DNA from: Oikopleura dioica
Lineage: Eukaryota; Animalia; Chordata
DNA: 64,000 nucleotides
NCBI GenBank assembly: GCA_907165135.1
Contig: OU015569.1
Location: 4,402,001 to 4,466,000, forward strand
Direction: 5' to 3'
Part shown: positions 1 through 64,000 of the stretch, in pieces
Numbering within the stretch: the stretch's first letter is position 1
Layout of the letters: every line of letters begins with the position of its first letter
Made by a program: the position numbers and the translations under genes
Notes under the pieces: generated by a model
What the model was told of the DNA's origin: nothing
Database searches by the model: none
What the model saw: the letters and a program-made list of their open reading frames with translations, nothing else

Positions 1-848
1 AAGAGGGCAGCGTCCCAGAACTCCTCGGCATCGGAATAGACGATCCAGTCACTATCCGACGGAATCGATGGTGCCATCTGGTCGACTCGCTCGAACATAA
101 CGATGAAATTGACGAAATCAATGCCCTAGAACCAGATAAATGTTATCCTGTTTTGAAACTATTTCTGATTACCTCGAAGTCTGTATTCGTATGAGTGATT
201 GCATAATCATCCTGGAAGGACTTTGAATTGCTCGGAATCACGTTGGCATCATAGAAGTGAATCCAACGCACTCGATGGGAGGTCGAAGCCAGCCAGAAAT
301 GAGTAACTGATGCTTTCTTAAACTCGTTCGGCGCTAAAAGATTAAGTAGATCAAAATACACTTGAGGATTGTTGATTCTACCTTGGTAAATGCAACCCGC
401 TCGACTGGTGCTCGTTTGTTCCCAACACGTGATTCTTATTTGAGTTTTTCACGGTGAATTCGGTCCGATAATATCAAGATCTACCAATCAACATTTTATG
501 GTAAAAAATTTTTACTAAAAATACAAAACTAATCAACCAAATTTCGATTTGGCCATGAGCAACTCCAGTCCTGTAGACTTGTCCTTGCTCAGAATTAGTC
601 TGAGCGTTTTGCTTGCCGAATAGATCGACGACCTTGTCATTTTCGATCTTTCCATTGGGCCGCGCGCCGTGGACGGGTTTGAATCGTGAATCGCCATTAA
701 AAAAGCTGTTCTCGTCGGTCTTCTTACTTTTGCCTTCCACTTGGGCTAATGCTGGATCAACGCTTTTCTCGTCGTTTTCCTCAATTTTAAATCCTGTCAG
801 CCGGCATTCGGCGACAACGAGGAACGAAAAGAAACTACTCCACAGCAT
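1..848 (-). CDS. Secreted protein of unknown function, multi-exon, 3' end runs off the window start
   Basis: ORF 474-848 starts with a signal-peptide-like MLWSSFFSFLVVAEC. Further open coding-like segments lie at about 143-440 (..FWLASTSHRVRWIHFYDANVIP..) and 1-128 (GIDFVNFIVMFERVDQMAPSIPSDSDWIVYSDAEEFWDAAL). No family recognised. Confidence 0.5.
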
Positions 849-1438
849 TAAACGATAACTTTTTCAAGAGTTCAATAAGAGGCTTAATAAACTACTGGGA
901 ATAATTGATGTGCTTTTCGACAGCTTGCGAACTGATCGGAAATATTCTCTTTGAAAGATTAATTGAATTACAGAAGATTTCTGAGAAACAGTAAATCGCT
1001 TCTTCTGATGATCTATTCTCTTCGTTATTAAAACTCTTGCCTTTATGAAAACCACGAAAGCAATGAGCCCAAGGTTTGTCTTATAAGGGAAATAGCGCGA
1101 ATAAGCCCAGCGCTCTAAAAAAGCTAAAAAGCAAGGAGTAAACACTACGTCGGAATGTTTATCCTCATTCAACCACCTTCATATAAATGAAGAGAACAGT
1201 TTGTGGTGCTTCTTAACGTGAAGACGCTATCCGCTAAGTTGAATTCTACTCGGTATTTGTGTTCGATTATTTATTTATTTTTACATTTATTTTCAGAAAG
1301 AAGGAGAAGTTAGAAAAGTCAACTCTTGCTCAAATGACATGATTAAATTATTAGGGTCTCAAAGTAAGACAAAAATGAGCAACGTTGCAAAATATGCACA
1401 GATCAACATAAGCAGCGATCAACAGGAGCGGTCTTTTT

Positions 1439-1746
1439 TCATCGGAAGAATTTGCTGAAGGAGTTCTCGAGCTTCGAATGAGGGATCGGAACGCGCCGCG
1501 TTTGCATCGAAAATCGAGGTCGTATTTGCTCTTGATTAACAGTTAGTTTTTATTGTAACGGATTGAGTGAAACTTACGGAAAGGGCGGGCGCCGTAGGAA
1601 ACCCGGAAATGTTCTTGATTTCTTTCATCGAAGTCGCGAATGTCTACGCCGCGTTTTGAACTTTTGTGTCCATAGAACTCATCTCCAAATTTTAAAAAGG
1701 CCTCGACGGACAGAAATAAATTGCAAAGCAAAATGACGACTCTCAT
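1439..1746 (-). CDS. Small secreted basic peptide precursor A (2 exons)
   Basis: Signal peptide MRVVILLCNLFLSVEA and an internal KR site. A GT-AG intron (gtaagtttc...aatcaag) joins in frame to QQIRPRFSMQTRRVPIPHSKLENSFSKFFR*. Confidence 0.6.
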
Positions 1747-2182
1747 GGCGAGTTTTTAAAAAATTATGAATTTTCTTTCGAAATGAAAGTAGCAAAGTGA
1801 GGCTGAATTGATACTCGCCGTACGCTTTTAAATGGGCCAGATGTCGCTCAAGTTATCTCGGGCACTGGCTTCGGGGCACTATTTTTACTTTGCATCGAGC
1901 ATGACTATTTTTCTACGGGAGGTAGGGCCTTTAGTATATAGAATATGAATGCCTTTTAGATCAATTCTTGATAAAGACTACTTGTAAAGAGAGTAAAGAG
2001 ATTATGGAAAATCAAAATAATCCTAAATAGTAAATAAGAATGCAGGGATCAAGAAGTAAGAAATAATAATCTCACGGATTCAGGCGCCCCGGAATTTTAA
2101 AGTCAGAAAATACAGTAGTCATTTTATAGCATAGAAAGAAGCAAAGTTTTGAGAAAAGCGGGAAAAGTTTAGATGACTGAAT

Positions 2183-2428
2183 TTATTGAGAAGTAAAAAG
2201 AGAACGTTTAGCTATGGCTTCGAACTCGGCGAAAAACTTCTTCAATTTCCTGCCGGACCAAGTGTTTTTGTTAGAGTTGAACCAACGAATGCGAATCGAC
2301 ACAGGAGGGGGTTCGTTTGTGCTGATTGTGAAGATGTTGACGTTATTGCGAAGTCGATTGAACCCGATTGCGTCGCCGAAAACGCTGCCACTGAACGAAA
2401 AAATGAGTAAATAGGCGAAAATTTTCAT
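2183..2428 (-). CDS. Small secreted basic peptide precursor B (DxIGFNRLRNN family)
   Basis: Signal peptide MKIFAYLLIFSFSGSVFG followed by DAIGFNRLRNN, a motif shared with the neighbouring ORF. TATA-like TATAA about 40 nt upstream on the minus strand. Confidence 0.7.
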   Translation of the reverse strand: MKIFAYLLIFSFSGSVFGDAIGFNRLRNNVNIFTISTNEPPPVSIRIRWFNSNKNTWSGRKLKKFFAEFEAIAKRSLFTSQ

Positions 2429-2686
2429 TCTTCGCTATGAGTGGGATCGTTTTCGGGGTACGCGGCGTTATATGCTTTTCTCAATATGTTAATTTTCCGA
2501 CAATGCTACTCGATTTCCGTAAATCACTCATTCCTATGAAAAATTTGTCTTCTTTTTCGAATAATTAAGAAACTAATTGGTAAATATTTTTGTCTGAAAA
2601 TGTCGAACAAAGACGAAAAAGAGCTAACCACATGATTGCTGTTTTATTTTTATAGGACAAAAAGAAGTAAGTACAGAAAGTTCCAT

Positions 2687-2905
2687 TCACCGTCTTTTGA
2701 CGAATGCAGCTCGGCCGTATCTTCGGCGAAAGAGTATTTTGAGCCGCTTCAAGTCTTTGTCGTCTCCTTTGAGTTTGTAGAGCGTTTGTGGGGAGTTTCT
2801 GCTGTTTGATTTCTTGTTGAAGCTGTCGATATTGTTTCGAAGACGGTTGAAGCCTATCGAATCGGCGAAGGCAAAAGAAGCGAAGACAAGGAAGAGAAAG
2901 TTCAT
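2687..2905 (-). CDS. Small secreted basic peptide precursor C (DxIGFNRLRNN family); may splice to a short 3' exon ending near 2527
   Basis: Signal peptide MNFLFLVFASFAFA followed by DSIGFNRLRNN; very K/R-rich. A possible intron gtgaat...aacag gives ..KRRNHVVSSFSSLFDIFRQK.. Confidence 0.7.
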   Translation of the reverse strand: MNFLFLVFASFAFADSIGFNRLRNNIDSFNKKSNSRNSPQTLYKLKGDDKDLKRLKILFRRRYGRAAFVKRR

Positions 2906-3418
2906 TTTTCTTGTTTTTCGGCGAGTTTGAATGAAACTGTCTTCGCTGATTGCTTTTTACTGAGTTGGTTATGGGTTCTTATGCAACATGATTATGATGG
3001 GAGGAGTGCTCTAGTGCCAACGTTACGTTTTTAATCTGATAACTAAATGTGTACGGCAACACTCAACTATACCCTACACTGGAGACTCGTCACCGGTTCA
3101 TATCCACTATATAATCAGTTTCAAGCGTAAAAAAAATCAGGAAAGATGTTTTTTTGTTATAGAAAAGGCTTATGGAAAGGGCCATATTAGATTGGGATCC
3201 TCGGTAAGCATATTATGAAGCGTCTTTTTTTAACGTCTTTTTTTAACAGTTCTTTCGACTTCAAGTCAAAGTAGTATAACACTGTTTTCTGAAAATGAAG
3301 CAAAAGTTTTCAATTAGTTTCTGGAAAATAATAATCATTGCTTTCTTCTTTTATATTGCACATTCATTTACTGATGAAGACTTTGAAGATTAGGGTCATT
3401 TTTGTACAGGGAGAGCTT

Positions 3419-6400
3419 TTAAACGATGAATTCGTCCTCGTTGATTTCATTTGCGGCTGTAGAAACATGACTTGGAGCGATTTGAACTTGTTTTAATTCT
3501 TTGATGAGAGTTTGAACCTTAAAAATAACTGTTTCTCTGTTTAAAAAAAAAAATTATTGTAAAACTCATATTCTTGAAAGAATATATTGTTTGTTAGAAG
3601 AGTTTGACATAACATCAGTAAGTCCTTACCTGCTCCTCCAAAACACCATATTTCTTGACGAGCAGAGCAGTTTCCGCCGCGAGAGCACGTGCCTCAGCAC
3701 TTATTGCACTGAGTGGAATATCGCTTTGCTGTTTTCGTAAAGCGGAGAGTAATTTATTCGAGAGTCGCTGGACGCGGAAGACTTCCTCGCGCACAGAAAG
3801 CACTGGTAGCAGCTCAAAGATACCACGCCGAGCAATGAAAGAACGTTCGCTTGAGGAAGACCGTCGTAGCGTCTTGATCAAATTGTTAGCACCTTATTAC
3901 AAAAGACAAAGTTTCCCTGCTGAATACCTATCTTGTGATCACGAATAAGTTTGTTTTAATTGGCGATTAGTCCCAAGCCATTTACAACAATATTCATTCA
4001 ATAAAAAACGGGCTTGGAAAGATGATTGATCGCTCAGCAATCATTCGAGAAAAGATAGATTACACCCTTATATATGTAACGAGGAGTAACAATATTAATT
4101 CCTAGCTAAGTACTATATCTAAGTACCTGATCGGTTAGCATCGAACGAATCGCCGACTTGAGGTGAATTTTGTTTTGAACTCCACTTCGTAGATTCGCAT
4201 TTTCCGTTTTTAGCTAAGAAATCATTCACAAAGAAAATTGAAGAAGCACTTACTTTTTGTAGCTCATCCTGAAGAGGTTGCAAGTCTGTCAAGTCCGGAT
4301 TACTGAGTCTCTTCAATCGATCGTTTTCGATTTCAAGCTCTTTGACCGTAGATTGCTAAAATACCAATTATAAAGATTGGTTTTTCCTAAAATTGCTCAC
4401 CAAAACGAGCATTTCTTCTTCTAAAAATTCTGTATCTGTAGTTTGCAAGTAATCGAGTTTTGTTTTCAAATCTTCGTTGTCCTGTTCTAGTTGCCGGAGC
4501 TGGGAGATGAGGATCGGTTCTTCTGAAGTAGAGGATCGTGATTGTTGATAGAAAAGCAGCTTGTCTTTTAGGTCCTTGTTGAGCTTGTTCATTTCTTGCA
4601 GTGATTCCTTGAGAACTTCTATTTCAGCCTGAAGATGACATTAAAACGCATTCAAATTTTTCCATTAGGAAATGAAATTGTTATTTTACAATGAGCTTAA
4701 TATACTGTTTCCATTACCTGAAGCAATCCATTAGCCTTATCGGTTTCGGATCGATATTCGGGAGCAATAAGGCTCTCCTCGCGGTCCGGACTAACCGAGC
4801 GCCCGTGTAAACTCAAATGATCGAGTTGATTCAATAATCGCTTGTTGTCTTCCTTCAGTGCTCGTTCGTTTGTCCGCAACTGCAAAATCTGTAGATAGAG
4901 CTCACGGTTTTCTTCTTGATCAGCTCTTGCGCGCATTTCCAGCCGCTCGACTTCATTCTGTAAATTAAGATGGGCTTCTACATCTACACTCGATTGTTCG
5001 TCCAGTTTTTGCGCCTTTAGCAACCTTAATTAAGAAAGATAAGGCTCTTATTTTCCCGATCCAGAAGTTAATTGACTGCAATAAAGATTGGATCAGAAAG
5101 CGTACTGCAGCCAAATCAATACTTAATGGTGATGAAATCGACATTATATACCTATATTCCAATATTTTGACGTATCTGGACAGCTCGGACAGCTGGCGTT
5201 GCTGTTGTTCGTCCTTGGTCACCGCAGTCTGATCGTCTTCCTCGAATTTGTCATAAAGCTCGCTTATCTCACCGCGGAGGCACTAGTAGAAAGAGTAACG
5301 ATTGGAGTTTCAAGCTTTACTACTTTTGTCTCTTTGTGAAGACTTTCTGCAAGGGTATTCAACGTTTTGATCGCTTCAGCAAGCGCAATTTGACTTGGGC
5401 ATGGTTTTGGCGGGACACGCGGTTTTCTTCCTAACGAGCCGGAAGCATATTCCATGTTATGGCGACGAGGGCTGCCCGACCCGGTGTAGCCGCCCATATT
5501 GACCCGGTTTTTCAGCGAGGTGATCAGATGGCAGCTTTTGTCGGAGAGAGCGGAGGCCGAGTGCTCAGCTGTTCGCAGATACCCTCTTCTAGGATCATCC
5601 TTGCCATCAAATGAGCTTAGCCGGCGGCGTAATTCTACATCGGGGTGATTTTTTATTTGGAGAAGCCTAATTATCAGTGTTTTTTGGTCATCATTAGAAT
5701 TCGAATCTTAAGGAAAGCTTTATCAAAATAATTCATTAAAAATTTCATCCCTTAGCTACCCATTGGCGGAGATCCTCTTCGCATCCACAGGAGCTTGCCG
5801 GAGCAGACGATGGGGATGAGACAGCTCCGTCTGTCCACATTTTCAAGCCCTGATCGAACTTTATTCGGTGCTTCTCACTATCGACAGGAATCACTAGACT
5901 CTTTAGGGAAGTGTTTATCTGTCTTTTTTCGTCGAAAATCGACAGTTTGTAATCTGACGATACAATACAAAAGGCTCTCATTGAGAGAAAAGGCTTTGAG
6001 AAAGGGAAAGGAAAGCATTACCCGTCCGTTATGCTTCACGGGCTCTACGCTTAATCATAGCTAAGCTCGCCTTTTTAGTACTTTTGATTTAGATGCTTCC
6101 TAAAGTTTATGCCTAGGCACTTTATTGTAATTTTATCACTTTGACGCATCATGACCAGACTTGAGAATTTGAATTATATGACCCGAGCTCATCGTTTAAA
6201 ATTAAGTGAAGAAAGAACCGTTCCTTCCGTCTGGTTTCAATGCTTCTTGAGCGATTGGGCACACGCTTCGGTCGCGCTGACTTGGGCGGCCGTTCATCCC
6301 TTCTTCCGATCGGCTTGTTTGGCGAAGGAGAGCGACAACGCGTTGTTCGTCTGTCTTTTTCGGGTGCACGATCTCTATTGATTCCGCAAATCTATCAGGT

Positions 6401-7454
6401 CGCGTAACTATCATACCACGCATTGGTAATGCGGCGTTACTAATGATTTTTATTCAAATATATTTTGACAAGATGCACCGAGAATATACTCTAGAATATG
6501 TACAAATATATAAATGCAAAAACCTTTCTACTAAAATACTTGGTTTCAAAATCGATATTTTTCAAAGAATCCTATTTGATCTTGAATTCATTCTCAGATT
6601 TATCTGTCTCAAAAGGTCCGGCATAACCCGTCAAGGAATTATCCGTTTTCCATAAAATGATTTCTCTTTGCCTTCTTAGTGCGAATCATTGCGCCCGTCC
6701 CAAAACTTCTTCTGAATTCGTCACTTCTGTTCATTGCAGGCATGAGCTCGTTTGCGAACTCGCCCTTATTCGTTGAGTAAAATAAAGCACAGCTCTGTTG
6801 CTCTAGTTTCAAGATCAAAAGTTTGCGACTGCCATTGGACTTTTGCCATCTTCATATTCTGGCTTTTTTCTTTGGTGCAGCCAGGGCAAAGAATAATGAA
6901 GATTTATGATCCTCAGCACTCTCCGGGGAGTTCGACAGATGGTCGGCTGACATCCTTTATCGATTCGCTTCCGGACCTGCGCCCTATCAAAGACAAAAGG
7001 CGACAAATCGACTGCCTCCAATTAATTCAATTTTCCGAGTGGCATTTTTTACCGGAAGCTTTTAGACAGCCGTGATTGTTGATTTTTTTTCTCTAATCTT
7101 GAAACCTCCCTGGATCGGCATTTTCGGTGGTTGAAGGTCTCTCAAGTGCATTTCTCTATCTTCCTCTTCGTCTTGCTCAATTTTGAACGTGGCGAATATC
7201 GACGAGTCCTTTGGTCTCTTATTTCCCGTCCCACGGGACATAATTATTCCTACTGGTTTCTTTGTATCCGTCTTCGTTTGTATGTAACTGCAGAAATAAT
7301 CCAGTTAGCAGAATCGCGCAAAACTGGTAAAATGGTTGGCCGATGTACTCTAGCTTTGATATACTATACTATATTCGCTCAATTGGCGATTTGCGAAGAC
7401 ATGGGGCTGGAGGAGGAGCGCCCCGGCCGAAATCGATTCTTCATTCGACGACAT
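3419..7454 (-). CDS. Large multi-exon coiled-coil protein; 5' extent uncertain
   Basis: Heptad-rich exons at 3615-3881, 4119-4316, 4368-4592, 4697-5023 and 5150-5282; checked junctions splice in frame (LEEQ|VQTLIKELKQ...EDEFIV*; ETKV|CLRGEISELY). Exons upstream of about 5980 are less certain. Confidence 0.6.
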
Positions 7455-7624
7455 TTTGCAAAAAGGGTTGGGAGAAGAGGCTCAGTTTTAGCGAGGGACA
7501 GTTTAATTATTTAATAGTGAACATCACTACACCGCCGCACACGCGGCATGTCATCGAATAAAATCTATATTAACAAACGAAATTTTATTTCACATTATCT
7601 ACAAAAGAAATAATTAATTCTTTA

Positions 7625-9778
7625 TCATTTATGACTTCTAGGTGCTTCTTTAGTTAATTCTTCAAAACAAACTCTTGAATTTGAGTAACCTATTGCAAAT
7701 TTATTTATACAGTCAAATTGAAGAAAATCAAGTTCGGCAGTGTTCAAGGTCGGAATTATACAATCTGGATTTGAGGGTCGTCGGGTGGCATTATCAAATT
7801 TGGCCACTGGTATTGGAAAATAAATTATTTCATGTCACTTGAAAAGGACATATCGTCGACTTCTTCCAACACATTGTTCATCGGATCTATCAATGGAGCC
7901 ATTATGGAGGAGTAATTGGCGCGAAGCCTTCACTGGGGATTCAAGCCATGCAGTCGATAGGAGGTAAATCGTTGGCAAAATCGTCTGGTAGCAGCCATAC
8001 GAAGGACTTATTGCAGGCCAAAAGAACGGAAGCTTCTCGTTGAAGTCGACCCTGTTAAATTGCCAAATAGCAAAGAAAGAAAAGAGAGCAATAAATACTG
8101 AAGTATTCACAACGCCAATACTTATTTCCTGGTCAGAGTCATGTAACAGAATACCGGTTCTGTATATCAGGGACGCGATTACACAAATTAATAAAACAAG
8201 CCAAGCTGCATTGAGAATTAACGTCAATCCACGGCTGGGAAGCCAAATTGAATAGGAGTCCAGATGAAGAAGATGCTCAAGCATCCGTAAAACGACCTTG
8301 ATCAATCAACTAATTATTTCAACAAACTTAAAATCCACTCACCGTATAAACTCCTAAACACGCGACGAAAGATATCACGAAGTTCGGCGGGATTTTTGAT
8401 TGACCCGAGTCTTGAGTCGTGAAGAACCAATACAACAAAGTCAAACTAAGCACTGGTTCTAAAGCTGAACGCAACTAAATAGTAAAGCGAACTTCATAAA
8501 ATCAATAGGCTACGGAAAGAACCGTCCCTGAAGAAAGATATCTGAAGCTAAATGAGGGCTCAATCACGATCAATTTATAAGCATTGATCCCGAAACGGGA
8601 CAGTATCTTTAGAGTAAGAAGCGTTTGAGCCCTGCCAATTCATCAATAAGCTCTAGCGATTCCCATTTTAGGAGAAAGAAGAGAGGAAATAAGGGATCCT
8701 AGAAAAACGTTCAAAATAAGAATTAAGAATCCCAGAAGGCTTTTGATAAAACGATTTATAAAAGATCAATTATAAAAACAATTTGAACGAGTCCTGATAA
8801 AGTAGCAGCGTTATAAACAGAGCCAGTACCCATTTGTGAGCGGCGCTTCTTTGACTTGGCTCAAGCCTCTTCAGTGAGGCAAGAAAGATAATTGTTGCCA
8901 AAAAAGTGGCCAACAGGCAGCCGAACCGCAACCAAATCAAGGTTTGCGTGAACTTTGGGTTGACGGTCGAGAAAGCAAGAGTTACGTCCGATATGCTCAG
9001 GTTCTTGTCGCGGGCGGTCATGTTCATCTTCTGCAAAACTTCACGCTCCAGAAGCGAGCGCTTCGAGTACAACTGAATATTTTTACAATCGATAAGAGTT
9101 ACTTCCTGCGGAGCTGAGTAATTTTGCTGGCAGTCCACGTTCCGAGAAGCTATCAAAGTATAATCGCGCTCGTGGGCAATAGCTCCTGTAACTGTATTTG
9201 TTTGAAGAAAGTTTAATGAAAAGTCAAGGTCGACGTTTTGATGCTCTTCAAGATTGTTGTTCGCCCTTGCTTAAATGAATTTTAACTTGCTTTAGTGGGG
9301 TGGGAGAATCTTACTGAGATTATCATAGACAAGAGTAGCGTGAGCGGAAGTCCATAGACGGAAGTTGAGAGGCGATAGAACGGGGGACTTCGTGATTACA
9401 TCCTTGACTTCTGCTCAACTAACGTTTTTCATCAACGGAAAGAGCCTTCCAGCGCTTCACAGATGGCAAGTTCTGATGGTTTTTCTAGCATGGATGGCTA
9501 GTCACTTGACAAACCATGGCGCCATATGAAAGGATGTATGAACGGGTCTAGTAGACTTTGTCTATTTCCACTAAGTAAAGTCTTTCGGTCTCAAAGTAGA
9601 GCAGTTCCTGATTGAACAACAGAGATTGGCGGGAAGTTGAAATCCTGGATTGAGGGGCAACCACCAGCTCACCATAAACGGACGCGGCTGCCGCGATTAC
9701 AGCAAAGCTTCCACAAACTGGCCACATTTGCTTTTTGTCAAAGGTCGCCGCGCGACTGGGGACCAGACTAAAGCGCAT
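7625..9778 (-). CDS. TMEM181: Transmembrane protein 181 (Wntless-like TM family)
   Basis: NPKFTQTLIWLRFGCLLATFLATIIFLASLKR...HKWVLALFITLLLYQD(P)LFPL matches the TMEM181 core as I recall it (NPAFS.LEIWFRF..VVLTFIVTCLFAHSLRKF...QKWMSVLLPLLLLYNDPFFPL). Last TM is IYLLSTAWLESP. Confidence 0.85.
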
Positions 9779-10409
9779 GTTTTTATTACGTGCTACTCAA
9801 TGTTCAACGATATCACTAACGCCCGCCTGGTTAATCGAATAAACACCGGATTTTATTGTTCACGTCACTTTTGAGAAAGGCTCGCGCGGCTGAGCCAGCT
9901 AGCTCAGATTTCACTTCAGGTTGAGCAGGCTTGATCCCCTTAGCGAAAGAGCACTGTGCAACCTAATTCCTCCTTTTGAGACTCTTTAGTTCTCTAACAA
10001 GCAAATTAAATCATTGCGCAAAATTTAAGCGACGTAGTTCGCGCCAATTTTCGTGAGCTGTCTTAAAATAGCCCAAATTATCGAATGTGTTTGAAAGGAG
10101 CTCTAATCGAAAATGAGCTGACCTAAAACTGATTGAGCCTCAAAACTCTAGTCTGCTCTTCCTGAATTTAAGTTTGACAAATTCTGCTCCATAACTGCTC
10201 AAGAGCACTTAAAACTGACTTTCGTAAGAGTTCTGTCAAGTATTAATCAACTGAGGATGAAATCAAAGGAATAAGTCTCTTATTCAAAGCCCCAATAAAA
10301 ACTGATTATGCCCGGTAATCCATTTTTCATCCTAGATATTTAGATCTGCCGATTTTGTAAGGTAGCAGCGCACATTAAGGGTAAACCACGTGAAAGCTTG
10401 GCAAAATTC

Positions 10410-11350
10410 TCAGGCAATGTTAAAAATGAGTCTAAGGCATTGGTGAGGCTGAAATTTATCCCCGAAGTGAACGTGTAGAAACTTACATGAAATCTGTTGC
10501 ATTCGACTTTGATTTTCGAAAAAACTGATCAAGAACTCGTCCCAAGCAGATGAGGATTCCGACCAGTGTCGGAAGCAGCAGAAAGTTGTCGCAGATGCTC
10601 TCGGGGTCGGCAGACGTGTCGGACCAGTCCACATTATGGCCTGAACAAAATTGGCTCGCGTTATAAATATTAAAAAAAGCGAATAAATTTCGAAATCAAT
10701 ATAAAAATTGAATAAATTTTGTATCTATAATTCATCTTTGTACAAACTGTCCGATCTGCGCAATTCGTTGAAGAATCTTCTTATTTTCATAAAAATATGA
10801 ATAAATATTTTCTCCTTTTACGGAGAAAGCTCTAGCCACGTGAAACTTTCTTTCTGGATCTCTCACCGCAAGGTCTATTTAGACAATGTGTTCGCCCAGC
10901 ATGATTCTTATTACAAATTTCTAATGAAAGTTAGCTAGAATCCTTCTTGACCTTGTTAATGTTTCATTTAGAATACGTAATAAGCAAGTTTATTCGATAA
11001 GAATTATGTAAAAACCAAAAAGATAAGGCGCCTAATGATATGCCAGCTGTGGATTGAATCTTTGTTCAATGCATATTTTTTCATGAATAAACGTAATTTT
11101 CCGTTTAATTCTTGCTCGACTGGCGAAACAAATATTTTTCTAGGTAGTTAAACGTCTGATTTACTGTTTTTGACAACCGATAATAAATTCCTCTAAATAT
11201 ATTGAGCCGTTTTTTTTTATTAGATCGAAAGCGTCGTTGGCATAAGTACGATTATTTTATTGACCTAAATAATTTTAATCTCTATTTACGGCCTCACTTC
11301 TTGGGCGGTTCCTGTCAATCAAAGTCCGCATATAGCCATACTTCTTCAAT
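10410..11350 (-). CDS. Putative uncharacterised multi-exon gene with one hydrophobic segment
   Basis: Short open exons bounded by splice-like sites, e.g. HNVDWSDTSADPESICDNFLLLPTLVGILICLGRVLDQFF (ending at gtaagt) and NHAGRTHCLNRPC|GENIYSYFYENKK. No family recognised. Confidence 0.3.
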
Positions 11351-11843
11351 ATAGATTATTTAAAGCCCCCTATGAACATAAGTGCTCCACTCTTAAGAAT
11401 TCAAGTTTTCATGCTTTGTATTTAGAATGTGGTTGAAATATTTATTCGTATTAAATTTGGCTTAACATTACTTACTCATTCAAAGTTACACTGAAGGTTT
11501 TCGTTTGCAGATCTCTTGTTGGGATTGATTTTTTTTATAAAAAGTTGGCTTTGAGTGACATTATTTTAGAAGCGAGGATCAGGCTCGATCGAGTGATTAC
11601 TCATTGAACCACCGATTGTTGGAGGTTCACCGGAGAAACGCCACCACCTCCTCCGCTCGCGCGCCCTCACTTAGATCTACAAGCTACTTCTTTGCTTATG
11701 ATTCTCACTACTAAGTACTGATCAGGCGTAAAAATCGTTGCATTGTAATGGTTTAGAAATGTCAGAATTCTCGTCGTAGATACCCTTATTGGTTTATTTA
11801 TTTACAGAATAATATTCACGACTGAAAACAGTGACATCTGAGT

Positions 11844-13424
11844 TCACCAAGCGCTTCTTCCGCTTAAATTTATATGATTATTATTTAGAACCAAATTTTC
11901 ATTTTCCGCTGGTTTCCCATTGACCCTTCTTCTATCATTTGGAGCCCAGCGACTTGATAATGTATCGTCTCCATTTCTGCCTAGAGTCGTCGTCGCTGGT
12001 GTCTCAACGACTGGTGCTTTCAGGTCGAGTCGAGAGCCTTCGTATTTGCCGTATTTCAAAGCCAGCTTCTCTTGTCGAGCAGGTTTCACTCGGACATTGT
12101 ACGTTTTCCAAGCGAGTTTGATAAAATCTGCGATCAGCAACTATTTTTATTTTAATAAAAACTCAACTTTCAATTTAACATCAGCCGATGTTACGAAAAG
12201 TATTAAAATCCCTTCCAGAATCGAAAAAATGCTCATCGCAACCATGTACCGCAAGAAAATTGTTTTCTCCGTAGATCTCATGCTCCAGCAAGTGACAGGC
12301 TTGTTCTGACATGTAGTGAATGATGGATAGTGATAGTCATTTTCCTCGGGCACGGCGGAGTTGCGTGTTCGGCCGCATGAGTAGTGCATAGGCACCTTGA
12401 GTACTGACCACATCCAAAGCGAGCCATTGTCCTTGACGCTGAAGAATTTCTGGTCGTCGAAATCCTGCCCGTTATGCTGATATTGCTGACGCTTATTAAT
12501 AAGCTGTTGAGGGATTCACCTCTGATCTATTCATAAAATACTAGCTTACTTTCAGTGCTAAAATCAACTATTTTTTAATATTAAAAATATTGGAGAATCC
12601 GTGAAAAAAGGAAGACAAGCTCTAAAATGATTTTAACGAAGAGTTGCGCCAGATGACAGCCGACAATTACTGCGTTCGTCTGACTTTCCTCGAGTTTTCC
12701 CTTCTGTATATTCATCCTCTTTTCTTGCCACTGCTTTTTCTCGTTTCGTTGTACGTATCGTTCTCGGTGATAATACTCACTTCGCGCTAATAAAATGTAT
12801 CCGCCTGTGGATCGGAAAAAATGAACTTACCATTGGGATCTTTTGTGATTCTCATGTAAGCATTAGATTTGGAGGAGTTTTTCGTAGATTTTGTCTCACT
12901 GTGAATCGAGAAATTTGATTTGGTGAGCAAAAGCGCTTCACCGGTCTTTGGAGTTCCAAGTAAAGGAGTATTATCATTGATATCCTTGTTCAGCACCTCT
13001 TCTGCTTCCTTATCTTTATCTTCCAGGTCTTTTTTGTAGGCCTTTGCTTTCGCCATTTTTTCGCGCTCGTTTCGTTGGATCACGTACCAAACGACCGTCG
13101 GCAGCGTCAACAAAAACAGCTTCATCTGCATCAGCCTGTCCAGGGAAAACGGCACCATCTCGTTGTGGCATACTTCCTGGCATCCCTTTTCCTGCGAACT
13201 GCAACTGAGAAGGTATATTAGAGAAGAATCAGCAATAAAATCTAGTCCTTGATTTTTTCAACTTACTGGAAAAACTTTAATTCATCACCAAAAGCAGACG
13301 AGAAAGTGACAGTAGGAAATACTCTCAGCATAAAGAATACCACCACATAGATATATCCAATAGTTGTAGAATCTAAAAAGAGGCTTTCGACTGTCCTCTG
13401 TAAGTCGCCAAAATTTAGAACCAT
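11844..13424 (-). CDS. Connexin (gap junction protein), intron-containing; C-terminus may extend to about 11600
   Basis: N-term/TM1 MVLNFGDLQRTVESLFLDSTTIGYIYVVVFFMLRVF; EL1 GDELKFFQ|CSSQEKGCQEVCHNEMVPFSLDRL (C-x6-C-x3-C); TM3 HLAQLFVKIILELVFLF; EL2/TM4 CQNKPVTCWSMRSTEKTIFLRYMVAMSIFSILE. Confidence 0.92.
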
Positions 13425-13797
13425 TTTTGTTTCTCTTTTTTTCTCTTCAAGTACAACTAGCGATCCTAGGACGTAGTAAAAACGGGCCGAGACAACAGAG
13501 CAAGAGAGCGAGCGCGCGTTTATTGAAACATAAAATAAATCAGAATTACGATTTGATTCATGGGAAATCCGCGACAAAGCTTTCAGGGCTTCACGACAAT
13601 TGTGCCAAAAATCCAGAAGCCGCCACTCAAGATAGACGAATTTACTCAGATGTTGTAGATGGCAGCGCGGTAGCTTTCTTTTTCAGAGCGGGAAGTCTTA
13701 ATTGTATTAAAACAATCGGTAAGTTGAACAAATAGAACTAAGAATCATCGCTTTTAACTGCATTTAATGCTGATTACATTATTATGTATGGCCAGAA

Positions 13798-15778
13798 TTA
13801 ACATACTTGCTGAATAGTGTGATCACGGAGATTCAATTGCGGGTCTTGTGTTGTCGGCAAATTAGGCTGCAGCTCAGCCGTGTCGCTTGAGCTGCCAAGG
13901 TCAGCGCGGGATTTGAGCACATATTGAGTGACCACGGCGGTCAGAGAGCCAAATAAAGCCGCCGACACTGCACAAACGGCGATCAAAGAGCCAGTATTAG
14001 CCGCGCTCACTTGTTGATCAGGCGCTAAGTCTTCTTTCATTTCGTAATCAGCCTCATCCACGACTACTTCAATGCGAGGTTTTTTCTGTTGATACGGAGC
14101 CAGTGAAAAGTGAGGCGAGATTTCAGTGAAATCTTTAATAAGCTCGAGGACTGATAATTGAGATACAAGAACTAATCACTTCGCGCTAAGCCTTCCTTCG
14201 TTCATGATAGTAACAGTGACAGAGCATTGCAGACTCTTATAGTCGCTCATGATCTTGGAATCGAAGCGAAACTCACTTCGAACACTGATTAATGAGTCTG
14301 CTGAAAACCAGGCTATGTTAACAACTGCGTCTTTGATCGCGAACTGCTTGAATTTGCATTTGAAGACAGTCTGTTCTTGGTTTTAGAGGCTACTCATTCG
14401 GTACTTATTGACAATAATTTACAGCCTATAAGTGGCTCATTCGTCATAATTAAAAACCGCGCCGGAAAAGAATCGGGACTGCGATCAACAACAACAACTG
14501 GCTCAAGTTTCACAAAATCTAGTCTTTTTCAGATTATCCAGAATATTGCGATTTTTAAAAAGTATTTTAAAATTTGGATATTCATTCCTGACGACAGCTG
14601 GCAAAGGATACTCGTCAATTTCCTCGTTGATTGCATTTCTTCCATTGCAGCTAACAACTGTTTCTCCAGAATTCCGATTCACGATGAACTTCTCCTTGTC
14701 AAAATCCGCGGCTGGGAAGCCATTTCCTCTGCAATAAATCCTCGCCGTTTGATCCGCAACAAGTGTAATCGTTTTGCCACTCATGTCTTCTCCGTTGTAA
14801 AATGCTTGGACTTGCGTGACTGCGTGGTAAATTCGTATTCCTCCGCTTTACAGTTACAATTATTTAAACTGAAGGAAGATAATCATATTTACTTTGTTGG
14901 GTAGCTTTTTGTATAACGGAGGACTTCAACTTCTTCGCCAAGGCCTGAAAAGTACTCGACGACGCAACGAAATCTGTGTTTGTCGAAATTTACAGTTAAC
15001 CCGTGCTCTGGCATCAGCTGAATGAATCGATGAAAAATAGAATTTCTTCTAATTTTAAAAATTTACCTCTAACGCTATCGCATGGTAAAAGTTGTGATCG
15101 GAGCTTTTGATTTGCGGTGGGTTAGGGGAGTACGGGCCTGTCGTCGGTCTCAGTGTGGAAACTAGTTTACCGTCTTCGTCGAGCACTTCCCAGTAAATTT
15201 TAGGCACTGGTCTTGCGTAGCCAGATATACACATTGCTAGGCTACTTGAGCGGCCTTTTGCGAAATGCATATTCTGTGATTTGGCGAAAATTTCTGGAAA
15301 GCGTTGGTCTTCTTCTGGCGGGGAATAGAGGATGAGATAGACCTGCGACGAGAAGGACACTCTGAGAATCATCAGAATTAGATGGACTCAGCCTGTTACC
15401 TATCACCCCAAGCTTGACATCTGTATAAACCGATGTTTTCTGAAGTGGCGATCCCTTTCAAAATCAACTGCTTCTGAGCGCCTATTTCGAAAAATTCATT
15501 CAAACTTTGTGGCTTGTCTTCAATTGTCTGTATCTCGTTGATCCAGCTTCCATTTTGATAGTCCATTTGCGTAAAAACCCACTTGATCTTTGAGCCAAAT
15601 ATTATCCAGAAATTCTCGACCAGAATGTTTGAAGCGTTACCTTTGTGTCTGGATTATACAGAACATTCTTCGGAATCTGGCAGGGGATCTCTACATTTTG
15701 ATCTCCTTCATTAACATAGATTCTGGTTCGCTGCGCACTGCAAATCGAAATTGAGAAAAATGCTAAAAAGCGATGCAT
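13798..15778 (-). CDS. Type I membrane immunoglobulin-superfamily protein (about 4 Ig-like domains)
   Basis: Signal MHRFLAFFSISICSA; Ig-V (EIPCQIP..IKWVF..IGLYRCQA); Ig (AMCISGYARPVPKIYW); Ig (RIYCRGNGFPAADF..VSCNGRN); a fourth C..W..C domain at about 14200-14375; TM GSLIAVCAVSAALFGSLTAVV. 3' end approximate. Confidence 0.8.
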
Positions 15779-16040
15779 TTAACATGTATGAAAATTCTGA
15801 TGAGGGAAAATGCCTGAAAAATGACCGGTGATCGGTGATGGCAGTTTTACTTTATAGCCTCGTTGTTTGCTGAAAAGGTTAATTGCTGCTGCATGCTTTT
15901 TTATTGCAAAGATAGAAATACGGAGCGGACGAAGTTTTTCTAGCCGCACAAGATTAAATATTTGAGCAATTATGAAATGACCCATGAAATGACGCCTGGT
16001 TTCAATTTTCTCGCACTCAAGATTTGAGTAGAGTCAACGG

Positions 16041-17863
16041 ATGAGTACCAAAGTCAGCAATTGAGAAAGGTTTTCTTAGTAAACTTGTGATGTTTTAGAC
16101 AATCATCGTCACCGGAGGGAGCCGAGGCATAGGGGCGGCAATCGCGCGAAGCTTTGCAGCAAAAGGATGGAATATTGTCATACAAGGACGATCGAAGGAA
16201 AAACTTGCTGCTGTCACAAAAGAGTGCATTGAAGCTGGCGGAAACGCAGTTTCCATCGGTAAGCCACCATTTGAACCGTTTTTACTGACGATTGTCAAAG
16301 AACTCGATTTGTCCGAAACTGAGCGGGTCCATGAGATCGTTGATCTTGCGATAAACAAGTTTGGCCGACTCGATGTCCTTGTCAACAACGCGGGAACAAT
16401 GAGACCAGGCGGACTCGAGAGTCAAACCTCCGCCGATTTCGATTTCGTCATGGCTGTAAATTGCAAGGCGCCAGTTTTTCTGATGAAGGCTGCAATCGAG
16501 CATTTGAAAGCTACAAAAGGAAATGTAGTCAACATCTCTTCTACCTCCTCTTTTACCCCTTTTCAAGGTTAGTTCTTTATTACTAGAGAACTCAGAATCT
16601 GGGTCTCGAATCCGTGGTGTTTTTTTGGAGCAGGGTTTGCTCTCGGGCGCCCGCGGCTCCGCGCCCCGGGGCAAGTGCGAAAAAAGCTCCACGAGGCTGG
16701 AGCAGGGCGGAGCTCCAGCGGCTGGAGCATGATCCGGCCGCCGGAGCAGCGGTGACAAAGAAGGCACAGCGCGGGCGTCCAAAAAGTGTTTGCGCGCAGC
16801 ACTCAATCACGTGCATTTTCATCATGTTTTCATGATTGAAACAATTTATATTCAATATTTCATTGCCAGTATTTTTAAATTGTTATAATAACAATGTTAT
16901 TAAAAATAAATAATGATAATTTTTCGTAACACTTTATTATCGAACTTACTAACTATCTAAATAAACTTTATTCAATAAAGTCAAATTATAATTTCCGCTT
17001 TATATAATCAATTTCTGATCTCAAAAAAAAATGAAATTTTTATGCGAACTAAGTGATGTTTAACTAATGATCACCTTCAAAAAAAACGAACTGCTCCTTT
17101 GTAAGATATTCAACTGATAATTTTCCTTTTATTCTAAAATAAAAATCTTTACACTTCCGGGAAGATGTTTGTGCAAATCACCCGGTTTTATTTGCATCGA
17201 ATCTCTGACAGTAGGTCAGAGATTCACCCGCCGAGAAGTTGGTGCGCGCTAATGCTTTTTGGGCTTCCCGCCCAGCCACTGCCAGTGGCCCATTGGGCCC
17301 AAGCGCGCAAAGCATAAGCCCCTCACTTTCTTGCCCGTCACTTTTGCTGCTCCAGCGCGTGGAGCAGCCGGTTTTCTGCTCCGGGCGCGTGGAGTTTTTG
17401 GCGCCCAAGAGCACGCCGTGCTCCAACAAAACGCCACGTATTCGAGACCCAGCTCAGAATCATAAATTTAAATTTCTTTTATCAAAATTTTTCTTCTAGG
17501 AATTCTATCGTACAACATGTCGAAAGCAGCACTAGATCATTTTACCCGAACGATGGCTACAAACTTGATGACTTGCGGTGTGAAAGTCAACTCCATTAAC
17601 CCGGCAACAGTGCGAACCGACATCCACTACTCCAAGGGCTACGACGATGCAAAAGTACAAGAGTACTACGATCATGTGACTGAAAAGCAACCTCTAGGTC
17701 GATTAGGAAATAAATCAGCGAGATTCAAATCTTTGTTTTAGGCGGAGTAATTGAGCCAGAGCAAATCGCTGAGGCTGTTCTAATGATCACCGACGACAAA
17801 CTCGGAAGTCTTACTGGGCAAACGATTGTTATTGACGGTGGCCGCTCGCAGCACCCAGTCTAA
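16041..17863 (+). CDS. Classical short-chain dehydrogenase/reductase (FabG/HSD-like), 4 exons
   Basis: MSTK|TIIVTGGSRGIG (TGxxxGIG), LDVLVNNAG, NISS, catalytic YNMSK (YxxxK), NSINPATVRT, C-terminal LTGQTIVIDGG; canonical GT-AG introns. Confidence 0.93.
16599..17452. mobile_element. Non-autonomous hAT-like DNA transposon (MITE) in the long SDR intron
   Basis: Imperfect TIRs of about 53 bp starting CTGGGTCTCGAAT; exact 8-bp TSD CTCAGAAT at 16591-16598 and 17453-17460; GC-rich subterminal GGAGCA/TGCTCC repeats and an AT-rich core. Confidence 0.85.
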
Positions 17864-18130
17864 GTGTTTGTATTCATTGATGAAAGTAATAAATCATATC
17901 CGGAGTTAGTCCTTTTCTTTGTTACCCCCGAAAGAGTCTTACCAAAAGCATGAATATCTCCAAATACTCAGAAATAACGGCCCAGATACCAAGAAGGATG
18001 TTCTCTTGCTTGACCGTCGTTGACCCTTGTTTTGCCGAGGAACTTGTTTTCAGATCTTATCGAAGCAAAAACGCAGGCATTAAACCTAGGCAACTGGATT
18101 CCCCGGATTCGTCCCGTTTCGCGATTTTCG

Positions 18131-19489
18131 ATGCCCGATTTTGAAGAGGAGAAAGAAAAATTGTTGAGTTTTTATCGGGCCCCGAATGAGACAGAGTTTT
18201 TCATTTATTTGGGATACCTAATTCAGAGATATAATGGCACTTTACCTGGACATAGTAAGTTTCCTTGGCCGACCGAGCAAGTCTTTTTTTAGGAAGCATT
18301 TAATGAGATTTTAGATATTCCAAACAGCGTGGTCAGCTGTGGAAGCTTATGGGCAGGCATTATAGGGATGTTGGCGATGGGGATGGCAACCGATCCTTAT
18401 AAAATTCTGAAATACGCGAAAAAGCCAATAGGTCCACTGATTGGGATGATTTGTCAATTTGCGATTATGCCGAGCATTGCTATTGTCTATCTAGCTGCAA
18501 TTGATATCGGTACATACGAGGCGTTGGTTATCATGCTCTATTCTTGCTCCCCTGGTGGAGGGCTCAGGTAAGAGTAAAAAGGTAGACATTTCTATCAAAG
18601 TTTCAGCAATTTAATAACTTACTACATGGGTGGCGACTTGGATTTGTCAGTAACGATGACAATGCTGTCCTGTACCCTAGCGCTTGTCCTTACACCTGCC
18701 TGGATTCACGTGGTGACAAGAGTTGTTCATTCGGCAGATGAACTCAAAACCCCTTACGATGAGATTTGGAAAACAATCGCCGCTTTGGTTATTCCTGCAT
18801 TAGTCGGTTCGTTTTTCAACTGGTTAGGACAGGTACAAATATCAAAATGAGAAGGTGGTTCATAAGAGCGTTTAGAAACGAAAATTCAGCGAGAAACTGC
18901 GAATTTTGACCAATGTCCTCGCAGGATCGGCGTTAGTAGGCCTTATAGCATCGTTGATCCTTGGCATTTTTAAATTCTATCTGACAGCGATCATAACACA
19001 GGTAGGAGCTTCTCTTCCTTGATTTTTACTTTTCTTTGTATTTTAGGCGCAGCTGATTTACACCGCTTTGGTGCCATTCGTCGGGTTCGCCATCGCAGTT
19101 GTTTTGAGCTTTGTGGTGGTTTCGATTTTGGAGATATTCGGATCGACTCCGAACATGCGGTCTTTGCAGCACTTGACGATCGGGGTTGAAACAGCCGTTC
19201 AAAGTGCAAGGATAGTTAATGTCATAACACTCGCTCTTTATAAAGGTGAGCTCTATCGATGTTTTTTGTTAAATGTTCTGTTTCAGACAAAATGTTTGAA
19301 AACGCTCAAACATTCTTCTTTCCACTACTCGGCTTCGGCTGGCAAATCGTCTTCGGTGGTCTTCTAGTGCTGATAATGAGAATACCCTACATACGAAGAA
19401 TAATAACGAGAGAGAATATTGAAAAAACATCAGACTACGGACTGCAAAATATCACCTTTTCTGAATCTAAACAAAGCATACGAGAATAA
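18131..19489 (+). CDS. SLC10 family sodium/bile-acid (steroid sulfate) cotransporter
   Basis: GMLAMGM...KKPIGPLIGMICQFAIMP, CSPGGGL|SNLITYYMGGDLDLSVTMTMLS and LTIGVETAVQSA are SLC10/SBF motifs. Start codon uncertain. Confidence 0.88.
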
Positions 19490-20261
19490 ATAAACTGCCA
19501 CAGTTCAATAAATTCCCAAAACTACTCGCTTATTTTCGAAATTTCGCATCCTTCATAAAGGTCAATTCTTTTTGGTTCGGTCTTGTTTTCGAAGATGTTT
19601 TCACCGTTTTTTTTGTCGTATTTTTCAGACTCTGACGACCTTTCTTTATCTAATCTGATGCTTTGCAGCAGCGCGATCTATTTTCAGTTTCAGTCGGCTT
19701 TCGGAAAGCGCAGAGACCAGATACTTACGAGATTTTATCGAGGTAAAGAGTTGTTACTAAAAAATAAGAATCGAATTCAACCGAATTTTGACGGCTTTTA
19801 AGTTACCACCTATGAATAACCTATAAATAAAGCAGCTCCTATAGAGCAAGCTAAAAACCGTCCTTGTTGGCTGGTTTAGGTCGGCTTTTTAACGGGTCAT
19901 AAGTTATGACTCAACAGAAAAACCGACCGAAGTTGACCACGAAAGACGGTGATCGGTGTCGACCCTAGTCTCCAACTCGACCAGAAATACTTCAGTAAAC
20001 TTTTAATTAAGAAAGTCATAGTATCATGTTTAGTTTTATCATGATACTAATATAAGAGGCTTTTAGAAGAAAGAAAATATTTGTAAAAGTCTATTGAAGA
20101 GTATCTTGTCTTCAAAAAAGTAACCTGCGAAAAACCGGATTTTTGGTTGAGCGGTGCTGATTGGTTGGCGCGCGATTTAAGCGTTTGTCGAACGCCGTTC
20201 GATTGAAAGTGTTCTTTTGAAAATGGCGATTTGAAAAACGTTCATTCAGGAAAACGAGAGA

Positions 20262-23200
20262 ATGAGTGACCAGGAGATCTTGAATAAGACGCCAGAAAAC
20301 GACTTCCTCGCGGACTCATCTTTCGAATCGTCATGCTTCGATCCGAGTAAGTTTAAAAACTTATAATAAGTAATTTACTTTTTCTGTGAGATAATACCTA
20401 GAAAGCGTATTTTTATTAATGATTAAAAAATTTTGTTAACTTTATATTTATAGAAGTGACAAGCACAGACAATGTCCATCTGTACAGAGCGCGCAAAAAA
20501 CCAGCCCGCCCAGCACTTGGGGAGTCGACAAATCTCGTGGAGAAAACGACGGAAGAGGGACTCGACGGGTTAAGTTTTGGAAGCACACAGCAACTCCCTG
20601 GCGATACTCTCCAGAAAACCTCTGATCTGACTGTGGAAAACTCAGGAAAGGCTTGCTCTCTCCATTTCTTTTCGGATATATTTTCAAAGTGTAGAAAATA
20701 GCCTATAATAAGATCTAAAAGAAAATTTTACTATCCGAGAACTTCCGCCGACTCCCGAACATCGAAGCTGTAACAGGTCCAGCACGCTTCGTCTCTCGCA
20801 GCTTCTTTCTGATTCAAAGCAGGACGAGCTCTCGAGAATACAGAGGTGCGCATCGAACGACACTCAGCCGCCGCTTGCCCGGAATCCTTTCGCAAGTGAA
20901 ATTCCACGCGAGAACTTTGCTGATCTTGCTAAGAAACACAGTTCTACTTTAACGCATAGGCAAGAAAAGAAGTACATTCATGGCGATTTTCACGCATACC
21001 GTGACACGGACATGAAAGCTCCCTTCATCGACAGCTTCGATATGACGCCCATAAGAAAAGCAAAAGGCCACGTAGTACATGCGGGTGGAGATGTCTGGTC
21101 CAGCACATTGTCAAGTGAGGCAAGCCAGAAAACCCAGATTGAGTTAGATTCGAAGTACTTCCGTCCAACTGCATCGAAAGAAACCGAGTTGACAGGCATT
21201 TTCGGCGGCTTTGGACTCGCCACACAGTCCGGGGGCTCTTCCGACGAGTTAACACACTCACAACCAAAGCCTGATTTCGACATTGTTAACTCGCGAAGGA
21301 CTAGTGAACAAGAAGAGCTTGGCTTTGACGATTCCGACTTTCTCTCGGGCGAAGAAGCGCTAAAAATGCTGGATGAACACGAGGCTGAGTTCGAGGAAGA
21401 GAACAGACTCCGGCTGGATTCGCATTTCGAAGCAAACGAGAACGCGAACCAGCAAGAGTTCAGCATACGATCAAACGACGGGAACATCTCCAAGTTCTTT
21501 GCCGCTGGAACCGGTGGCCTCGGCTTGGGCGAGGCGGAATCTCCGACGAAGAGCGCATTCAAAAAACCCAACGTCCCCATCGCCTACGGCGGCGCGTCTG
21601 AGACTGTTGTTATCGATAAGAGAAGGGACACTGTGAGCACTGTCAAGAGTTTAAATTTTTCTACGCTGGATTCGACTGCCGCTTTTGACAAGTACCATCA
21701 TGGTTTGAAAGCGATGGAGTCAGACTCGAGCGATGAATCGTACCAGAAGATCCAGAAGCAACATGAAAAGCTGCGCGCAGATGAAACGCTCGGTTCGATA
21801 CATGGATCGAACGATAGAAACGACCGATACTCGATCGGAAGTTTGAGCTCTGAGAACCTTGGTAAACTGCCGCGAAGTCAAAGTTCGCCCTCCAAAAGCT
21901 CGGATAGTACGAATCTCCATCTCGACTCAATCGATAGTATGGAAAATACGAACATCGACGAGCTCTGCAGAACGAAATGCGGCAGTTTTGTGACATTATG
22001 CAGCAAAGAAGGTGACCAAACACAAGTCGAAAGCACTGTCTTCCAGGAGAAAACTGCGTCTTCTACCTCATCGAAAGGAAGCCTTTTGACTAAACAGCGT
22101 AGGTCTTCGGTGAACACCCAAAACGCACGGACGACGAGGTTTGCTTCTCTTCCTGCCATCCCTAACTACGACTCGATTAGCTCCTTTCCACCACAGCCTC
22201 CTCCGATGGGACCTCATCAGTCAAATCCCCTCTTCAAAGAAACCAGCAGACCTTATTCTCCTGCGCCGCTTGTAGAAGTGTCTAACGAGGTCGACTTTGC
22301 GAATTTCGTATTCACGGGCGATTCGAAGACTGAAGTAATCCATGTTCGACCGCAGACAAATTGGGTCTCATGTCGCATTTGCATACGAAGTATTCTGCTC
22401 GATTCGAAGCCGATTTCGTTCGAGGAAAGTCCCTTCATTCTCCGTCAAGTCGAATTCAACCTCACGCATGGACAGCCTATTTTCGTTCCGATATCTTTCC
22501 GGCCAAAAATGCCAGGTCGCTACCTCTCGGTTCTTGAGCTGCGGTCTACTCCTGTTGGTCAATATCAGAACACCCAGGAAAATCCAAGTAGAATCAATCA
22601 TCAGGAGCAAATATGTGCCGTCAACGTAATGGGATTGGCAGTGAAGCCCTGTATTAAAATCGACAATGGTTCGGGGGTGTATCGCTGGGAAGAAAACGGA
22701 AAGAACCGCATTGATTTGGAGAACACTTCGGACTTTAACATTCCGGTCATAGTCGAGATCGACTACGGATATGATCTCATTCTCGATGGAAGTCCAGTAA
22801 GCAATATCATCTTGCCAGCGCGAACTTCTGTCCCACTCCAGCTTGCTTCTAATGCCGCCGTGCCTCGTGTCGATTCCTCAAAATTAAAGGTTTATCTCGA
22901 TGGGCGAGAAAAGACCGCCATAGAATTTTGCACAATCACGCGCCCGCCACCCGTCGTTCAACTCTCTGGGCCCGAAATCACTCCACGTTTCAACGTTCAC
23001 AGCTTCTCAAGTTCAAACGAACAGATCACTATCCACAACTGCGGCGACTGTTCTGCAAATATTAATGCTATAATCGATGGACCTGTCGCGCAGAACATCC
23101 AAGTCAGTCCTGGGACGGCTTCGATCCCTGCAGATGGAGAACTAGTCTTCTCGCTGAAGATTGTTGGCGAAAGAAGGCTTGCGCGTTCGATGCACAGGCT

Positions 23201-25427
23201 GATTTTAGAGATATCGGGCACGGACGAGGAATTTGTGTGTCCCTTCGACGTGACAGTCCTCGATCAATTTGACCAGAGCAAAACATCGCGTCCAAAACAA
23301 GAACGTCAAAAAGCAGCTGCAAACACGTCCCGTCATCAGAAAACCTCCAGTTCTGTGAGCAGCGGAGCTCCCACCTCTCTTTCCTCAAATCGATCAATTT
23401 TATTGTGGCCTAAATTGGCGGCTGGTCAACCGGAATCCAAGTCAGTAACACTGCGGGGCCGTGGTGATTATGCCTTGAACTTGTCTGGATGTGGATACAA
23501 AGTGTTCATGAATGACAAACAAGTGCAGAGCGGGGAAATCCTCAAGTTCAGCTCAAAGAAAGACGTCCTCCTTCAAGTAAGATGCGAAGCCAGTAGTGAT
23601 GATGACTTGATGAACTCGAAACTAAACCTGGTCTCCGTCGACGACTCATCCCTCAAGTCATGCATTCCACTCATTTCGCAAGTAGGAAATCCCGTAGTGA
23701 CAGTCAATGGCGAAACGAATCTTTCAAAATTAACAATTCCCGTTACTTTTGGCAAAGGGTCGTCAATGCTTTTGAAAAATACTGGCACCGCGGAAGCGTT
23801 CGTTCACTTTCTGCAAACTAAGGTAACTCTTCTATTAACAAAACTCTTTATAGTAATCAAAATTTCCGTAGAACTCTGAGAAAGGCCTTGTTGATCCACA
23901 AGTGGTTAACCTGCGACAGGGCGAAGAGAAAACGATCGTTTTTACTTCTAGCAAAACGAGCGGCGATGACGAATTCATGATGTACTCTGGATCCGCGCGA
24001 CTCAGAGAAATTATGGGAACGATACTGAACACTGAAAAAGGTAAAAATTTCCTAACGAAACCGTAAAAACGTATTCTTTCAGGGGCTGCTGCGTGGAAAA
24101 AAACACTTGGCAAGCTGAATTCTGCAAAAATAACTCGCTTGAATTTCGCCTTCGACCCGAAGTTTGAAGCCTTTGATGACCTGGGAATTCTGCCCGATAA
24201 CTACGTCTCAGTGTTCAACACTTTCCTGCGTCATCTGACAGTCGACACCATCAAAATTAAATTCCAACCGGTGCCGAAGAAGACTCACACGCGAACATCT
24301 TCATTGGACTCTGTCCCGACTAAACACAGTGGACAAAACGAAAATCCGAGCCTTGTCGTCACTCCATCTTTACTTGACCTAAATCGAGGTAGCACTATTA
24401 TTTTTAACTTTTGATTAATTGCTTTCTAAGAAAACGAGTTGTCTGTTATGGCATGTGGAATCTCGCAGCCAGTAATTATGAGCTGCAAATACGACGATTC
24501 GATGATGCGAGTAGCACCCACGCGCCTCGAGCTGAAGCCAGGAAAGAAAGAGAAGCTAATCGTAATTCCCCTGAACGACAACAATTGCTGGGTGCAATCG
24601 CTGCTTCTCCAGACTGACAAGGTCTCGCAATCAGTAGGCGTGCAACATCTTCGGGCCCCACGCAACGAGCTCGTCTTCTCCCAAAAGTAATACTACTGGA
24701 AATCATCTTGCATCTAGTTTTTTTAGTCTCGTGGACTTTGGTTCTGTCGACGGGAAGCTAGCAGTAAGCAGGAAGGTTTCCCTCACGAATAAGGATGAGG
24801 ACACATGTTCTTGGTTCCTTATTCAGCAAGCAGGGGCAAGTCCTGAGGGTCGATTCTCTCTCACGCCTCGTGATGGCGAGCTCAAGCCGTAAGTCTTCGC
24901 CGTTTTACTTGACAGTAAGAGAATTTTCAGTGGTCAAAGCGTCGAGCTGACAATCAGGTTTGCCCCTCCGCGTGTTCCAGATACTTACGAACAAGACTGG
25001 CTGATCGAGTACCATAAGAAGGGCGAAGTGGGACTCGCCCGGACAATGCGACGAATAAGCTTGAAGACAAAGGCCGCCACGAAGCTGTTGAAGAGCTTTG
25101 AGCTAAAGCCAGCTGCAGCTATCTTCGATAATGTTACGCCTGACTCCGGAACGTGAGTTCATTACCGTTCCCCGTTGAATTTTACCTGAATTTCTTAGGA
25201 GGCGAATGGTTATTCAGTTGCAAAACAGAACCCATTCACCGATGAACATTACCGCCTCAGAGCCCGAGATGCCCTTCAGCGATAAGCAACGCTCGTTCAC
25301 GCTCAAGGATGGTGATCAATCCTTACCCAGCAAATCTAGTTCAAATACGAATTTAAAACGCAAATTCATTACTTTTGGAAAGGAGAACACTCTGAATTCG
25401 GTTTCTCCGCCAAAGTTAATGAAATAG
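20262..25427 (+). CDS. CEP192: CEP192/SPD-2-like centrosomal scaffold protein with tandem ASH domains
   Basis: Long acidic, Ser-rich disordered N-terminus. Repeated ASH-type segments: FVPISFRPKMPGRYLSVLELR, IDLENTSD, ITIHNCGD, LLKNTGTAEAFVHF (cf. VRNTGSRAAFVK), VIQLQNRT..EPEMPF. Contains the 955-aa exon ORF 21012-23879. Stop position approximate. Confidence 0.7.
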
Positions 25428-25681
25428 CCTACTGGTGGGAGAAAAAACTGACCCTTCAGTACTCTTCTTTCGCCAGCAGTTTAGAGTCGTTTTTCAAAAG
25501 GCTGTGATAAAAGTCATTACTTGATATGCCAGCCTTTTGAAAAGATTTTGATTATTTATTATTCGGTGTAGAAAGAGTTTGCTTGACTAGACTTTCAGGA
25601 GCTTTGAAAACTAATAGACATTCCATACTTTATTCATTCCACTTTTTTACGTACTTATCCGTCTCTCTAAGCTCTGAAGGT

Positions 25682-26570
25682 CTAGGGTAGTTCCCTATTG
25701 TCAATGTGCCTGCAGAGAATATTCACTGTTATTTGATTAGAATATTTTAAACATTGGTCGGTGATTGAGTGCTCTGCATGTGCTTTGAAAATAGCGAGTA
25801 TTTTGTTTTGGGTGAATGCTTGATCTAGTTGTAGCCGCGTTATTACGTTGATTTTCCGATCTATTTGAATACGAGCAATCTTGAACCGCGCTTGTACGAG
25901 AGTGAGATCGCTTTCACCAACCAAGAAGGCCTCACACAATTTCTCAAACTACGGGCAGATCTATCGTAACTACGATATCTTCACTCTTCGTTTCCATTCC
26001 TGCACTTATACTGCCTATTTTACCCAGCCTTCGATTTTTAATAAAATAAAAACTATCATTCATCAAAACTCAAGAAAATACTCTGATAACACTCATCTTA
26101 GTACTCTTTGTTGTTACTCTTTGTTTTTTTTCTTTGCTCGTATTGTTTATTGAAAACTACAGGAACGTGAAAGTAACTCGGCAATGATGAATGAAGCGCA
26201 TCTGCAGTGAATCCGGATAAGTAGACCTAGATTAAGAGACCAGTGAAGTAACTTGAAAAATGGCACTGTAAGAATATTCTTTCGGCAATGATTTGGCTGA
26301 ATTTATGAGTTTTTTTCCTAGCTGTCTTTGTTGTTGATCGTGAAGGTTGCGCTTAAAAAAATATAAGTCAACTCAACATGAGTTAGAGCGAGTGAAAATG
26401 AGTGATGCGATGGAGTTATTAAATACGTTAACTATTCAAATTGAATATCTAACGAATACGAAACAAGATGACTAATGAGATGGATGGTGTTGCGCGATGA
26501 GATTGTGGCCTTACCCCTATTTTCCCTAACAATCTGATGAGTTGTCTAGAACTTATTCCGAGCACATTCC
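25682..26570 (-). CDS. Putative uncharacterised multi-exon gene
   Basis: Terminal exon FEKLCEAFLVGESDLTLVQARFK...RELP* follows an AG; other short open segments lie upstream. No family recognised. Confidence 0.3.
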
Positions 26571-26655
26571 TAGAGGAAATATTAGTTAATAACATTTTCT
26601 TAAAATTCATATCTTTATTTTGTGATTATAAAAGAATACTTTCCGACAATTCCGT

Positions 26656-27171
26656 TCAGAAAAACATACCTGAATCCTCAGAGTCGAATCTTTGAGCGGC
26701 ACGGGCTGGAGCTCTAGCAACAACTTCGTCTTGAAAATCTTCGTCTCGTTTTTCGTCGATGTTTACACTTTCTGCTAACTCCTTTTCGTAAACAGACGGG
26801 TGGCGAAGAATGGCACCAGATTTGATTGCTTTCATCATTTCTTTCATCTCCTTTGCGTCCTGTTCCTCCAATCGTTTGCGATTCATGTTTCTCTTCCGCG
26901 CAGGTGTTTCCGAGCACTCGGTCATCTTATGCCGGATGAGGTCGGCCTTCGCCGCGTAGTACAGCTTGCAAGTGCCACATCCATACATGCCACGGTGCCA
27001 CAAGTGCACTTCGCACTCATGGGCAACCATCTCAGAGACAGTGTCTGATCCATGCCCGCAGGTTTCACAGTTGTGTGTCTTTCGCACTTTAATCGTTGGC
27101 TGAGTAAAGTAGTCCCAAAACACTTTGGGAGGCTCATCGAACACAACGGGTACTGGCTTCTTGAACACCAT
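26656..27171 (-). CDS. Small zinc-finger protein (C2H2 + C2HC-type fingers)
   Basis: CETCGHGSDTVSEMVAHECEVH and CGTCKLYYAAKADLIRHKMTEC, followed by a basic NLS-like RKRNMNRKR; TTGTAG acceptor 1 nt before the ATG. Confidence 0.75.
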   Translation of the reverse strand: MVFKKPVPVVFDEPPKVFWDYFTQPTIKVRKTHNCETCGHGSDTVSEMVAHECEVHLWHRGMYGCGTCKLYYAAKADLIRHKMTECSETPARKRNMNRKRLEEQDAKEMKEMMKAIKSGAILRHPSVYEKELAESVNIDEKRDEDFQDEVVARAPARAAQRFDSEDSGMFF

Positions 27172-27326
27172 TCTACAAATCGACAATTGATTGCTCCGTA
27201 GATAGGTTCTAGTTCATTTTTAAAGAAGACAGAATGAATGAAAGCAAATTGTATTAGGGCTGTAGCAGTTGGATGTTGTGAGATTTTTGAGTTGGAAGAG
27301 TTAAAGCGATAAGGATGTCTGTGATA

Positions 27327-28048
27327 TCAGGATATAGTACAGCAGGTGATAGGACTTTTATGCTCGGGTTTTCCGTTCAAATGTCTATACGTCATGTCGA
27401 GTAGTTTTTGGAATGCTTCGTCTACTCTCTCTCCAGTCTTAGCTGCAAGAAAAACTTGAGGGAGAATATAAGCTAGAATTTTACCGCTAGTTTCGATGTA
27501 TTTGTCTTTTGCGACTTTCTCCGAAGATTCAGGGTCGACCTTTTTGGCGTATTCGAACCCTTGCTCCTGCGTGACGACTCGATCTGCTTTGAGATCGATC
27601 TTATTCGCGCAAATCATTATGGGCACCTTGGTCGAGTTCTTCACTCTTTGAATGTGGTCTCTACAAATCGCGCGTGCATTTTGGGAACAAATAAACGAGT
27701 CTTACTTGAAGTTATCAAGGCGATCGAAGGACTTGTCGCACGTCGCCGAGTAGCAGAGCATGAAGCCATCGCCGTTTTGAATGTAGTGGTCTCTGATCGC
27801 CTCAAACGACTCTTGTCCGGCTGTGTCTGTTACTTCGAGAAACACTCGTGCTCCTGAAGATGTTGAGCACCATTTGGTATAGCTGTCCTCGATGGTAGGG
27901 TCGTAATACTCCGCAAAAGTTCTCTACATATAATTAAAATCTTTTCCTCTTTGGAAGTAGCAACCTGAAAATATCGAATAGTGATGGCGGATTTGCCAAC
28001 ACCTCCTTCTCCGAAGAGAACAAGTCGCAATTTTTCCGTCTTACTCAT
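27327..28048 (-). CDS. Ras-subfamily small GTPase (Ras/Rap-like), CaaX-terminated
   Basis: G1 GEGGVGKS, effector YDPTIEDSY, G3 DTAGQE, G4 NKID, G5 ETS|AK (split by an intron), C-terminal CCTIS*. Confidence 0.93.
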
Positions 28049-28429
28049 TTGCCATAATCTGAATTATTTCAATGTTAGTTAACGCCTCGAGAAATTATGC
28101 TAGCGTCAATCGCTTTCATTTGAACTTGTTTTTGACCGTTACAAAATGCAGCAATAAATAGCGTTTTCTTTAAGGATCAGCTGTTCGTCTCAGACTTCTC
28201 TATACGCGGTTGATATTCTCCCGTTCTAAGTGCCCCAAAGACTGAGCCCGAGTAGTCGTCGTCTTTTGAGAACTGCTCCAAGGCCGCTTTTTGTCTCGCT
28301 GTAAGATTCTTTTGAACGTCGAGTTTAACCTAAAAACATTATTCAACGGTCTGAAATCGTAGTATGCTGAATCATTCGTTTGATTTACCAACAATTGATG
28401 AGCGTACGTGAACGCCATCAATTTTCGTT

Positions 28430-29872
28430 TTATGATTTACTATTAAAATTATTTCTCTTCAGCGTAAAGAAGCTTTTCTTTTTGAAATCAATGCGCTCTT
28501 GTCTGAAAATTGATGATCTCACCTTTATGAGCATATCGCCGTGCTGGCCGGAAAGTGGGTCTTTGATTCCATGATTCGCCAAGCGCAAAAGCGTCTCTGG
28601 TTGAGTGCACTCGGGAATCGTCATACGCATAAAAGTCTCTTCCTGCATTCCGTGTACTCTGATCTGCCCGCCTAGCAGAACTAACACAAAACAATAATAC
28701 TTTCGCTTTCTTAAAAAAAACTTACGCTTGGAGAGCGGCACTTGCACTGTCTGCATGACATCGAACTTGTCCCGTGAAAAGATTGGATCGGGCATGATTT
28801 CGAATGTGACGAAAATGAATTGATCGCCAATCATTAATTTGACCGTCTCATTATCGAACACTCCTTCGGGAATCGCCACCGTCACTGTTTTAATCTTTAC
28901 GCGGCTTTTAATGATTGAAACTTCAATCGATCATGCTTCTCGCAATGGAATCTACTCATTAATATGTCCAAAGCCGTTTCCTGAACAGTCCAGCCTTTCC
29001 CGTAGCAGACTGCACAATTATGCGTTGCAAAGGATCCCTTCCCGTGGCATTTGTGACAGGTCGCTTTCGTCGAGATCGGTCCAGCGCGGATGAACTCTTT
29101 GCCCGTTCCGCCGCAGCGTGGACACTGCAGAACATGCGCGTTCGTCGAGTCTAGGTCAGCTCCAGATCCTTGGCACTCGTCGCACTCATCTCTTATCAAG
29201 TCTCGAATGGTTTCATTTCCTCAAAAGAAGACAGAAAGAGATGTTCGAGACCTAACCTAAGTCGCACACGCACGCGACGGCTACCACCCCTTGCTGCTTC
29301 TTGGAACGTAATTTTGAGCGTTACTTTTTGCGCCGACAAGGGAATGAAATCGGACTGCGTTTGGTTGAAGTTCATTCCTTTGAATTAAAAAAAGGGCTGA
29401 ACAGTAGAAAAGCCTACCTTTTATCCATTCTGCGTGGGGATTTTTCTCGAAAGGACTGTACTCGTGGAATATTTTTTCGTACTTGTCTTTTGTTTCCTCC
29501 GCATAATCATCGTGGCTCGCCGCCTCCCACGCAGCGTCCTGGTCATATTCAGCGCGGGACAGATCATCGCGCAGCACCTTGTAGGCTTCCGACACCTGCT
29601 CGAACACTTTCTTCGCCAATGGGTCTGGGTTTGAGTCTGGATGATATTTCCGGGCTAGTTTGTAATATGCCTTTTTGATGTCCGATCGGCTAAAATTGTT
29701 TGTTTCTATCACTGATCAAACGTTTAACCGGGTTTTACCTGGCCTGTCTGTTGACTCCCAAGATAGTATAGTAATCCTTGCCTTCTGCTGGATCAGAAGA
29801 GTCCTGTCCCCTTCGACTTGCAAATCTGAGAATGCGCCCCGAACATCGCCCGACACCCCTAAGGAGGGTCAT
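28430..29872 (-). CDS. DNAJA3: Mitochondrial type I J-protein (Tid1/DNAJA3-like); 3' end uncertain (28430, or spliced to about 28200)
   Basis: Arg-rich presequence MTLLRGVGRCSGRILRFASRRG; J domain KDYYTILGV..IKKAYYKLARKYHPD; four CxxCxGxG repeats (CDECQGSG, CPRCGGTG, CHKCHGKG, CAVCYGKG); C-terminal domain ..GQHGDMLIKV. Confidence 0.85.
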
Positions 29873-30006
29873 ATCATCCTCTTAATTCTAGACATAAATT
29901 CTTTAATCGTCAGCTTTCGTCGTTTCAGTTTATTATGAAAATTGATCTCGCGGTTAAAAAAATATATTCAGATAACTGTACAGAAGAATAGTGAAGAAAT
30001 AATGAC

Positions 30007-31278
30007 TCAGTAGCGAAGAATGTCGATTTTATCGTCTTTGAATGCGATTATTTTGCCGAAGATGTCTATCGAAGCGACGCTGTCGTATTTTTCCAGTTCT
30101 TTGAGATTATCTTTCAGGGGCCCGTACAGCTTTATGATTCCGTTTCCGTCCGCTACTGCCAGCTCTTGAATCGTAGGAAGATAACGTAGACTAAAAATCG
30201 AGTTATTTTTATTCTTCTAAGAAGCAAGCTTACTTCAAAGACATATGGGCAGAGAAGGGAAGTTCAAAGCCCCGTTTGAAGACTTTCTTCATTTCTAGCT
30301 TTGGCTTAGATGCTTTGAGTGGATTCTCCGGGAAGTGAAACATCGCCAAGAAGTTAGTGTCGTAAGCAAAGAGAACGAAATCGTTCTCGATAGAAATGGC
30401 CAATGGGCAACCGAAGTTGTCGACAGTGCGGATCTTCGATTTCAGTTCAATCTTGTGCCTCGACTTCGAGTAGCGCCAAATACCAACGACAGAATCAAAG
30501 TCTGCCGAGAGCACCAACTGCGCGTTGCTGAACAAATGTATTACTAAATCTAAATCAACAATATATTTTACTTCTTTGACCAGTCAATTGCTCGTACAGG
30601 GGAGCGATGGCAGTGCTGACAGATCCCCCAATCGTCGTTGGCAAGAACTCGTACGTCGCCGTTGTTGAATCCGACCACAAGTAGTTCTGGGTAGGCCGGG
30701 CATGTCTTTAACACCCGCGGTGCGGATGGACATGGAACAACCTGAAAAGAATCTATTAGCGAGCACAAAAGGAAGTGTTCTTACCCTGTCAGGAACGTCT
30801 ATCTTCACAGGACTTCTCGTAAGATTCCAGTAGCAAAGGCTATCGCCAAAGACAGATATTACAGTCGCTCCAGAGCCAATCGCGGTTACTACGGGTTTAT
30901 TTTCGTATTCCAGCGAAATGTCATTTTCGAGCATGGAACGGTCTCCCGTCAATCGGTTCACTTTGTTAACTGAGCGGATATTTGCCTAGAAAACCTCAAA
31001 TAATAACGAATACTCTGGATAAAAAGTACCTCCAATTGTGCGCTAACTCTATTATAAACAGAGAAAAGAAATTTCTGAATTTGATCTTCTGGATATTTGT
31101 CCGCCTGCAGCTCGACAGAACAATCGGTCGTTGTCGACGAGTTCTTCACCTTGGAAGAGTTGTTTTTGGCCTCCTTAGTTTTGATTTTGGAAGTCTGGAC
31201 ACGGGCGTTCGCCTTATCCTTCGCCAAGTTCCATTCCGAGCGAAAAGTGGCGCCGATTTGACTGACAGATGAGAACAT
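30007..31278 (-). CDS. DYNC2I2: WD40 dynein-2 intermediate chain (WDR34-like)
   Basis: QIQKFLFSVYNRVSAQLE (cf. LAAFLRRVEAMVIREL), LCYWNL, PSAPRVLKTCPAYPELLVVGFNNGDVRV, CHRSPVRAIDW and VLSADFDSVVGIW match the WDR34 blade series as I recall it. Confidence 0.72.
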
Positions 31279-31313
31279 GTCCAATCTATAAACAAATTCG
31301 CTAGCATAAATGG

Positions 31314-31867
31314 CTACGATCTTTGATTGAAAAAGGTATAACAGAAAAAATCGCTGACATTTTTCATAATGATCTTCTTCAAAATGGCCTTTCTCGAACA
31401 GAAAAATTGATAAAATATTAGAGCGCCAAGAGCGTGCGCCCATTGGTTGATGATAATCCCGTCGGAATATCGCGACTGCGGGAATCTTCTAACACAGAAA
31501 CCCCTCTGAATAAAATATCACAAGGCATCGTTAACTACGAGGGATGCTGATAACTCTCCTAAAGAGTAATAAAAAAACAGCCGCTCTGATTTCTTTACGG
31601 ATACGGTAAATTATTTATAACGATGAGAATGTACGGTAAATGAAAACGAGTTTATTTTCATCGAGAGATACATCATCAAGTGTTTCACAAAATGAGTTCT
31701 TTTGTAAGATCGATTCCTTCGAGCAAGAGGGAGAGCTCAGGAAGTGTGTCATCGTTGCCGGATTGGAAGCATTCTTTCCGGGTCGGAGATGTGTAAAGGA
31801 AGACCATTCCATAGAGAGGACCTGGTTCTCGTCGTCTTGGTTTGAGTTGCTTGGTTCGCCGACCCAT
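31314..31867 (-). CDS. Putative small uncharacterised gene immediately upstream of WDR34
   Basis: MGRRTKQLKPRRREPGPLYGMVFLYTSP.. and a downstream open segment YSDGIIINQWAHALGAL..QRS*. Exon joins not resolved. Confidence 0.3.
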
Positions 31868-33302
31868 TTTTAGAAATTGCTTGCTTTTGAGGAAATTCGT
31901 AAAGTGAGTTGCATGGCTCGGAGTACCAAAAAACTGCGATAGAAAGGGTGTTTCTTTTTCAGAATTTCTCTCTTGAAAAGAAAAAGGATGAAAAATCAAG
32001 CGTTCGAGTCAATCTGTGTTGGGAGTTTCCGACCCATGCAACCCACTTTTTTGACTTTTTGTGTCTTGTTTCGTGTGTGCCGCAGCTGGCAACCTGTATG
32101 TCGGAAGTGAAGGCCAATTAAATTCCTGGATTCTAATTACGACAGACTTTGATTACTCATCCTTCACATGCTCTCGGCCTGGATGTTTTGTTTCGCCTCT
32201 GAGGTTCTTTATCACTAAAAATAATCGATCATTTTAACGGTTAACATTCGGAAGTTAACTTAGAAAGTAGTTGTTATCCATGCTCTTCGCCTCGTCTCAA
32301 TTTATCTTTTGGCATTTCCGATCATTTCACAATTTAAAGTCGGAATTCCCACCGGCTCGAAATAATCATTCTCGAAAGCAGGAAAAATCGAAAGTCCCAC
32401 TTCGGGGCCCATCTCTGAGACCCAGCAGTGGTGAGATTTTCGAGCCGACGGAAGCCGCTAGAGAAACTCTTGCCAGGGTCTGAAAAGTCACAAATTTTGA
32501 CTGAGCATGAGCACGGCTGAGCATCGGCGTGCACAAATTTGCTGAGCATGATTGAGCACCCGCCTGCTCAGAAATGGTGCAAAAGCAGAAGTTCTTCAGC
32601 AAGAGATTATGATTTGGTGTTTAGACGAAACTCGAGTGAGTGAATTATAATCATTATAAAATAAAATGATACACTATCATATAAAATCATTATGATTCTA
32701 GCGATATCACGAACTGCCCGACGAAGCCCGACAAAGTTTAATCGTTAGCTGCAAGAAGGATATGTTTGGACACGTTTTTGCCCACGAAGTTTATGGATTT
32801 GAGTCAAATCATTTGACAGTCATTTGTGACTGCAAAATAAAATTATTAATCAATATCTCGAAAATCTGTATCGAACTAAAGATAATTTGGAATCAACGAT
32901 GACATTTGACTCCATTTGAATTTCAGCTCAAAAATTCTAAATTATTGATTTGCATCAAATTCGTAAGAAAATCAACATCATAAGAAACGCTGAACATAAA
33001 TTTCTGATGTTAATAGAAGTAGCGGGGAGCCTCTAAGAGCCGCTCGATATCTGTCAAATCGACGATCGTGTCCCCGCCGGAAGTGACAACTATGACAAGT
33101 GATTGAAAATAGCACATTTATTCCCGGCGTATTAAACATATAAAAATGACAACTGGCAATTACAAACTCCGCTGAAGTTGTAACATGATGGAAGGGTTCT
33201 TTGATTTTATCAACTATTTCAAATCGAAGAAATATATTTAACAGCTGTTGAATTTTGATCATATTCTTAAGTTTATGGAATCGAATCCGTCTATAAAAAA
33301 CC

Positions 33303-33512
33303 GTAGAGAGGGGTTATCATTCGAGCCTATGATTCGAGCCATCCAATATCTCTAGAATCTGGGCTAGTGGTTAGGGTTCGGAACTAGGAACTCTTAACGG
33401 GGGGTCCGGGGGCGAAGCCCCCTGGTTTAGGCCTTAGGTGGGGGGTCCCGGGGGCGTAGGGTTAGGGTTAGGGTTAGGGTTAGGGGCAGCTCGAATGATA
33501 ACCCCCTACTAC
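33303..33512. mobile_element. 210-bp MITE-like element with internal telomeric TTAGGG repeats
   Basis: 24-bp inverted termini GTAGAGAGGGGTTATCATTCGAGC / GCTCGAATGATAACCCCCTACTAC; TAGGG(TTAGGG)4 at 33457-33485; GGGGCGAAGCCCC hairpin. AAAAAACC occurs near both flanks but the TSD is not exact. Confidence 0.75.
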
Positions 33513-34597
33513 CAAAAAAACCTACACGACCCTTGATTCGTACTTAAGTCTCATGGCACTACTCTCTTCTAGTGACTTCTTCAAAAACGCTGAGAACGCT
33601 TAAATAGTTGATCAGCAGGTGAAATTCCTCGTTTCAAGTTGTGATAGTGTTATCTATCACTGACCGTGTCGTTGTACACGCGAGTCGTCCTAATTTCTTC
33701 CCTAAATAGCCTTCGCCGTCCTGGTGCGTGAGAAAGACTTTGTGAGAAATTCCAAACAATTAAGAAAGTACCCAAAATCTGAGTTGAAAAAAAAATCTGA
33801 CCACTTGTTGGCGCGATCCAGAGGGCTTCTTTTCTGGACACGCTCTGAAGGAATACTACCCTCGCGACCTAGTTTGTTTATCTGATCATTAGGGGAGGAG
33901 GCATACGTACTCAGACTGTTGAGAAAATCAACATCTTCACGAACAGAATCAAGCAGAAAACAAAAAATACAGTTTAAAGAGAATCCAAGAAAAATACGAC
34001 GCGAGTACCAGGTTGCTGAAAAGTGACAAGGACGCGAGAAAAAGAGCAAGAAGAAGATATAGTCGAGGAAGATCAAAACTCAGACAGAAACCGAGAAGAA
34101 ACGCACGACTTCTAAGGAAATTACTTTTTTTTCATAAAAATTAACGGAGCTTGATGGAGCTATAGCGAGTGAAGATGAAAACTGCACATTATTTGTGCCA
34201 TTTATTACTGTCAGGTAACTTGATTGTTCTTAATTAGACGTCACCAAAAAAGTGAATCAATGGGTCAACAAATCAGTTCACTTAGCATTGAACTGAGAGT
34301 TCGTTTTTCCATACTGTAGCTTTCAGGTAAAAGGACTTTTGCCGGCAAGTTCACAAAAGGCATCCAAAAGCAAAAATGATAATAAACTCTGCTCTATTAA
34401 AAAAATAGACTCTTCGGTTCCCTTCGCCTTCCTCGAGGATGGAAAACTAGGAAATAATTAGTAAACACGAGTTTACTTTTATGAACATTAAAATCACAAA
34501 TCCTTGGTCATATAGCATTGCATCCCTAACATTTTAAATAGACATATTTCATCGAAAAACGCTATTGAAATCAAGGATGAGAACTTTCTATTTTTAG

Positions 34598-34843
34598 CAA
34601 CTTGGGCGATCCAAAATCTACGTGTTACAGAGCTGACGTCAAACTCGCTACAACTGAGCTGGGATAAAGAATCGCAATTCAAAGAATACGAAGTCACATT
34701 CAAGCGCTTTTCGAGGGCGAAACCAAAGAAATATGTTATCAAAGAAAATCTGATCCGCTTCCGGCGCACGAAACCAGCAAGGCGGTATTTTCTATCTGTC
34801 CAAGGCAACCGCGGTTTATCGTCCTTCCCGATGCTAAAAATAG
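34598..34843 (+). CDS. Fibronectin type III exon, probably an upstream exon of the VWA-Sushi-collagen gene
   Basis: IQNLRVTELTSNSLQLSWDKESQFKEYEVTF...RRTKPARRYFLSVQG is an FN3 signature, flanked by ttttag and G|gttt splice sites. Linkage to the downstream gene is not proven. Confidence 0.6.
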
Positions 34844-36277
34844 GTTTTTAAAATGTTTATTCTCAGCTCTGACCTTGTAAAAACAGGATTATGCGATAAA
34901 AATAATATTGTGTCCACGCGACCTCGTGAAATTTCCGTGCAAGGTCGCTCTGATTCTTGACAGATTCAGCAAAAATAAGGGAGTGCTAAGACCAGCTCAA
35001 ATTAAAATGAGCCTTTATTATGTTAATTTTATTACTACCAATATAAAACTACGAAACGTAAAAATCATCCCATGGTGGACGATATCTTTTATAATTTATA
35101 AAACTGACATAAACATAAAAATAAATGGAAGATCAACTTAAAACGCGTTAAAAAGGCATTGAACGGGACGGATCGACAGGTTCAATTGGAAAGATAAAAG
35201 TTCAAACCCGTAAGTGCATCGTTATAATTAATTTTTTACGTATCTCGATTTTATGGCGAATCTCACATATTAATTAGTGCGTTCACCTGCTGGAAATCCT
35301 GTTATTAAAAAGACCACCGAAACGTCAATAGAATTTTCCTTCGCGAAATCGAGTGATCCCAAGTAAGTTGACCATTACTGATCGGAGAGTTTAAAGTTTT
35401 AACAATTAATTTGCAAAATAGAAGCTATATTTATTTGCTACGTTTTAGATATAGTTCAATTAATTTTTATTAGTCGCCCTTGAATGGACATTCACGTAAC
35501 TGGCCGAGAATTTTCGGAAGCTATCTAAATATTTTCAAGCTTGGCGCGTGTAAGAGCTCACACCTCCTGCTCCAAGCCTTCAGAAGGTTCTAGTTTGATT
35601 ACGCGCCCGATTACTTGTACCCGAACGCGCACTGTCAGGCTGCCTGACAGCACATTGATCTATTACTGTATTGTTGAGGCGTAATGCCAGATGCAGTCTC
35701 CCAGGCATCCTTGGGAAAGGAATTCCAAAGTGGGAAAATCCTCGATTTTAGAATTTAGGGTCGAAAACTTGTCTCGTTTTATGTGATTTTGTGTGTCCCC
35801 TGCCGGGTAATAGTAAAATTGAATAATACATCCGAATCTCGCCGAGTGCTGCTAGGGACGTCATTTTATTGATAATCCTCACAATCCTCAAGCCAAGTTA
35901 ATTAAAATTTTTTCTTTTTTTTCACTTTCAAATCTTAAATCACTTGGCACACTTGTCACTTATCTGGTGCTAGGGCGAAAATTTTGAAATTTCATCAGAC
36001 AATCGAGATCGACACTCAGACTGATTCTTAGATTAAATACAGAGAGAGAGAGAGAATCACAGACAAGGAATTCGCAAAGGCATGAGGAGGGCCTGCTTAT
36101 GGCTCGTATGGTAAGGCTAGAGAATGATTGAACAGGCGGCAAAGGGGGGTTGATCGATAAGCGGAAAAAAGCGTGAAGTGCGTCCTCACGACGCCAGGCC
36201 CGAATGGAATCGACAAACATTCTATTCCGTATTTTGGGCTCGACCTTGACTGACCTAAGAACTTATTTGGTCGTAAG

Positions 36278-39200
36278 TTGTTAATTCAGTATAAATTCGT
36301 ATCTGGTCCGTGCAGAAGCAGTCAAAGGCGATGCGATCTCCTTCGAAAAACAGTCACAGACACAGACAATATCATCTTTGACAAATTGCAGCCAGACACA
36401 GAGTACAAGATATCAGTGGAAGGAATTTCCAAACTGCCACCAAAATCTGAGCCCAGCTTTTCTCACAGGCGCACGAAACGAGCATATGGAAGTTATCGAC
36501 CACAAACACCAGTTTCTACCTCCAGGAGGACCTCGTCACGCAATGTAAGTACTGCAAAGTTATATTTATTTTTTTAAAAGCTAATGTTAGAAAAATATAA
36601 CTTTATGACAAAAATTTCCAGCGTAACCAAGCAGCATCTACTCCATCATCTACATACGGATACCCAATTGTCGACAAGAGCAAGTTTGACCCAGATGCAA
36701 CAGTGATCAAGGAATGCAAGCGAATCGACCAAACGGACCTTGTAATTTTGATTGATGGTTCCTGGTCGGTGACGCCGACCAACTTTGAGCGGGTGAAGAT
36801 TTTCCTCAGCGCCCTGCTCAAACATTTTTCGATCGGGCACGATGCTTCTATGATTGGTATTGCCCAGTACTCTGATAACCCGCGTCTCGAGTTCGGTCTC
36901 AACGAACACTACGATTTTCCTTCGCTCAACGCCGCTGTCAATCGTATGAAATACAAAGGTGGCAACACTGCTACTGGGAAGGCCCTAACCTTTGCTCTCG
37001 ACCACGTTTTTGGCCGTTCTTCGAGACCTAATGCTCAAAAGGTCGTTCTGATCATCACTGACGGCGAATCACTGCAAGATACCGTTACCGAGCCAGCTCG
37101 CCGTCTTCGAGAAAACGGAGTTGAGATTTTCTCAATCGGTGTTGGTGATGAAATCAATCTTGAAGAGTTGAAAGACATGGCAACTGACCCCGATTCGAAC
37201 CATGTTTTCCAAGTTGGGGGATACAATGCCATTACGGGAATCACCACTCAAGTACTGAAAGATATCTGTCGAATCAAGGTCCTATGTGCTGAACTTCTGA
37301 CTCCGTCAAATGGAAGAAAGGACTGCACTAAAAAACAAGCGGTTGTAGGCGTACGTTGCAACTTCGACTGTCATACAGGCTACGATATCCGCGGCTCGAC
37401 CATGCGTGAATGCCAAGCTGAAGGCGGATGGTCAGGCCAGCAGCCAAATTGCGAACGAAGCACTTGTCCTGAACTCTCTGCGCCACAACATGGTCGACTT
37501 AGTTGCACTGAAGGAATTCGAATCGGAAGCCAATGTCGAACTACATGTTTGGAGGGCTACAAATTGCGTGGTTCGAAGACAACTAATTGCCAACTGAACG
37601 AGCGATGGTCACATGATTTACCAGTATGTGAGCTTGTCCGTTGCCCTGAGTTGCGAATTTCGCTGAGCCCGCATTTGCGAATGGACTGCACTGAAGGAAA
37701 CATCTATCGCTCGTCTTGCTCATTCTCTTGTGAAATCGGCTGGGAGCTCCGTGGCGATGACACTCTCGAGTGCGACGCATCTGGAAACTGGAATGGAGAC
37801 ATTCCATTTTGTCAGGAGATCGTCTGTGGGGCGCGAAGTGCCCCGTTGCATGGCCACATTAGCTGCTCAAACCGAGATAAGCACAACTCAAAGTGTTCGT
37901 ACAGCTGCGACTCGGGCTATGAGCTAATCGGCTCTGATGAAACCGTATGCCAGTCGGACGGACAATGGTCTTATCCAAGTCCAAAGTGTGTGAAAGTGTC
38001 ATGCGGTCCTTTGGTCGCACCCGAAAATGGACGTTTAGAATGCTCCGGCACAGATGCGCTTTTTGGCACCGAATGCGAGGCCATTTGTAATGAAGGAAAT
38101 GATTTTAAAACAGTTGATTCTCTATCTATTCGATTCAAATGTAATGTTTTAGTTTTATAACCATTAAAAGGATTTAAACTAACATCTGGCTCGAAGATCC
38201 GAAAATGTCTTCCTGACACGACTTGGTCTGGAACTCCTGCCCAATGCTCGCAAATTGTTTGCCCACTGCTTGACTCTCCTGATCACGGACGACGACTATG
38301 CTCGAATGCGAACAATTACGGAAGTCGATGTCGATTTGCTTGCCAAGTCGGTTACGACTTTACCGGAACAGAAATCAGAGTGTGTCAAGAAGACGGCACC
38401 TGGAGTGGTGAGCTCGCCAAGTGCTCTATCAAGGCCCGTTTTATGATTTTCAGCATAATTAACTACATTATATTATATATAATTTATATATCTCTCGATT
38501 CAAAACTCTTTTTTAGTAACTTAAAGTTTTTTTACTTCCACCAAGAAAGAGTTCACAAAATAATCGCAAACGTAAAACTCTTTGAAGGAATGCATTGAAG
38601 TTCCAAAGCCACTTTCTGGAGATGCTGACTGCTCGAACGGCAACCGTTTTAACTCGCTTTGTCGATACAACTGCGATGCTGGCTTCAATCTTGAGGGCGC
38701 GCGGGAGAACTTCTGTGGTTCAGGGCGGCGGGCTCAACGTTTTAATTAAACTAGGTTATCACATGTGCGCGAGTGATTTTTGACAGGCTGGTTAGCCTCC
38801 ACACAGATGGTCAGTGGTCGGTATCTCAAGCACCAGACTGCATTGTCGGCCAATGTGCTCCCCTCGATCCTCCAACTTTTGGCGAGATTAACTGCTCAGA
38901 TGACAACAGAGTTGGCTCTAAATGCGAATTCGCTTGTAACGAAGGCTACGAAATTTTCGGCGACGAGGTTCGCATCTGCGAAGACACTCACCTCTGGTCT
39001 GGACTCAAGCTAAAGGATCAAATAGTTTCACGATGAAATCTTTTTTTTATGAATAACAGGACTATCCTTACTACAGCCAAAATGTACGCCTACAGAATGC
39101 CCTATTCTGTCTTCTCCCAAAAACGGTGTTGTTTTATGCACTGCTGATCGAGCATATCGCTCGATTTGTCAGTTCAAATGCAACGACGGCTACTCCTTAA

Positions 39201-42200
39201 TCGGAAACAGGTACGTAATGAGTCTTAGTGCTCCAAGTAAAGAGCGCTCTAGTTTGATGGAATGCACGGCTACCAAGAAGTGGAATCCCGAGGAAGCGCC
39301 AATTTGCGTCGAAATTGTCTGTCCAATTATGCCCAAGCTGGAAAACGGAAATACAAAATGCTCAGATGAGAATCGTCATCAATCAGTTTGCAGATTCGTT
39401 TGTGGCGAAGGTAATTCCAACCTTGCTAGAAAGAATTAGGTTAAACTGGGAGGCAGATTTCGAATATACCATATTTACAATTTTTATGTTGTAGATAAGG
39501 GCATTTTTAAATAAACTTTGAGGATACCGACTGAAGGGCTCACGTTCTTCAATCTGCTCCACTGATGGAAAGTGGTCTGCTGAAATGCCAGTTTGTGAGG
39601 AAATCGTGTGTGACGAACTTCCAACTCCACAAGACGGATCCAAGGACTGTTCAGGCGATAAATTTGGCGAAAAGTGCTTGTTTTCTTGTGATACTGGATT
39701 CGATCTTTCTGGTTCCGAAGAGCGAACATGCCAGGCCGATGGAACATGGACCGGTGTCCCTGTTCACTGCACCAAAGCCACTTGTGGTCTTCTGCCCAAG
39801 GTATTTTTTAAATGCTTAAAGGGTTGAATACATTAATTCTAGCCCCGCCATGGATCCGTACAGTGCTCCGCTGGTGGCGATTTTGGCTCGGTTTGCTCTT
39901 TTACTTGCGATTCCGGTTATTCTCTTGTTGGATCCAAAACAAGAACGTGTGAGGCCGACCACGCTTGGTCCGGGTCTCAGCCTTATTGTCTTCAAGTCAC
40001 GTGTTCTGTTCTTGTCCCACCTGCAAATGGATACCTTTCATGCTCAGCCGGAAATTTGTTCAACTCAATCTGTACCTTTAGTTGCAAAACTGGATTCAAT
40101 CTTCAGGTAGGGTCCAAAACATTTTTTAACTCTTGTAAAAGGAAATGTTTGCAACCCTTTTTCTCAGGGTAACAATGAAGCAAAATGCGGGCTGAAAGGA
40201 GAATGGGATAATTCTCCTCCAACTTGCTCGATTATGTCCTGCCCACCTGCTGTGGAACTGGATCATGGACGAAGTCGATGTTCAGACGGATCAAACTACG
40301 GCTCTCGTTGCAGCTATTCCTGCAATCTCGGTTATGAGCTGGAAGGCTCGTCAAGTCGCGAGTGCTTGGATATTGGTTGGTCCGGTGAAAGTCCATTTTG
40401 CTCGCTCATCAGATGTCCTCGACATCCAGTTCCTGATAACGGAAAGATGTCTTGTACAAATAGGCATGGTGATAAATTATTTCTTTTCAAATGACCAACT
40501 ACTATATCAATGAGATTTAACGTGTCTCTTTTTTCAATTTTTCACACCATAAATAGGAACAAATACGACTCCGAATGCAGTTTCAGCTGCGATCCAGGGT
40601 ACAACCTTCTCGGTCCAAACGAACGAAAATGTGGCGCAGACCACAAATGGTCTGGTTCTCGGGAACCAATGTGCGAACTTATCCGCTGCTCGACTCTGGA
40701 CGCACCTTTCCACGGAACAATTAACTGTGCAAATTCGGACTTTTATGGCTCAGAATGCGAGTTCCACTGCGAAACTGGCTATGAGCTTATTGGCTCTGAT
40801 GTTAGAACGTGTGGTGTTAATCAGGTAAGATAAATACTAAAAGAGGGGAAGGAATACTTTTAATCAGATTTCATAACTGCAGTTGTGAACAAGTTTTATT
40901 GTTCAAGTCAACTAAAAATAAAAATTTATAAAGAGTATCATTTTTAACAGTTTCTTCGTCTGGTTGGAATCAACATAAAATAGTTCTAAAATAAGCCTGA
41001 GAGTCTTTCTGAGCTCATCAATCAGAGTTAGCTCATCAAAAAGTTCACTGTCGTTTAGAACTGGTCTGGCGTTCACCCAATTTGTCAGCCTATAACATGT
41101 GGTGAGCTGACTTCCCCACAGCACGGCTCCATTCTTTGCTCTAACGCGGACGGCTACGGTAGCAGTTGCAAGTTTTTCTGCGATCTTGGCTACTCGCTCG
41201 AAGGCAGTAAAGACCGAGAATGTACAGCGAAGGGTAAATGGACAGGGGAGCAGCCACAGTGCATTGAAGTCAGATGTGGACAAATGGAATCGCTTCATCA
41301 CGGAAAAACAGTTTGTACAGATGAGGATATGTTCAGCTCAGGAAAGTGATGAAATTTGAACAACTTAACGAATTTTCTTATCGACTGTTATGATACATAT
41401 TTGGATAGATTTGAAAAAAATATGATCAACTGAAAAGTTTGCACGAACGAGTGTGACTCTGGATTCCAGTTGACCGGCTCGCGAGTTCGAATCTGCGAAT
41501 CAAGCGGTACCTGGTCTGGCCGCGTCGCCAAGTGTGTCGAGGTTTCTTGTCCGCCAATCGAACTTGAGCCTCATACCTCTGCTTCCGGCTCGTGCGCTGT
41601 CCAGCCACAAAATTACGGTCGAGTTTGCACCTTTTTCCCCGACTCTGGATGGGAACTGGTTGGTGCTAGACAGGTTCTTTGCCAAGGTTTGACAATTAAT
41701 CAAACGCAAAATAATAAATAAAATGCAGGTTCTGGGCGATGGTCTGAGATTCCACCTACCGCCGAGTTGGTCAAATGTGGTGATTTGGGAAACATTGCTC
41801 ATGGCGCCGTGAGCTGTAGCTTTGGTTCTACTTTTGGTTCTGTCTGCTCTTATAAATGCGATCTCGGATATACACCTATTGGTTCAACAGAAATTAAGGT
41901 GATAACACAACATTTCTGAAAGTATTTAAATGTACAACTGATTAGTGCGGAAGAGATCGTTCATGGGACGATTTCCCGCCTTTCTGCCAAATTAATCGGT
42001 GCGAGCCACTGACTGAACCTTCGAATGGACGCATGTTCTGCGTAGCTGACAACACATTCGGCTCCGAGTGTGCAATGTCGTGCAATATGGGATACATGCT
42101 TCGAGGGTCCTCTTCTCGAACCTGCGGCGCCGATCAAAAGTGGTCAGGCGAACCCGCAGAGTGCGTCGCGGTGCAATGTGAAGCCATTCACGAACCAGGT

Positions 42201-44944
42201 GAGACGATGCTAGTTTAGGGCTTTTACTTAGATTCTTTCAGAATACGGAACTATGATTTGCTCGAAGAACAGGAATTTCGGCTCAATCTGCACGATCAAT
42301 TGCGACAGTGGCTATGACTTAATCGGACCAAGGCAGCGAGCTTGTGGCGCAGAAGGCCGCTGGTCTGGTTTGCCACCAACTTGCGAATTGATCCACTGTG
42401 GACCGACGACTTCTCCTCAACACGGAAATGTTACCTGTTCCATGTTCGATCAGTTCGGCTCGCAGTGCCAGTATGAGTGTAATGAAGGAATCGGTTTATA
42501 ATGTGATGCAATACTAGTTCTTATAAGCCAAGTCTTTTGAATCGTATTTAAACTCTGTAAAGGTTACAAACTCGTTGGCTCAAATAGCCGAGTGTGCCAA
42601 GAATCAGGTGCTTGGACCGGAATTCAACCAGTATGTGAGTTGGTTCAATGTAGACCACTTGCCTCGCCCGAAAATGCGTTTGTTGCCTGTTCATCTGGAA
42701 ATGACTACAACTCACGATGCCGTTACGTTTGCACGGTCGGATTTGAGCTTGTTGGTTCGGATAACAGAGTGTGCCAAGCGAATGGACGCTGGACAGGAGA
42801 TAGACCTTATTGCGAACAGGTAACTAGTTATTGAAAGTCAGCAAAAAAATGTAAATAAATGGAGAGAATTTTATTATTTTAAGTTTCATATCGAAATAGC
42901 AAAAAAGCAAGAAATGTTTTCATAAATTCGCTTAGATGTCGTCCAACGTGGGAATGGTAATCTAATCTCGTCTTTTTTTAAGATTACATGTGGTGTGCTG
43001 TCCGATATCCCTAGAGGTCGCATAGTGTGCGCTGATGAGGATCGCTACAATTCCGAGTGCGCGTACAAATGCAATTCTGGCTTCTCGATATACGGATCTA
43101 CGACTCGTCGCTGCCTCGAAACTGGAAAATGGTCGGGCTCGGTTCCAGAGTGTCACCGAGTCAGTTGTCCAGCGCTTCTGCCTCCAGATCACGGTTCGAT
43201 GAAGTGCAACCAAGAAAGCCATCACAATTCCACTTGTTCAATTACATGCGATACTTGCTTTACTCTGGTCGGATCAACGGCTAGGCGATGTCGCGCTGAT
43301 GGTCTTTGGTCGGGAGAAGAACCACTTTGTCAGAGGTATTTTGAATCTGTAGGGCATATTTTAATACTTCAGATCTCAATGCACACCTTTGTTGAATCCG
43401 TTGAATGGAAAGAAGCATTGTTCGATGGGCGACGAGTGTGGATCAGAGTGTAGTTTTAGCTGTCTACCGGGATTCAGCATGTCTGGAAACGATACGAGAA
43501 CATGTACAGCCGACGGCGGATGGACCGGAACAACGCCGAAATGCATTCGCGAAAGTTGTATTCCGATGAACCCTGATCCGGAACTGACGATGACATGTTC
43601 TGACGACAATAAAGTCGGGTCTAATTGCACCTTTACTTGTCCTCCAGACCAGGTAACTGTCGATTCCGTTCTTAGCTTTCAATAAAAATGCAATAGAATT
43701 TGATCGGCTCCAAATGGCGAGAATGCACCTCCACAGGACAATGGACGAACACGCTTCCAGTCTGTCGTCAATGCTCCCACCTCAAATCAGACTTAGTCTT
43801 TATCATCGATGGCTCCTGGTCTGTAGGAAACGAAAACTTTAGAAAAGCGAAAGATTTCATGAAGTCCCTCGGTAATCAACAATTTCATTTCTTTATTTAA
43901 AATCGTGCTACGTTTAGTGAATCCGTTTGAAATCGGCTGGGACTACACACGAGTCGCCGTGCTTCAGTACTCGGATGATCCAAGAATCGAGTTCTATCTT
44001 AAAGACTATCAGGATAAGACGACACTTTTGAATGCAATCGATGCCATAACATACAAAGGTGCGTAGTCCGACCTGAATTATATTTAACAACACTTTATTC
44101 AAGGTGGAAACACAAGGACTGGAGAGGCTATTCGGTATATGATGGGGCACATTTTCTCTGTCGAAGCTGGCTCACGGCCGTACGTCAAAAAACATATGGT
44201 TTTACTTACTGATGGACAGTCTCAGGCAATTTTAAATATATAAAATCTTTGGTTACATAATATTAGGATGATGTGGGAGCACCAGCCCGCGCAGCAAAGA
44301 ATTTCAACATTCGAACATTCGCGATCGGAGTCGGTCAAGCAATCGAGGATGAGCTGAAGCTCGTGGCAACTCCACCATTTTCGTAAGTAGAGGAAACGTT
44401 AGCATGTCAAATGCCAGCGCATAACATGACGAGTTGACAGCTGATTTCACGAATTATGCCCTGACGAAATATCATTTAGAGACACTCTTTACCATGTCGA
44501 AGATTATGATGGAATTCGCCATTTGCAAGATACGCTTGCGTTTAAGTTCTGCGAAGATCTTGGTAAGATAAGTTGGAAAACAAAATTTACTTTTTTGTAG
44601 AGCCACAAATGAACGCAGCAATGACTGGCGGCTACGGCGGAGAATGTGTGTGCCCAGCGGGTCCCCTTGGTCCTCAAGGTCCAGAAGGACCGGCCGGCCA
44701 GCCTGTAAGTAGAGCATCTCCCGGCGCTTGGAAAACGCATTTTTAGGGCCGCCCGGGTCCGCCTGGTGTTCCTGGTTTGATGCCACCTAGTTCTCTGGAC
44801 AAGGAAGACGTCATCGAGCTTTGCCGGCAAGTTTCGACGAACGTGTTCCGTCGCTCGCGAGCTCAAAGTGCAGCAGTAGCAGCTAACAGCGGCAGCCGAC
44901 GCCAGTCATTAAACAACCGCCGTCGCCCAAATAATAGAAATTAA
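36278..44944 (+). CDS. Giant secreted mosaic protein: FN3 - VWA - 28 x Sushi/CCP - VWA - short collagen (9 Gly-X-Y) - FACIT-like tail; 5' end unresolved
   Basis: FN3 (FDKLQPDTEYKISV); two VWA domains with intact MIDAS (DLVILIDGSWS, DLVFIIDGSWS) resembling collagen XII/XIV VWA; 28 manually counted six-Cys CCP repeats (about 37285-43767); ECVCPA-GPLGPQGPEGPAGQP|GRPGPPGVPGLM; DKEDVIELCRQVSTNVF; stop at 44942-44944. Confidence 0.9.
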
Positions 44945-45566
44945 CAGAAAGATCTTCCCTTCTTAAGTTCACGAAAAACAACAACCAACCGCCAAAAGTT
45001 TCCAATATACGAATATATCGATACTAAAATAATTCAATACTTTGTATAGTTACCATTCTCATGATCCATCGACACTATCCGAGCGAAACGATTCCATTGT
45101 ATAATATCTGTGAAAAAATGAAATAAAATGCTTCTCACTTCAATTTCAAGCCTTCTATTTATGACTGGTATTGCCGTCATTATTTAATTTCGCAATGACA
45201 TGAAGTTATTTCAGTAATTTGCTTTTTTAAAAGAAAAAATACGATAAGGCCCGTTTTGGGTTGTTATCAGTCCTCAGAGAGGTGGCGGGGCTTACAGGTG
45301 ATGAGAGTGGCGAGGCGCGGCCCTTTCTCTCTTCTGGTGGTGGCGTTGCAGGAGAGAACGTGTGGTGCTCGGGAGTCAGAATTACGCGAATCACCGCAAG
45401 AACACAGAGAATCAAGAATTACTTCCGATTTTTCGACAAAAATGTTGATTCCCATCAACTCTTGATTCGATTTTTAGTGGCACAAAAGTTAGAGATAATT
45501 TTGACGAAACAAGAGAGATTAAAAAAAAAGAGAAACTGAAGAAGAAAAAGACAGGTGGAAGTATCC

Positions 45567-48500
45567 ATGAAGCTAGGCTATTTGGTGGCCTCGCTCAACC
45601 TCGTCGACGCACAGAAAAGTCCGATAGTTGGAGAATGGGGAGAATGGTCTCAGTGTGATGCGCCCTGTGGAGTCGGTGAAAGAGTAAGTTTTTTCTGTTT
45701 GAAAAGGGAGCTGGAACAAGGGTATTTTAGCGACGTGAACGAAGATGTCTTATAACGAATTTTCGGCGCTGCAATAAGCAGCCCGGTGGGTTAGTTGAAG
45801 TAGAAGACTGTAATACGGAGGAATGCACAGGGGATCCGTATTGGTCAAATTGGTCGGAAAAGAACAAGTGCTCTGAGACTTGCGGCGGTGGAACTCAGTC
45901 GCGCTTCAGATATTGCATCGGCGGTGAAGCAGGCGATGTTGGTTGCGAAGGAATCTCAGAAGAGGTCACTCCTTGCGCGACAGAGCTTTGTCCAGGCGAT
46001 TTGTGCAAGGACTCGTTTTTCGATGTGGCCATCCTTATTGAAGCGAATACCGCATCACTTTCATACAATCCCCAAATCAAGTCATTTTTGAAGAATTTAA
46101 TCGGAAGTTACAAAGCGATTTCTTCCAATGACGCTAGACTTTGCTTGATGAGGTTTTCTTCTTGGCCAGAGATCTTGAACACCTTTGACGAAATCGAAAG
46201 CTATGGGGATGCAGTGGAAATTATTGATTCAATACCTTTTTATGGAAAAGACGCCGACTTGGCGGCTGCTCTTTTTGCACTCCAAGACGAGTGTTTCGAT
46301 CTTTCAACAGGATGGCGAGGAACAGAATTAAACAACAACGGAGTCGCCAGTCAGACCATCATCATCACTTCATCGAACAGCACAATCAATCAAATTGACA
46401 CCATCAGATTGAAGAAAAAGTCACAGCGTATATTTGCAATTACTCTTGGAGATTCGAGTATAGAAAATGTCGAGCTGCTCGTTTCCGATCCTGTCGAGGA
46501 GAATTACTTCGAAGGCGCTTTTTTAGACGACGTATTGGCTGAAGCGATCGTGCAACGTCAATGCTCAAATGAGCTCTTCCCAGATCAATGTTACAGTAAT
46601 TCCGGAAGAGGGTCATGCGATGGTGAGTGTTTCACGCAGTACAATGGAGTGCGTTGCACCTGTCCCAAAGGCACGTTTTTACTCGAGGATGGAGCCACTT
46701 GTGAAGACATAGACGAGTGCGCCACGGGAACTCATGACTGTCTTGATCATCAGACTTGTTCTAATTCATTCGGCGGCTTTCGATGCGGCACAATCATGCA
46801 CGACTGCCCTGCTGGCTTTCCTTGCTCACATGGATGCGGTGGCGGGGGTGGCATTGGTGGAGCTCTCTCAATATTTGAAATGGAAATCGGTCAAAGTTCT
46901 CCCTGCACTTGTCCTTTTGGAATGGTTCTTGGACCGGACAATTTAACCTGCATGGATCAGGATTCGGTTTGAATTTTCATGCCTGCGATTTAAGGGGGTA
47001 GAAACAGCTTTTTTCGAAAAAGGCGATTTTTGAACAGCGCCCAAGCTCAGCCAACCTTAGATTTTTAAATTCTCTCTTCGATTTAAGTTAGATCTATCTT
47101 AGATCTAAAAGCATCTGTTTTTAAATTTTTTTTTTGTTTAGCCAGTTTAGCGCTATAGAGCGAAACATCAACCCATCTCGTCGAAAATCCCGATTTTCGC
47201 CAATTTTTAAACAAGATTATCTCGAGTCACATGACTAGCCGAGAATTTTCTATATCATTATAAGATAGTTTAACCCTTTTTCTAGGAGCATCTACAACGA
47301 AATTTGTGTGATCATAAAAAATGATAATGTTGAGAGTCCGATTGAAACTTCTGTCTCAAATTTTCAAAATTTTGAATTTGAAACACAATTTTTTTGTGAT
47401 ACCCTTAAGTCATCGTCCTACCTTAATTATTCACGATGATCATTTGATCCAAATGAAACAATCTAATCGGCGTTCAACCCTTTATTTAACGATTTTAGTC
47501 CTCGATAAATTTCGAAAGTCCCAAATTTGCCCCAAAACTCCAATTTTAAATGCAATTTTAAGGACTTTCTAACAAAGTAAGGGGGTAATTTTTGATAGCA
47601 TTTTTATTCTTTATGTCCTAGGCTTTCAGAATTTTAGAAAAAATCTCTCAGTTTCCATCTTTGGCAAAAGCTGTTTCTACCCCCTTAACAATAAAGCCAA
47701 ACAAGTAGATTCTAGATTCTGAATAATATTTGTTTTGAATTAACGACCAAACCCAAAAAAGATTCCGATCTTTCTCTTGGATGAGTGCAAGAATAATAAC
47801 GGAGGATGTTCTCATATTTGCCGAGATCTCGACGATGGTTTTGTATGCGAGTGTCCTGAAGAACTTGGACTATCTGACGACGGCCTAACTTGCGTATCTA
47901 TTTGCTATACGTGTGAAAACGCAGCAGACCTAACAGAGTGTCAACAGACAGAATTATGTCCTTCTTCGACGACTCCATGTGTAACGAAAATAAGCAGCGG
48001 TGAAAATGGAGCAAGCCTGATCTCGAAGGGTTGCGAGAGCACTGAACGCTGCATCAAAGATGGAAGCGACAAGCCTGTTAATTTTTGGACATCTCCGAAA
48101 TGTGAAGGTGACACGTGCGACTGTTGCTGCTATGATAGCTTCTGCAACACCGGAGCCGACTGCGCTGCTGCTAGATCACCTTTTTTAGCCTGCCCTGAAC
48201 GACCTCAATCGGATCTCGTAAGCTTATTGCAAGAAAAAAACTAGACGCACAAGTTAATGACTCTGAATGATTCAATAACTTTTTTGTATTTAAATTTTCG
48301 AGTTTATTATTTGGCACAAATTTTAGAAAGTTTTTGGAATTCCCTTTTTTTGGAGAAAGTTTTTGGAATTCCCTTTTTCGGGAAAAGTTTTTGGAATTCC
48401 CTTTCTGGACTTCTTTTTCGAAGAGGCGCTATCCCTTCTGGGACAATGTTTATTTTATCTGTCCCTGCGCTCAATCGTTCGAGAAATTTGTATTCTCGCC

Positions 48501-51500
48501 TGAAAATTTAATGAAACGTATACTTTTAATTTCAATAGATTTACCTTTAAAATCGCTTGTTTCGGACTCATCCTTCCCTACTTTTGAATTTTCGGGAATG
48601 TTGAATTTTGATAAACAAGGTCGGCATTGGGACCTGTTCTAGAGATTGGCCAAAATTTTTTGAATAACGAAATTTGTCATTCCAATTCATTTATTTCTTT
48701 CAAATTCAACCGAATAAACTGATTCAAGTTTGATGTTTCATGCACTGGAAGTTTTGTCGGAGATGTGTGCTCATATAAATGCGAAGATGGACTCTCTCCA
48801 AACACGCCTGGGCTTCTCAGCTGCTCCATTGATGAGGCCAGGGAATGACATAAATAGAATACGGCAAAATTTTTTTTTTGTTTTTATGGAATTGAATCAT
48901 GTTGACAATACAGGAAATCAAATAGTCATCTCTTCTCAGTCGACTGGTGAAGCAGTTTGGATGGGAGAAGAACCAACTGCATGTAATGATGTTAATGAAT
49001 GTCTTGTCGGAAATGGAAAGTGTCAGCAAAAATGCGTGAATAGACCAAGCGGCTTCAAATGTGAATGCTACGACGATTACGATCCGCAAAGAGACGCAAA
49101 GTACGACCTCGTATTTATTGTAGATCGCAGTGACACAACGCCCGTGGAATACCTCGACGCATACAAAGATTTCATGAGAACGATCGTGATGGATAGACCT
49201 GTTGGTAACGACTTCGTTCGCGTGGCTATTTTATCGTACGCTTCTGATGTCAAATTTGAAGCGACTTTGGAAGAAAATAACTCACTAGATGCGATCTTGA
49301 ACGTAATAGACAGCCTGGAAATCTCTGGAGTCGGTCGCAAAACTGCTAACGCAGTGGAATTTCTTCTTGATCAGGTAGACCGCCAAGGTCGTGAACATAT
49401 TCCCATGGTATCAATTTTACTGACATCTGGCGTCTCGGATGAGGATCGTCTCAAAGTTATCCTCGCTGGATGGCGAGTTCAGGCGGCCACTTGGTGTAAC
49501 GCATATTCTCTTGGCATCGGGCCATACATTAGCGAGGAGGAGATGTTCTTGCTCAGTGGGGACCTTCAGCATTACCAAATTATAAGCTCTCCTGATCTGC
49601 TAAGCGACGTTCCGAATCTTCCACCTCTAGACGAGTATCTCGATATATTCTTTCCAGGGGACTACACTCTCCTTGCTGATGGCATCTCTTGTAACATCGA
49701 TGAATGTGCCTCTGGTCTCCACGGATGCTCTTACCAATGTCAAGACTTTCCTAATGGATACAGATGCCTTTGCCCACCAGGTGCTATTCTAGGCCAGGAT
49801 GGTAAAACCTGCGACGCTGATTACTGTGTTACTGCTGGTTGCGAATATGGATGCGTTTCTCGAAGTGGAACTTTCAATTGCATTTGTCCTCAAGGAAAAC
49901 AGTTGAGTTACGACGGTAAAACGTGCGAAGACCTTGATGAATGCCGACAGTTCAACGGCGGATGCTCGCACGGCTGTCAAAATACTAATCCGAGTTACAA
50001 ATGCACCTGCCCAGAAGGGATGGTTATTTCTCAAGACATGAGGACATGCAAGGTTAATATTTGCCTGCAAAAGAACTGCGAGCAAGGTTGTTCTCCTCAG
50101 GACATGGTTTATTTCTATTCAGCCGTTAAAATCTCTAGTTAGCTCGTCATTTTGCAAATGGAGATTAATGATCGCATATCCAAATCTGCCGACTTTGATT
50201 GTCGGTTTTTGACAATATTTCTTATCTTCAGTCATTTTCGTTTGCGTTCCCGTGTTCTTCATATTCTTCATAGTCTGAGTTCCTGAAGAAAAGTATAGTC
50301 CAACAAAAACAGTGAAATTAAATTTGTATTCACCGAGAAACTTTTTAATCTTCACTCTCCGAAATCAAAACAAATCTTAATTAAAGAAAATGTTTTGAAA
50401 ATACAGTATTTTTTGTTGGACTCTACTTTGTCAACGTGTCGATTATGCTCGCGTTCAGTCGTTTTCTTCGAGGTACTGATTTCCGATATGCGCATAAATT
50501 CATCCTTGTTGCTTCGATTTCTCTTTGAACCAGCCTTCTCCAATTTTGCTTCCGAATTTTCAACAAATTTACTGTAGGATAAGAAAAGGCATCCACAAAA
50601 GATCACAATGGTAAGTGAAGTAAGAAATGATCCAAGTAAAACGTAAACATTATTTGACATAAGGTTGTGGCGGCACTGGTTCAACTTAAAAATTGTGTTT
50701 TATAATGGTCGAAATATTATTTTCATGAAGTAAATGGATCCACTCGGTCAGGCTTTGATAGAAAGCGATAAGAATTGAGCTTTCATTTCTAATTCTCAGG
50801 GATAGACTAAGCTTGATAAGATTTAGAATGCGCTCTACCTTGGTAGTTCTCATAAGTAAACCAGAAATAGGACGGTGAATGCCGTTGTTATCCAGGATAC
50901 TACTTGGCCAGCGATGGGCGAACATGCGAAAAATTCAACCGGTGCCATCTTGACAATGGAGGCTGCGAGTTCAACTGCGTTGCTGATGCCAATTTCGATT
51001 ACCATTGCGAGTGCCCTGAAGGACTGAACCTTCGGCCCGACAGAAAAACATGCGGCGTGGCCTGCTACTCGTGCAGTTGGGCCGAGTCCGAAGACGAGTG
51101 CAATCAGAACGGGCAAATCACGTGTCCTGCTGGAGATAATGCTTGTCAAGTTGAGCTTCGTCGAATAAATGGCGTGCAGTACATAAGCAAAGGATGCAAA
51201 CAGCCTGAAGCGTGTCTGTCAAATTACGCGCAAAACTGGGCAGAGAGAGGCAACGGAATCACCCAGTGCAATCAACAGGAAGATTCAACATGCCATTATT
51301 GCTGTTTCTCGCATTTGTGTAACGCAGGATTCGACTTCTCATTGGACATGTATTTCTTACCGATGTGTCCGATTAACTTTCCGTTAATCGGCTTTGAAGT
51401 ATTTGGAGGAAACGAAAACGGTGTAAAGATTGGTGGGAGCGTACGACAAGATTGCCCAGATGGAACATTTTCATCCAGCGGATCACAAGCTATGTGCAAT

Positions 51501-54500
51501 TGGGCTTTTGATCAGAGCACAACTCAAGTAAGCGCTTTCTGGTCCTCAAAGGTTTCTAACGACGGTCAATGCGAGGATGTAGACGAATGCGAAAATAACC
51601 CATGCTCTCAAAACTGCCTGAATCTTTACGGAAACTATCGGTGTTACTGCCAACGTGATCGAGAGCAGAGCTGCTCCAAGAACAATCTCGCTATTTTGTT
51701 CGTCATGCAAGGCACTTCTGACGGATTTGGATGGTTTAAGGACTTTGCAAAACAAATGATCGAGCCACTTATTTTCCCTGAGGCTCGGATCGGTGTTATT
51801 TCATATGGAGAAGAATCTATAGTAAATGTACCTCTCGAAAGCGGACAAACTACAAATTCGGTACTAAGTAAGCTTCGTGGCGCGCCTGCAATCAGGGATG
51901 GGTCAAATAAAATAAGTATCGTGAATCGATTAAGTATGATTTTTATTTTATCATATTTTCTGACCAAATATAGTGGCGCTGAAAATAATCTTGGCTCAGC
52001 AGTTGACTTTGCTGCATCTTACTTGAACGGACGAAATTTGCCCGGCTCATACACAAAAAGAATAATCATTCTTCTTGATGGAAAATCCACAGATGAAATA
52101 ATTTCTGATCGACTTAAATCCGAAGCAGACTCGATTTTTGTTATTGGAACATCAAATAGCTCAAACAAGGAGCTCCAATCGTTGACTGAAAACGTCGTCC
52201 TGATGAATGACTACATAGAACTCAGGAATGCGCTTACAAAATTCGACTTTGCTATTTTCAATGATTATTCAACGTAACATTGACAATGCTTAGGGCCGAC
52301 GCGCAAAAAATCAACCCCAAGAAAGCATCAACGGAGAGAGCTGAAACTTCGGGATATAATGTAGTTCGACCCAACTAAAAAATTGCTATTGAAAATTTTT
52401 CGGTCTGGTCACGTGGTCACGTGATACAGGCCTCCGAAAAGCTAAAAGCTTGACGACCTTGAACGCCTGATCAAGGTCGATCAGCTCATACCTCAGAAGA
52501 AAGAACTCAAAAGTTATTCTTATAGAGTAAATAAAATTTTTGGTGGCGCAATCACGTGAGGCGGTAGAAGGGAAAAAAGCTCCAAAAAACGGGTAAAAAT
52601 ATGGAAAAATCAAGCTTTCATGGGTTCATTTAGTCAAAATTGGTGTCAAAAACAGCTGTTTTGGACGTTTCAACGAGCTCTTCTGCGTCACGTGATTGCA
52701 CCACCAAAAATATTATTAGCTCTATCAGAATAACTTTTTGAGCTCTTTCTTCTGAAGTATGAGCTGATCGACCTTGATCAGGCGTTCAAGGTCGTCAAGC
52801 TTTTTTAGGTTTTGGGTCGAACTACATTATGTCCCGAAGTTTCAGCTCTCTACGTTGATGCTTTCTTGGGGTTGATTTTTTGCGCGTCGGCCCTAACAAT
52901 GCTGAATAATATAACTTTTATGTAAAAAACATCTGTGAACGCAAATAAGCTCGATCATATCAGATGAGTTACTAGAGGGCGTTTGCGATGGGTCGAGTTC
53001 ATACAAGTCCTACGGCAGCATTTGCGAAAAGGATGAGTGCGCTGAGAATAATGGTGGATGTCAACATCACTGCCACAATACTCACGGGTCGTATCACTGC
53101 TCCTGCACGAACGGGCGCGTTCTTGCCTCAGATGGCAGAAATTGTGTTGAAGACTACTGTCGAAATAATAACTGCAGCCATCAGTGCGAAAACAAGGTTG
53201 AGGGCGCGCAGTGCATTTGTCCGGAGTCGATGAAGATTGGGAATGATGGTCGAACATGTGTCGATATTGATGAATGTGAAGTTAACAACGGCGGATGTGA
53301 GTCTGTCTGCGTGAATACTGACCCATGGTATCAGTGTGCTTGCCCAGGAAACAGTTGAATTTTAACACAAATATTTCTTAATCTTTTTAGAGTAGATTAT
53401 GTTCTCACTAAATAGTAATTTTAAAAAAAACTTCTAAAAAGGTGCTCTCCTTGCTCAAGACCAACGTTCATGCGTTCCTGATCCATGCGAAGGTGTGACC
53501 TGCAACGTTCCGGACCAAATTTGCTACGGAAACCATGATGGCACATACCAATGTCGCTGCGCTGATGGATACCGACATAATGCGTTCCTCGGAATCTGTG
53601 AAGACATAGACGAATGCCTTTACGGAAACTATTGCCAATACGGTTGTGAGAACCTGGAAGGTGGCTACCGATGTACGTGTCCTGAAGGCAAAGTCCTTCG
53701 CGATGATGGACGAACCTGTGGAATCGTTTGTTACAGTTCAGGGTTCGAATATAGTTGTTAAGAGCACTATCATAGAGCAATTAACGAAAAAACTTTGAAT
53801 AAAACTGCTCAGTGTCAAATTAAGAACTCAACTAAAGTTGCATAAACGCAGCGACAAACGAAGAGTGCAACCGTCACAGTGAAGTGTGCACGCCTGAGGC
53901 AGATTCTTGTCAAAATGAAATTCGCATTCATTCTGGCGTTAAACGAATCACGAAGCGTTGCAAGCAAGGGCTTGCCTGTCAGAACAATTACCGCCAAAAT
54001 CCGCCAAGCTATCTTCTGGACTACTACACTCAGCCGCAGAATCAACATCAATGCAATGGCGGAACTGCTAATAACGTATGCCGATGCTGTTGCCAAGGAA
54101 ATCACTGTAATTGGGCAGAAAAACCATGTACAGGAAGATACGACTGTGGCGCGGTAAGTGAACTCTTGATTATCCAAATATTGCTTCCTAAAACATTCGC
54201 AGCCAAAGTACTCATTAAATATTTCTGAATACATTACAGTAATTAAGGTTTTTCGTCACTCTTCTTATTACAACAAAATAGCATATCGTCATCAGTAAAA
54301 ATTGTTCAATACAGCTCATAAATTTCTTCTTCTGGGGCGGTAGGGTCTTCTGGATCTTCTGTATCCTCGTCCTTCAGTTCTTGAAGATAGTCAAACTTTG
54401 GGTAGTAAATGTACTTCTGTCCATAAAACTCCATTTCGACGTAATCAAAGTCCAGAAATGCTTCAAATGGCGTATCGGTTTCGTATTCGTACAGATCGAA

Positions 54501-57500
54501 TTGAGCTATCAAAACTAATAATACTAAAAAATCATAAAGGACTTACTGTTATCTTGAGCACATTCATCACAAGAGCTGATAGCAAAAAATGCAAAGAGTT
54601 GCAGAGCAAAAAGCTTCATTTTTTAATGACTTGACAGTGATATTTTTATTTATCGCTGGAAAGGATCTAGAATCTAGAAAAGTTTCATTTCAAATACGGC
54701 GTTTGATTTCAATTAAAATTCTGCTGCGAAAAAAAGATGCTAGACACGTCAAAGAACTTGTCATCAGTACTTTAATCAGTACCTGCCGATCGACCAATCC
54801 TTTTGGATAGAGATGCCTAATCGTTTTGGATAGAGACACTTAAATTAATGTCGAAAATGTGACGTTCATCAAAAATTTAGGCGGACTTCGACGAACTGGT
54901 TTTCCTCGTTGATGGATCTAAAAACATAAAACTTCATGCTTTTAACGAAATTGCTGCTAGTATCGCATCCATTAGCGAGCATTTTGAAGATTCGTCCGTG
55001 GAGATTTCGACAGTGCTATTCAGCGCAAATGGAACAAATTTGGTTGAAAAACTAACTGAAGATGTTTTTAACGGAGATCTGAACGGATCGACTCAGATGT
55101 CTGTTGACTTTATCAATAGCGATCTTACCAGGTTTGCAAAAATCTCCTTCTCTATTATCACAAATAAATTCAGTAATGCGAAAATAGTCTTGATAACGAA
55201 TTCTCCCGGAGAAGTTATCATTCCAGACGGCTTTTCCGCTCGTGAAATTTATGTAGTCGGCGTCGGCAACGTTGAGCATGACACGCTTAGCTTGATTGCC
55301 AGTGGCAACGTTGATAACGTTTACCGACTGGGCACAGCTTCCGAACTCGACCAGATCGTCAATGATTTGGAATCAAAAGTGTGTCGCGCTCCCGATTTCT
55401 GCGAGCTCGCGGAGTGCTCACATACGTGTTACAGTGATGCAGAGCGAGCCTACTGCACATGCCCGGATGAACTAATTCTGGACACAGATTTCAAGACTTG
55501 CGTCTCGTCAACAATGTCGATCGGAGCTAACTTGTGTTCGATCAACAACGGCGGATGTCAGCACAGGTTGGAGTCGGCATACAAGACGATTTTTAGAAAA
55601 ATTAAGGTGCATTTTTGACGGACCCGGTCACCATTGTGAATGCGAGCCCGGCTATCGACTGGATGATAATTATAGAGGTTGTCATGATGTCAACGAGTGC
55701 ATGATCAATAATGGGGACTGCTCTGATCGGTGTATTAACACTCCAGGAGCACATCAATGTATTTGCTCTAATTGGGCAGAAGAAAAACTGTCAGGCACTG
55801 GTTACTCGAAAGTTTTACGAATATATTTTTAGTAAAAATTTGCACAAAACTTTTTTGATAGACCATCGATTCAATTAATTATTTAGTATTAAATGCTTAC
55901 GAAGAGAGCATTTTTGCGATAAAAGTCAATAATTAAGAGAGTAACCTTAAACTTTGATGACGGACGAACCTGTGTCCCCATTTGCGACCGAGGGTTTTCG
56001 TATTATGGGCATGCTTGTTGGAGAATTCAGGGAACATTCGACTTTTTCGACGCGAGGGAGTCATGCAGCTCTGTGGGTGCGCATTTGGCCATTCTCAAGG
56101 ATCAAAATCACCTTCGAGCTGTCGTCGATCATATCAAGGTATCGTTACTGGAAAGACATCAAATAACCCAATTTCATTCAGTCTTGGGAGGAAGAAAATG
56201 AAAGTCTTGTCGGTGCCAAATACTGGGTCGGTCTATTCCGAAGTTCTGATCGCATTCCATTTATTCCGCCAGGTAAGTCAAGCGCAGTATTGGACTCATG
56301 AAAGAATAATCGATTATCTATCATCTTCTATGATTTTCCATGAATACTATCATTAGTCCAATTAGCCAAGGACTCTAATCTAATGCCTCGCGTTTAGGTA
56401 ACTGGACTTGGATTACTGGGTTGAACGACGAAAGCTTCCAAAATTTGCAGTTAGATTTGGACGACGCTCTGAACAATACAGATGGAGATTGGGCAAACGC
56501 AGTTTTCCAGAATTTTATCTGGGGTAGCGAAGATCCCATCAAAGTTCAGCGTGAGTATCTGTTGTTAAATTCCCAAATTTGTCAATAATTAGCACAAAAG
56601 AAGGCAAATGAGGACAGACGTCCAGAATTAGATTTGAGACTTCTTTAATCTTGGATGGCGTTTACCGTTCTCCGCTGATCAATTATGCGCTCTTTGTTAA
56701 ATTCGACAATATTTTTATTCGACTATCTATAATTACTTCATTTAACTTTCAGTCGACTGTATGGAGCATATTAAACACACAAAAGCGTACCGACCAACTT
56801 ACACCGCAGAGGACAATGTCTTGGCAGCTAGTATTGATCAAGTTTACGACAAGTTTGGCGGCAGGCGAAACTACATTGATGATCGTTATCCGTCACGCTC
56901 AAGGTATCACAACTGGCTATATTTCGCCGTTAATGCGTAAACTAAACTAACCTAGATGTTTGTTCTCTGACGACTTTTCAACGAAAATTTAGACGTGATT
57001 TAACATATGGTAATCCATGTGGAGCTCCACGAACTGCTTGCGGCTCGGCCTATTCCTACAATGGAAAGGCAACTCTCTCAGGTTTGTTGATCATAAGCAT
57101 TGATCTAAATTAACCCTAATTAAAACATAGTTTCCTTTATATACACCCTTCATTTTTAATGAACATAAGAGCTTGCAATTTATGCACCTCCTTTTGATCT
57201 GATGAAACTGAACACTCAGCTCTTACTTTTAATATTTAAACTGTTCTACTTTGGTGCGTCACGAAACTTATGTATCTTATCAGAATCAGATTAAAACTGT
57301 CCAGTTGTGACTCCTTCTATCAATGAACTTTAGCCGAGCCTTGCTGGAAGCCACTGAACTACATCTGCCAAAAGACTCTTTCTGAGTCCTTCCTTCAGTA
57401 CCAAAATGTCTGGGACAGCGGCGCAATCGTCAATCTTTACATGAGCAGCGACAGCAATCAAGTCACGCTCACCTTCCCTGTCCCAGTTAAACTTGTAAGT

Positions 57501-57958
57501 TGAAACAATGAATTTATCATCACCATTTACACTAAAAAAGGTGTCATAAATTCATGAATCAAAAGAAAGGGTGCTATAAAACGGAATAAGTTTGTTAACC
57601 GCTACTTGAATATTGAGTTGATTGGGCAGACGTATCCTCTTCTAAATAACTTTTGGATTAATTAAGAATGTATGGCATGGTTTTTCATCTGAATCTAATT
57701 TCGCCACGACACATGTATTAACACAGCGAGTTAATGGCAATCACTACGAGAAGCATTCCGGTAAAGGCATATTGTCGTTTGCGATGGAGCTGGTCACTGA
57801 CAGGAAATGGGGCAAAAGAAATATGATATTGACAATGTCCTTAGAATTAGGGAAAAGAAGAAAAAATATTCCGTCTTTTTTATAATTTATAAATGTTATC
57901 AGTCTTCATTTGCCCCGTTCCAAGTATCCTGAACTTGGCTGACATCCTTATCAATTAA
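45567..57958 (+). CDS. Giant secreted mosaic ECM protein: TSP1x2, 4 VWA, many (cb)EGF, 3 Ly6/uPAR-like, 2 CCP, C-type lectin, C-terminal CBM2-like module
   Basis: Signal MKLGYLVASLNLVDA; TSP1 (GEWGEWSQCDAPCG; WSNWSEKNKCSETCGGG); VWA at about 46010, 49110, 51690 and 54890; DIDEC/DVNEC EGF repeats; LU-type CYxC...CCxxxxCN domains; CTLD (CWRIQG..DARESC..YWVGL..CWKPLNYIC); terminal QNVWDSGAIVNL..VTLTFPVPVKL|NVWHG. Most junctions checked splice in frame; the last exon is uncertain. Confidence 0.88.
46994..47684. mobile_element. Non-autonomous DNA transposon with TTAA target site (Kolobok-like)
   Basis: Perfect 19-bp TIR GGGGGTAGAAACAGCTTTT; TTAA on both sides (46990-46993, 47685-47688). Purine-purine 5' termini fit Kolobok rather than piggyBac (CCY). 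Confidence 0.8.
48327..48404. repeat. Intronic minisatellite, about 3 copies of a 28-29 bp unit
   Basis: AAAGTTTTTGGAATTCCCTTT repeats begin at 48327, 48356 and 48384. Confidence 0.85.
50119..50660 (-). CDS. Putative nested antisense gene, small single-pass membrane protein
   Basis: MSNNVYVLLGSFLTSLTIVIFCGCLFLSY (TM) followed by a charged tail and a second ORF ending NG* at 50119. It lies wholly in host intron 50107-50870, whose flanks rebuild the EGF CSPQDM|DGECRC. Internal splice sites not resolved. Confidence 0.5.
52291..52895. mobile_element. Non-autonomous hAT DNA transposon (foldback-like MITE)
   Basis: TAGGG termini; 84-bp TIR with 2 mismatches plus a second inner inverted block of about 125 bp; exact 8-bp TSD ACAATGCT at 52283-52290 and 52896-52903. 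Confidence 0.92.
54306..54619 (-). CDS. Nested antisense secreted acidic, Tyr/Phe-rich peptide (about 90 aa, 2 exons)
   Basis: MKLFALQLFAFFAISSCDECAQDN|TQFDLYEYETDTPFEAFLDFDYVEMEFYGQKYIYYPKFDYLQELKDEDTEDPEDPTAPEEEIYELY*; 41-nt GT-AG intron 54506-54546 in correct phase; inside host intron 54155-54880. Confidence 0.75.
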
Positions 57959-58310
57959 TCGTCTCCGAAAGCAACGAACGACCCTTGAAAGCTCGAAAAC
58001 AGAAACACTCTTCCCTCTTTATTGAATAACTTTATTTTGTAATTAATACGACAATTCGCAATAAACGTCAAAAATTGATTTTTGATAGAATACAAATCGG
58101 AGTCGATAAAAAAACAAGCGTAGCATATTTATTAGGGCTGAGCGAAAAAGGAAGAAACAGGGCGCGCGCACCATCTAGTGATATAGAGCACAAAATTAGA
58201 ATAGATAACAGACGGAATAACAGTAAGCTGCATCCGAAAACTATTTCAACACTAATTATATGAACTACCCAATCACTATGAACTATTAGAGAAAAACATT
58301 AAAAAGAGAA

Positions 58311-61300
58311 ATGTCCTGCGGAAGAGATAATTGTACAGGTAGAGCTGCGAAGAAACTAAAATAGGTTTATTTTTTTTTTATTATAAAATTAGCAAAAAAG
58401 TTCTATAAGAAAATAATATAATTATATTCGATATGAATTTGATTGTATAATTTATTTCGACTAGTTTCGGACTGTACTCGCTATATTATATATCGTAAGA
58501 TTATCGGATTTCTAGCAAATTTAAGCCAACAAAATCGAAATTCGAGTTCCAACATTAATATTGTACTTGCTGAAGTTCGGCAGCTGAGCCAAACGGTCGC
58601 TGATCACCTTCCTCCTTAATGATTGATATTATTCATACATCTTGACTATTATTCATAGCCTGTAAATCGGAAATGAACGTGCAAAAAATTTTGCGCAGCT
58701 CTAAGCATCGAACAAATTCGGAATCTTTCTGGTTGTTCTGTATATTGTTTACTTGTCTATTGGGGCAGCAGTTTTCCAGGTAAGAGAATGTTCGATCAAC
58801 CAAAAAAAAAAACGAAATTTCCCGAAATTTGAAAAACTGGACAATCGTCTAGTTTATTTTTTGTTGTTTATCAAATGTTTATGATTTTTACAAAAGGCAC
58901 TGGAGACGCCGAAAGAGCTGCAAAAATGCGACGCTGCGAGAAAAAGTGTGCTTGACAAAGTCGACATGTTAGGAAATGAGTTTGGAGCTCAATTACGTCT
59001 TATGGCAGCAGAAAGAGGAGCTATCGAAGTGAATTTTGTGCGTTTTGCACTGCCTCTAGAAATGTCTTGACGAATTCGGGCGTGTATCCTCCGGCAACGA
59101 AATCAAAGAAGAATCTTCTATACACTTTCTTTAATAGATCAAGTGGAATTTCGACGAATCCCTTGGCTTCGTGGTCGAACCATTCAGAACCGTCTGGGTC
59201 AGGTCCGCCGTAGCGAGGAGACAGCTCTAGAATCCCGGTTAGGTTCTGTTTCTCCAGGACCCAGGGCCATTCTTCCTCAGAACGATATCCCTGGATTATG
59301 TACGCAAAATCGATCGCACACTAAAAATTTTTGTACATTTTCATTTGTGTAAGATTAACTTACAAAGTGACAGTTTCCATCTTGAGATCTCCAATGTGCA
59401 TTCATTTTCGCGTCGTCTAATTGGCTTACGACTAGTCGGAGAAATTTTTCCAATGAAACTTTAAATTTCGATGGAGCTGCAGGCCCCTTTTCTTTTTCAG
59501 CTTTCTTGGCATAGCTGTCGTAAATCTTGTAAGAAGTATTCCTTGCCGGATCTTCTGGATAGATTTGCATCTTGTCCCTCCATCCTAAATTGACATGCTA
59601 AAAAAGATTACGAATAGTATGGTAAGACTAACCTGATCTTGCTCGAGTAAAGGGGTCTCTCGTGTTTACATATTTGTTGTATTTGGCTTCCAACAGTGCT
59701 GCATGGTCGACTGTATGGAATCTTGGAACCGTTGCGTACAAAGCAGCGGGAAAGTAGTTGTTCTTCTCCGACTCATCCACGACTATTCCTTTAGCGGCCA
59801 TTTCTTCTTTTGTTATAAACAGCTTCGCAAGAGCGATTTGCCAGTTTGAAGTCCCAGATTTTGGCGGAAGACACATCAGGAAATTTTTTTGAACTTTTGG
59901 CGAGTCTTCGTGACGCAAAGCAAACACGTTGTTGTTCCATTTTATTCCAGTGATAGAATCAAACCGCTTCCAAGAGTAAGGATCTTTGAGTTCGTCGCCA
60001 GGCTGAATCGACATATTTTCTATTCGCCTGTGAAACTCTAGTAGGTCTTCAAATGAAATGCTTGAATTTCGCGACATCGCATAAAGACGCTCTCGATATG
60101 AACATGCAAGTCGTTTGACATTGTAACGACGGAGCAATCTCTCTTCGACCTTTTTTGAAGCATCCATTCGACTGACATTCGTTTCTGAGCTCGAGGGATC
60201 GGAAACATCTTGAACTGCTTCAATGATCCATTGAGTTGATTCTTGCGAAGGGCAAGACAAGTTTATGTTCAGACTCAAAATCTTAAAAAACCCTTCAATG
60301 AGTAAATAATTAATCAACTCACGGTGAGAACTCCAATGAATAAAAGTGCGTTTCTTATCTTCGCCGTCTCTGAGTTAGAATTTCGTGTGACTTCGTTCCT
60401 AACCATTCTGGTTTACTTTTGCTTTGAATGAGAGGAAATGAAGACTCTTCTTTGGTCTTTATAAAAGCGTGTAAAAGGTGTATTTGGGCGTTCTTTTAAA
60501 AACGACTGAATCGAAAAAGCCGTCGGATTATTCAGAATGGGCTTTGGCGAGTCGCAGCACCATGATCAATAAATGATTTCTTCTTCCCGACAATTTTTTT
60601 TTTCTCTACAATGGGTTCTACAATCAAAGGACGTGAATAGAGCATAAAAGTTTTTTTTCTTGAGGTATTATGTTGGTTCTACAGTGAAGAACCTACACAA
60701 AACATTTTTGTAATTTGTGAACTTTGGTTGAATCGTTTCTCAAGTTAAAAAAACTCTCGTAAATTTTTAAAATTAAACCGGGGTGCTGAACTTTGCACGA
60801 GTTTCCAGGACAATCTTTTTGCGGGTGCGCGTCAGTTAAGGCGTTTTTGCCATTTGCGTCTTTTAAGGCATTGCGTCTTTTAAGGCACTTGCGTCAGTTA
60901 AGGCGCTGAAAAATGACTAGTGGAATTCTGATATCAACTAGGGTCTGCTAGATTTCTTGATAAAATATTACTTTACCAATTCCTAGGGTAAGTGCCAGAG
61001 TTAATATTTTCTCAAGAAAATCTTTTTATATTCAGTTATTAGCTGAACCGCTGGTTTATGATTGAATTTGAAGTTTTTCGTGATAGAATAAATTTATTAT
61101 TTGTAAAAATAAAGGTTCGACACTAAAATTTTAGATAATTTTCTCAGATCGTTTTCAATGTATTTGAAATATCTGAAATTTAAATATTTTGAATACGCTG
61201 TTAAATTTGAGATTGAAATGGGGAGAATTTCAAGGATAGTTACAATCGAGGTAATTTAGCAGACCCTAGTTGATATCAGAATTCCAATAGTCATTTTTCA

Positions 61301-63963
61301 GCGCCTTAACTGACGCAAGTGCCTTAAAAGACGCAATGCCTTAAAAGACGCAAATGGCAAAAACGCCTTAACTGACGCGCACCCTCTTTTTGCATTTTAA
61401 CGGGACAGATAGATAAAGATCGGAATCCCTTAATCTCTTGATGACGCTTATTCAATAACAGCGGACAATATTTAAAGAACCCTAGTTCTCCCAGAGAAAA
61501 TAAGAAAAAAACATATCAAACTCGAAAAGGCACGGAGTACTTTTTCATCTTTGGACTAAACGAACTAACGTGTGATGGGATCAAAGCCGAGCTTGGAGAA
61601 AAAAAACGTCGAAACGAAAACGTAGTGGGGGTTTTGCGCGATTGGGCAGATACCAATTGCTCAAGAGAGGGATTTGGTAAGCTTGAAGCCTCTGTTAGGA
61701 CCAGGGCTTTAACAATTTTTTATTTTTCTATTTTGCTTAAAATTCATCTTTTTTAAATACAGTTAACCAAAAGACATTTTCACACACGCTATCGATAATA
61801 AGCTAGAAAGCCTTAGAAAGGAATCTGTCGAAGCGCGGTTTTAAGGAAGACTACGACAAACTATGGAACAAGTCCTTCTTGCGCGGTATGCCTAAAAACT
61901 ACCTGGAGCAGTCGGTCTCCATAAAGCGCACGGATCTAGCAGAGTTACTGGAACGGATAAACTTCATAAATTTCACCGCGTTATTCCTCCTTCAACGTGG
62001 TTAGCCGGAGACCCGCAAATACTCCTTCTTTTGGTGATTTGGAAACCGCCTAGTAGCCAACTAGCTCAGTTCTGAACTTGCTTTTTTAACGATCTCATGC
62101 AAATAATATATGTAATTCTTATTATGATTTATCCGAAACAGACGAAAGCCGCTCACTTTTCGATTGACAACTATCAACAACTGCAAAGTCAATGCCACGG
62201 CGGCAACTTGCGCTGGGACTATCATAACGCTTTCTTTTTCGCTGGATCGTTAGCATCTACCATTGGATACGGAAACGTTTATCCTGAAACATTTGGGTAA
62301 GTATTGACACCTTGGCGTGTAATTACTCGATATTCTTTGGCAAAACTCTCGATGAAAATAATAATCCGTTTTCAGTGGCAAAGTATTCTGCATATTCTTC
62401 ATCGCTTTCGGAATTCCCTACTTTGGATACATGATGAGCGTGATATCTGAGCTGATCCATTTGAATCTACGACGGGTGGGCACCCTTCGAATTCGTCATC
62501 GCAGCCTCGTCCCAAGCTCCTCCAATTTTGATAAATCGAAATACACGATGGAGTTCTCGACTGCTTCGTATGTTATTATAGGTAAGTTTTGCAAACCGTT
62601 AGAACTTTTAACATTAATTTTGCATTACCAGGCTCTGCAGCTCTCGTTTTCCTGCCTTCTTATGGTCTCACATTAATAGAAGGATGGAGTTACTTTGACA
62701 GCATGTACTACAGTCTCATTACGCTCACTACCGTCGGTATCGGAGACTTCGTGCCTTCTATCCTGCCTCCTAACAAATTTGGTATGTAAGACTATCAGGT
62801 ATATTTGCTGAAGCTCAGTAGAAATATTAGATAAGAAATGAAAGAAGAATGTTCAAGTTGAACTCCTAGATTCTAGTCAACAGTAATTAAATAATTTGAG
62901 ATCTAGCTGATTTTGCATTAAATCTCTTGCTGGGGTACGTTTTGAGATGCAACTGGAGTTTGTTTTGAGTTTTCAACGATTACGTCAAGAATCTGTTTTG
63001 GTGTTAAATATTAGGCGTAATTTGGCGATCGCGTTTTTATTGAACTTTTGCCGAGATTTCACTTAAATGCGCAAATCACGTTTTAGGCAATAATCGAAAC
63101 TGGATAAAATTGAATTACTTTGGATTTTTAAGCAACGTACGTACGCAATGATACAAAATGCTTCGAGGCTTTGGTTGACCCCATCGATAGCTCTAGCAAA
63201 TCTATCGATACAGGGATGCCGATTGCTTGTAATCAGGTACGCTAAACCGCATTTATGATCATTATTGAAACTTAATGAATTCAAGACGGAGTGGACCGAA
63301 GCAGTTCAGTTAAGTTATAGTTGGTATCGCGTACTGGTCTTTATTTGGATTCTAATTGGGCTTGCTTGGCTTGGCGGAATTATTCAAATGATTAGGAATG
63401 GATTTCCAAATTAAGATGTTAATTAATCATTTCGAAGCTTATCCTGGATAAGTCGCGGCAGCTTTCTGGAATCCACCAAAAGCGATAATTTCAGATTCAA
63501 AGCAAGTAACCCTGAAGTTGTTCTGAAACGGTTCTAAAACCAGTTTTATGCTTATTTCTTCTTATATCAACAGTTAAAATTAAGATTCTTGAACCTAATC
63601 AAAAGATATCAGAGTACAAAGACTTCAGCAAAACCGTTCTATCGCCAGACATTTGATTAAACAAACCAAGTCAGAAACCGACCCAAATGATAACTGTAAA
63701 CTTATTACTGTAAATTATTTAACGGAAAAGAGAGAACTTGATATTCAATTTGATTTTTCGTTTGTTAGCTTTTTGAAAATTGGATTTCCCGTTTCTCGAC
63801 GACCGGATTTTCATGAAAAAGAAATGTTACAAGTTGGATACCGCCAATTGCCGGATCTGTGGAAGTTGTTTTTGCGCATTTTGGTGACCGTACGTCCGGT
63901 CTGCTATTGAGAAGAAATTATGCTTTGTGGGAAATTTTCCTGGAACTAGAAGGCTGTTCTTGA
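58311..63963 (+). CDS. Two-pore-domain potassium channel (K2P/KCNK family); 3' end uncertain
   Basis: MSCGRDNCT|ASNKFGIFLVVLYIVYLSIGAAVFQ|ALE (M1); P1 WDYHNAFFFAGSLASTIGYGNVYP; M2 GKVFCIFFIAFGIP; P2 WSYFDSMYYSLITLTTVGIGDFVP; M4 WYRVLVFIWILIGLAWLG. Confidence 0.88.
59021..60406 (-). CDS. Carbohydrate sulfotransferase (CHST8-14/HNK-1 ST, Sulfotransfer_2 family), nested in a K2P intron
   Basis: Type II anchor IRNALLFIGVLT; 5'-PSB MCLPPKSGTSNW; 3'-PB VNTRDPFTRARS; HWRSQDGNCHF|CAIDF; C-terminal IPLDLLKKVYRRFFFDFVAGGY. Confidence 0.88.
60823..61384. mobile_element. Non-autonomous Mutator-like (MULE) element
   Basis: 128-bp TIRs with one mismatch, starting GGGTG; exact 9-bp TSD TCTTTTTGC at 60814-60822 and 61385-61393; four TGCGTC(AG/TT)TTAAGGC-like subrepeats within each TIR. 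Confidence 0.92.
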
Positions 63964-64000
63964 AGAAGGATTGACTCAGTTAAATTTTAAAAGTCCTATT

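What the first reader, a model, noticed from the sequence alone, without database searches (positions are those of the whole stretch)
36278..44944. FACIT-collagen-like chimera in which 28 Sushi repeats form the rod between two collagen XII/XIV-type VWA domains
Seen: FN3, VWA (DGSWS MIDAS), 28 tandem six-Cys CCPs, a second VWA, CxC plus only 9 Gly-X-Y triplets, then DKEDVIELCRQVSTNVF. Known: vertebrate collagen XII/XIV use VWA + FN3 arrays + short collagen + an NC2 helix of the form ..IRQVC/ARQVCEQL.. that drives trimerisation; six-Cys CCPs are typical of selectins and SVEP1. Inference: a lineage-specific, probably trimeric long spacer/cross-linker produced by domain shuffling. I do not recognise this architecture from any named protein.
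Basis: partly seen in the sequence, partly recalled or inferred. Interest (0 to 1): 0.8.

Follow-up and report, generated by a model that had tools for sequence, protein, structure and literature searches.

The report
Sushi-rod collagen-like matrix protein of tunicates
This is one real, very long secreted matrix gene of the larvacean Oikopleura dioica (two FN3, a VWA, 28 Sushi repeats, a second VWA, a nine-triplet mini-collagen and a helical tail); it is not a larvacean invention but the cut-down ortholog of a 3,566-residue sea-squirt protein with a full interrupted collagen tail, a family that seems never to have been described.

Summary
Pfam, read exon by exon, finds VWA1, Sushi in every coding piece, and VWA2 in four colinear pieces. 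My exon model gives exactly 28 tandem CCPs, nine uninterrupted Gly-X-Y triplets after a CxC, then a helix-prone basic tail and a stop codon.

Two intron-less, transcript-type contigs join the last CCPs, VWA2, the collagen exons and the tail exactly as modelled. One encodes the public O. dioica protein fragment (94% identical); the other comes from a deeply diverged lineage.

The architecture is not larvacean-specific. Ciona intestinalis XP_026693209.2, auto-named "SVEP1-like", has FN3x2-VWA-about 41 CCP-VWA-CxC-COL-NC-COL-NC-COL and is colinear with the window. The larvacean copy lost most of the collagen, including the last collagenous domain.

VWA2 groups with the VWA of FACIT collagens XXI/XXII, not XII/XIV or SVEP1. 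Homology of the tail to the FACIT NC2 domain is not statistically shown, and the tail Cys is not conserved. Trimerisation is plausible but untested.

Verdict: a new variant of a known kind, of moderate interest.

The parts
34175..34214 (+). Tentative first exon: ATG plus a 13-codon hydrophobic leader (MKTAHYLCHLLLS), donor G|GTAACT, phase 1. It joins in frame to the FN3 exon at 34598, which would give a ..ATWA|IQ.. signal-peptide-like end.
   Evidence: Read by eye from the sequence. Phase-compatible, but not verified by RNA or by a homolog.
34598..34843 (+). FN3 domain 1, a single exon.
   Evidence: Pfam fn3 30.4 bits against a cut-off of 25, E 4.6e-07, on window:34516-34848. Acceptor ..tttttag at 34597 and donor GTTTTT at 34844.
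35278..35362 (+). FN3 domain 2, first half (..RSPAGNPVIKKTTETSIEFSF..), with donor GTAAGT in phase 2.
   Evidence: Sequence reading. It continues in phase into 36290.
36290..36544 (+). FN3 domain 2, second half, plus a Ser/Arg-rich linker. There is an apparent 1-nt deletion in an A-run at about 36341-36345 relative to the reference genome, where the same exon is read in one frame.
   Evidence: Pfam fn3 17 bits, below the cut-off. Reference locus L008 frame 2 reads ..SYLVRAEAVKGDAISLEKSVTETDN..DKLQPDTEYKISVEG.. without a break. The DNA alignment shows the single gap.
36622..37284 (+). Linker and VWA domain 1 (about 36736-37248), with a complete MIDAS (DGSWS .. GGNTATG .. ITDGES).
   Evidence: Pfam VWA E 4.1e-48. 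Colinear with Ciona P0003 residues 427-982, 36% identity, E 3e-109. Sister to Ciona VWA1 in the tree, 95/96.
37285..43765 (+). Array of 28 tandem CCP/Sushi modules separated by 4-residue linkers and spread over 19 exons. 25 have six Cys. CCP19 (41563-41760) has lost the Cys II/IV pair. CCP26 and CCP27 each have a seventh Cys.
   Evidence: Pfam Sushi in every piece. Exon model and regex count. Self-HMM finds 28 domains.
43790..44562 (+). VWA domain 2 over five exons (43697-43871, 43918-44058, 44104-44225, 44267-44382, 44480-44562), with a complete MIDAS, ending ..FKFCEDL.
   Evidence: Pfam VWA pieces are colinear on the profile. The junctions are gap-free against the intron-less contigs L004 and L009. 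The tree places it with collagen XXI/XXII VWAs.
44601..44659 (+). Variable Gly/Tyr-rich linker, then the CxC motif (Cys codons at 44645-44647 and 44651-44653) in ..GECVCPAG..
   Evidence: C-x-C-P-A-G-P is invariant in three larvacean lineages and two ascidian-type proteins.
44660..44782 (+). Nine uninterrupted Gly-X-Y triplets: five in 44660-44704 and four in 44747-44782, split by the 42-nt phase-0 intron 44705-44746 (GTAAGT..TTTTAG).
   Evidence: The junction is exact in the intron-less contig L009 (1134|1135). Other larvacean lineages have 9-10 triplets.
44783..44944 (+). Non-collagenous tail: ..PPSSL.., a predicted alpha-helix (about 44804-44905, ..EDVIELCRQVSTNVFRRSRAQ..), a basic end ..RRRPNNRN, and the stop at 44942-44944. 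It aligns with the segment between the last two collagen domains of the Ciona protein and ends where Ciona's last collagen domain begins.
   Evidence: Alignment A1, 41% identity to Ciona. AlphaFold2 monomer of the reference-strain tail predicts a helix at residues 61-93, pLDDT about 70-79. L009 stays colinear with the genome for about 170 nt beyond the stop.

Best explanation
The locus is a single gene of about 10.8 kb and about 29 exons in an Oikopleura dioica lineage. It encodes a secreted matrix protein of about 2,370 residues with this order: signal peptide, FN3, FN3, linker, VWA, 28 tightly linked six-Cys CCP modules, VWA, CxC, (Gly-X-Y)9, and a helical basic tail.

It is the ortholog of Ciona intestinalis XP_026693209.2. 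That protein has the same order of parts but about 41 CCPs and a full interrupted collagen tail: a short COL, an NC segment, a COL of about 23 triplets, a helical NC segment, and a COL of about 30 triplets. The family is therefore a tunicate-wide collagen whose collagen-proximal VWA is of the FACIT XXI/XXII type. Its long arm is a Sushi rod rather than an FN3 array. In larvaceans the collagen part has been trimmed to 9-10 triplets and the last collagenous domain is lost.

Shown: gene structure, domain content, orthology, transcript joins, and strong purifying selection.

Inferred: three chains associate at the C-terminus. The helical tail nucleates the assembly, the mini triple helix zips up, and the invariant CxC just before it forms interchain disulfides. 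The result would be a three-armed molecule with CCP rods of about 100 nm, each tipped and based by a metal-dependent (MIDAS) VWA adhesion domain. Such a molecule would act as a long-range spacer or cross-linker in the extracellular matrix.
For: Domains:

- Pfam read by exon.
- 28 CCPs.

Orthology:

- tblastn of Ciona P0003 is colinear from VWA1 (427-982 to 36706-38427, E 3e-109) to the first collagen exon (3269-3288 to 44645-44704, 60% identity).
- P0003 has Pfam fn3 x2, VWA x2, Sushi x37 and Collagen x2. The window's own CCP HMM finds 41 CCPs in it.
- The VWA tree pairs window and Ciona VWA1 (95/96). It pairs the VWA2s (99/93), and these sit beside the collagen XXI/XXII and Clavelina FACIT-like VWAs (94/86). 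Tunicate SVEP1-like VWAs fall elsewhere.

Transcript joins:

- L004 (intron-less, ORF of 380 aa) and L009 (intron-less, encodes the O. dioica protein P0418 exactly) carry CCP27-28, VWA2, CxC, the GXY run and the tail in one frame.
- The window exons abut on L009 at 393|394, 709|710, 831|832, 947|948 and 1134|1135.
- P0418 is 93.8% identical to the window model and ends at the same residue.

Selection:

- Between the window and L004, pS is 0.94 (saturated) against pN 0.10 over 271 codons.
- Despite this, all lineages keep C-x-C-P-A-G-P and an uninterrupted run of 9-10 GXY, while the X/Y residues and the tail diverge.

Helix:

- The AlphaFold2 monomer predicts a 33-residue helix in the tail.
- The amphipathic moment is above shuffles for the window tail, p about 0.02.
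Against: - No test of oligomeric state was possible. AlphaFold here is monomer-only, and its model has low overall confidence (mean pLDDT 60).
- Nine triplets are short for an autonomous triple helix.
- The tail after the GXY run is poorly conserved even among larvacean lineages. The amphipathic signal is absent in L004 and P0417 (p 0.4-0.6), and the helix Cys is not conserved.
- Sequence and profile searches do not link the tail to the solved or aligned FACIT NC2 domains.
- The 5' exons and the joins within the first 24 CCPs rest on prediction and on colinearity with Ciona, not on RNA. Seven of 25 modelled introns have non-GT donors, and only one of these (GC-AG at 44226) is verified.
- The reference O. 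dioica annotation splits the locus into four models.
- The tissue of expression is unknown. The only oikosin described with a VWA domain (Oik35) does not map here.
Confidence: 0.6

Rival explanations
1. The protein is a monomeric Sushi rod. The 9-10 Gly-X-Y triplets are a decaying remnant of the ancestral collagen tail, or a flexible proline-rich hinge or ligand site. They do not form a triple helix, and the protein works as a single-chain spacer with a VWA at each end.
For: - Relative to Ciona, the larvacean copy has lost most of the collagen and the whole last collagenous domain.
- The tail after the GXY run evolves fast, with weak or no amphipathic signal in two lineages.
- There is no significant match to any solved trimerisation domain.
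Against: - Synonymous sites between lineages are saturated (pS 0.94). Even so, the Gly register is perfect over 27-30 residues in all three larvacean lineages.
- The CxC immediately before the run is invariant from larvaceans to ascidians. That pattern is the signature of selection on a triple-helix start rather than of decay.
Confidence: 0.27
2. The locus holds several separate genes, as in the public reference annotation (four models: VWA; Sushi; Sushi; Sushi+VWA). On this view the long architecture is a gene-model fusion.
For: The reference genome GCA_000209535.1 annotates four models across the homologous 12 kb. No RNA evidence was available for the joins upstream of CCP25.
Against: - The CCP array is continuous, with phase-compatible short introns that often split single CCP modules between the supposed genes.
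- The internal models would lack start codons and signal peptides of their own.
- The whole span is colinear with one Ciona RefSeq protein.
- Transcript-type contigs bridge the last part.
Confidence: 0.05
3. It is the tunicate SVEP1 ortholog, as the automatic names of the Ciona proteins suggest.
For: RefSeq names P0003 and related proteins 'SVEP1-like'. A VWA followed by six-Cys CCPs is also how SVEP1 begins.
Against: - No EGF, pentraxin or HYR domain is found in the window gene or in P0003.
- Both proteins end in VWA plus collagen.
- In the VWA tree the tunicate SVEP1-like VWAs form a separate, well-supported group away from both VWAs of this gene.
Confidence: 0.04

Closest known systems
[quoted passage not shown]
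   Same: The order of parts is the same: signal, FN3 x2, VWA, long six-Cys CCP array, VWA, CxC-P-A-G-P, Gly-X-Y, helical non-collagenous segment. The two are colinear by tblastn, and both VWAs are reciprocal sisters in the tree.
   Different: - Ciona has about 41 CCPs against 28.
- Ciona has three collagenous segments (about 7, about 23 and about 30 triplets). A 60-residue NC segment follows the first, and a helical segment lies between the last two.
- The window gene keeps only 9 triplets and stops where Ciona's last collagenous segment starts.
FACIT collagens XXI and XXII (and the larger XII/XIV/XX)
   Same: - They are extracellular proteins with VWA (and, in XII/XIV/XX, FN3) domains on the N-terminal side of short collagen helices, and a helical NC2 segment after a collagen helix.
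- VWA2 is 42-47% identical to collagen XXI/XXII VWAs and is their sister group in the tree.
- A tunicate FACIT-like protein (Clavelina P0437) also joins VWA to the collagen through a CxC without TSPN.
   Different: - There is no TSPN/LamG domain and no C-x4-C at the end of the last helix.
- The window gene has only one collagenous segment.
- The arm is built of CCPs, not FN3.
- NC2 homology is not demonstrable.
SVEP1 and selectins
   Same: Six-Cys CCP modules in long tandem arrays. SVEP1 also starts with a VWA. Selectin and SVEP1-like proteins are among the best CCP matches, at 35-40% identity.
   Different: There are no EGF, pentraxin, HYR or C-lectin domains. The VWAs are not of the SVEP1-like clade. 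The C-terminus is VWA plus collagen.
Collagen VI long chains (alpha3-alpha6)
   Same: A VWA is followed directly by a Cys cluster ending in C-x-C, one or two residues before the first Gly-X-Y. These chains gave the highest summed scores for the VWA2+collagen region of the Ciona protein, because of their many VWAs.
   Different: Collagen VI has a single helix of about 335 residues flanked by VWAs on both sides, and no CCPs. Its VWAs fall in other clades of the tree.

Membership tests
FACIT collagens | Two or more short collagenous (COL) domains interrupted by non-collagenous (NC) domains | tested here: not met
   The window gene has a single run of 9 triplets. The Ciona ortholog does have three COL segments, so the family ancestor met this feature.
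FACIT collagens | Two Cys separated by four residues at the COL1-NC1 junction | tested here: not met
   The window has no COL1. The Ciona P0003 and P0420 tails end ..GRPGKTIYKKK.. / ..GAGRRKKSKK.. without Cys. Clavelina FACIT-like P0437 does have GKCSREDC.
FACIT collagens | NC2 alpha-helical trimerisation domain following a collagen helix | tested here: inconclusive
   - A helix is predicted, and a shared [IL]-x-[RK]-x-[IV] motif is visible by eye.
- PDB phmmer gives E 1.5 to the collagen IX NC2 chimera 5ctd. Profile searches find nothing.
- A collagen XII NC2 HMM scores -1.3 bits on Ciona and nothing on the window.
- hhalign gives probability 19%, P 0.0012, with a shifted register.
FACIT collagens | TSPN (thrombospondin N-terminal-like / LamG) domain before the collagenous region | tested here: not met
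   Pfam finds no such domain in any exon or in P0003. VWA2 is followed within about 25-35 residues by CxC and Gly-X-Y.
FACIT collagens | VWA domain related to FACIT VWAs | tested here: met
   The VWA2 clade is sister to the collagen XXI/XXII plus Clavelina FACIT-like VWAs, with UFBoot/SH-aLRT 94/86. Identity to collagen XXI/XXII is 42-47%. VWA1 is unresolved.
SVEP1 | VWA + CCP together with EGF/EGF_CA, HYR and pentraxin domains | tested here: not met
   Only fn3, VWA, Sushi and (in Ciona) Collagen are found. The VWAs lie outside the tunicate SVEP1-like clade.
Collagen superfamily (triple-helix-forming proteins) | Uninterrupted Gly-X-Y repeats rich in Pro that form a homo- or heterotrimeric triple helix | tested here: inconclusive
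   The repeat is present (9 triplets, 8 of 18 X/Y positions are Pro) and its register is conserved across lineages with saturated synonymous sites. Triple-helix formation cannot be tested with these tools.
Oikosins (Oikopleura house proteins, Hosp et al. 2012, PMC3390340) | Identified in the house proteome and expressed in the oikoplastic epithelium | tested here: inconclusive
   The in situ primers for Oik35, the oikosin described with a VWA, have no match (up to 3 mismatches) in the 22-kb reference locus. The other oikosins were not checked, and no peptide lists were available.

The most novel reading that the evidence does not exclude
Tunicates have an undescribed collagen subfamily in which the arm of a FACIT-type collagen is a Sushi rod of about 100-150 nm. 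In larvaceans this has been pared down to one of the shortest natural triple-helix units known: 9-10 triplets clamped by an invariant CxC knot and a short helix. The resulting three-armed molecule would carry six VWA domains and work as a cross-linker, possibly in the filter-house or the epidermal matrix. It would offer a natural minimal system for studying collagen trimer nucleation.
Probability: 0.3. Interest if true: 0.65.

Novelty: new variant of a known kind. Interest (0 to 1): 0.5.

Why it matters
- It adds a clade to the collagen and matrisome inventory of the closest invertebrate relatives of vertebrates. In it, familiar modules (FACIT-type VWA plus interrupted collagen) are combined with a selectin/SVEP1-type Sushi rod.
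- It corrects two public annotations: 'SVEP1-like' in Ciona, and four fragment models in O. dioica.
- It gives a clean example of extreme reduction of a collagen domain in the compact larvacean genome.
- If the 9-10-triplet unit with its CxC clamp does trimerise, it is a compact natural trimerisation module. It would also bear on how FACIT-like collagens select and register chains.

Tried and rejected
Intron-less public contigs served instead.
2. The exhaustive protein search with the VWA1+5-CCP exon found no protein above 40% identity. The window's own N-terminal part is not in the library.
3. The region search with the Ciona VWA2+collagen tail was swamped by collagen VI alpha3, whose many VWAs give large summed scores.
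4. NC2 homology was tested with PDB phmmer and profile searches, a collagen XII NC2 HMM, and hhalign. All were non-significant or inconsistent.
5. A hidden last collagenous domain downstream of the stop was rejected. tblastn with the Ciona tail hits only 44645-44920. The Gly-rich reading at 45231-45536 is not Gly-X-Y periodic. The transcript contig L009 stays colinear with the genome for about 170 nt past the stop.
6. Identity with oikosin 35 was rejected for the reference locus.
7. Literature searches for Oikopleura/Ciona with FACIT, sushi and the accession numbers found no description of this protein.
8. My first splice heuristics, which favoured long GT-AG introns, were wrong. They were replaced by CCP-consistent short introns, including GA-AG and GC-AG.

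Full report
**What is in the window**

The region is a short-intron eukaryotic gene on the + strand. I searched it exon by exon, by reference.

- Pfam finds a VWA domain (E 4e-48) in the large exon 36622-38095.
- It finds Sushi in every stop-free coding piece between 37285 and 43765.
- A second VWA is split over four exons whose pieces cover profile positions 1-27, 25-75, 77-116 and 119-154 in order.
- Both VWAs keep a full MIDAS motif (DGSWS .. GGNT.TG .. TDG).

**Exon model and handling of the joined sequence**

I built an exon model from splice-site scans constrained by the CCP consensus. It has 26 exons from 36290 to 44944, a single open frame, and a stop at 44942-44944.

The joined model was made and used only inside local scripts, for counting, pairwise alignment, a dN/dS estimate and the VWA tree. 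It was never sent to a database-search or folding tool. For those I used exon references, or the natural intron-less contigs and public proteins.

**The Sushi array**

An HMM built from the gene's own repeats finds exactly 28 CCPs, separated by 4-residue linkers.

- 25 modules have the six-Cys pattern.
- CCP19 has lost the canonical Cys II and Cys IV together. That is what one expects of a real protein that drops one disulfide.
- CCP26 and CCP27 each carry a seventh Cys.

Seven of the 25 modelled introns have GA or GC donors. This fits what is known of Oikopleura splicing (my own knowledge: Denoeud et al. 2010). One of them, GC-AG at 44226, is directly verified below.

**The tail**

Three introns with consensus sites (44383-44479, 44563-44600, 44705-44746) give this reading..FKFCEDL | EPQ..GGYGGECVCPAG + 5 GXY | 4 GXY + ..PPSSLDKEDVIELCRQVSTNVFRRSRAQ..RRRPNNRN*. 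That is nine uninterrupted triplets, with 8 of 18 X/Y positions being Pro.

- Coordinate 36278 is only a mechanical ORF start inside the second FN3.
- An FN3 that passes Pfam's cut-off lies at 34598-34843.
- A phase-compatible exon at 34175-34214 encodes a short hydrophobic leader (tentative).
- FN3 number 2 is split between 35278-35362 and 36290-36544.
- In the reference O. dioica genome this second exon is read in one frame. The window lacks one base in an A-run near 36341-36345. I take this for a homopolymer assembly error, but could not check reads.

**Whose gene it is, and the RNA-level evidence**

A scan of metagenome contigs with a two-CCP exon returned seven loci.

L004 is 82% identical at the protein level and is intron-less. 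A single ORF of 380 residues runs through CCP27-28, VWA2, CxC, ten GXY triplets, a tail and a stop.

The last protein search then found P0418, 'unnamed protein product [Oikopleura dioica]', 369 aa.

- It is 93.8% identical to the C-terminus of my model and ends at the same residue.
- It is encoded exactly by L009, an intron-less 1,522-bp contig assembled from run SRR26183954, and by the reference genome GCA_000209535.1.
- The window's last nine exons map contiguously onto L009. The boundaries are exact at 393|394, 709|710, 831|832, 947|948 and 1134|1135.
- L009 continues colinear with the genome for about 170 nt past the stop.

So in O. dioica, and in a deeply diverged relative, the collagen exons are joined to VWA2 and the Sushi array, and nothing is spliced on after the tail.

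The reference annotation splits the locus into four models: VWA 321 aa, Sushi 332 aa, Sushi 540 aa, and Sushi+VWA 369 aa. The joins upstream of CCP25 rest on prediction and on colinearity with Ciona only.

**Not a larvacean invention**

The exhaustive search with the VWA1+5-CCP exon found P0003, which is Ciona intestinalis XP_026693209.2, 3,566 aa, auto-named 'SVEP1-like'.

- Pfam gives fn3 x2, VWA x2, Sushi x37 and Collagen x2. The window's CCP HMM finds 41 CCPs.
- tblastn is colinear from VWA1 to the first collagen exon.
- The Ciona tail reads: VWA2 ..LCEGE.. RCGCPAGPPG (about 7 triplets), a 60-residue NC segment, about 23 triplets ending GRPGPPGSPG, a helical NC segment, about 30 triplets, and a basic end.
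- The window's last exon aligns with GRPGPPG[S/V]PG plus the helical segment (41% identity). It stops precisely where Ciona's last collagenous domain begins.
- Two further marine contig proteins of ascidian type (P0420, P0436) have the same CCP-VWA-CGCPAGPPG-collagen tail, with a clearly coiled-coil-like NC segment.

Larvaceans are usually placed as sister to all other tunicates (my own knowledge). On that view the architecture dates at least to the tunicate ancestor, and the Oikopleura gene is a reduced derivative.

**Selection**

Between the window and L004, synonymous sites are saturated (pS 0.94). Non-synonymous divergence is 0.10 over 271 codons of CCP and VWA2.

Against that background, three larvacean lineages (window/P0418, L004, P0417) keep 9, 10 and 9 perfectly periodic triplets. 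All five available tails, larvacean and ascidian, keep C-x-C-P-A-G-P invariant. Meanwhile the X/Y residues, the linker and the post-collagen tail diverge strongly. This argues that the collagen register and the CxC are functional, not decaying.

**Relation to known families**

A maximum-likelihood tree of 50 VWA domains gives these groupings:

- It pairs window and Ciona VWA1 (95/96).
- It pairs the VWA2s (99/93).
- It places the VWA2 clade next to collagen XXI, collagen XXII and a Clavelina FACIT-like protein (94/86).
- The tunicate SVEP1-like VWAs sit elsewhere.
- VWA1 is unresolved among collagen VWAs.

The Clavelina protein P0437 has VWA, RCAC, collagen, an NC2 of the ..IATRVCQAL.. type, a further collagen domain, and GKCSREDC. 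So tunicate FACIT-like collagens join the VWA to the helix through a CxC, without a TSPN domain, as here.

The other FACIT hallmarks are not met in the window gene: no TSPN, no C-x4-C, and only one collagenous segment.

It is not significant in any test, and the helix Cys is not conserved. Collagen VI long chains share the VWA-CxC-GXY junction, but their VWAs lie in other clades.

I did not check it.

**Mechanism**

Shown:

- It is a secreted-type modular protein.
- It has two MIDAS VWAs separated by 28 tightly linked CCPs.
- Taking roughly 3.5-4 nm per CCP (my own estimate), the rod would be about 100 nm long.

Inferred:

- The C-terminal unit trimerises. It consists of the CxC, 9-10 triplets, and a predicted 33-residue helix (AlphaFold2 monomer, pLDDT about 70-79 in the helix, mean 60).
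- That would give a three-armed cross-linker.

I put about 0.55-0.6 on trimerisation and about 0.27 on a monomeric rod with a non-helical remnant. The tissue is unknown. Oik35, the house protein described with a VWA (PMC3390340), does not map to this locus.

**Novelty**

I found no paper describing a Sushi-rod collagen in Oikopleura or Ciona. The known Ciona 'type IX-like/FACIT' collagen (Vizzini et al. 2002, 2008, cited in PMC5612238 and PMC8495957) is known to me only by title; I did not read those papers or compare sequences, so I assume, but have not shown, that it is a different gene.

The sequences exist in public databases, but they are misnamed in Ciona and fragmented in O. dioica. I rate this a new variant of a known kind, with moderate interest (0.5).

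Noticed in passing
window 36341-36345: There is a one-base deletion in an A-run (TTCGA-AAAACAG) relative to the reference O. dioica genome. It puts the two halves of the FN3 number 2 exon in different frames. Third-codon-position differences continue on both sides, so both halves are under coding constraint. This is probably a homopolymer assembly error.
   Followed up: partly
window introns at 38096, 38434, 39016, 40464, 41342, 42488, 44226: Seven of 25 modelled introns need GA-AG or GC-AG boundaries to keep the CCP or VWA consensus. GC-AG at 44226-44266 is confirmed by two intron-less contigs. The other six are unverified.
   Followed up: partly
window 41563-41760 (CCP19): This one CCP has lost canonical Cys II and Cys IV together (..CTFFPDSGW.. 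and ..PPTAE..). That is a paired loss of one disulfide inside an otherwise intact array.
   Followed up: no
L008 (O. dioica reference FN653016.1:574883-597015): The public annotation cuts this gene into four separate protein models (321, 332, 540 and 369 aa). The same TSP1/EGF gene follows downstream, as in the window.
   Followed up: yes
window 45555-46972 and beyond: The next gene on the same strand starts about 600 bp after the stop. It has a signal peptide, a TSP1 repeat (WGEWSQCDAPCG), a VWA and EGF_CA. It is a separate gene, and other findings of this scan cover it.
   Followed up: no
window 43380-44562 vs L004 and L009: Lineage divergence is very deep. Nucleotide identity to the reference-strain transcript is about 81% at 94% protein identity. 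Against L004, synonymous differences are saturated (pS 0.94, above the 0.75 random expectation, which suggests different codon preferences).
   Followed up: partly
window 35363-36289: The intron inside FN3 number 2 is 927 nt, unusually long for this genome. It holds an 86-codon ORF on the minus strand (35960-36220) with no evident homology. This was not examined.
   Followed up: no
P0437 (Clavelina lepadiformis, 583 aa): This ascidian FACIT-like collagen has VWA-RCAC-collagen, an ..IATRVCQAL.. NC2 and a terminal GKCSREDC, but no TSPN domain. Loss (or absence) of TSPN may therefore be general in tunicate FACITs.
   Followed up: no

Follow-up and report, generated by a model that had tools for sequence, protein, structure and literature searches.

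The closest described counterparts of the sequence analyzed here are the CBM2 modules (CAZy family 2, Pfam PF00553) of bacterial and archaeal glycoside hydrolases, which stand at the ends of modular secreted proteins. Among them are the CBM2a of C. fimi Cex (1EXG and 6QFS), the CBM2b of Xyn10A (1E5B, 1XBD, and 2XBD), C. cellulovorans EngD (3NDY), the ChBDs of the P. furiosus and T. kodakarensis chitinases (2CWR and 5DHD/5DHE), and ScLPMO10C (6F7E). The surface aromatic strip of CBM2 comprises W17, W54, and W72 in Cex. In animals, CBM2 modules accompany the catalytic domain of secreted GH9 cellulases and are presumed to recognize cellulose. To our knowledge, no animals other than tunicates synthesize cellulose. 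A second group of counterparts comprises large matrix proteins with an EGF and CTLD C terminus, namely the lectican G3 end (EGF-CTLD-CCP) and the CTLD-bearing oikosins (PMC3390340). Sagane et al. described oikosins as associating variably with cellulose (PMC3071929), and Hosp et al. speculated that oikosin lectin domains contact the cellulose scaffold (PMC3390340). In ascidians, cellulose has been visualized with a CBM3-GFP probe of bacterial origin (PMC10986139; doi 10.1101/2024.09.30.615758). The house and tunic protein literature that we searched describes cellulose-associated proteins and names no endogenous binding domain.

The window, a 64,000-nucleotide stretch of Oikopleura dioica DNA, contains a gene for a modular protein whose last exons encode a short tail behind a C-type lectin domain (CTLD) (Table 1). 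We consider it about an even chance that this tail is a Cys-free, very divergent CBM2-type sandwich at the C terminus of a secreted larvacean matrix protein, where it would lay a flat face on a crystalline glycan, most likely cellulose. An exon tally gives a gene product of ~2,400 to 2,500 amino acids, and the description of the protein as “giant” in the first-pass annotation was roughly correct. The gene starts near position 45567 and is distinct from an upstream collagen-like gene; the start codon and signal peptide are putative and were read by eye within an open stretch at 45540 to 45752. The exon next after the putative signal peptide exon carries a TSP_1 Pfam match. The spliced exons at 55.9 to 57.4 kb match Pfam Lectin_C (PF00059) with an E value of 5.6e-7 and 30.7 bits, above the gathering score of 22.6, and the last CTLD strand, CWKPLNYICQK, has the C-terminal C-W-x...-Y-I-C pattern and is encoded in exon f, which bears out the earlier placement of a C-type lectin directly N-terminal of the tail. 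The domain order VWA-EGF...VWA-EGF-CTLD-tail was likewise found on the orthologous contigs L002, L003, and L007.

Table 1. Features of the gene and of its tail, in positions of the window
Feature	Position	Strand	Remarks
Putative start codon with a short, signal-like peptide MKLGYLVASLNLVDA	45567..45611	+	Directly 5' of the TSP1 repeat
Exons 5' of the CTLD in this gene: TSP1, four or more VWA, many EGF/cEGF/FXa-type EGF, Ly6/uPAR-like Cys-rich units	45731..55829	+	Pfam matches on large exon ORFs
C-type lectin domain, with long loop insertion, six exons	55938..57374	+	Pfam and splice sites as read
CTLD exons	~55938-56138, 56182-56272, 56398-56550, 56753-56903, 56993-57081, 57334-57374	+
Exon f	57334-57494	+	Phase 1 start; end of CTLD, then tail from ~57375
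Tail module, first half: linker TLSES, then strands	57375..57494	+
Phase-0 intron inside the module	57495..57666	+	172 nt; GTAAGT donor, AG acceptor
Exon g: tail module, second half, and TAA stop	57667..57885	+	Stop at 57883-57885
AATAAA, possible polyadenylation signal	58060..58065	+	~175 nt 3' of the stop; without RNA support

The tail comprises ~105 amino acids, of which the module accounts for ~95 to 100, and it contains no Cys. Its two exons, separated by the phase-0 intron, read as they were first written down, in frame and with canonical GT..AG splice sites, while the outer limits given then have been moved: the coding exon begins 62 nt before 57396, and 57958 lies 73 nt past the stop. 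Plankton metagenome contigs carry the same tail, likewise in terminal position, in a minimum of five other lineages (L001/L090, L002, L006, and L007, which are loci, and the protein P0007). Lineages aligned over the length of the tail share 48 to 62% of its amino acids, and synonymous sites are saturated. Every orthologue for which DNA was read has the phase-0 intron at the same site, after PVKL, with a length of 47 to 50 nt there; P0001 and P0005 are ORFs that read through the in-frame 48-nt intron of L002. Invariant in five lineages are, in the first half of the module, F8, Q10, Y11, Q12, W15 (57411-57413), G18, N22, Y24, L34, F36, P37, and P39. Exon g holds W45 (57673-57675), Y69 (57745-57747), and the best-conserved block of the tail, QRV-x-GN-x-Y-x-KH-x-G-x-G-x-L-x-F. 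Non-synonymous differences amount to 0.11 to 0.25 per site versus 0.76 to 0.93 for synonymous differences, and in a masked AlphaFold DB entry of 369 amino acids the match to tail residues 3 to 88 (88% identity) runs unbroken across the exon junction.

Searches for further relatives returned orthologues only. A phmmer search of 1.84 billion protein representatives found four orthologous exon fragments and no CBM2, a search with an alignment of exon 2 found five fragments, all of them orthologues, and a search with exon 2 alone gave no matches. The single locus recovered by the metagenome scan was the same as that of the L001 lineage. Judged by these sequence comparisons, the tail exons are real and constrained beyond chance, and the tail is under strong purifying selection. 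It is highly improbable that the tail represents mis-splicing or decay at the 3' end of the gene without a functional domain. The reading frame is unbroken, splicing signals are canonical, the further lineages share the phase and position of the intron, synonymous differences greatly outnumber non-synonymous ones per site, and the 369-amino-acid protein model spans the junction. What speaks for such a decayed end is the absence of RNA coverage, since the few available reads, from a diverged lineage 90 to 95% alike, include none on exon g and no joints, together with an odd 6-amino-acid insert and a basic C-terminal extension in the window copy, both of which the orthologues lack.

In formal terms, the tail is a candidate member of CBM2. 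An hmmscan of Pfam-A up to an E value of 10 returned neither CBM_2 (PF00553) nor any other family for the window tail or for 10 orthologue pieces. A profile search of PDB sequences recovered no CBM2, and an ESM Atlas feature search with P0001 gave scores of 0.84 or less, which is noise. The PDB profile search matched C-reactive protein over an MWD-x-VLS-like stretch (E value of ~1), a match that we dismissed because it is non-significant and because the tail is half as long as a pentraxin. Direct sequence comparisons with CBM2 were made with two sets of database sequences. Against 80 actinobacterial CBM2a sequences, hhalign gave a P value of 0.13 and hmmsearch --max a score of 3.8 bits, which 2.5 to 5% of shuffles reach (P value of 0.025 to 0.05); this profile taken alone is not significant. 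A broader CBM2 profile of 26 sequences, including Clostridium, Bacillus, and proteobacterial modules, gave an hhalign score of 18.9 (P value of 0.011) in an alignment that was colinear over 92 columns, and 3 out of 400 column shuffles reached that score, a modest signal.

W15 and W45 are found in every lineage, and in the alignments they are paired with Trp 1 and 2 of the CBM2a binding face. Further matches fall on Y11, G18, F80, the T-L motif, and a Pro that precedes the final strand, and the motifs Y..W..G..N, T-L-x-F, W, G..G, F, and Pro are colinear between the tail and bacterial and archaeal CBM2. The third aromatic position lies within the GN-[FHN]-Y loop, a region that is aligned differently from run to run and is modeled with a pLDDT of <50. 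The tail differs from CBM2 in two features. The defining core Trp of the G-W-x-L/W-T-L strand is invariant in 26 out of 26 aligned CBM2 sequences, whereas the tail has V, I, or A in this column (QVTLTF, KITLIF, and AAQLTF), and the disulfide between the N- and C-terminal strands of CBM2 is absent, with no Cys in any tail lineage. The disulfide is not universal, as the genuine CBM2s L093 and L097 to L099 are without the Cys pair.

The absence of the core Trp and disulfide is among the observations favoring a different reading, which we regard as doubtful, namely, that the tail is a larvacean-specific sandwich, CBM2-like by convergence or model bias, that mediates protein-protein assembly (oligomerization or CTLD docking) and binds no carbohydrate. 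Small C-terminal sandwiches of ECM proteins often mediate assembly. Furthermore, no sequence method reaches conventional significance, and the block QRV-x-GN-x-Y-x-KH-x-G is the tail's own, without a counterpart motif in CBM2. Against this stands the colinear profile alignment, which places both invariant Trp on binding-face Trp of CBM2 with a P value of ~0.01.

Structure prediction bears on the same choice. All folding alignments were made of exact sequence pieces only. Our initial model of 114 amino acids (model 1; pLDDT of 63) matched many unrelated sandwich folds at equal Z, which agrees with an assembly domain of its own kind. Geometry gave no clear family for this model, and CBM2 modules, with alignments confined precisely to the module, made up 8 of its 30 best Swiss-Prot matches; in Foldseek it also matched residues 18 to 123, at the N terminus, of the 899-amino-acid “Endoglucanase” A0A6J8C3L9 (TM of 0.56, 21% identity). 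As a family call model 1 was ambiguous, and it was superseded by a trimmed, template-free AlphaFold2 model (model 2), built from a shallow, larvacean-only alignment of 11 rows from ~6 to 7 lineages.

Model 2 is a beta-sandwich with a pLDDT of 70.0 and a pTM of 0.63. In a Foldseek search of the PDB, ranks 1 to 13 were all CBM2 modules, the top rows including 2cwr, 1e5b (TM of 0.62/0.70), 3ndy_E (22% identity), 5dhd, 5dhe, 6bt9, 6qfs, 2czn, 1exg, and 1xbd, with no E value better than 4.5e-3. The best 12 VIA-align matches were CBM2 or chitinase-borne binding modules (Z of 8.3 to 7.0, rmsd of 2.5 to 3.6 Å, 81 to 91 residues), the next other fold having a Z of 6.7; a Z of ~8 lies in the range that the alignment tool calls common. 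A search through 48,161 chains that did not rely on Foldseek likewise placed CBM2 or chitinase binding modules in the top eight positions (Z of 8.3 to 6.7). With the better model, matches thus converge on one family, both in Foldseek and in the exhaustive search by geometry alone, which argues against convergence or model bias. The fold is probably of the CBM2 type. The first-pass annotation had tied its reading to the prediction of a CBM2-type beta-sandwich; that fold is predicted, and its nearest PDB matches are CBM2. Its description of the tail as CBM2-like stands as far as the fold and the colinear profile are concerned; Pfam is silent, and the core Trp and disulfide of the family are missing.

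We infer homology to CBM2, a binding face, a ligand, and any role in the house or the tail fin. The face of the module, formed by W15, W45, and an aromatic pair in the GN-[FHN]-Y loop, would lie flat on a crystalline beta-1,4-glycan. The nearest structural neighbors bind cellulose, xylan, or chitin and so give no pointer to a particular ligand; we favor cellulose because the animal makes it. The same neighbors, among which chitin-binding (2cwr, 5dhd/5dhe, 6bt9, and 2rtt) and xylan-binding (1e5b/1xbd/2xbd) modules are as many as cellulose-binding ones, allow for a CBM2-type fold whose ligand is chitin or another glycan and which, with the CTLD, anchors the protein to a chitinous or glycosylated matrix. 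A 2026 preprint reports expression of chitin synthase genes by oikoplastic cells (doi 10.64898/2026.03.31.715263), and the third aromatic position is variable (H, F, or N). We nevertheless consider a chitin or other glycan ligand unlikely, given that the documented scaffold of house and larval fin is cellulose (PMC3071929 and PMC3390340) and that no evidence points specifically to chitin. A planar type-A face, able to bind both polymers, would be consistent with the two invariant Trp and the invariant Tyr. If the ligand is cellulose, as we favor, the VWA and EGF domains would bind other matrix proteins, and the protein, having a glycan-binding face and VWA/EGF partners, would therefore couple the protein network to microfibrils.

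In size (~95 to 100 amino acids), in predicted superposition over the full domain (Z of 7 to 8.3), and in its terminal position in a modular secreted protein, the tail resembles bacterial and archaeal CBM2. In contrast to these, it shares only 12 to 22% identity with them in structural alignments, escapes the Pfam model, belongs to a metazoan matrix protein without enzymatic function, and is interrupted by a spliceosomal intron. The CBM2 of animal GH9 cellulases, being eukaryotic and secreted, is a plausible source by domain capture; it accompanies a catalytic GH9 domain, whereas the tail accompanies VWA, EGF, and CTLD units and is not recognizable by sequence. We tentatively propose, as a possible but less than likely history, that larvaceans captured a CBM2, most plausibly from an expanded GH9 cellulase gene, into a matrix protein that became a cellulose adaptor in house or fin, and that the module then diverged beyond the reach of sequence models. 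With lecticans and CTLD-bearing oikosins the protein shares its large size, its place in the matrix, and a C terminus with EGF and CTLD units, but no protein of the lectican or oikosin type is known to have a CBM2-like sandwich at its end, and the text of the oikosin paper supplements (PMC3390340) contained no tail motif.

On the strength of the models, the protein is a testable candidate for tying animal protein to the animal's own cellulose. Its conserved, predicted CBM2-type module offers a mutable handle (W15, W45, and Y69) on protein-cellulose coupling in an animal matrix and, if the reading is true, a structural protein would have acquired a carbohydrate-binding module that originated in enzymes. 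The tail also illustrates that fast-evolving larvacean domains can escape Pfam and yet be recovered by structure prediction.

A possible second copy of the tail, on the minus strand at 31.7 to 31.9 kb, was rejected: its tblastn E value of 0.008 was obtained with a tiny database, and the stretch is not coding-like. A single-cell RNA run contained no reads at the locus. Within the CTLD, the RNA reads of the diverged lineage stop at the 56180/56182 acceptor, upstream of which they carry exon-a-like sequence.

The region forms the 3′ end of a multi-exon gene on the plus strand, and both exons that the first-pass annotation had quoted for a C-terminal module are present. Their end had been placed at 57958, which overshoots the TAA stop codon of the second exon by 73 nt. 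Five exons located 5′ of exon f were rebuilt from splice sites, spliced, and translated together with the start of exon f. This translation matched Pfam Lectin_C above threshold (E 5.6e-7), showing that the C-terminal tail (~105 to 114 residues) directly follows a C-type lectin domain (CTLD), as had been claimed.

Features of the gene (window positions)
Feature	Position	Strand	Details
Probable start codon and signal-like peptide	45567	+	short peptide, then TSP1 repeat; open stretch 45540-45752
Exon f	57334-57494	+	starts in phase 1; last CTLD strand 'CWKPLNYICQK', short linker, then first part of tail as quoted in the first-pass annotation
Intron between exons f and g	57495-57666	+	canonical GTAAGT...AG, phase 0
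Exon g	57667-57885	+	terminates with TAA at 57883-57885
AATAAA	58060	+	

In the upstream exons, Pfam searches identified TSP1, four or more VWA domains, and numerous domains of the EGF type, and our own rough exon tally gives a protein of ~2,400 to 2,500 residues. Because an upstream collagen-like gene (region 44747-44941) apparently stops at 44941 and a new gene seems to start just after it, two genes rather than one probably encode the sushi/collagen chimera and the VWA/EGF/CTLD protein. Within the gene body, a Cys-rich exon at 53836-54225 ('CINAATNEECN...CCCQGNHCN'), which is without any Pfam match, resembles a Ly6/uPAR-like unit at 47744-48241 that matches Toxin_TOLIP weakly (E 7.8e-4).

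RNA runs deposited under the same species label yielded only 18 reads on the 5.4 kb from 53000 to 58400. Reads marked the acceptor at 56180/56182; exon g was covered by none of the 18, and none was reported to cross a splice joint. Every read matched the window at only 90 to 95% identity, and the mismatches were consistent between reads (e.g., at 56190, 56211, and 56214). Assembly and RNA therefore seem to represent separate, deeply diverged lineages that share one species name.

When the 114-residue tail was searched with phmmer against 1.84 billion representative proteins, the only matches were four short proteins, all of them exon-sized open reading frames from Tara Oceans plankton metagenome contigs or from a Logan contig of run SRR3989320. 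Three further proteins (P0005 to P0007) and one contig locus (L090) came from a profile search and a metagenome scan. The orthologue contigs share the architecture VWA-EGF...VWA-EGF-CTLD-tail, and in each the tail is the final coding piece, followed by an unrelated convergent gene. An intron after 'PVKL' occupies the identical phase-0 site in every lineage for which DNA was read (L001/L090, L002, L006, and L007), although it measures 47 to 50 nt in the orthologues versus 172 nt in the window. In addition, a masked AlphaFold DB entry of 369 residues is 88% identical over tail residues 3 to 88, unbroken across the exon junction, and thus an existing protein model links the two exons in the same way. 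The orthologous tails are 48 to 62% identical to the window tail at the amino acid level. Synonymous sites are saturated (0.76 to 0.93 differences per site), whereas nonsynonymous sites differ at 0.11 to 0.25, a pattern that indicates strong purifying selection on the tail.

The fold of the tail was predicted with template-free AlphaFold2, using alignments of larvacean sequences only. For a model of the full 114 residues (pLDDT 63), Foldseek returned an excess of carbohydrate-binding module family 2 (CBM2) structures, which made up 9 of the 50 best PDB rows and 8 of the 30 best Swiss-Prot entries. In the Swiss-Prot matches, the aligned part was in every case the CBM2 module; an 899-residue endoglucanase was also matched at 21% identity. 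Geometry alone did not single out CBM2 for this model. A second model, with the lineage-specific ends trimmed and the C-terminal alignment improved, was better (pLDDT 70.0, pTM 0.63, five concordant models), and its best 13 PDB rows in Foldseek were all CBM2 (TM up to 0.62/0.70, E 4.5e-3 to 3.4e-2), in agreement with the CBM2-like module proposed in the first-pass annotation. With VIA-align, the 12 best matches were CBM2 or chitinase binding modules (Z 8.3 to 7.0, rmsd 2.5 to 3.6 Å, 81 to 91 residues) and the first unrelated fold appeared at Z 6.7; by the tool's own warning, a Z of about 8 can reflect a common arrangement. When the model was compared exhaustively, and independently of Foldseek, with 48,161 representative chains, the top eight hits were likewise CBM2 or chitinase binding modules. 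Absolute scores were modest, and the fold evidence draws its weight from the convergence of the matches on a single family once the model was improved.

At the sequence level, standard searches lent no support to a similarity with CBM2. Pfam matched neither the tail nor any of the orthologue pieces, even at E 10. For profile comparison, we retrieved 80 CBM2a modules of actinobacteria from genome contigs, with a bait that served retrieval only, and ten further, more diverse CBM2 modules from plasmid records of Clostridium, Bacillus, Brevibacillus, Butyrivibrio, Arthrobacter, Streptomyces, and four proteobacteria. Against CBM2a alone, hhalign gave P 0.13, and hmmsearch without filters gave 3.8 bits, a score reached by 2.5 to 5% of shuffled tails. 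Against a broader 26-sequence CBM2 profile, however, the score was 18.9 (P 0.011), which was reached by 3 of 400 column shuffles; the reversed alignment scored 14.5. This alignment is colinear over 92 columns. Conserved CBM2 positions are matched by the invariant Y11, W15, G18, N22, T-L, W45, and F80 of the tail and by the Pro that precedes the last strand, and W15 and W45 coincide with the first two binding-face Trp residues of CBM2a. The core Trp of CBM2 ('G-W-x-L'), which every fetched sequence has, is replaced by V, I, or A in the tail; the Cys pair is missing, as it is from several genuine CBM2s; and the third aromatic lies within the GN-[FHN]-Y loop, a stretch that does not align stably. 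These three features count against CBM2 membership. A profile search of PDB sequences returned only C-reactive protein, at a nonsignificant E of about 1: tail residues 41 to 71 (57489-57494 plus 57667-57753; 'KLDVWHGVLSSEDEF...RVHGNFY') aligned with 'NLQMWDYVLSS...RVKGNVF' of the zebrafish-type protein (4pbo/4pbp), a likeness that is curious given the sushi/VWA/EGF kind of protein but was rejected.

Judging from the models, the tail probably adopts the fold of a highly divergent CBM2-type module, and common ancestry with CBM2 is rather likely. Because the Pfam model gave no match and the core Trp is replaced, we do not formally assign the tail to CBM2. On present evidence, it would work like a member. 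The structural neighbors bind cellulose, xylan, or chitin and so do not single out one ligand. Chitin is a serious alternative, since chitin synthase expression has been reported in oikoplastic cells in a recent preprint (doi 10.64898/2026.03.31.715263). Overall, we consider it an even call that the tail is a divergent CBM2-type module binding a crystalline beta-glycan, for which cellulose would be the likeliest ligand. In the literature searched, no structural protein of a tunicate is described as having an endogenous cellulose-binding domain. Judged by domain order, a module next to the CTLD and behind VWA/EGF arrays would suit a putative adaptor between polysaccharide and protein networks, in line with the tether to cellulose first suggested.

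The tail also varies between lineages. Within 57790-57885, the window copy carries a 6-residue insert, 'LVTDRK', ahead of the conserved 'WG..N', which is absent from all orthologues, and ends in a basic extension, 'GKRRKNIPSFL', where orthologues have a short hydrophobic last strand. The alignment with the 88%-identical AlphaFold DB protein ends at residue 88, and thus the C terminus differs even among close lineages. In the Tara orthologue L002, an additional intron (L002:9888-9982), absent from the window gene, splits the first tail exon; its frame closes only with a GA start, not GT ('...AACTCAG|GAACTATT...GGAATAG|GTGCC'), making it a noncanonical GA-AG intron. The 48-nt intron at L002:10055-10102 is in frame and stop-free, and prokaryote-style gene callers therefore made read-through 93-residue "proteins" (P0001 and P0005), which are now present in public protein collections and the ESM Atlas. 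Downstream of the window gene, a convergent open reading frame of 229 residues (59628-60317, minus strand) has a 'PPKSGTSNW' motif and a weak, below-threshold match to Pfam Sulfotransfer_2 (E 0.069), and may belong to a carbohydrate sulfotransferase gene as one of its exons.
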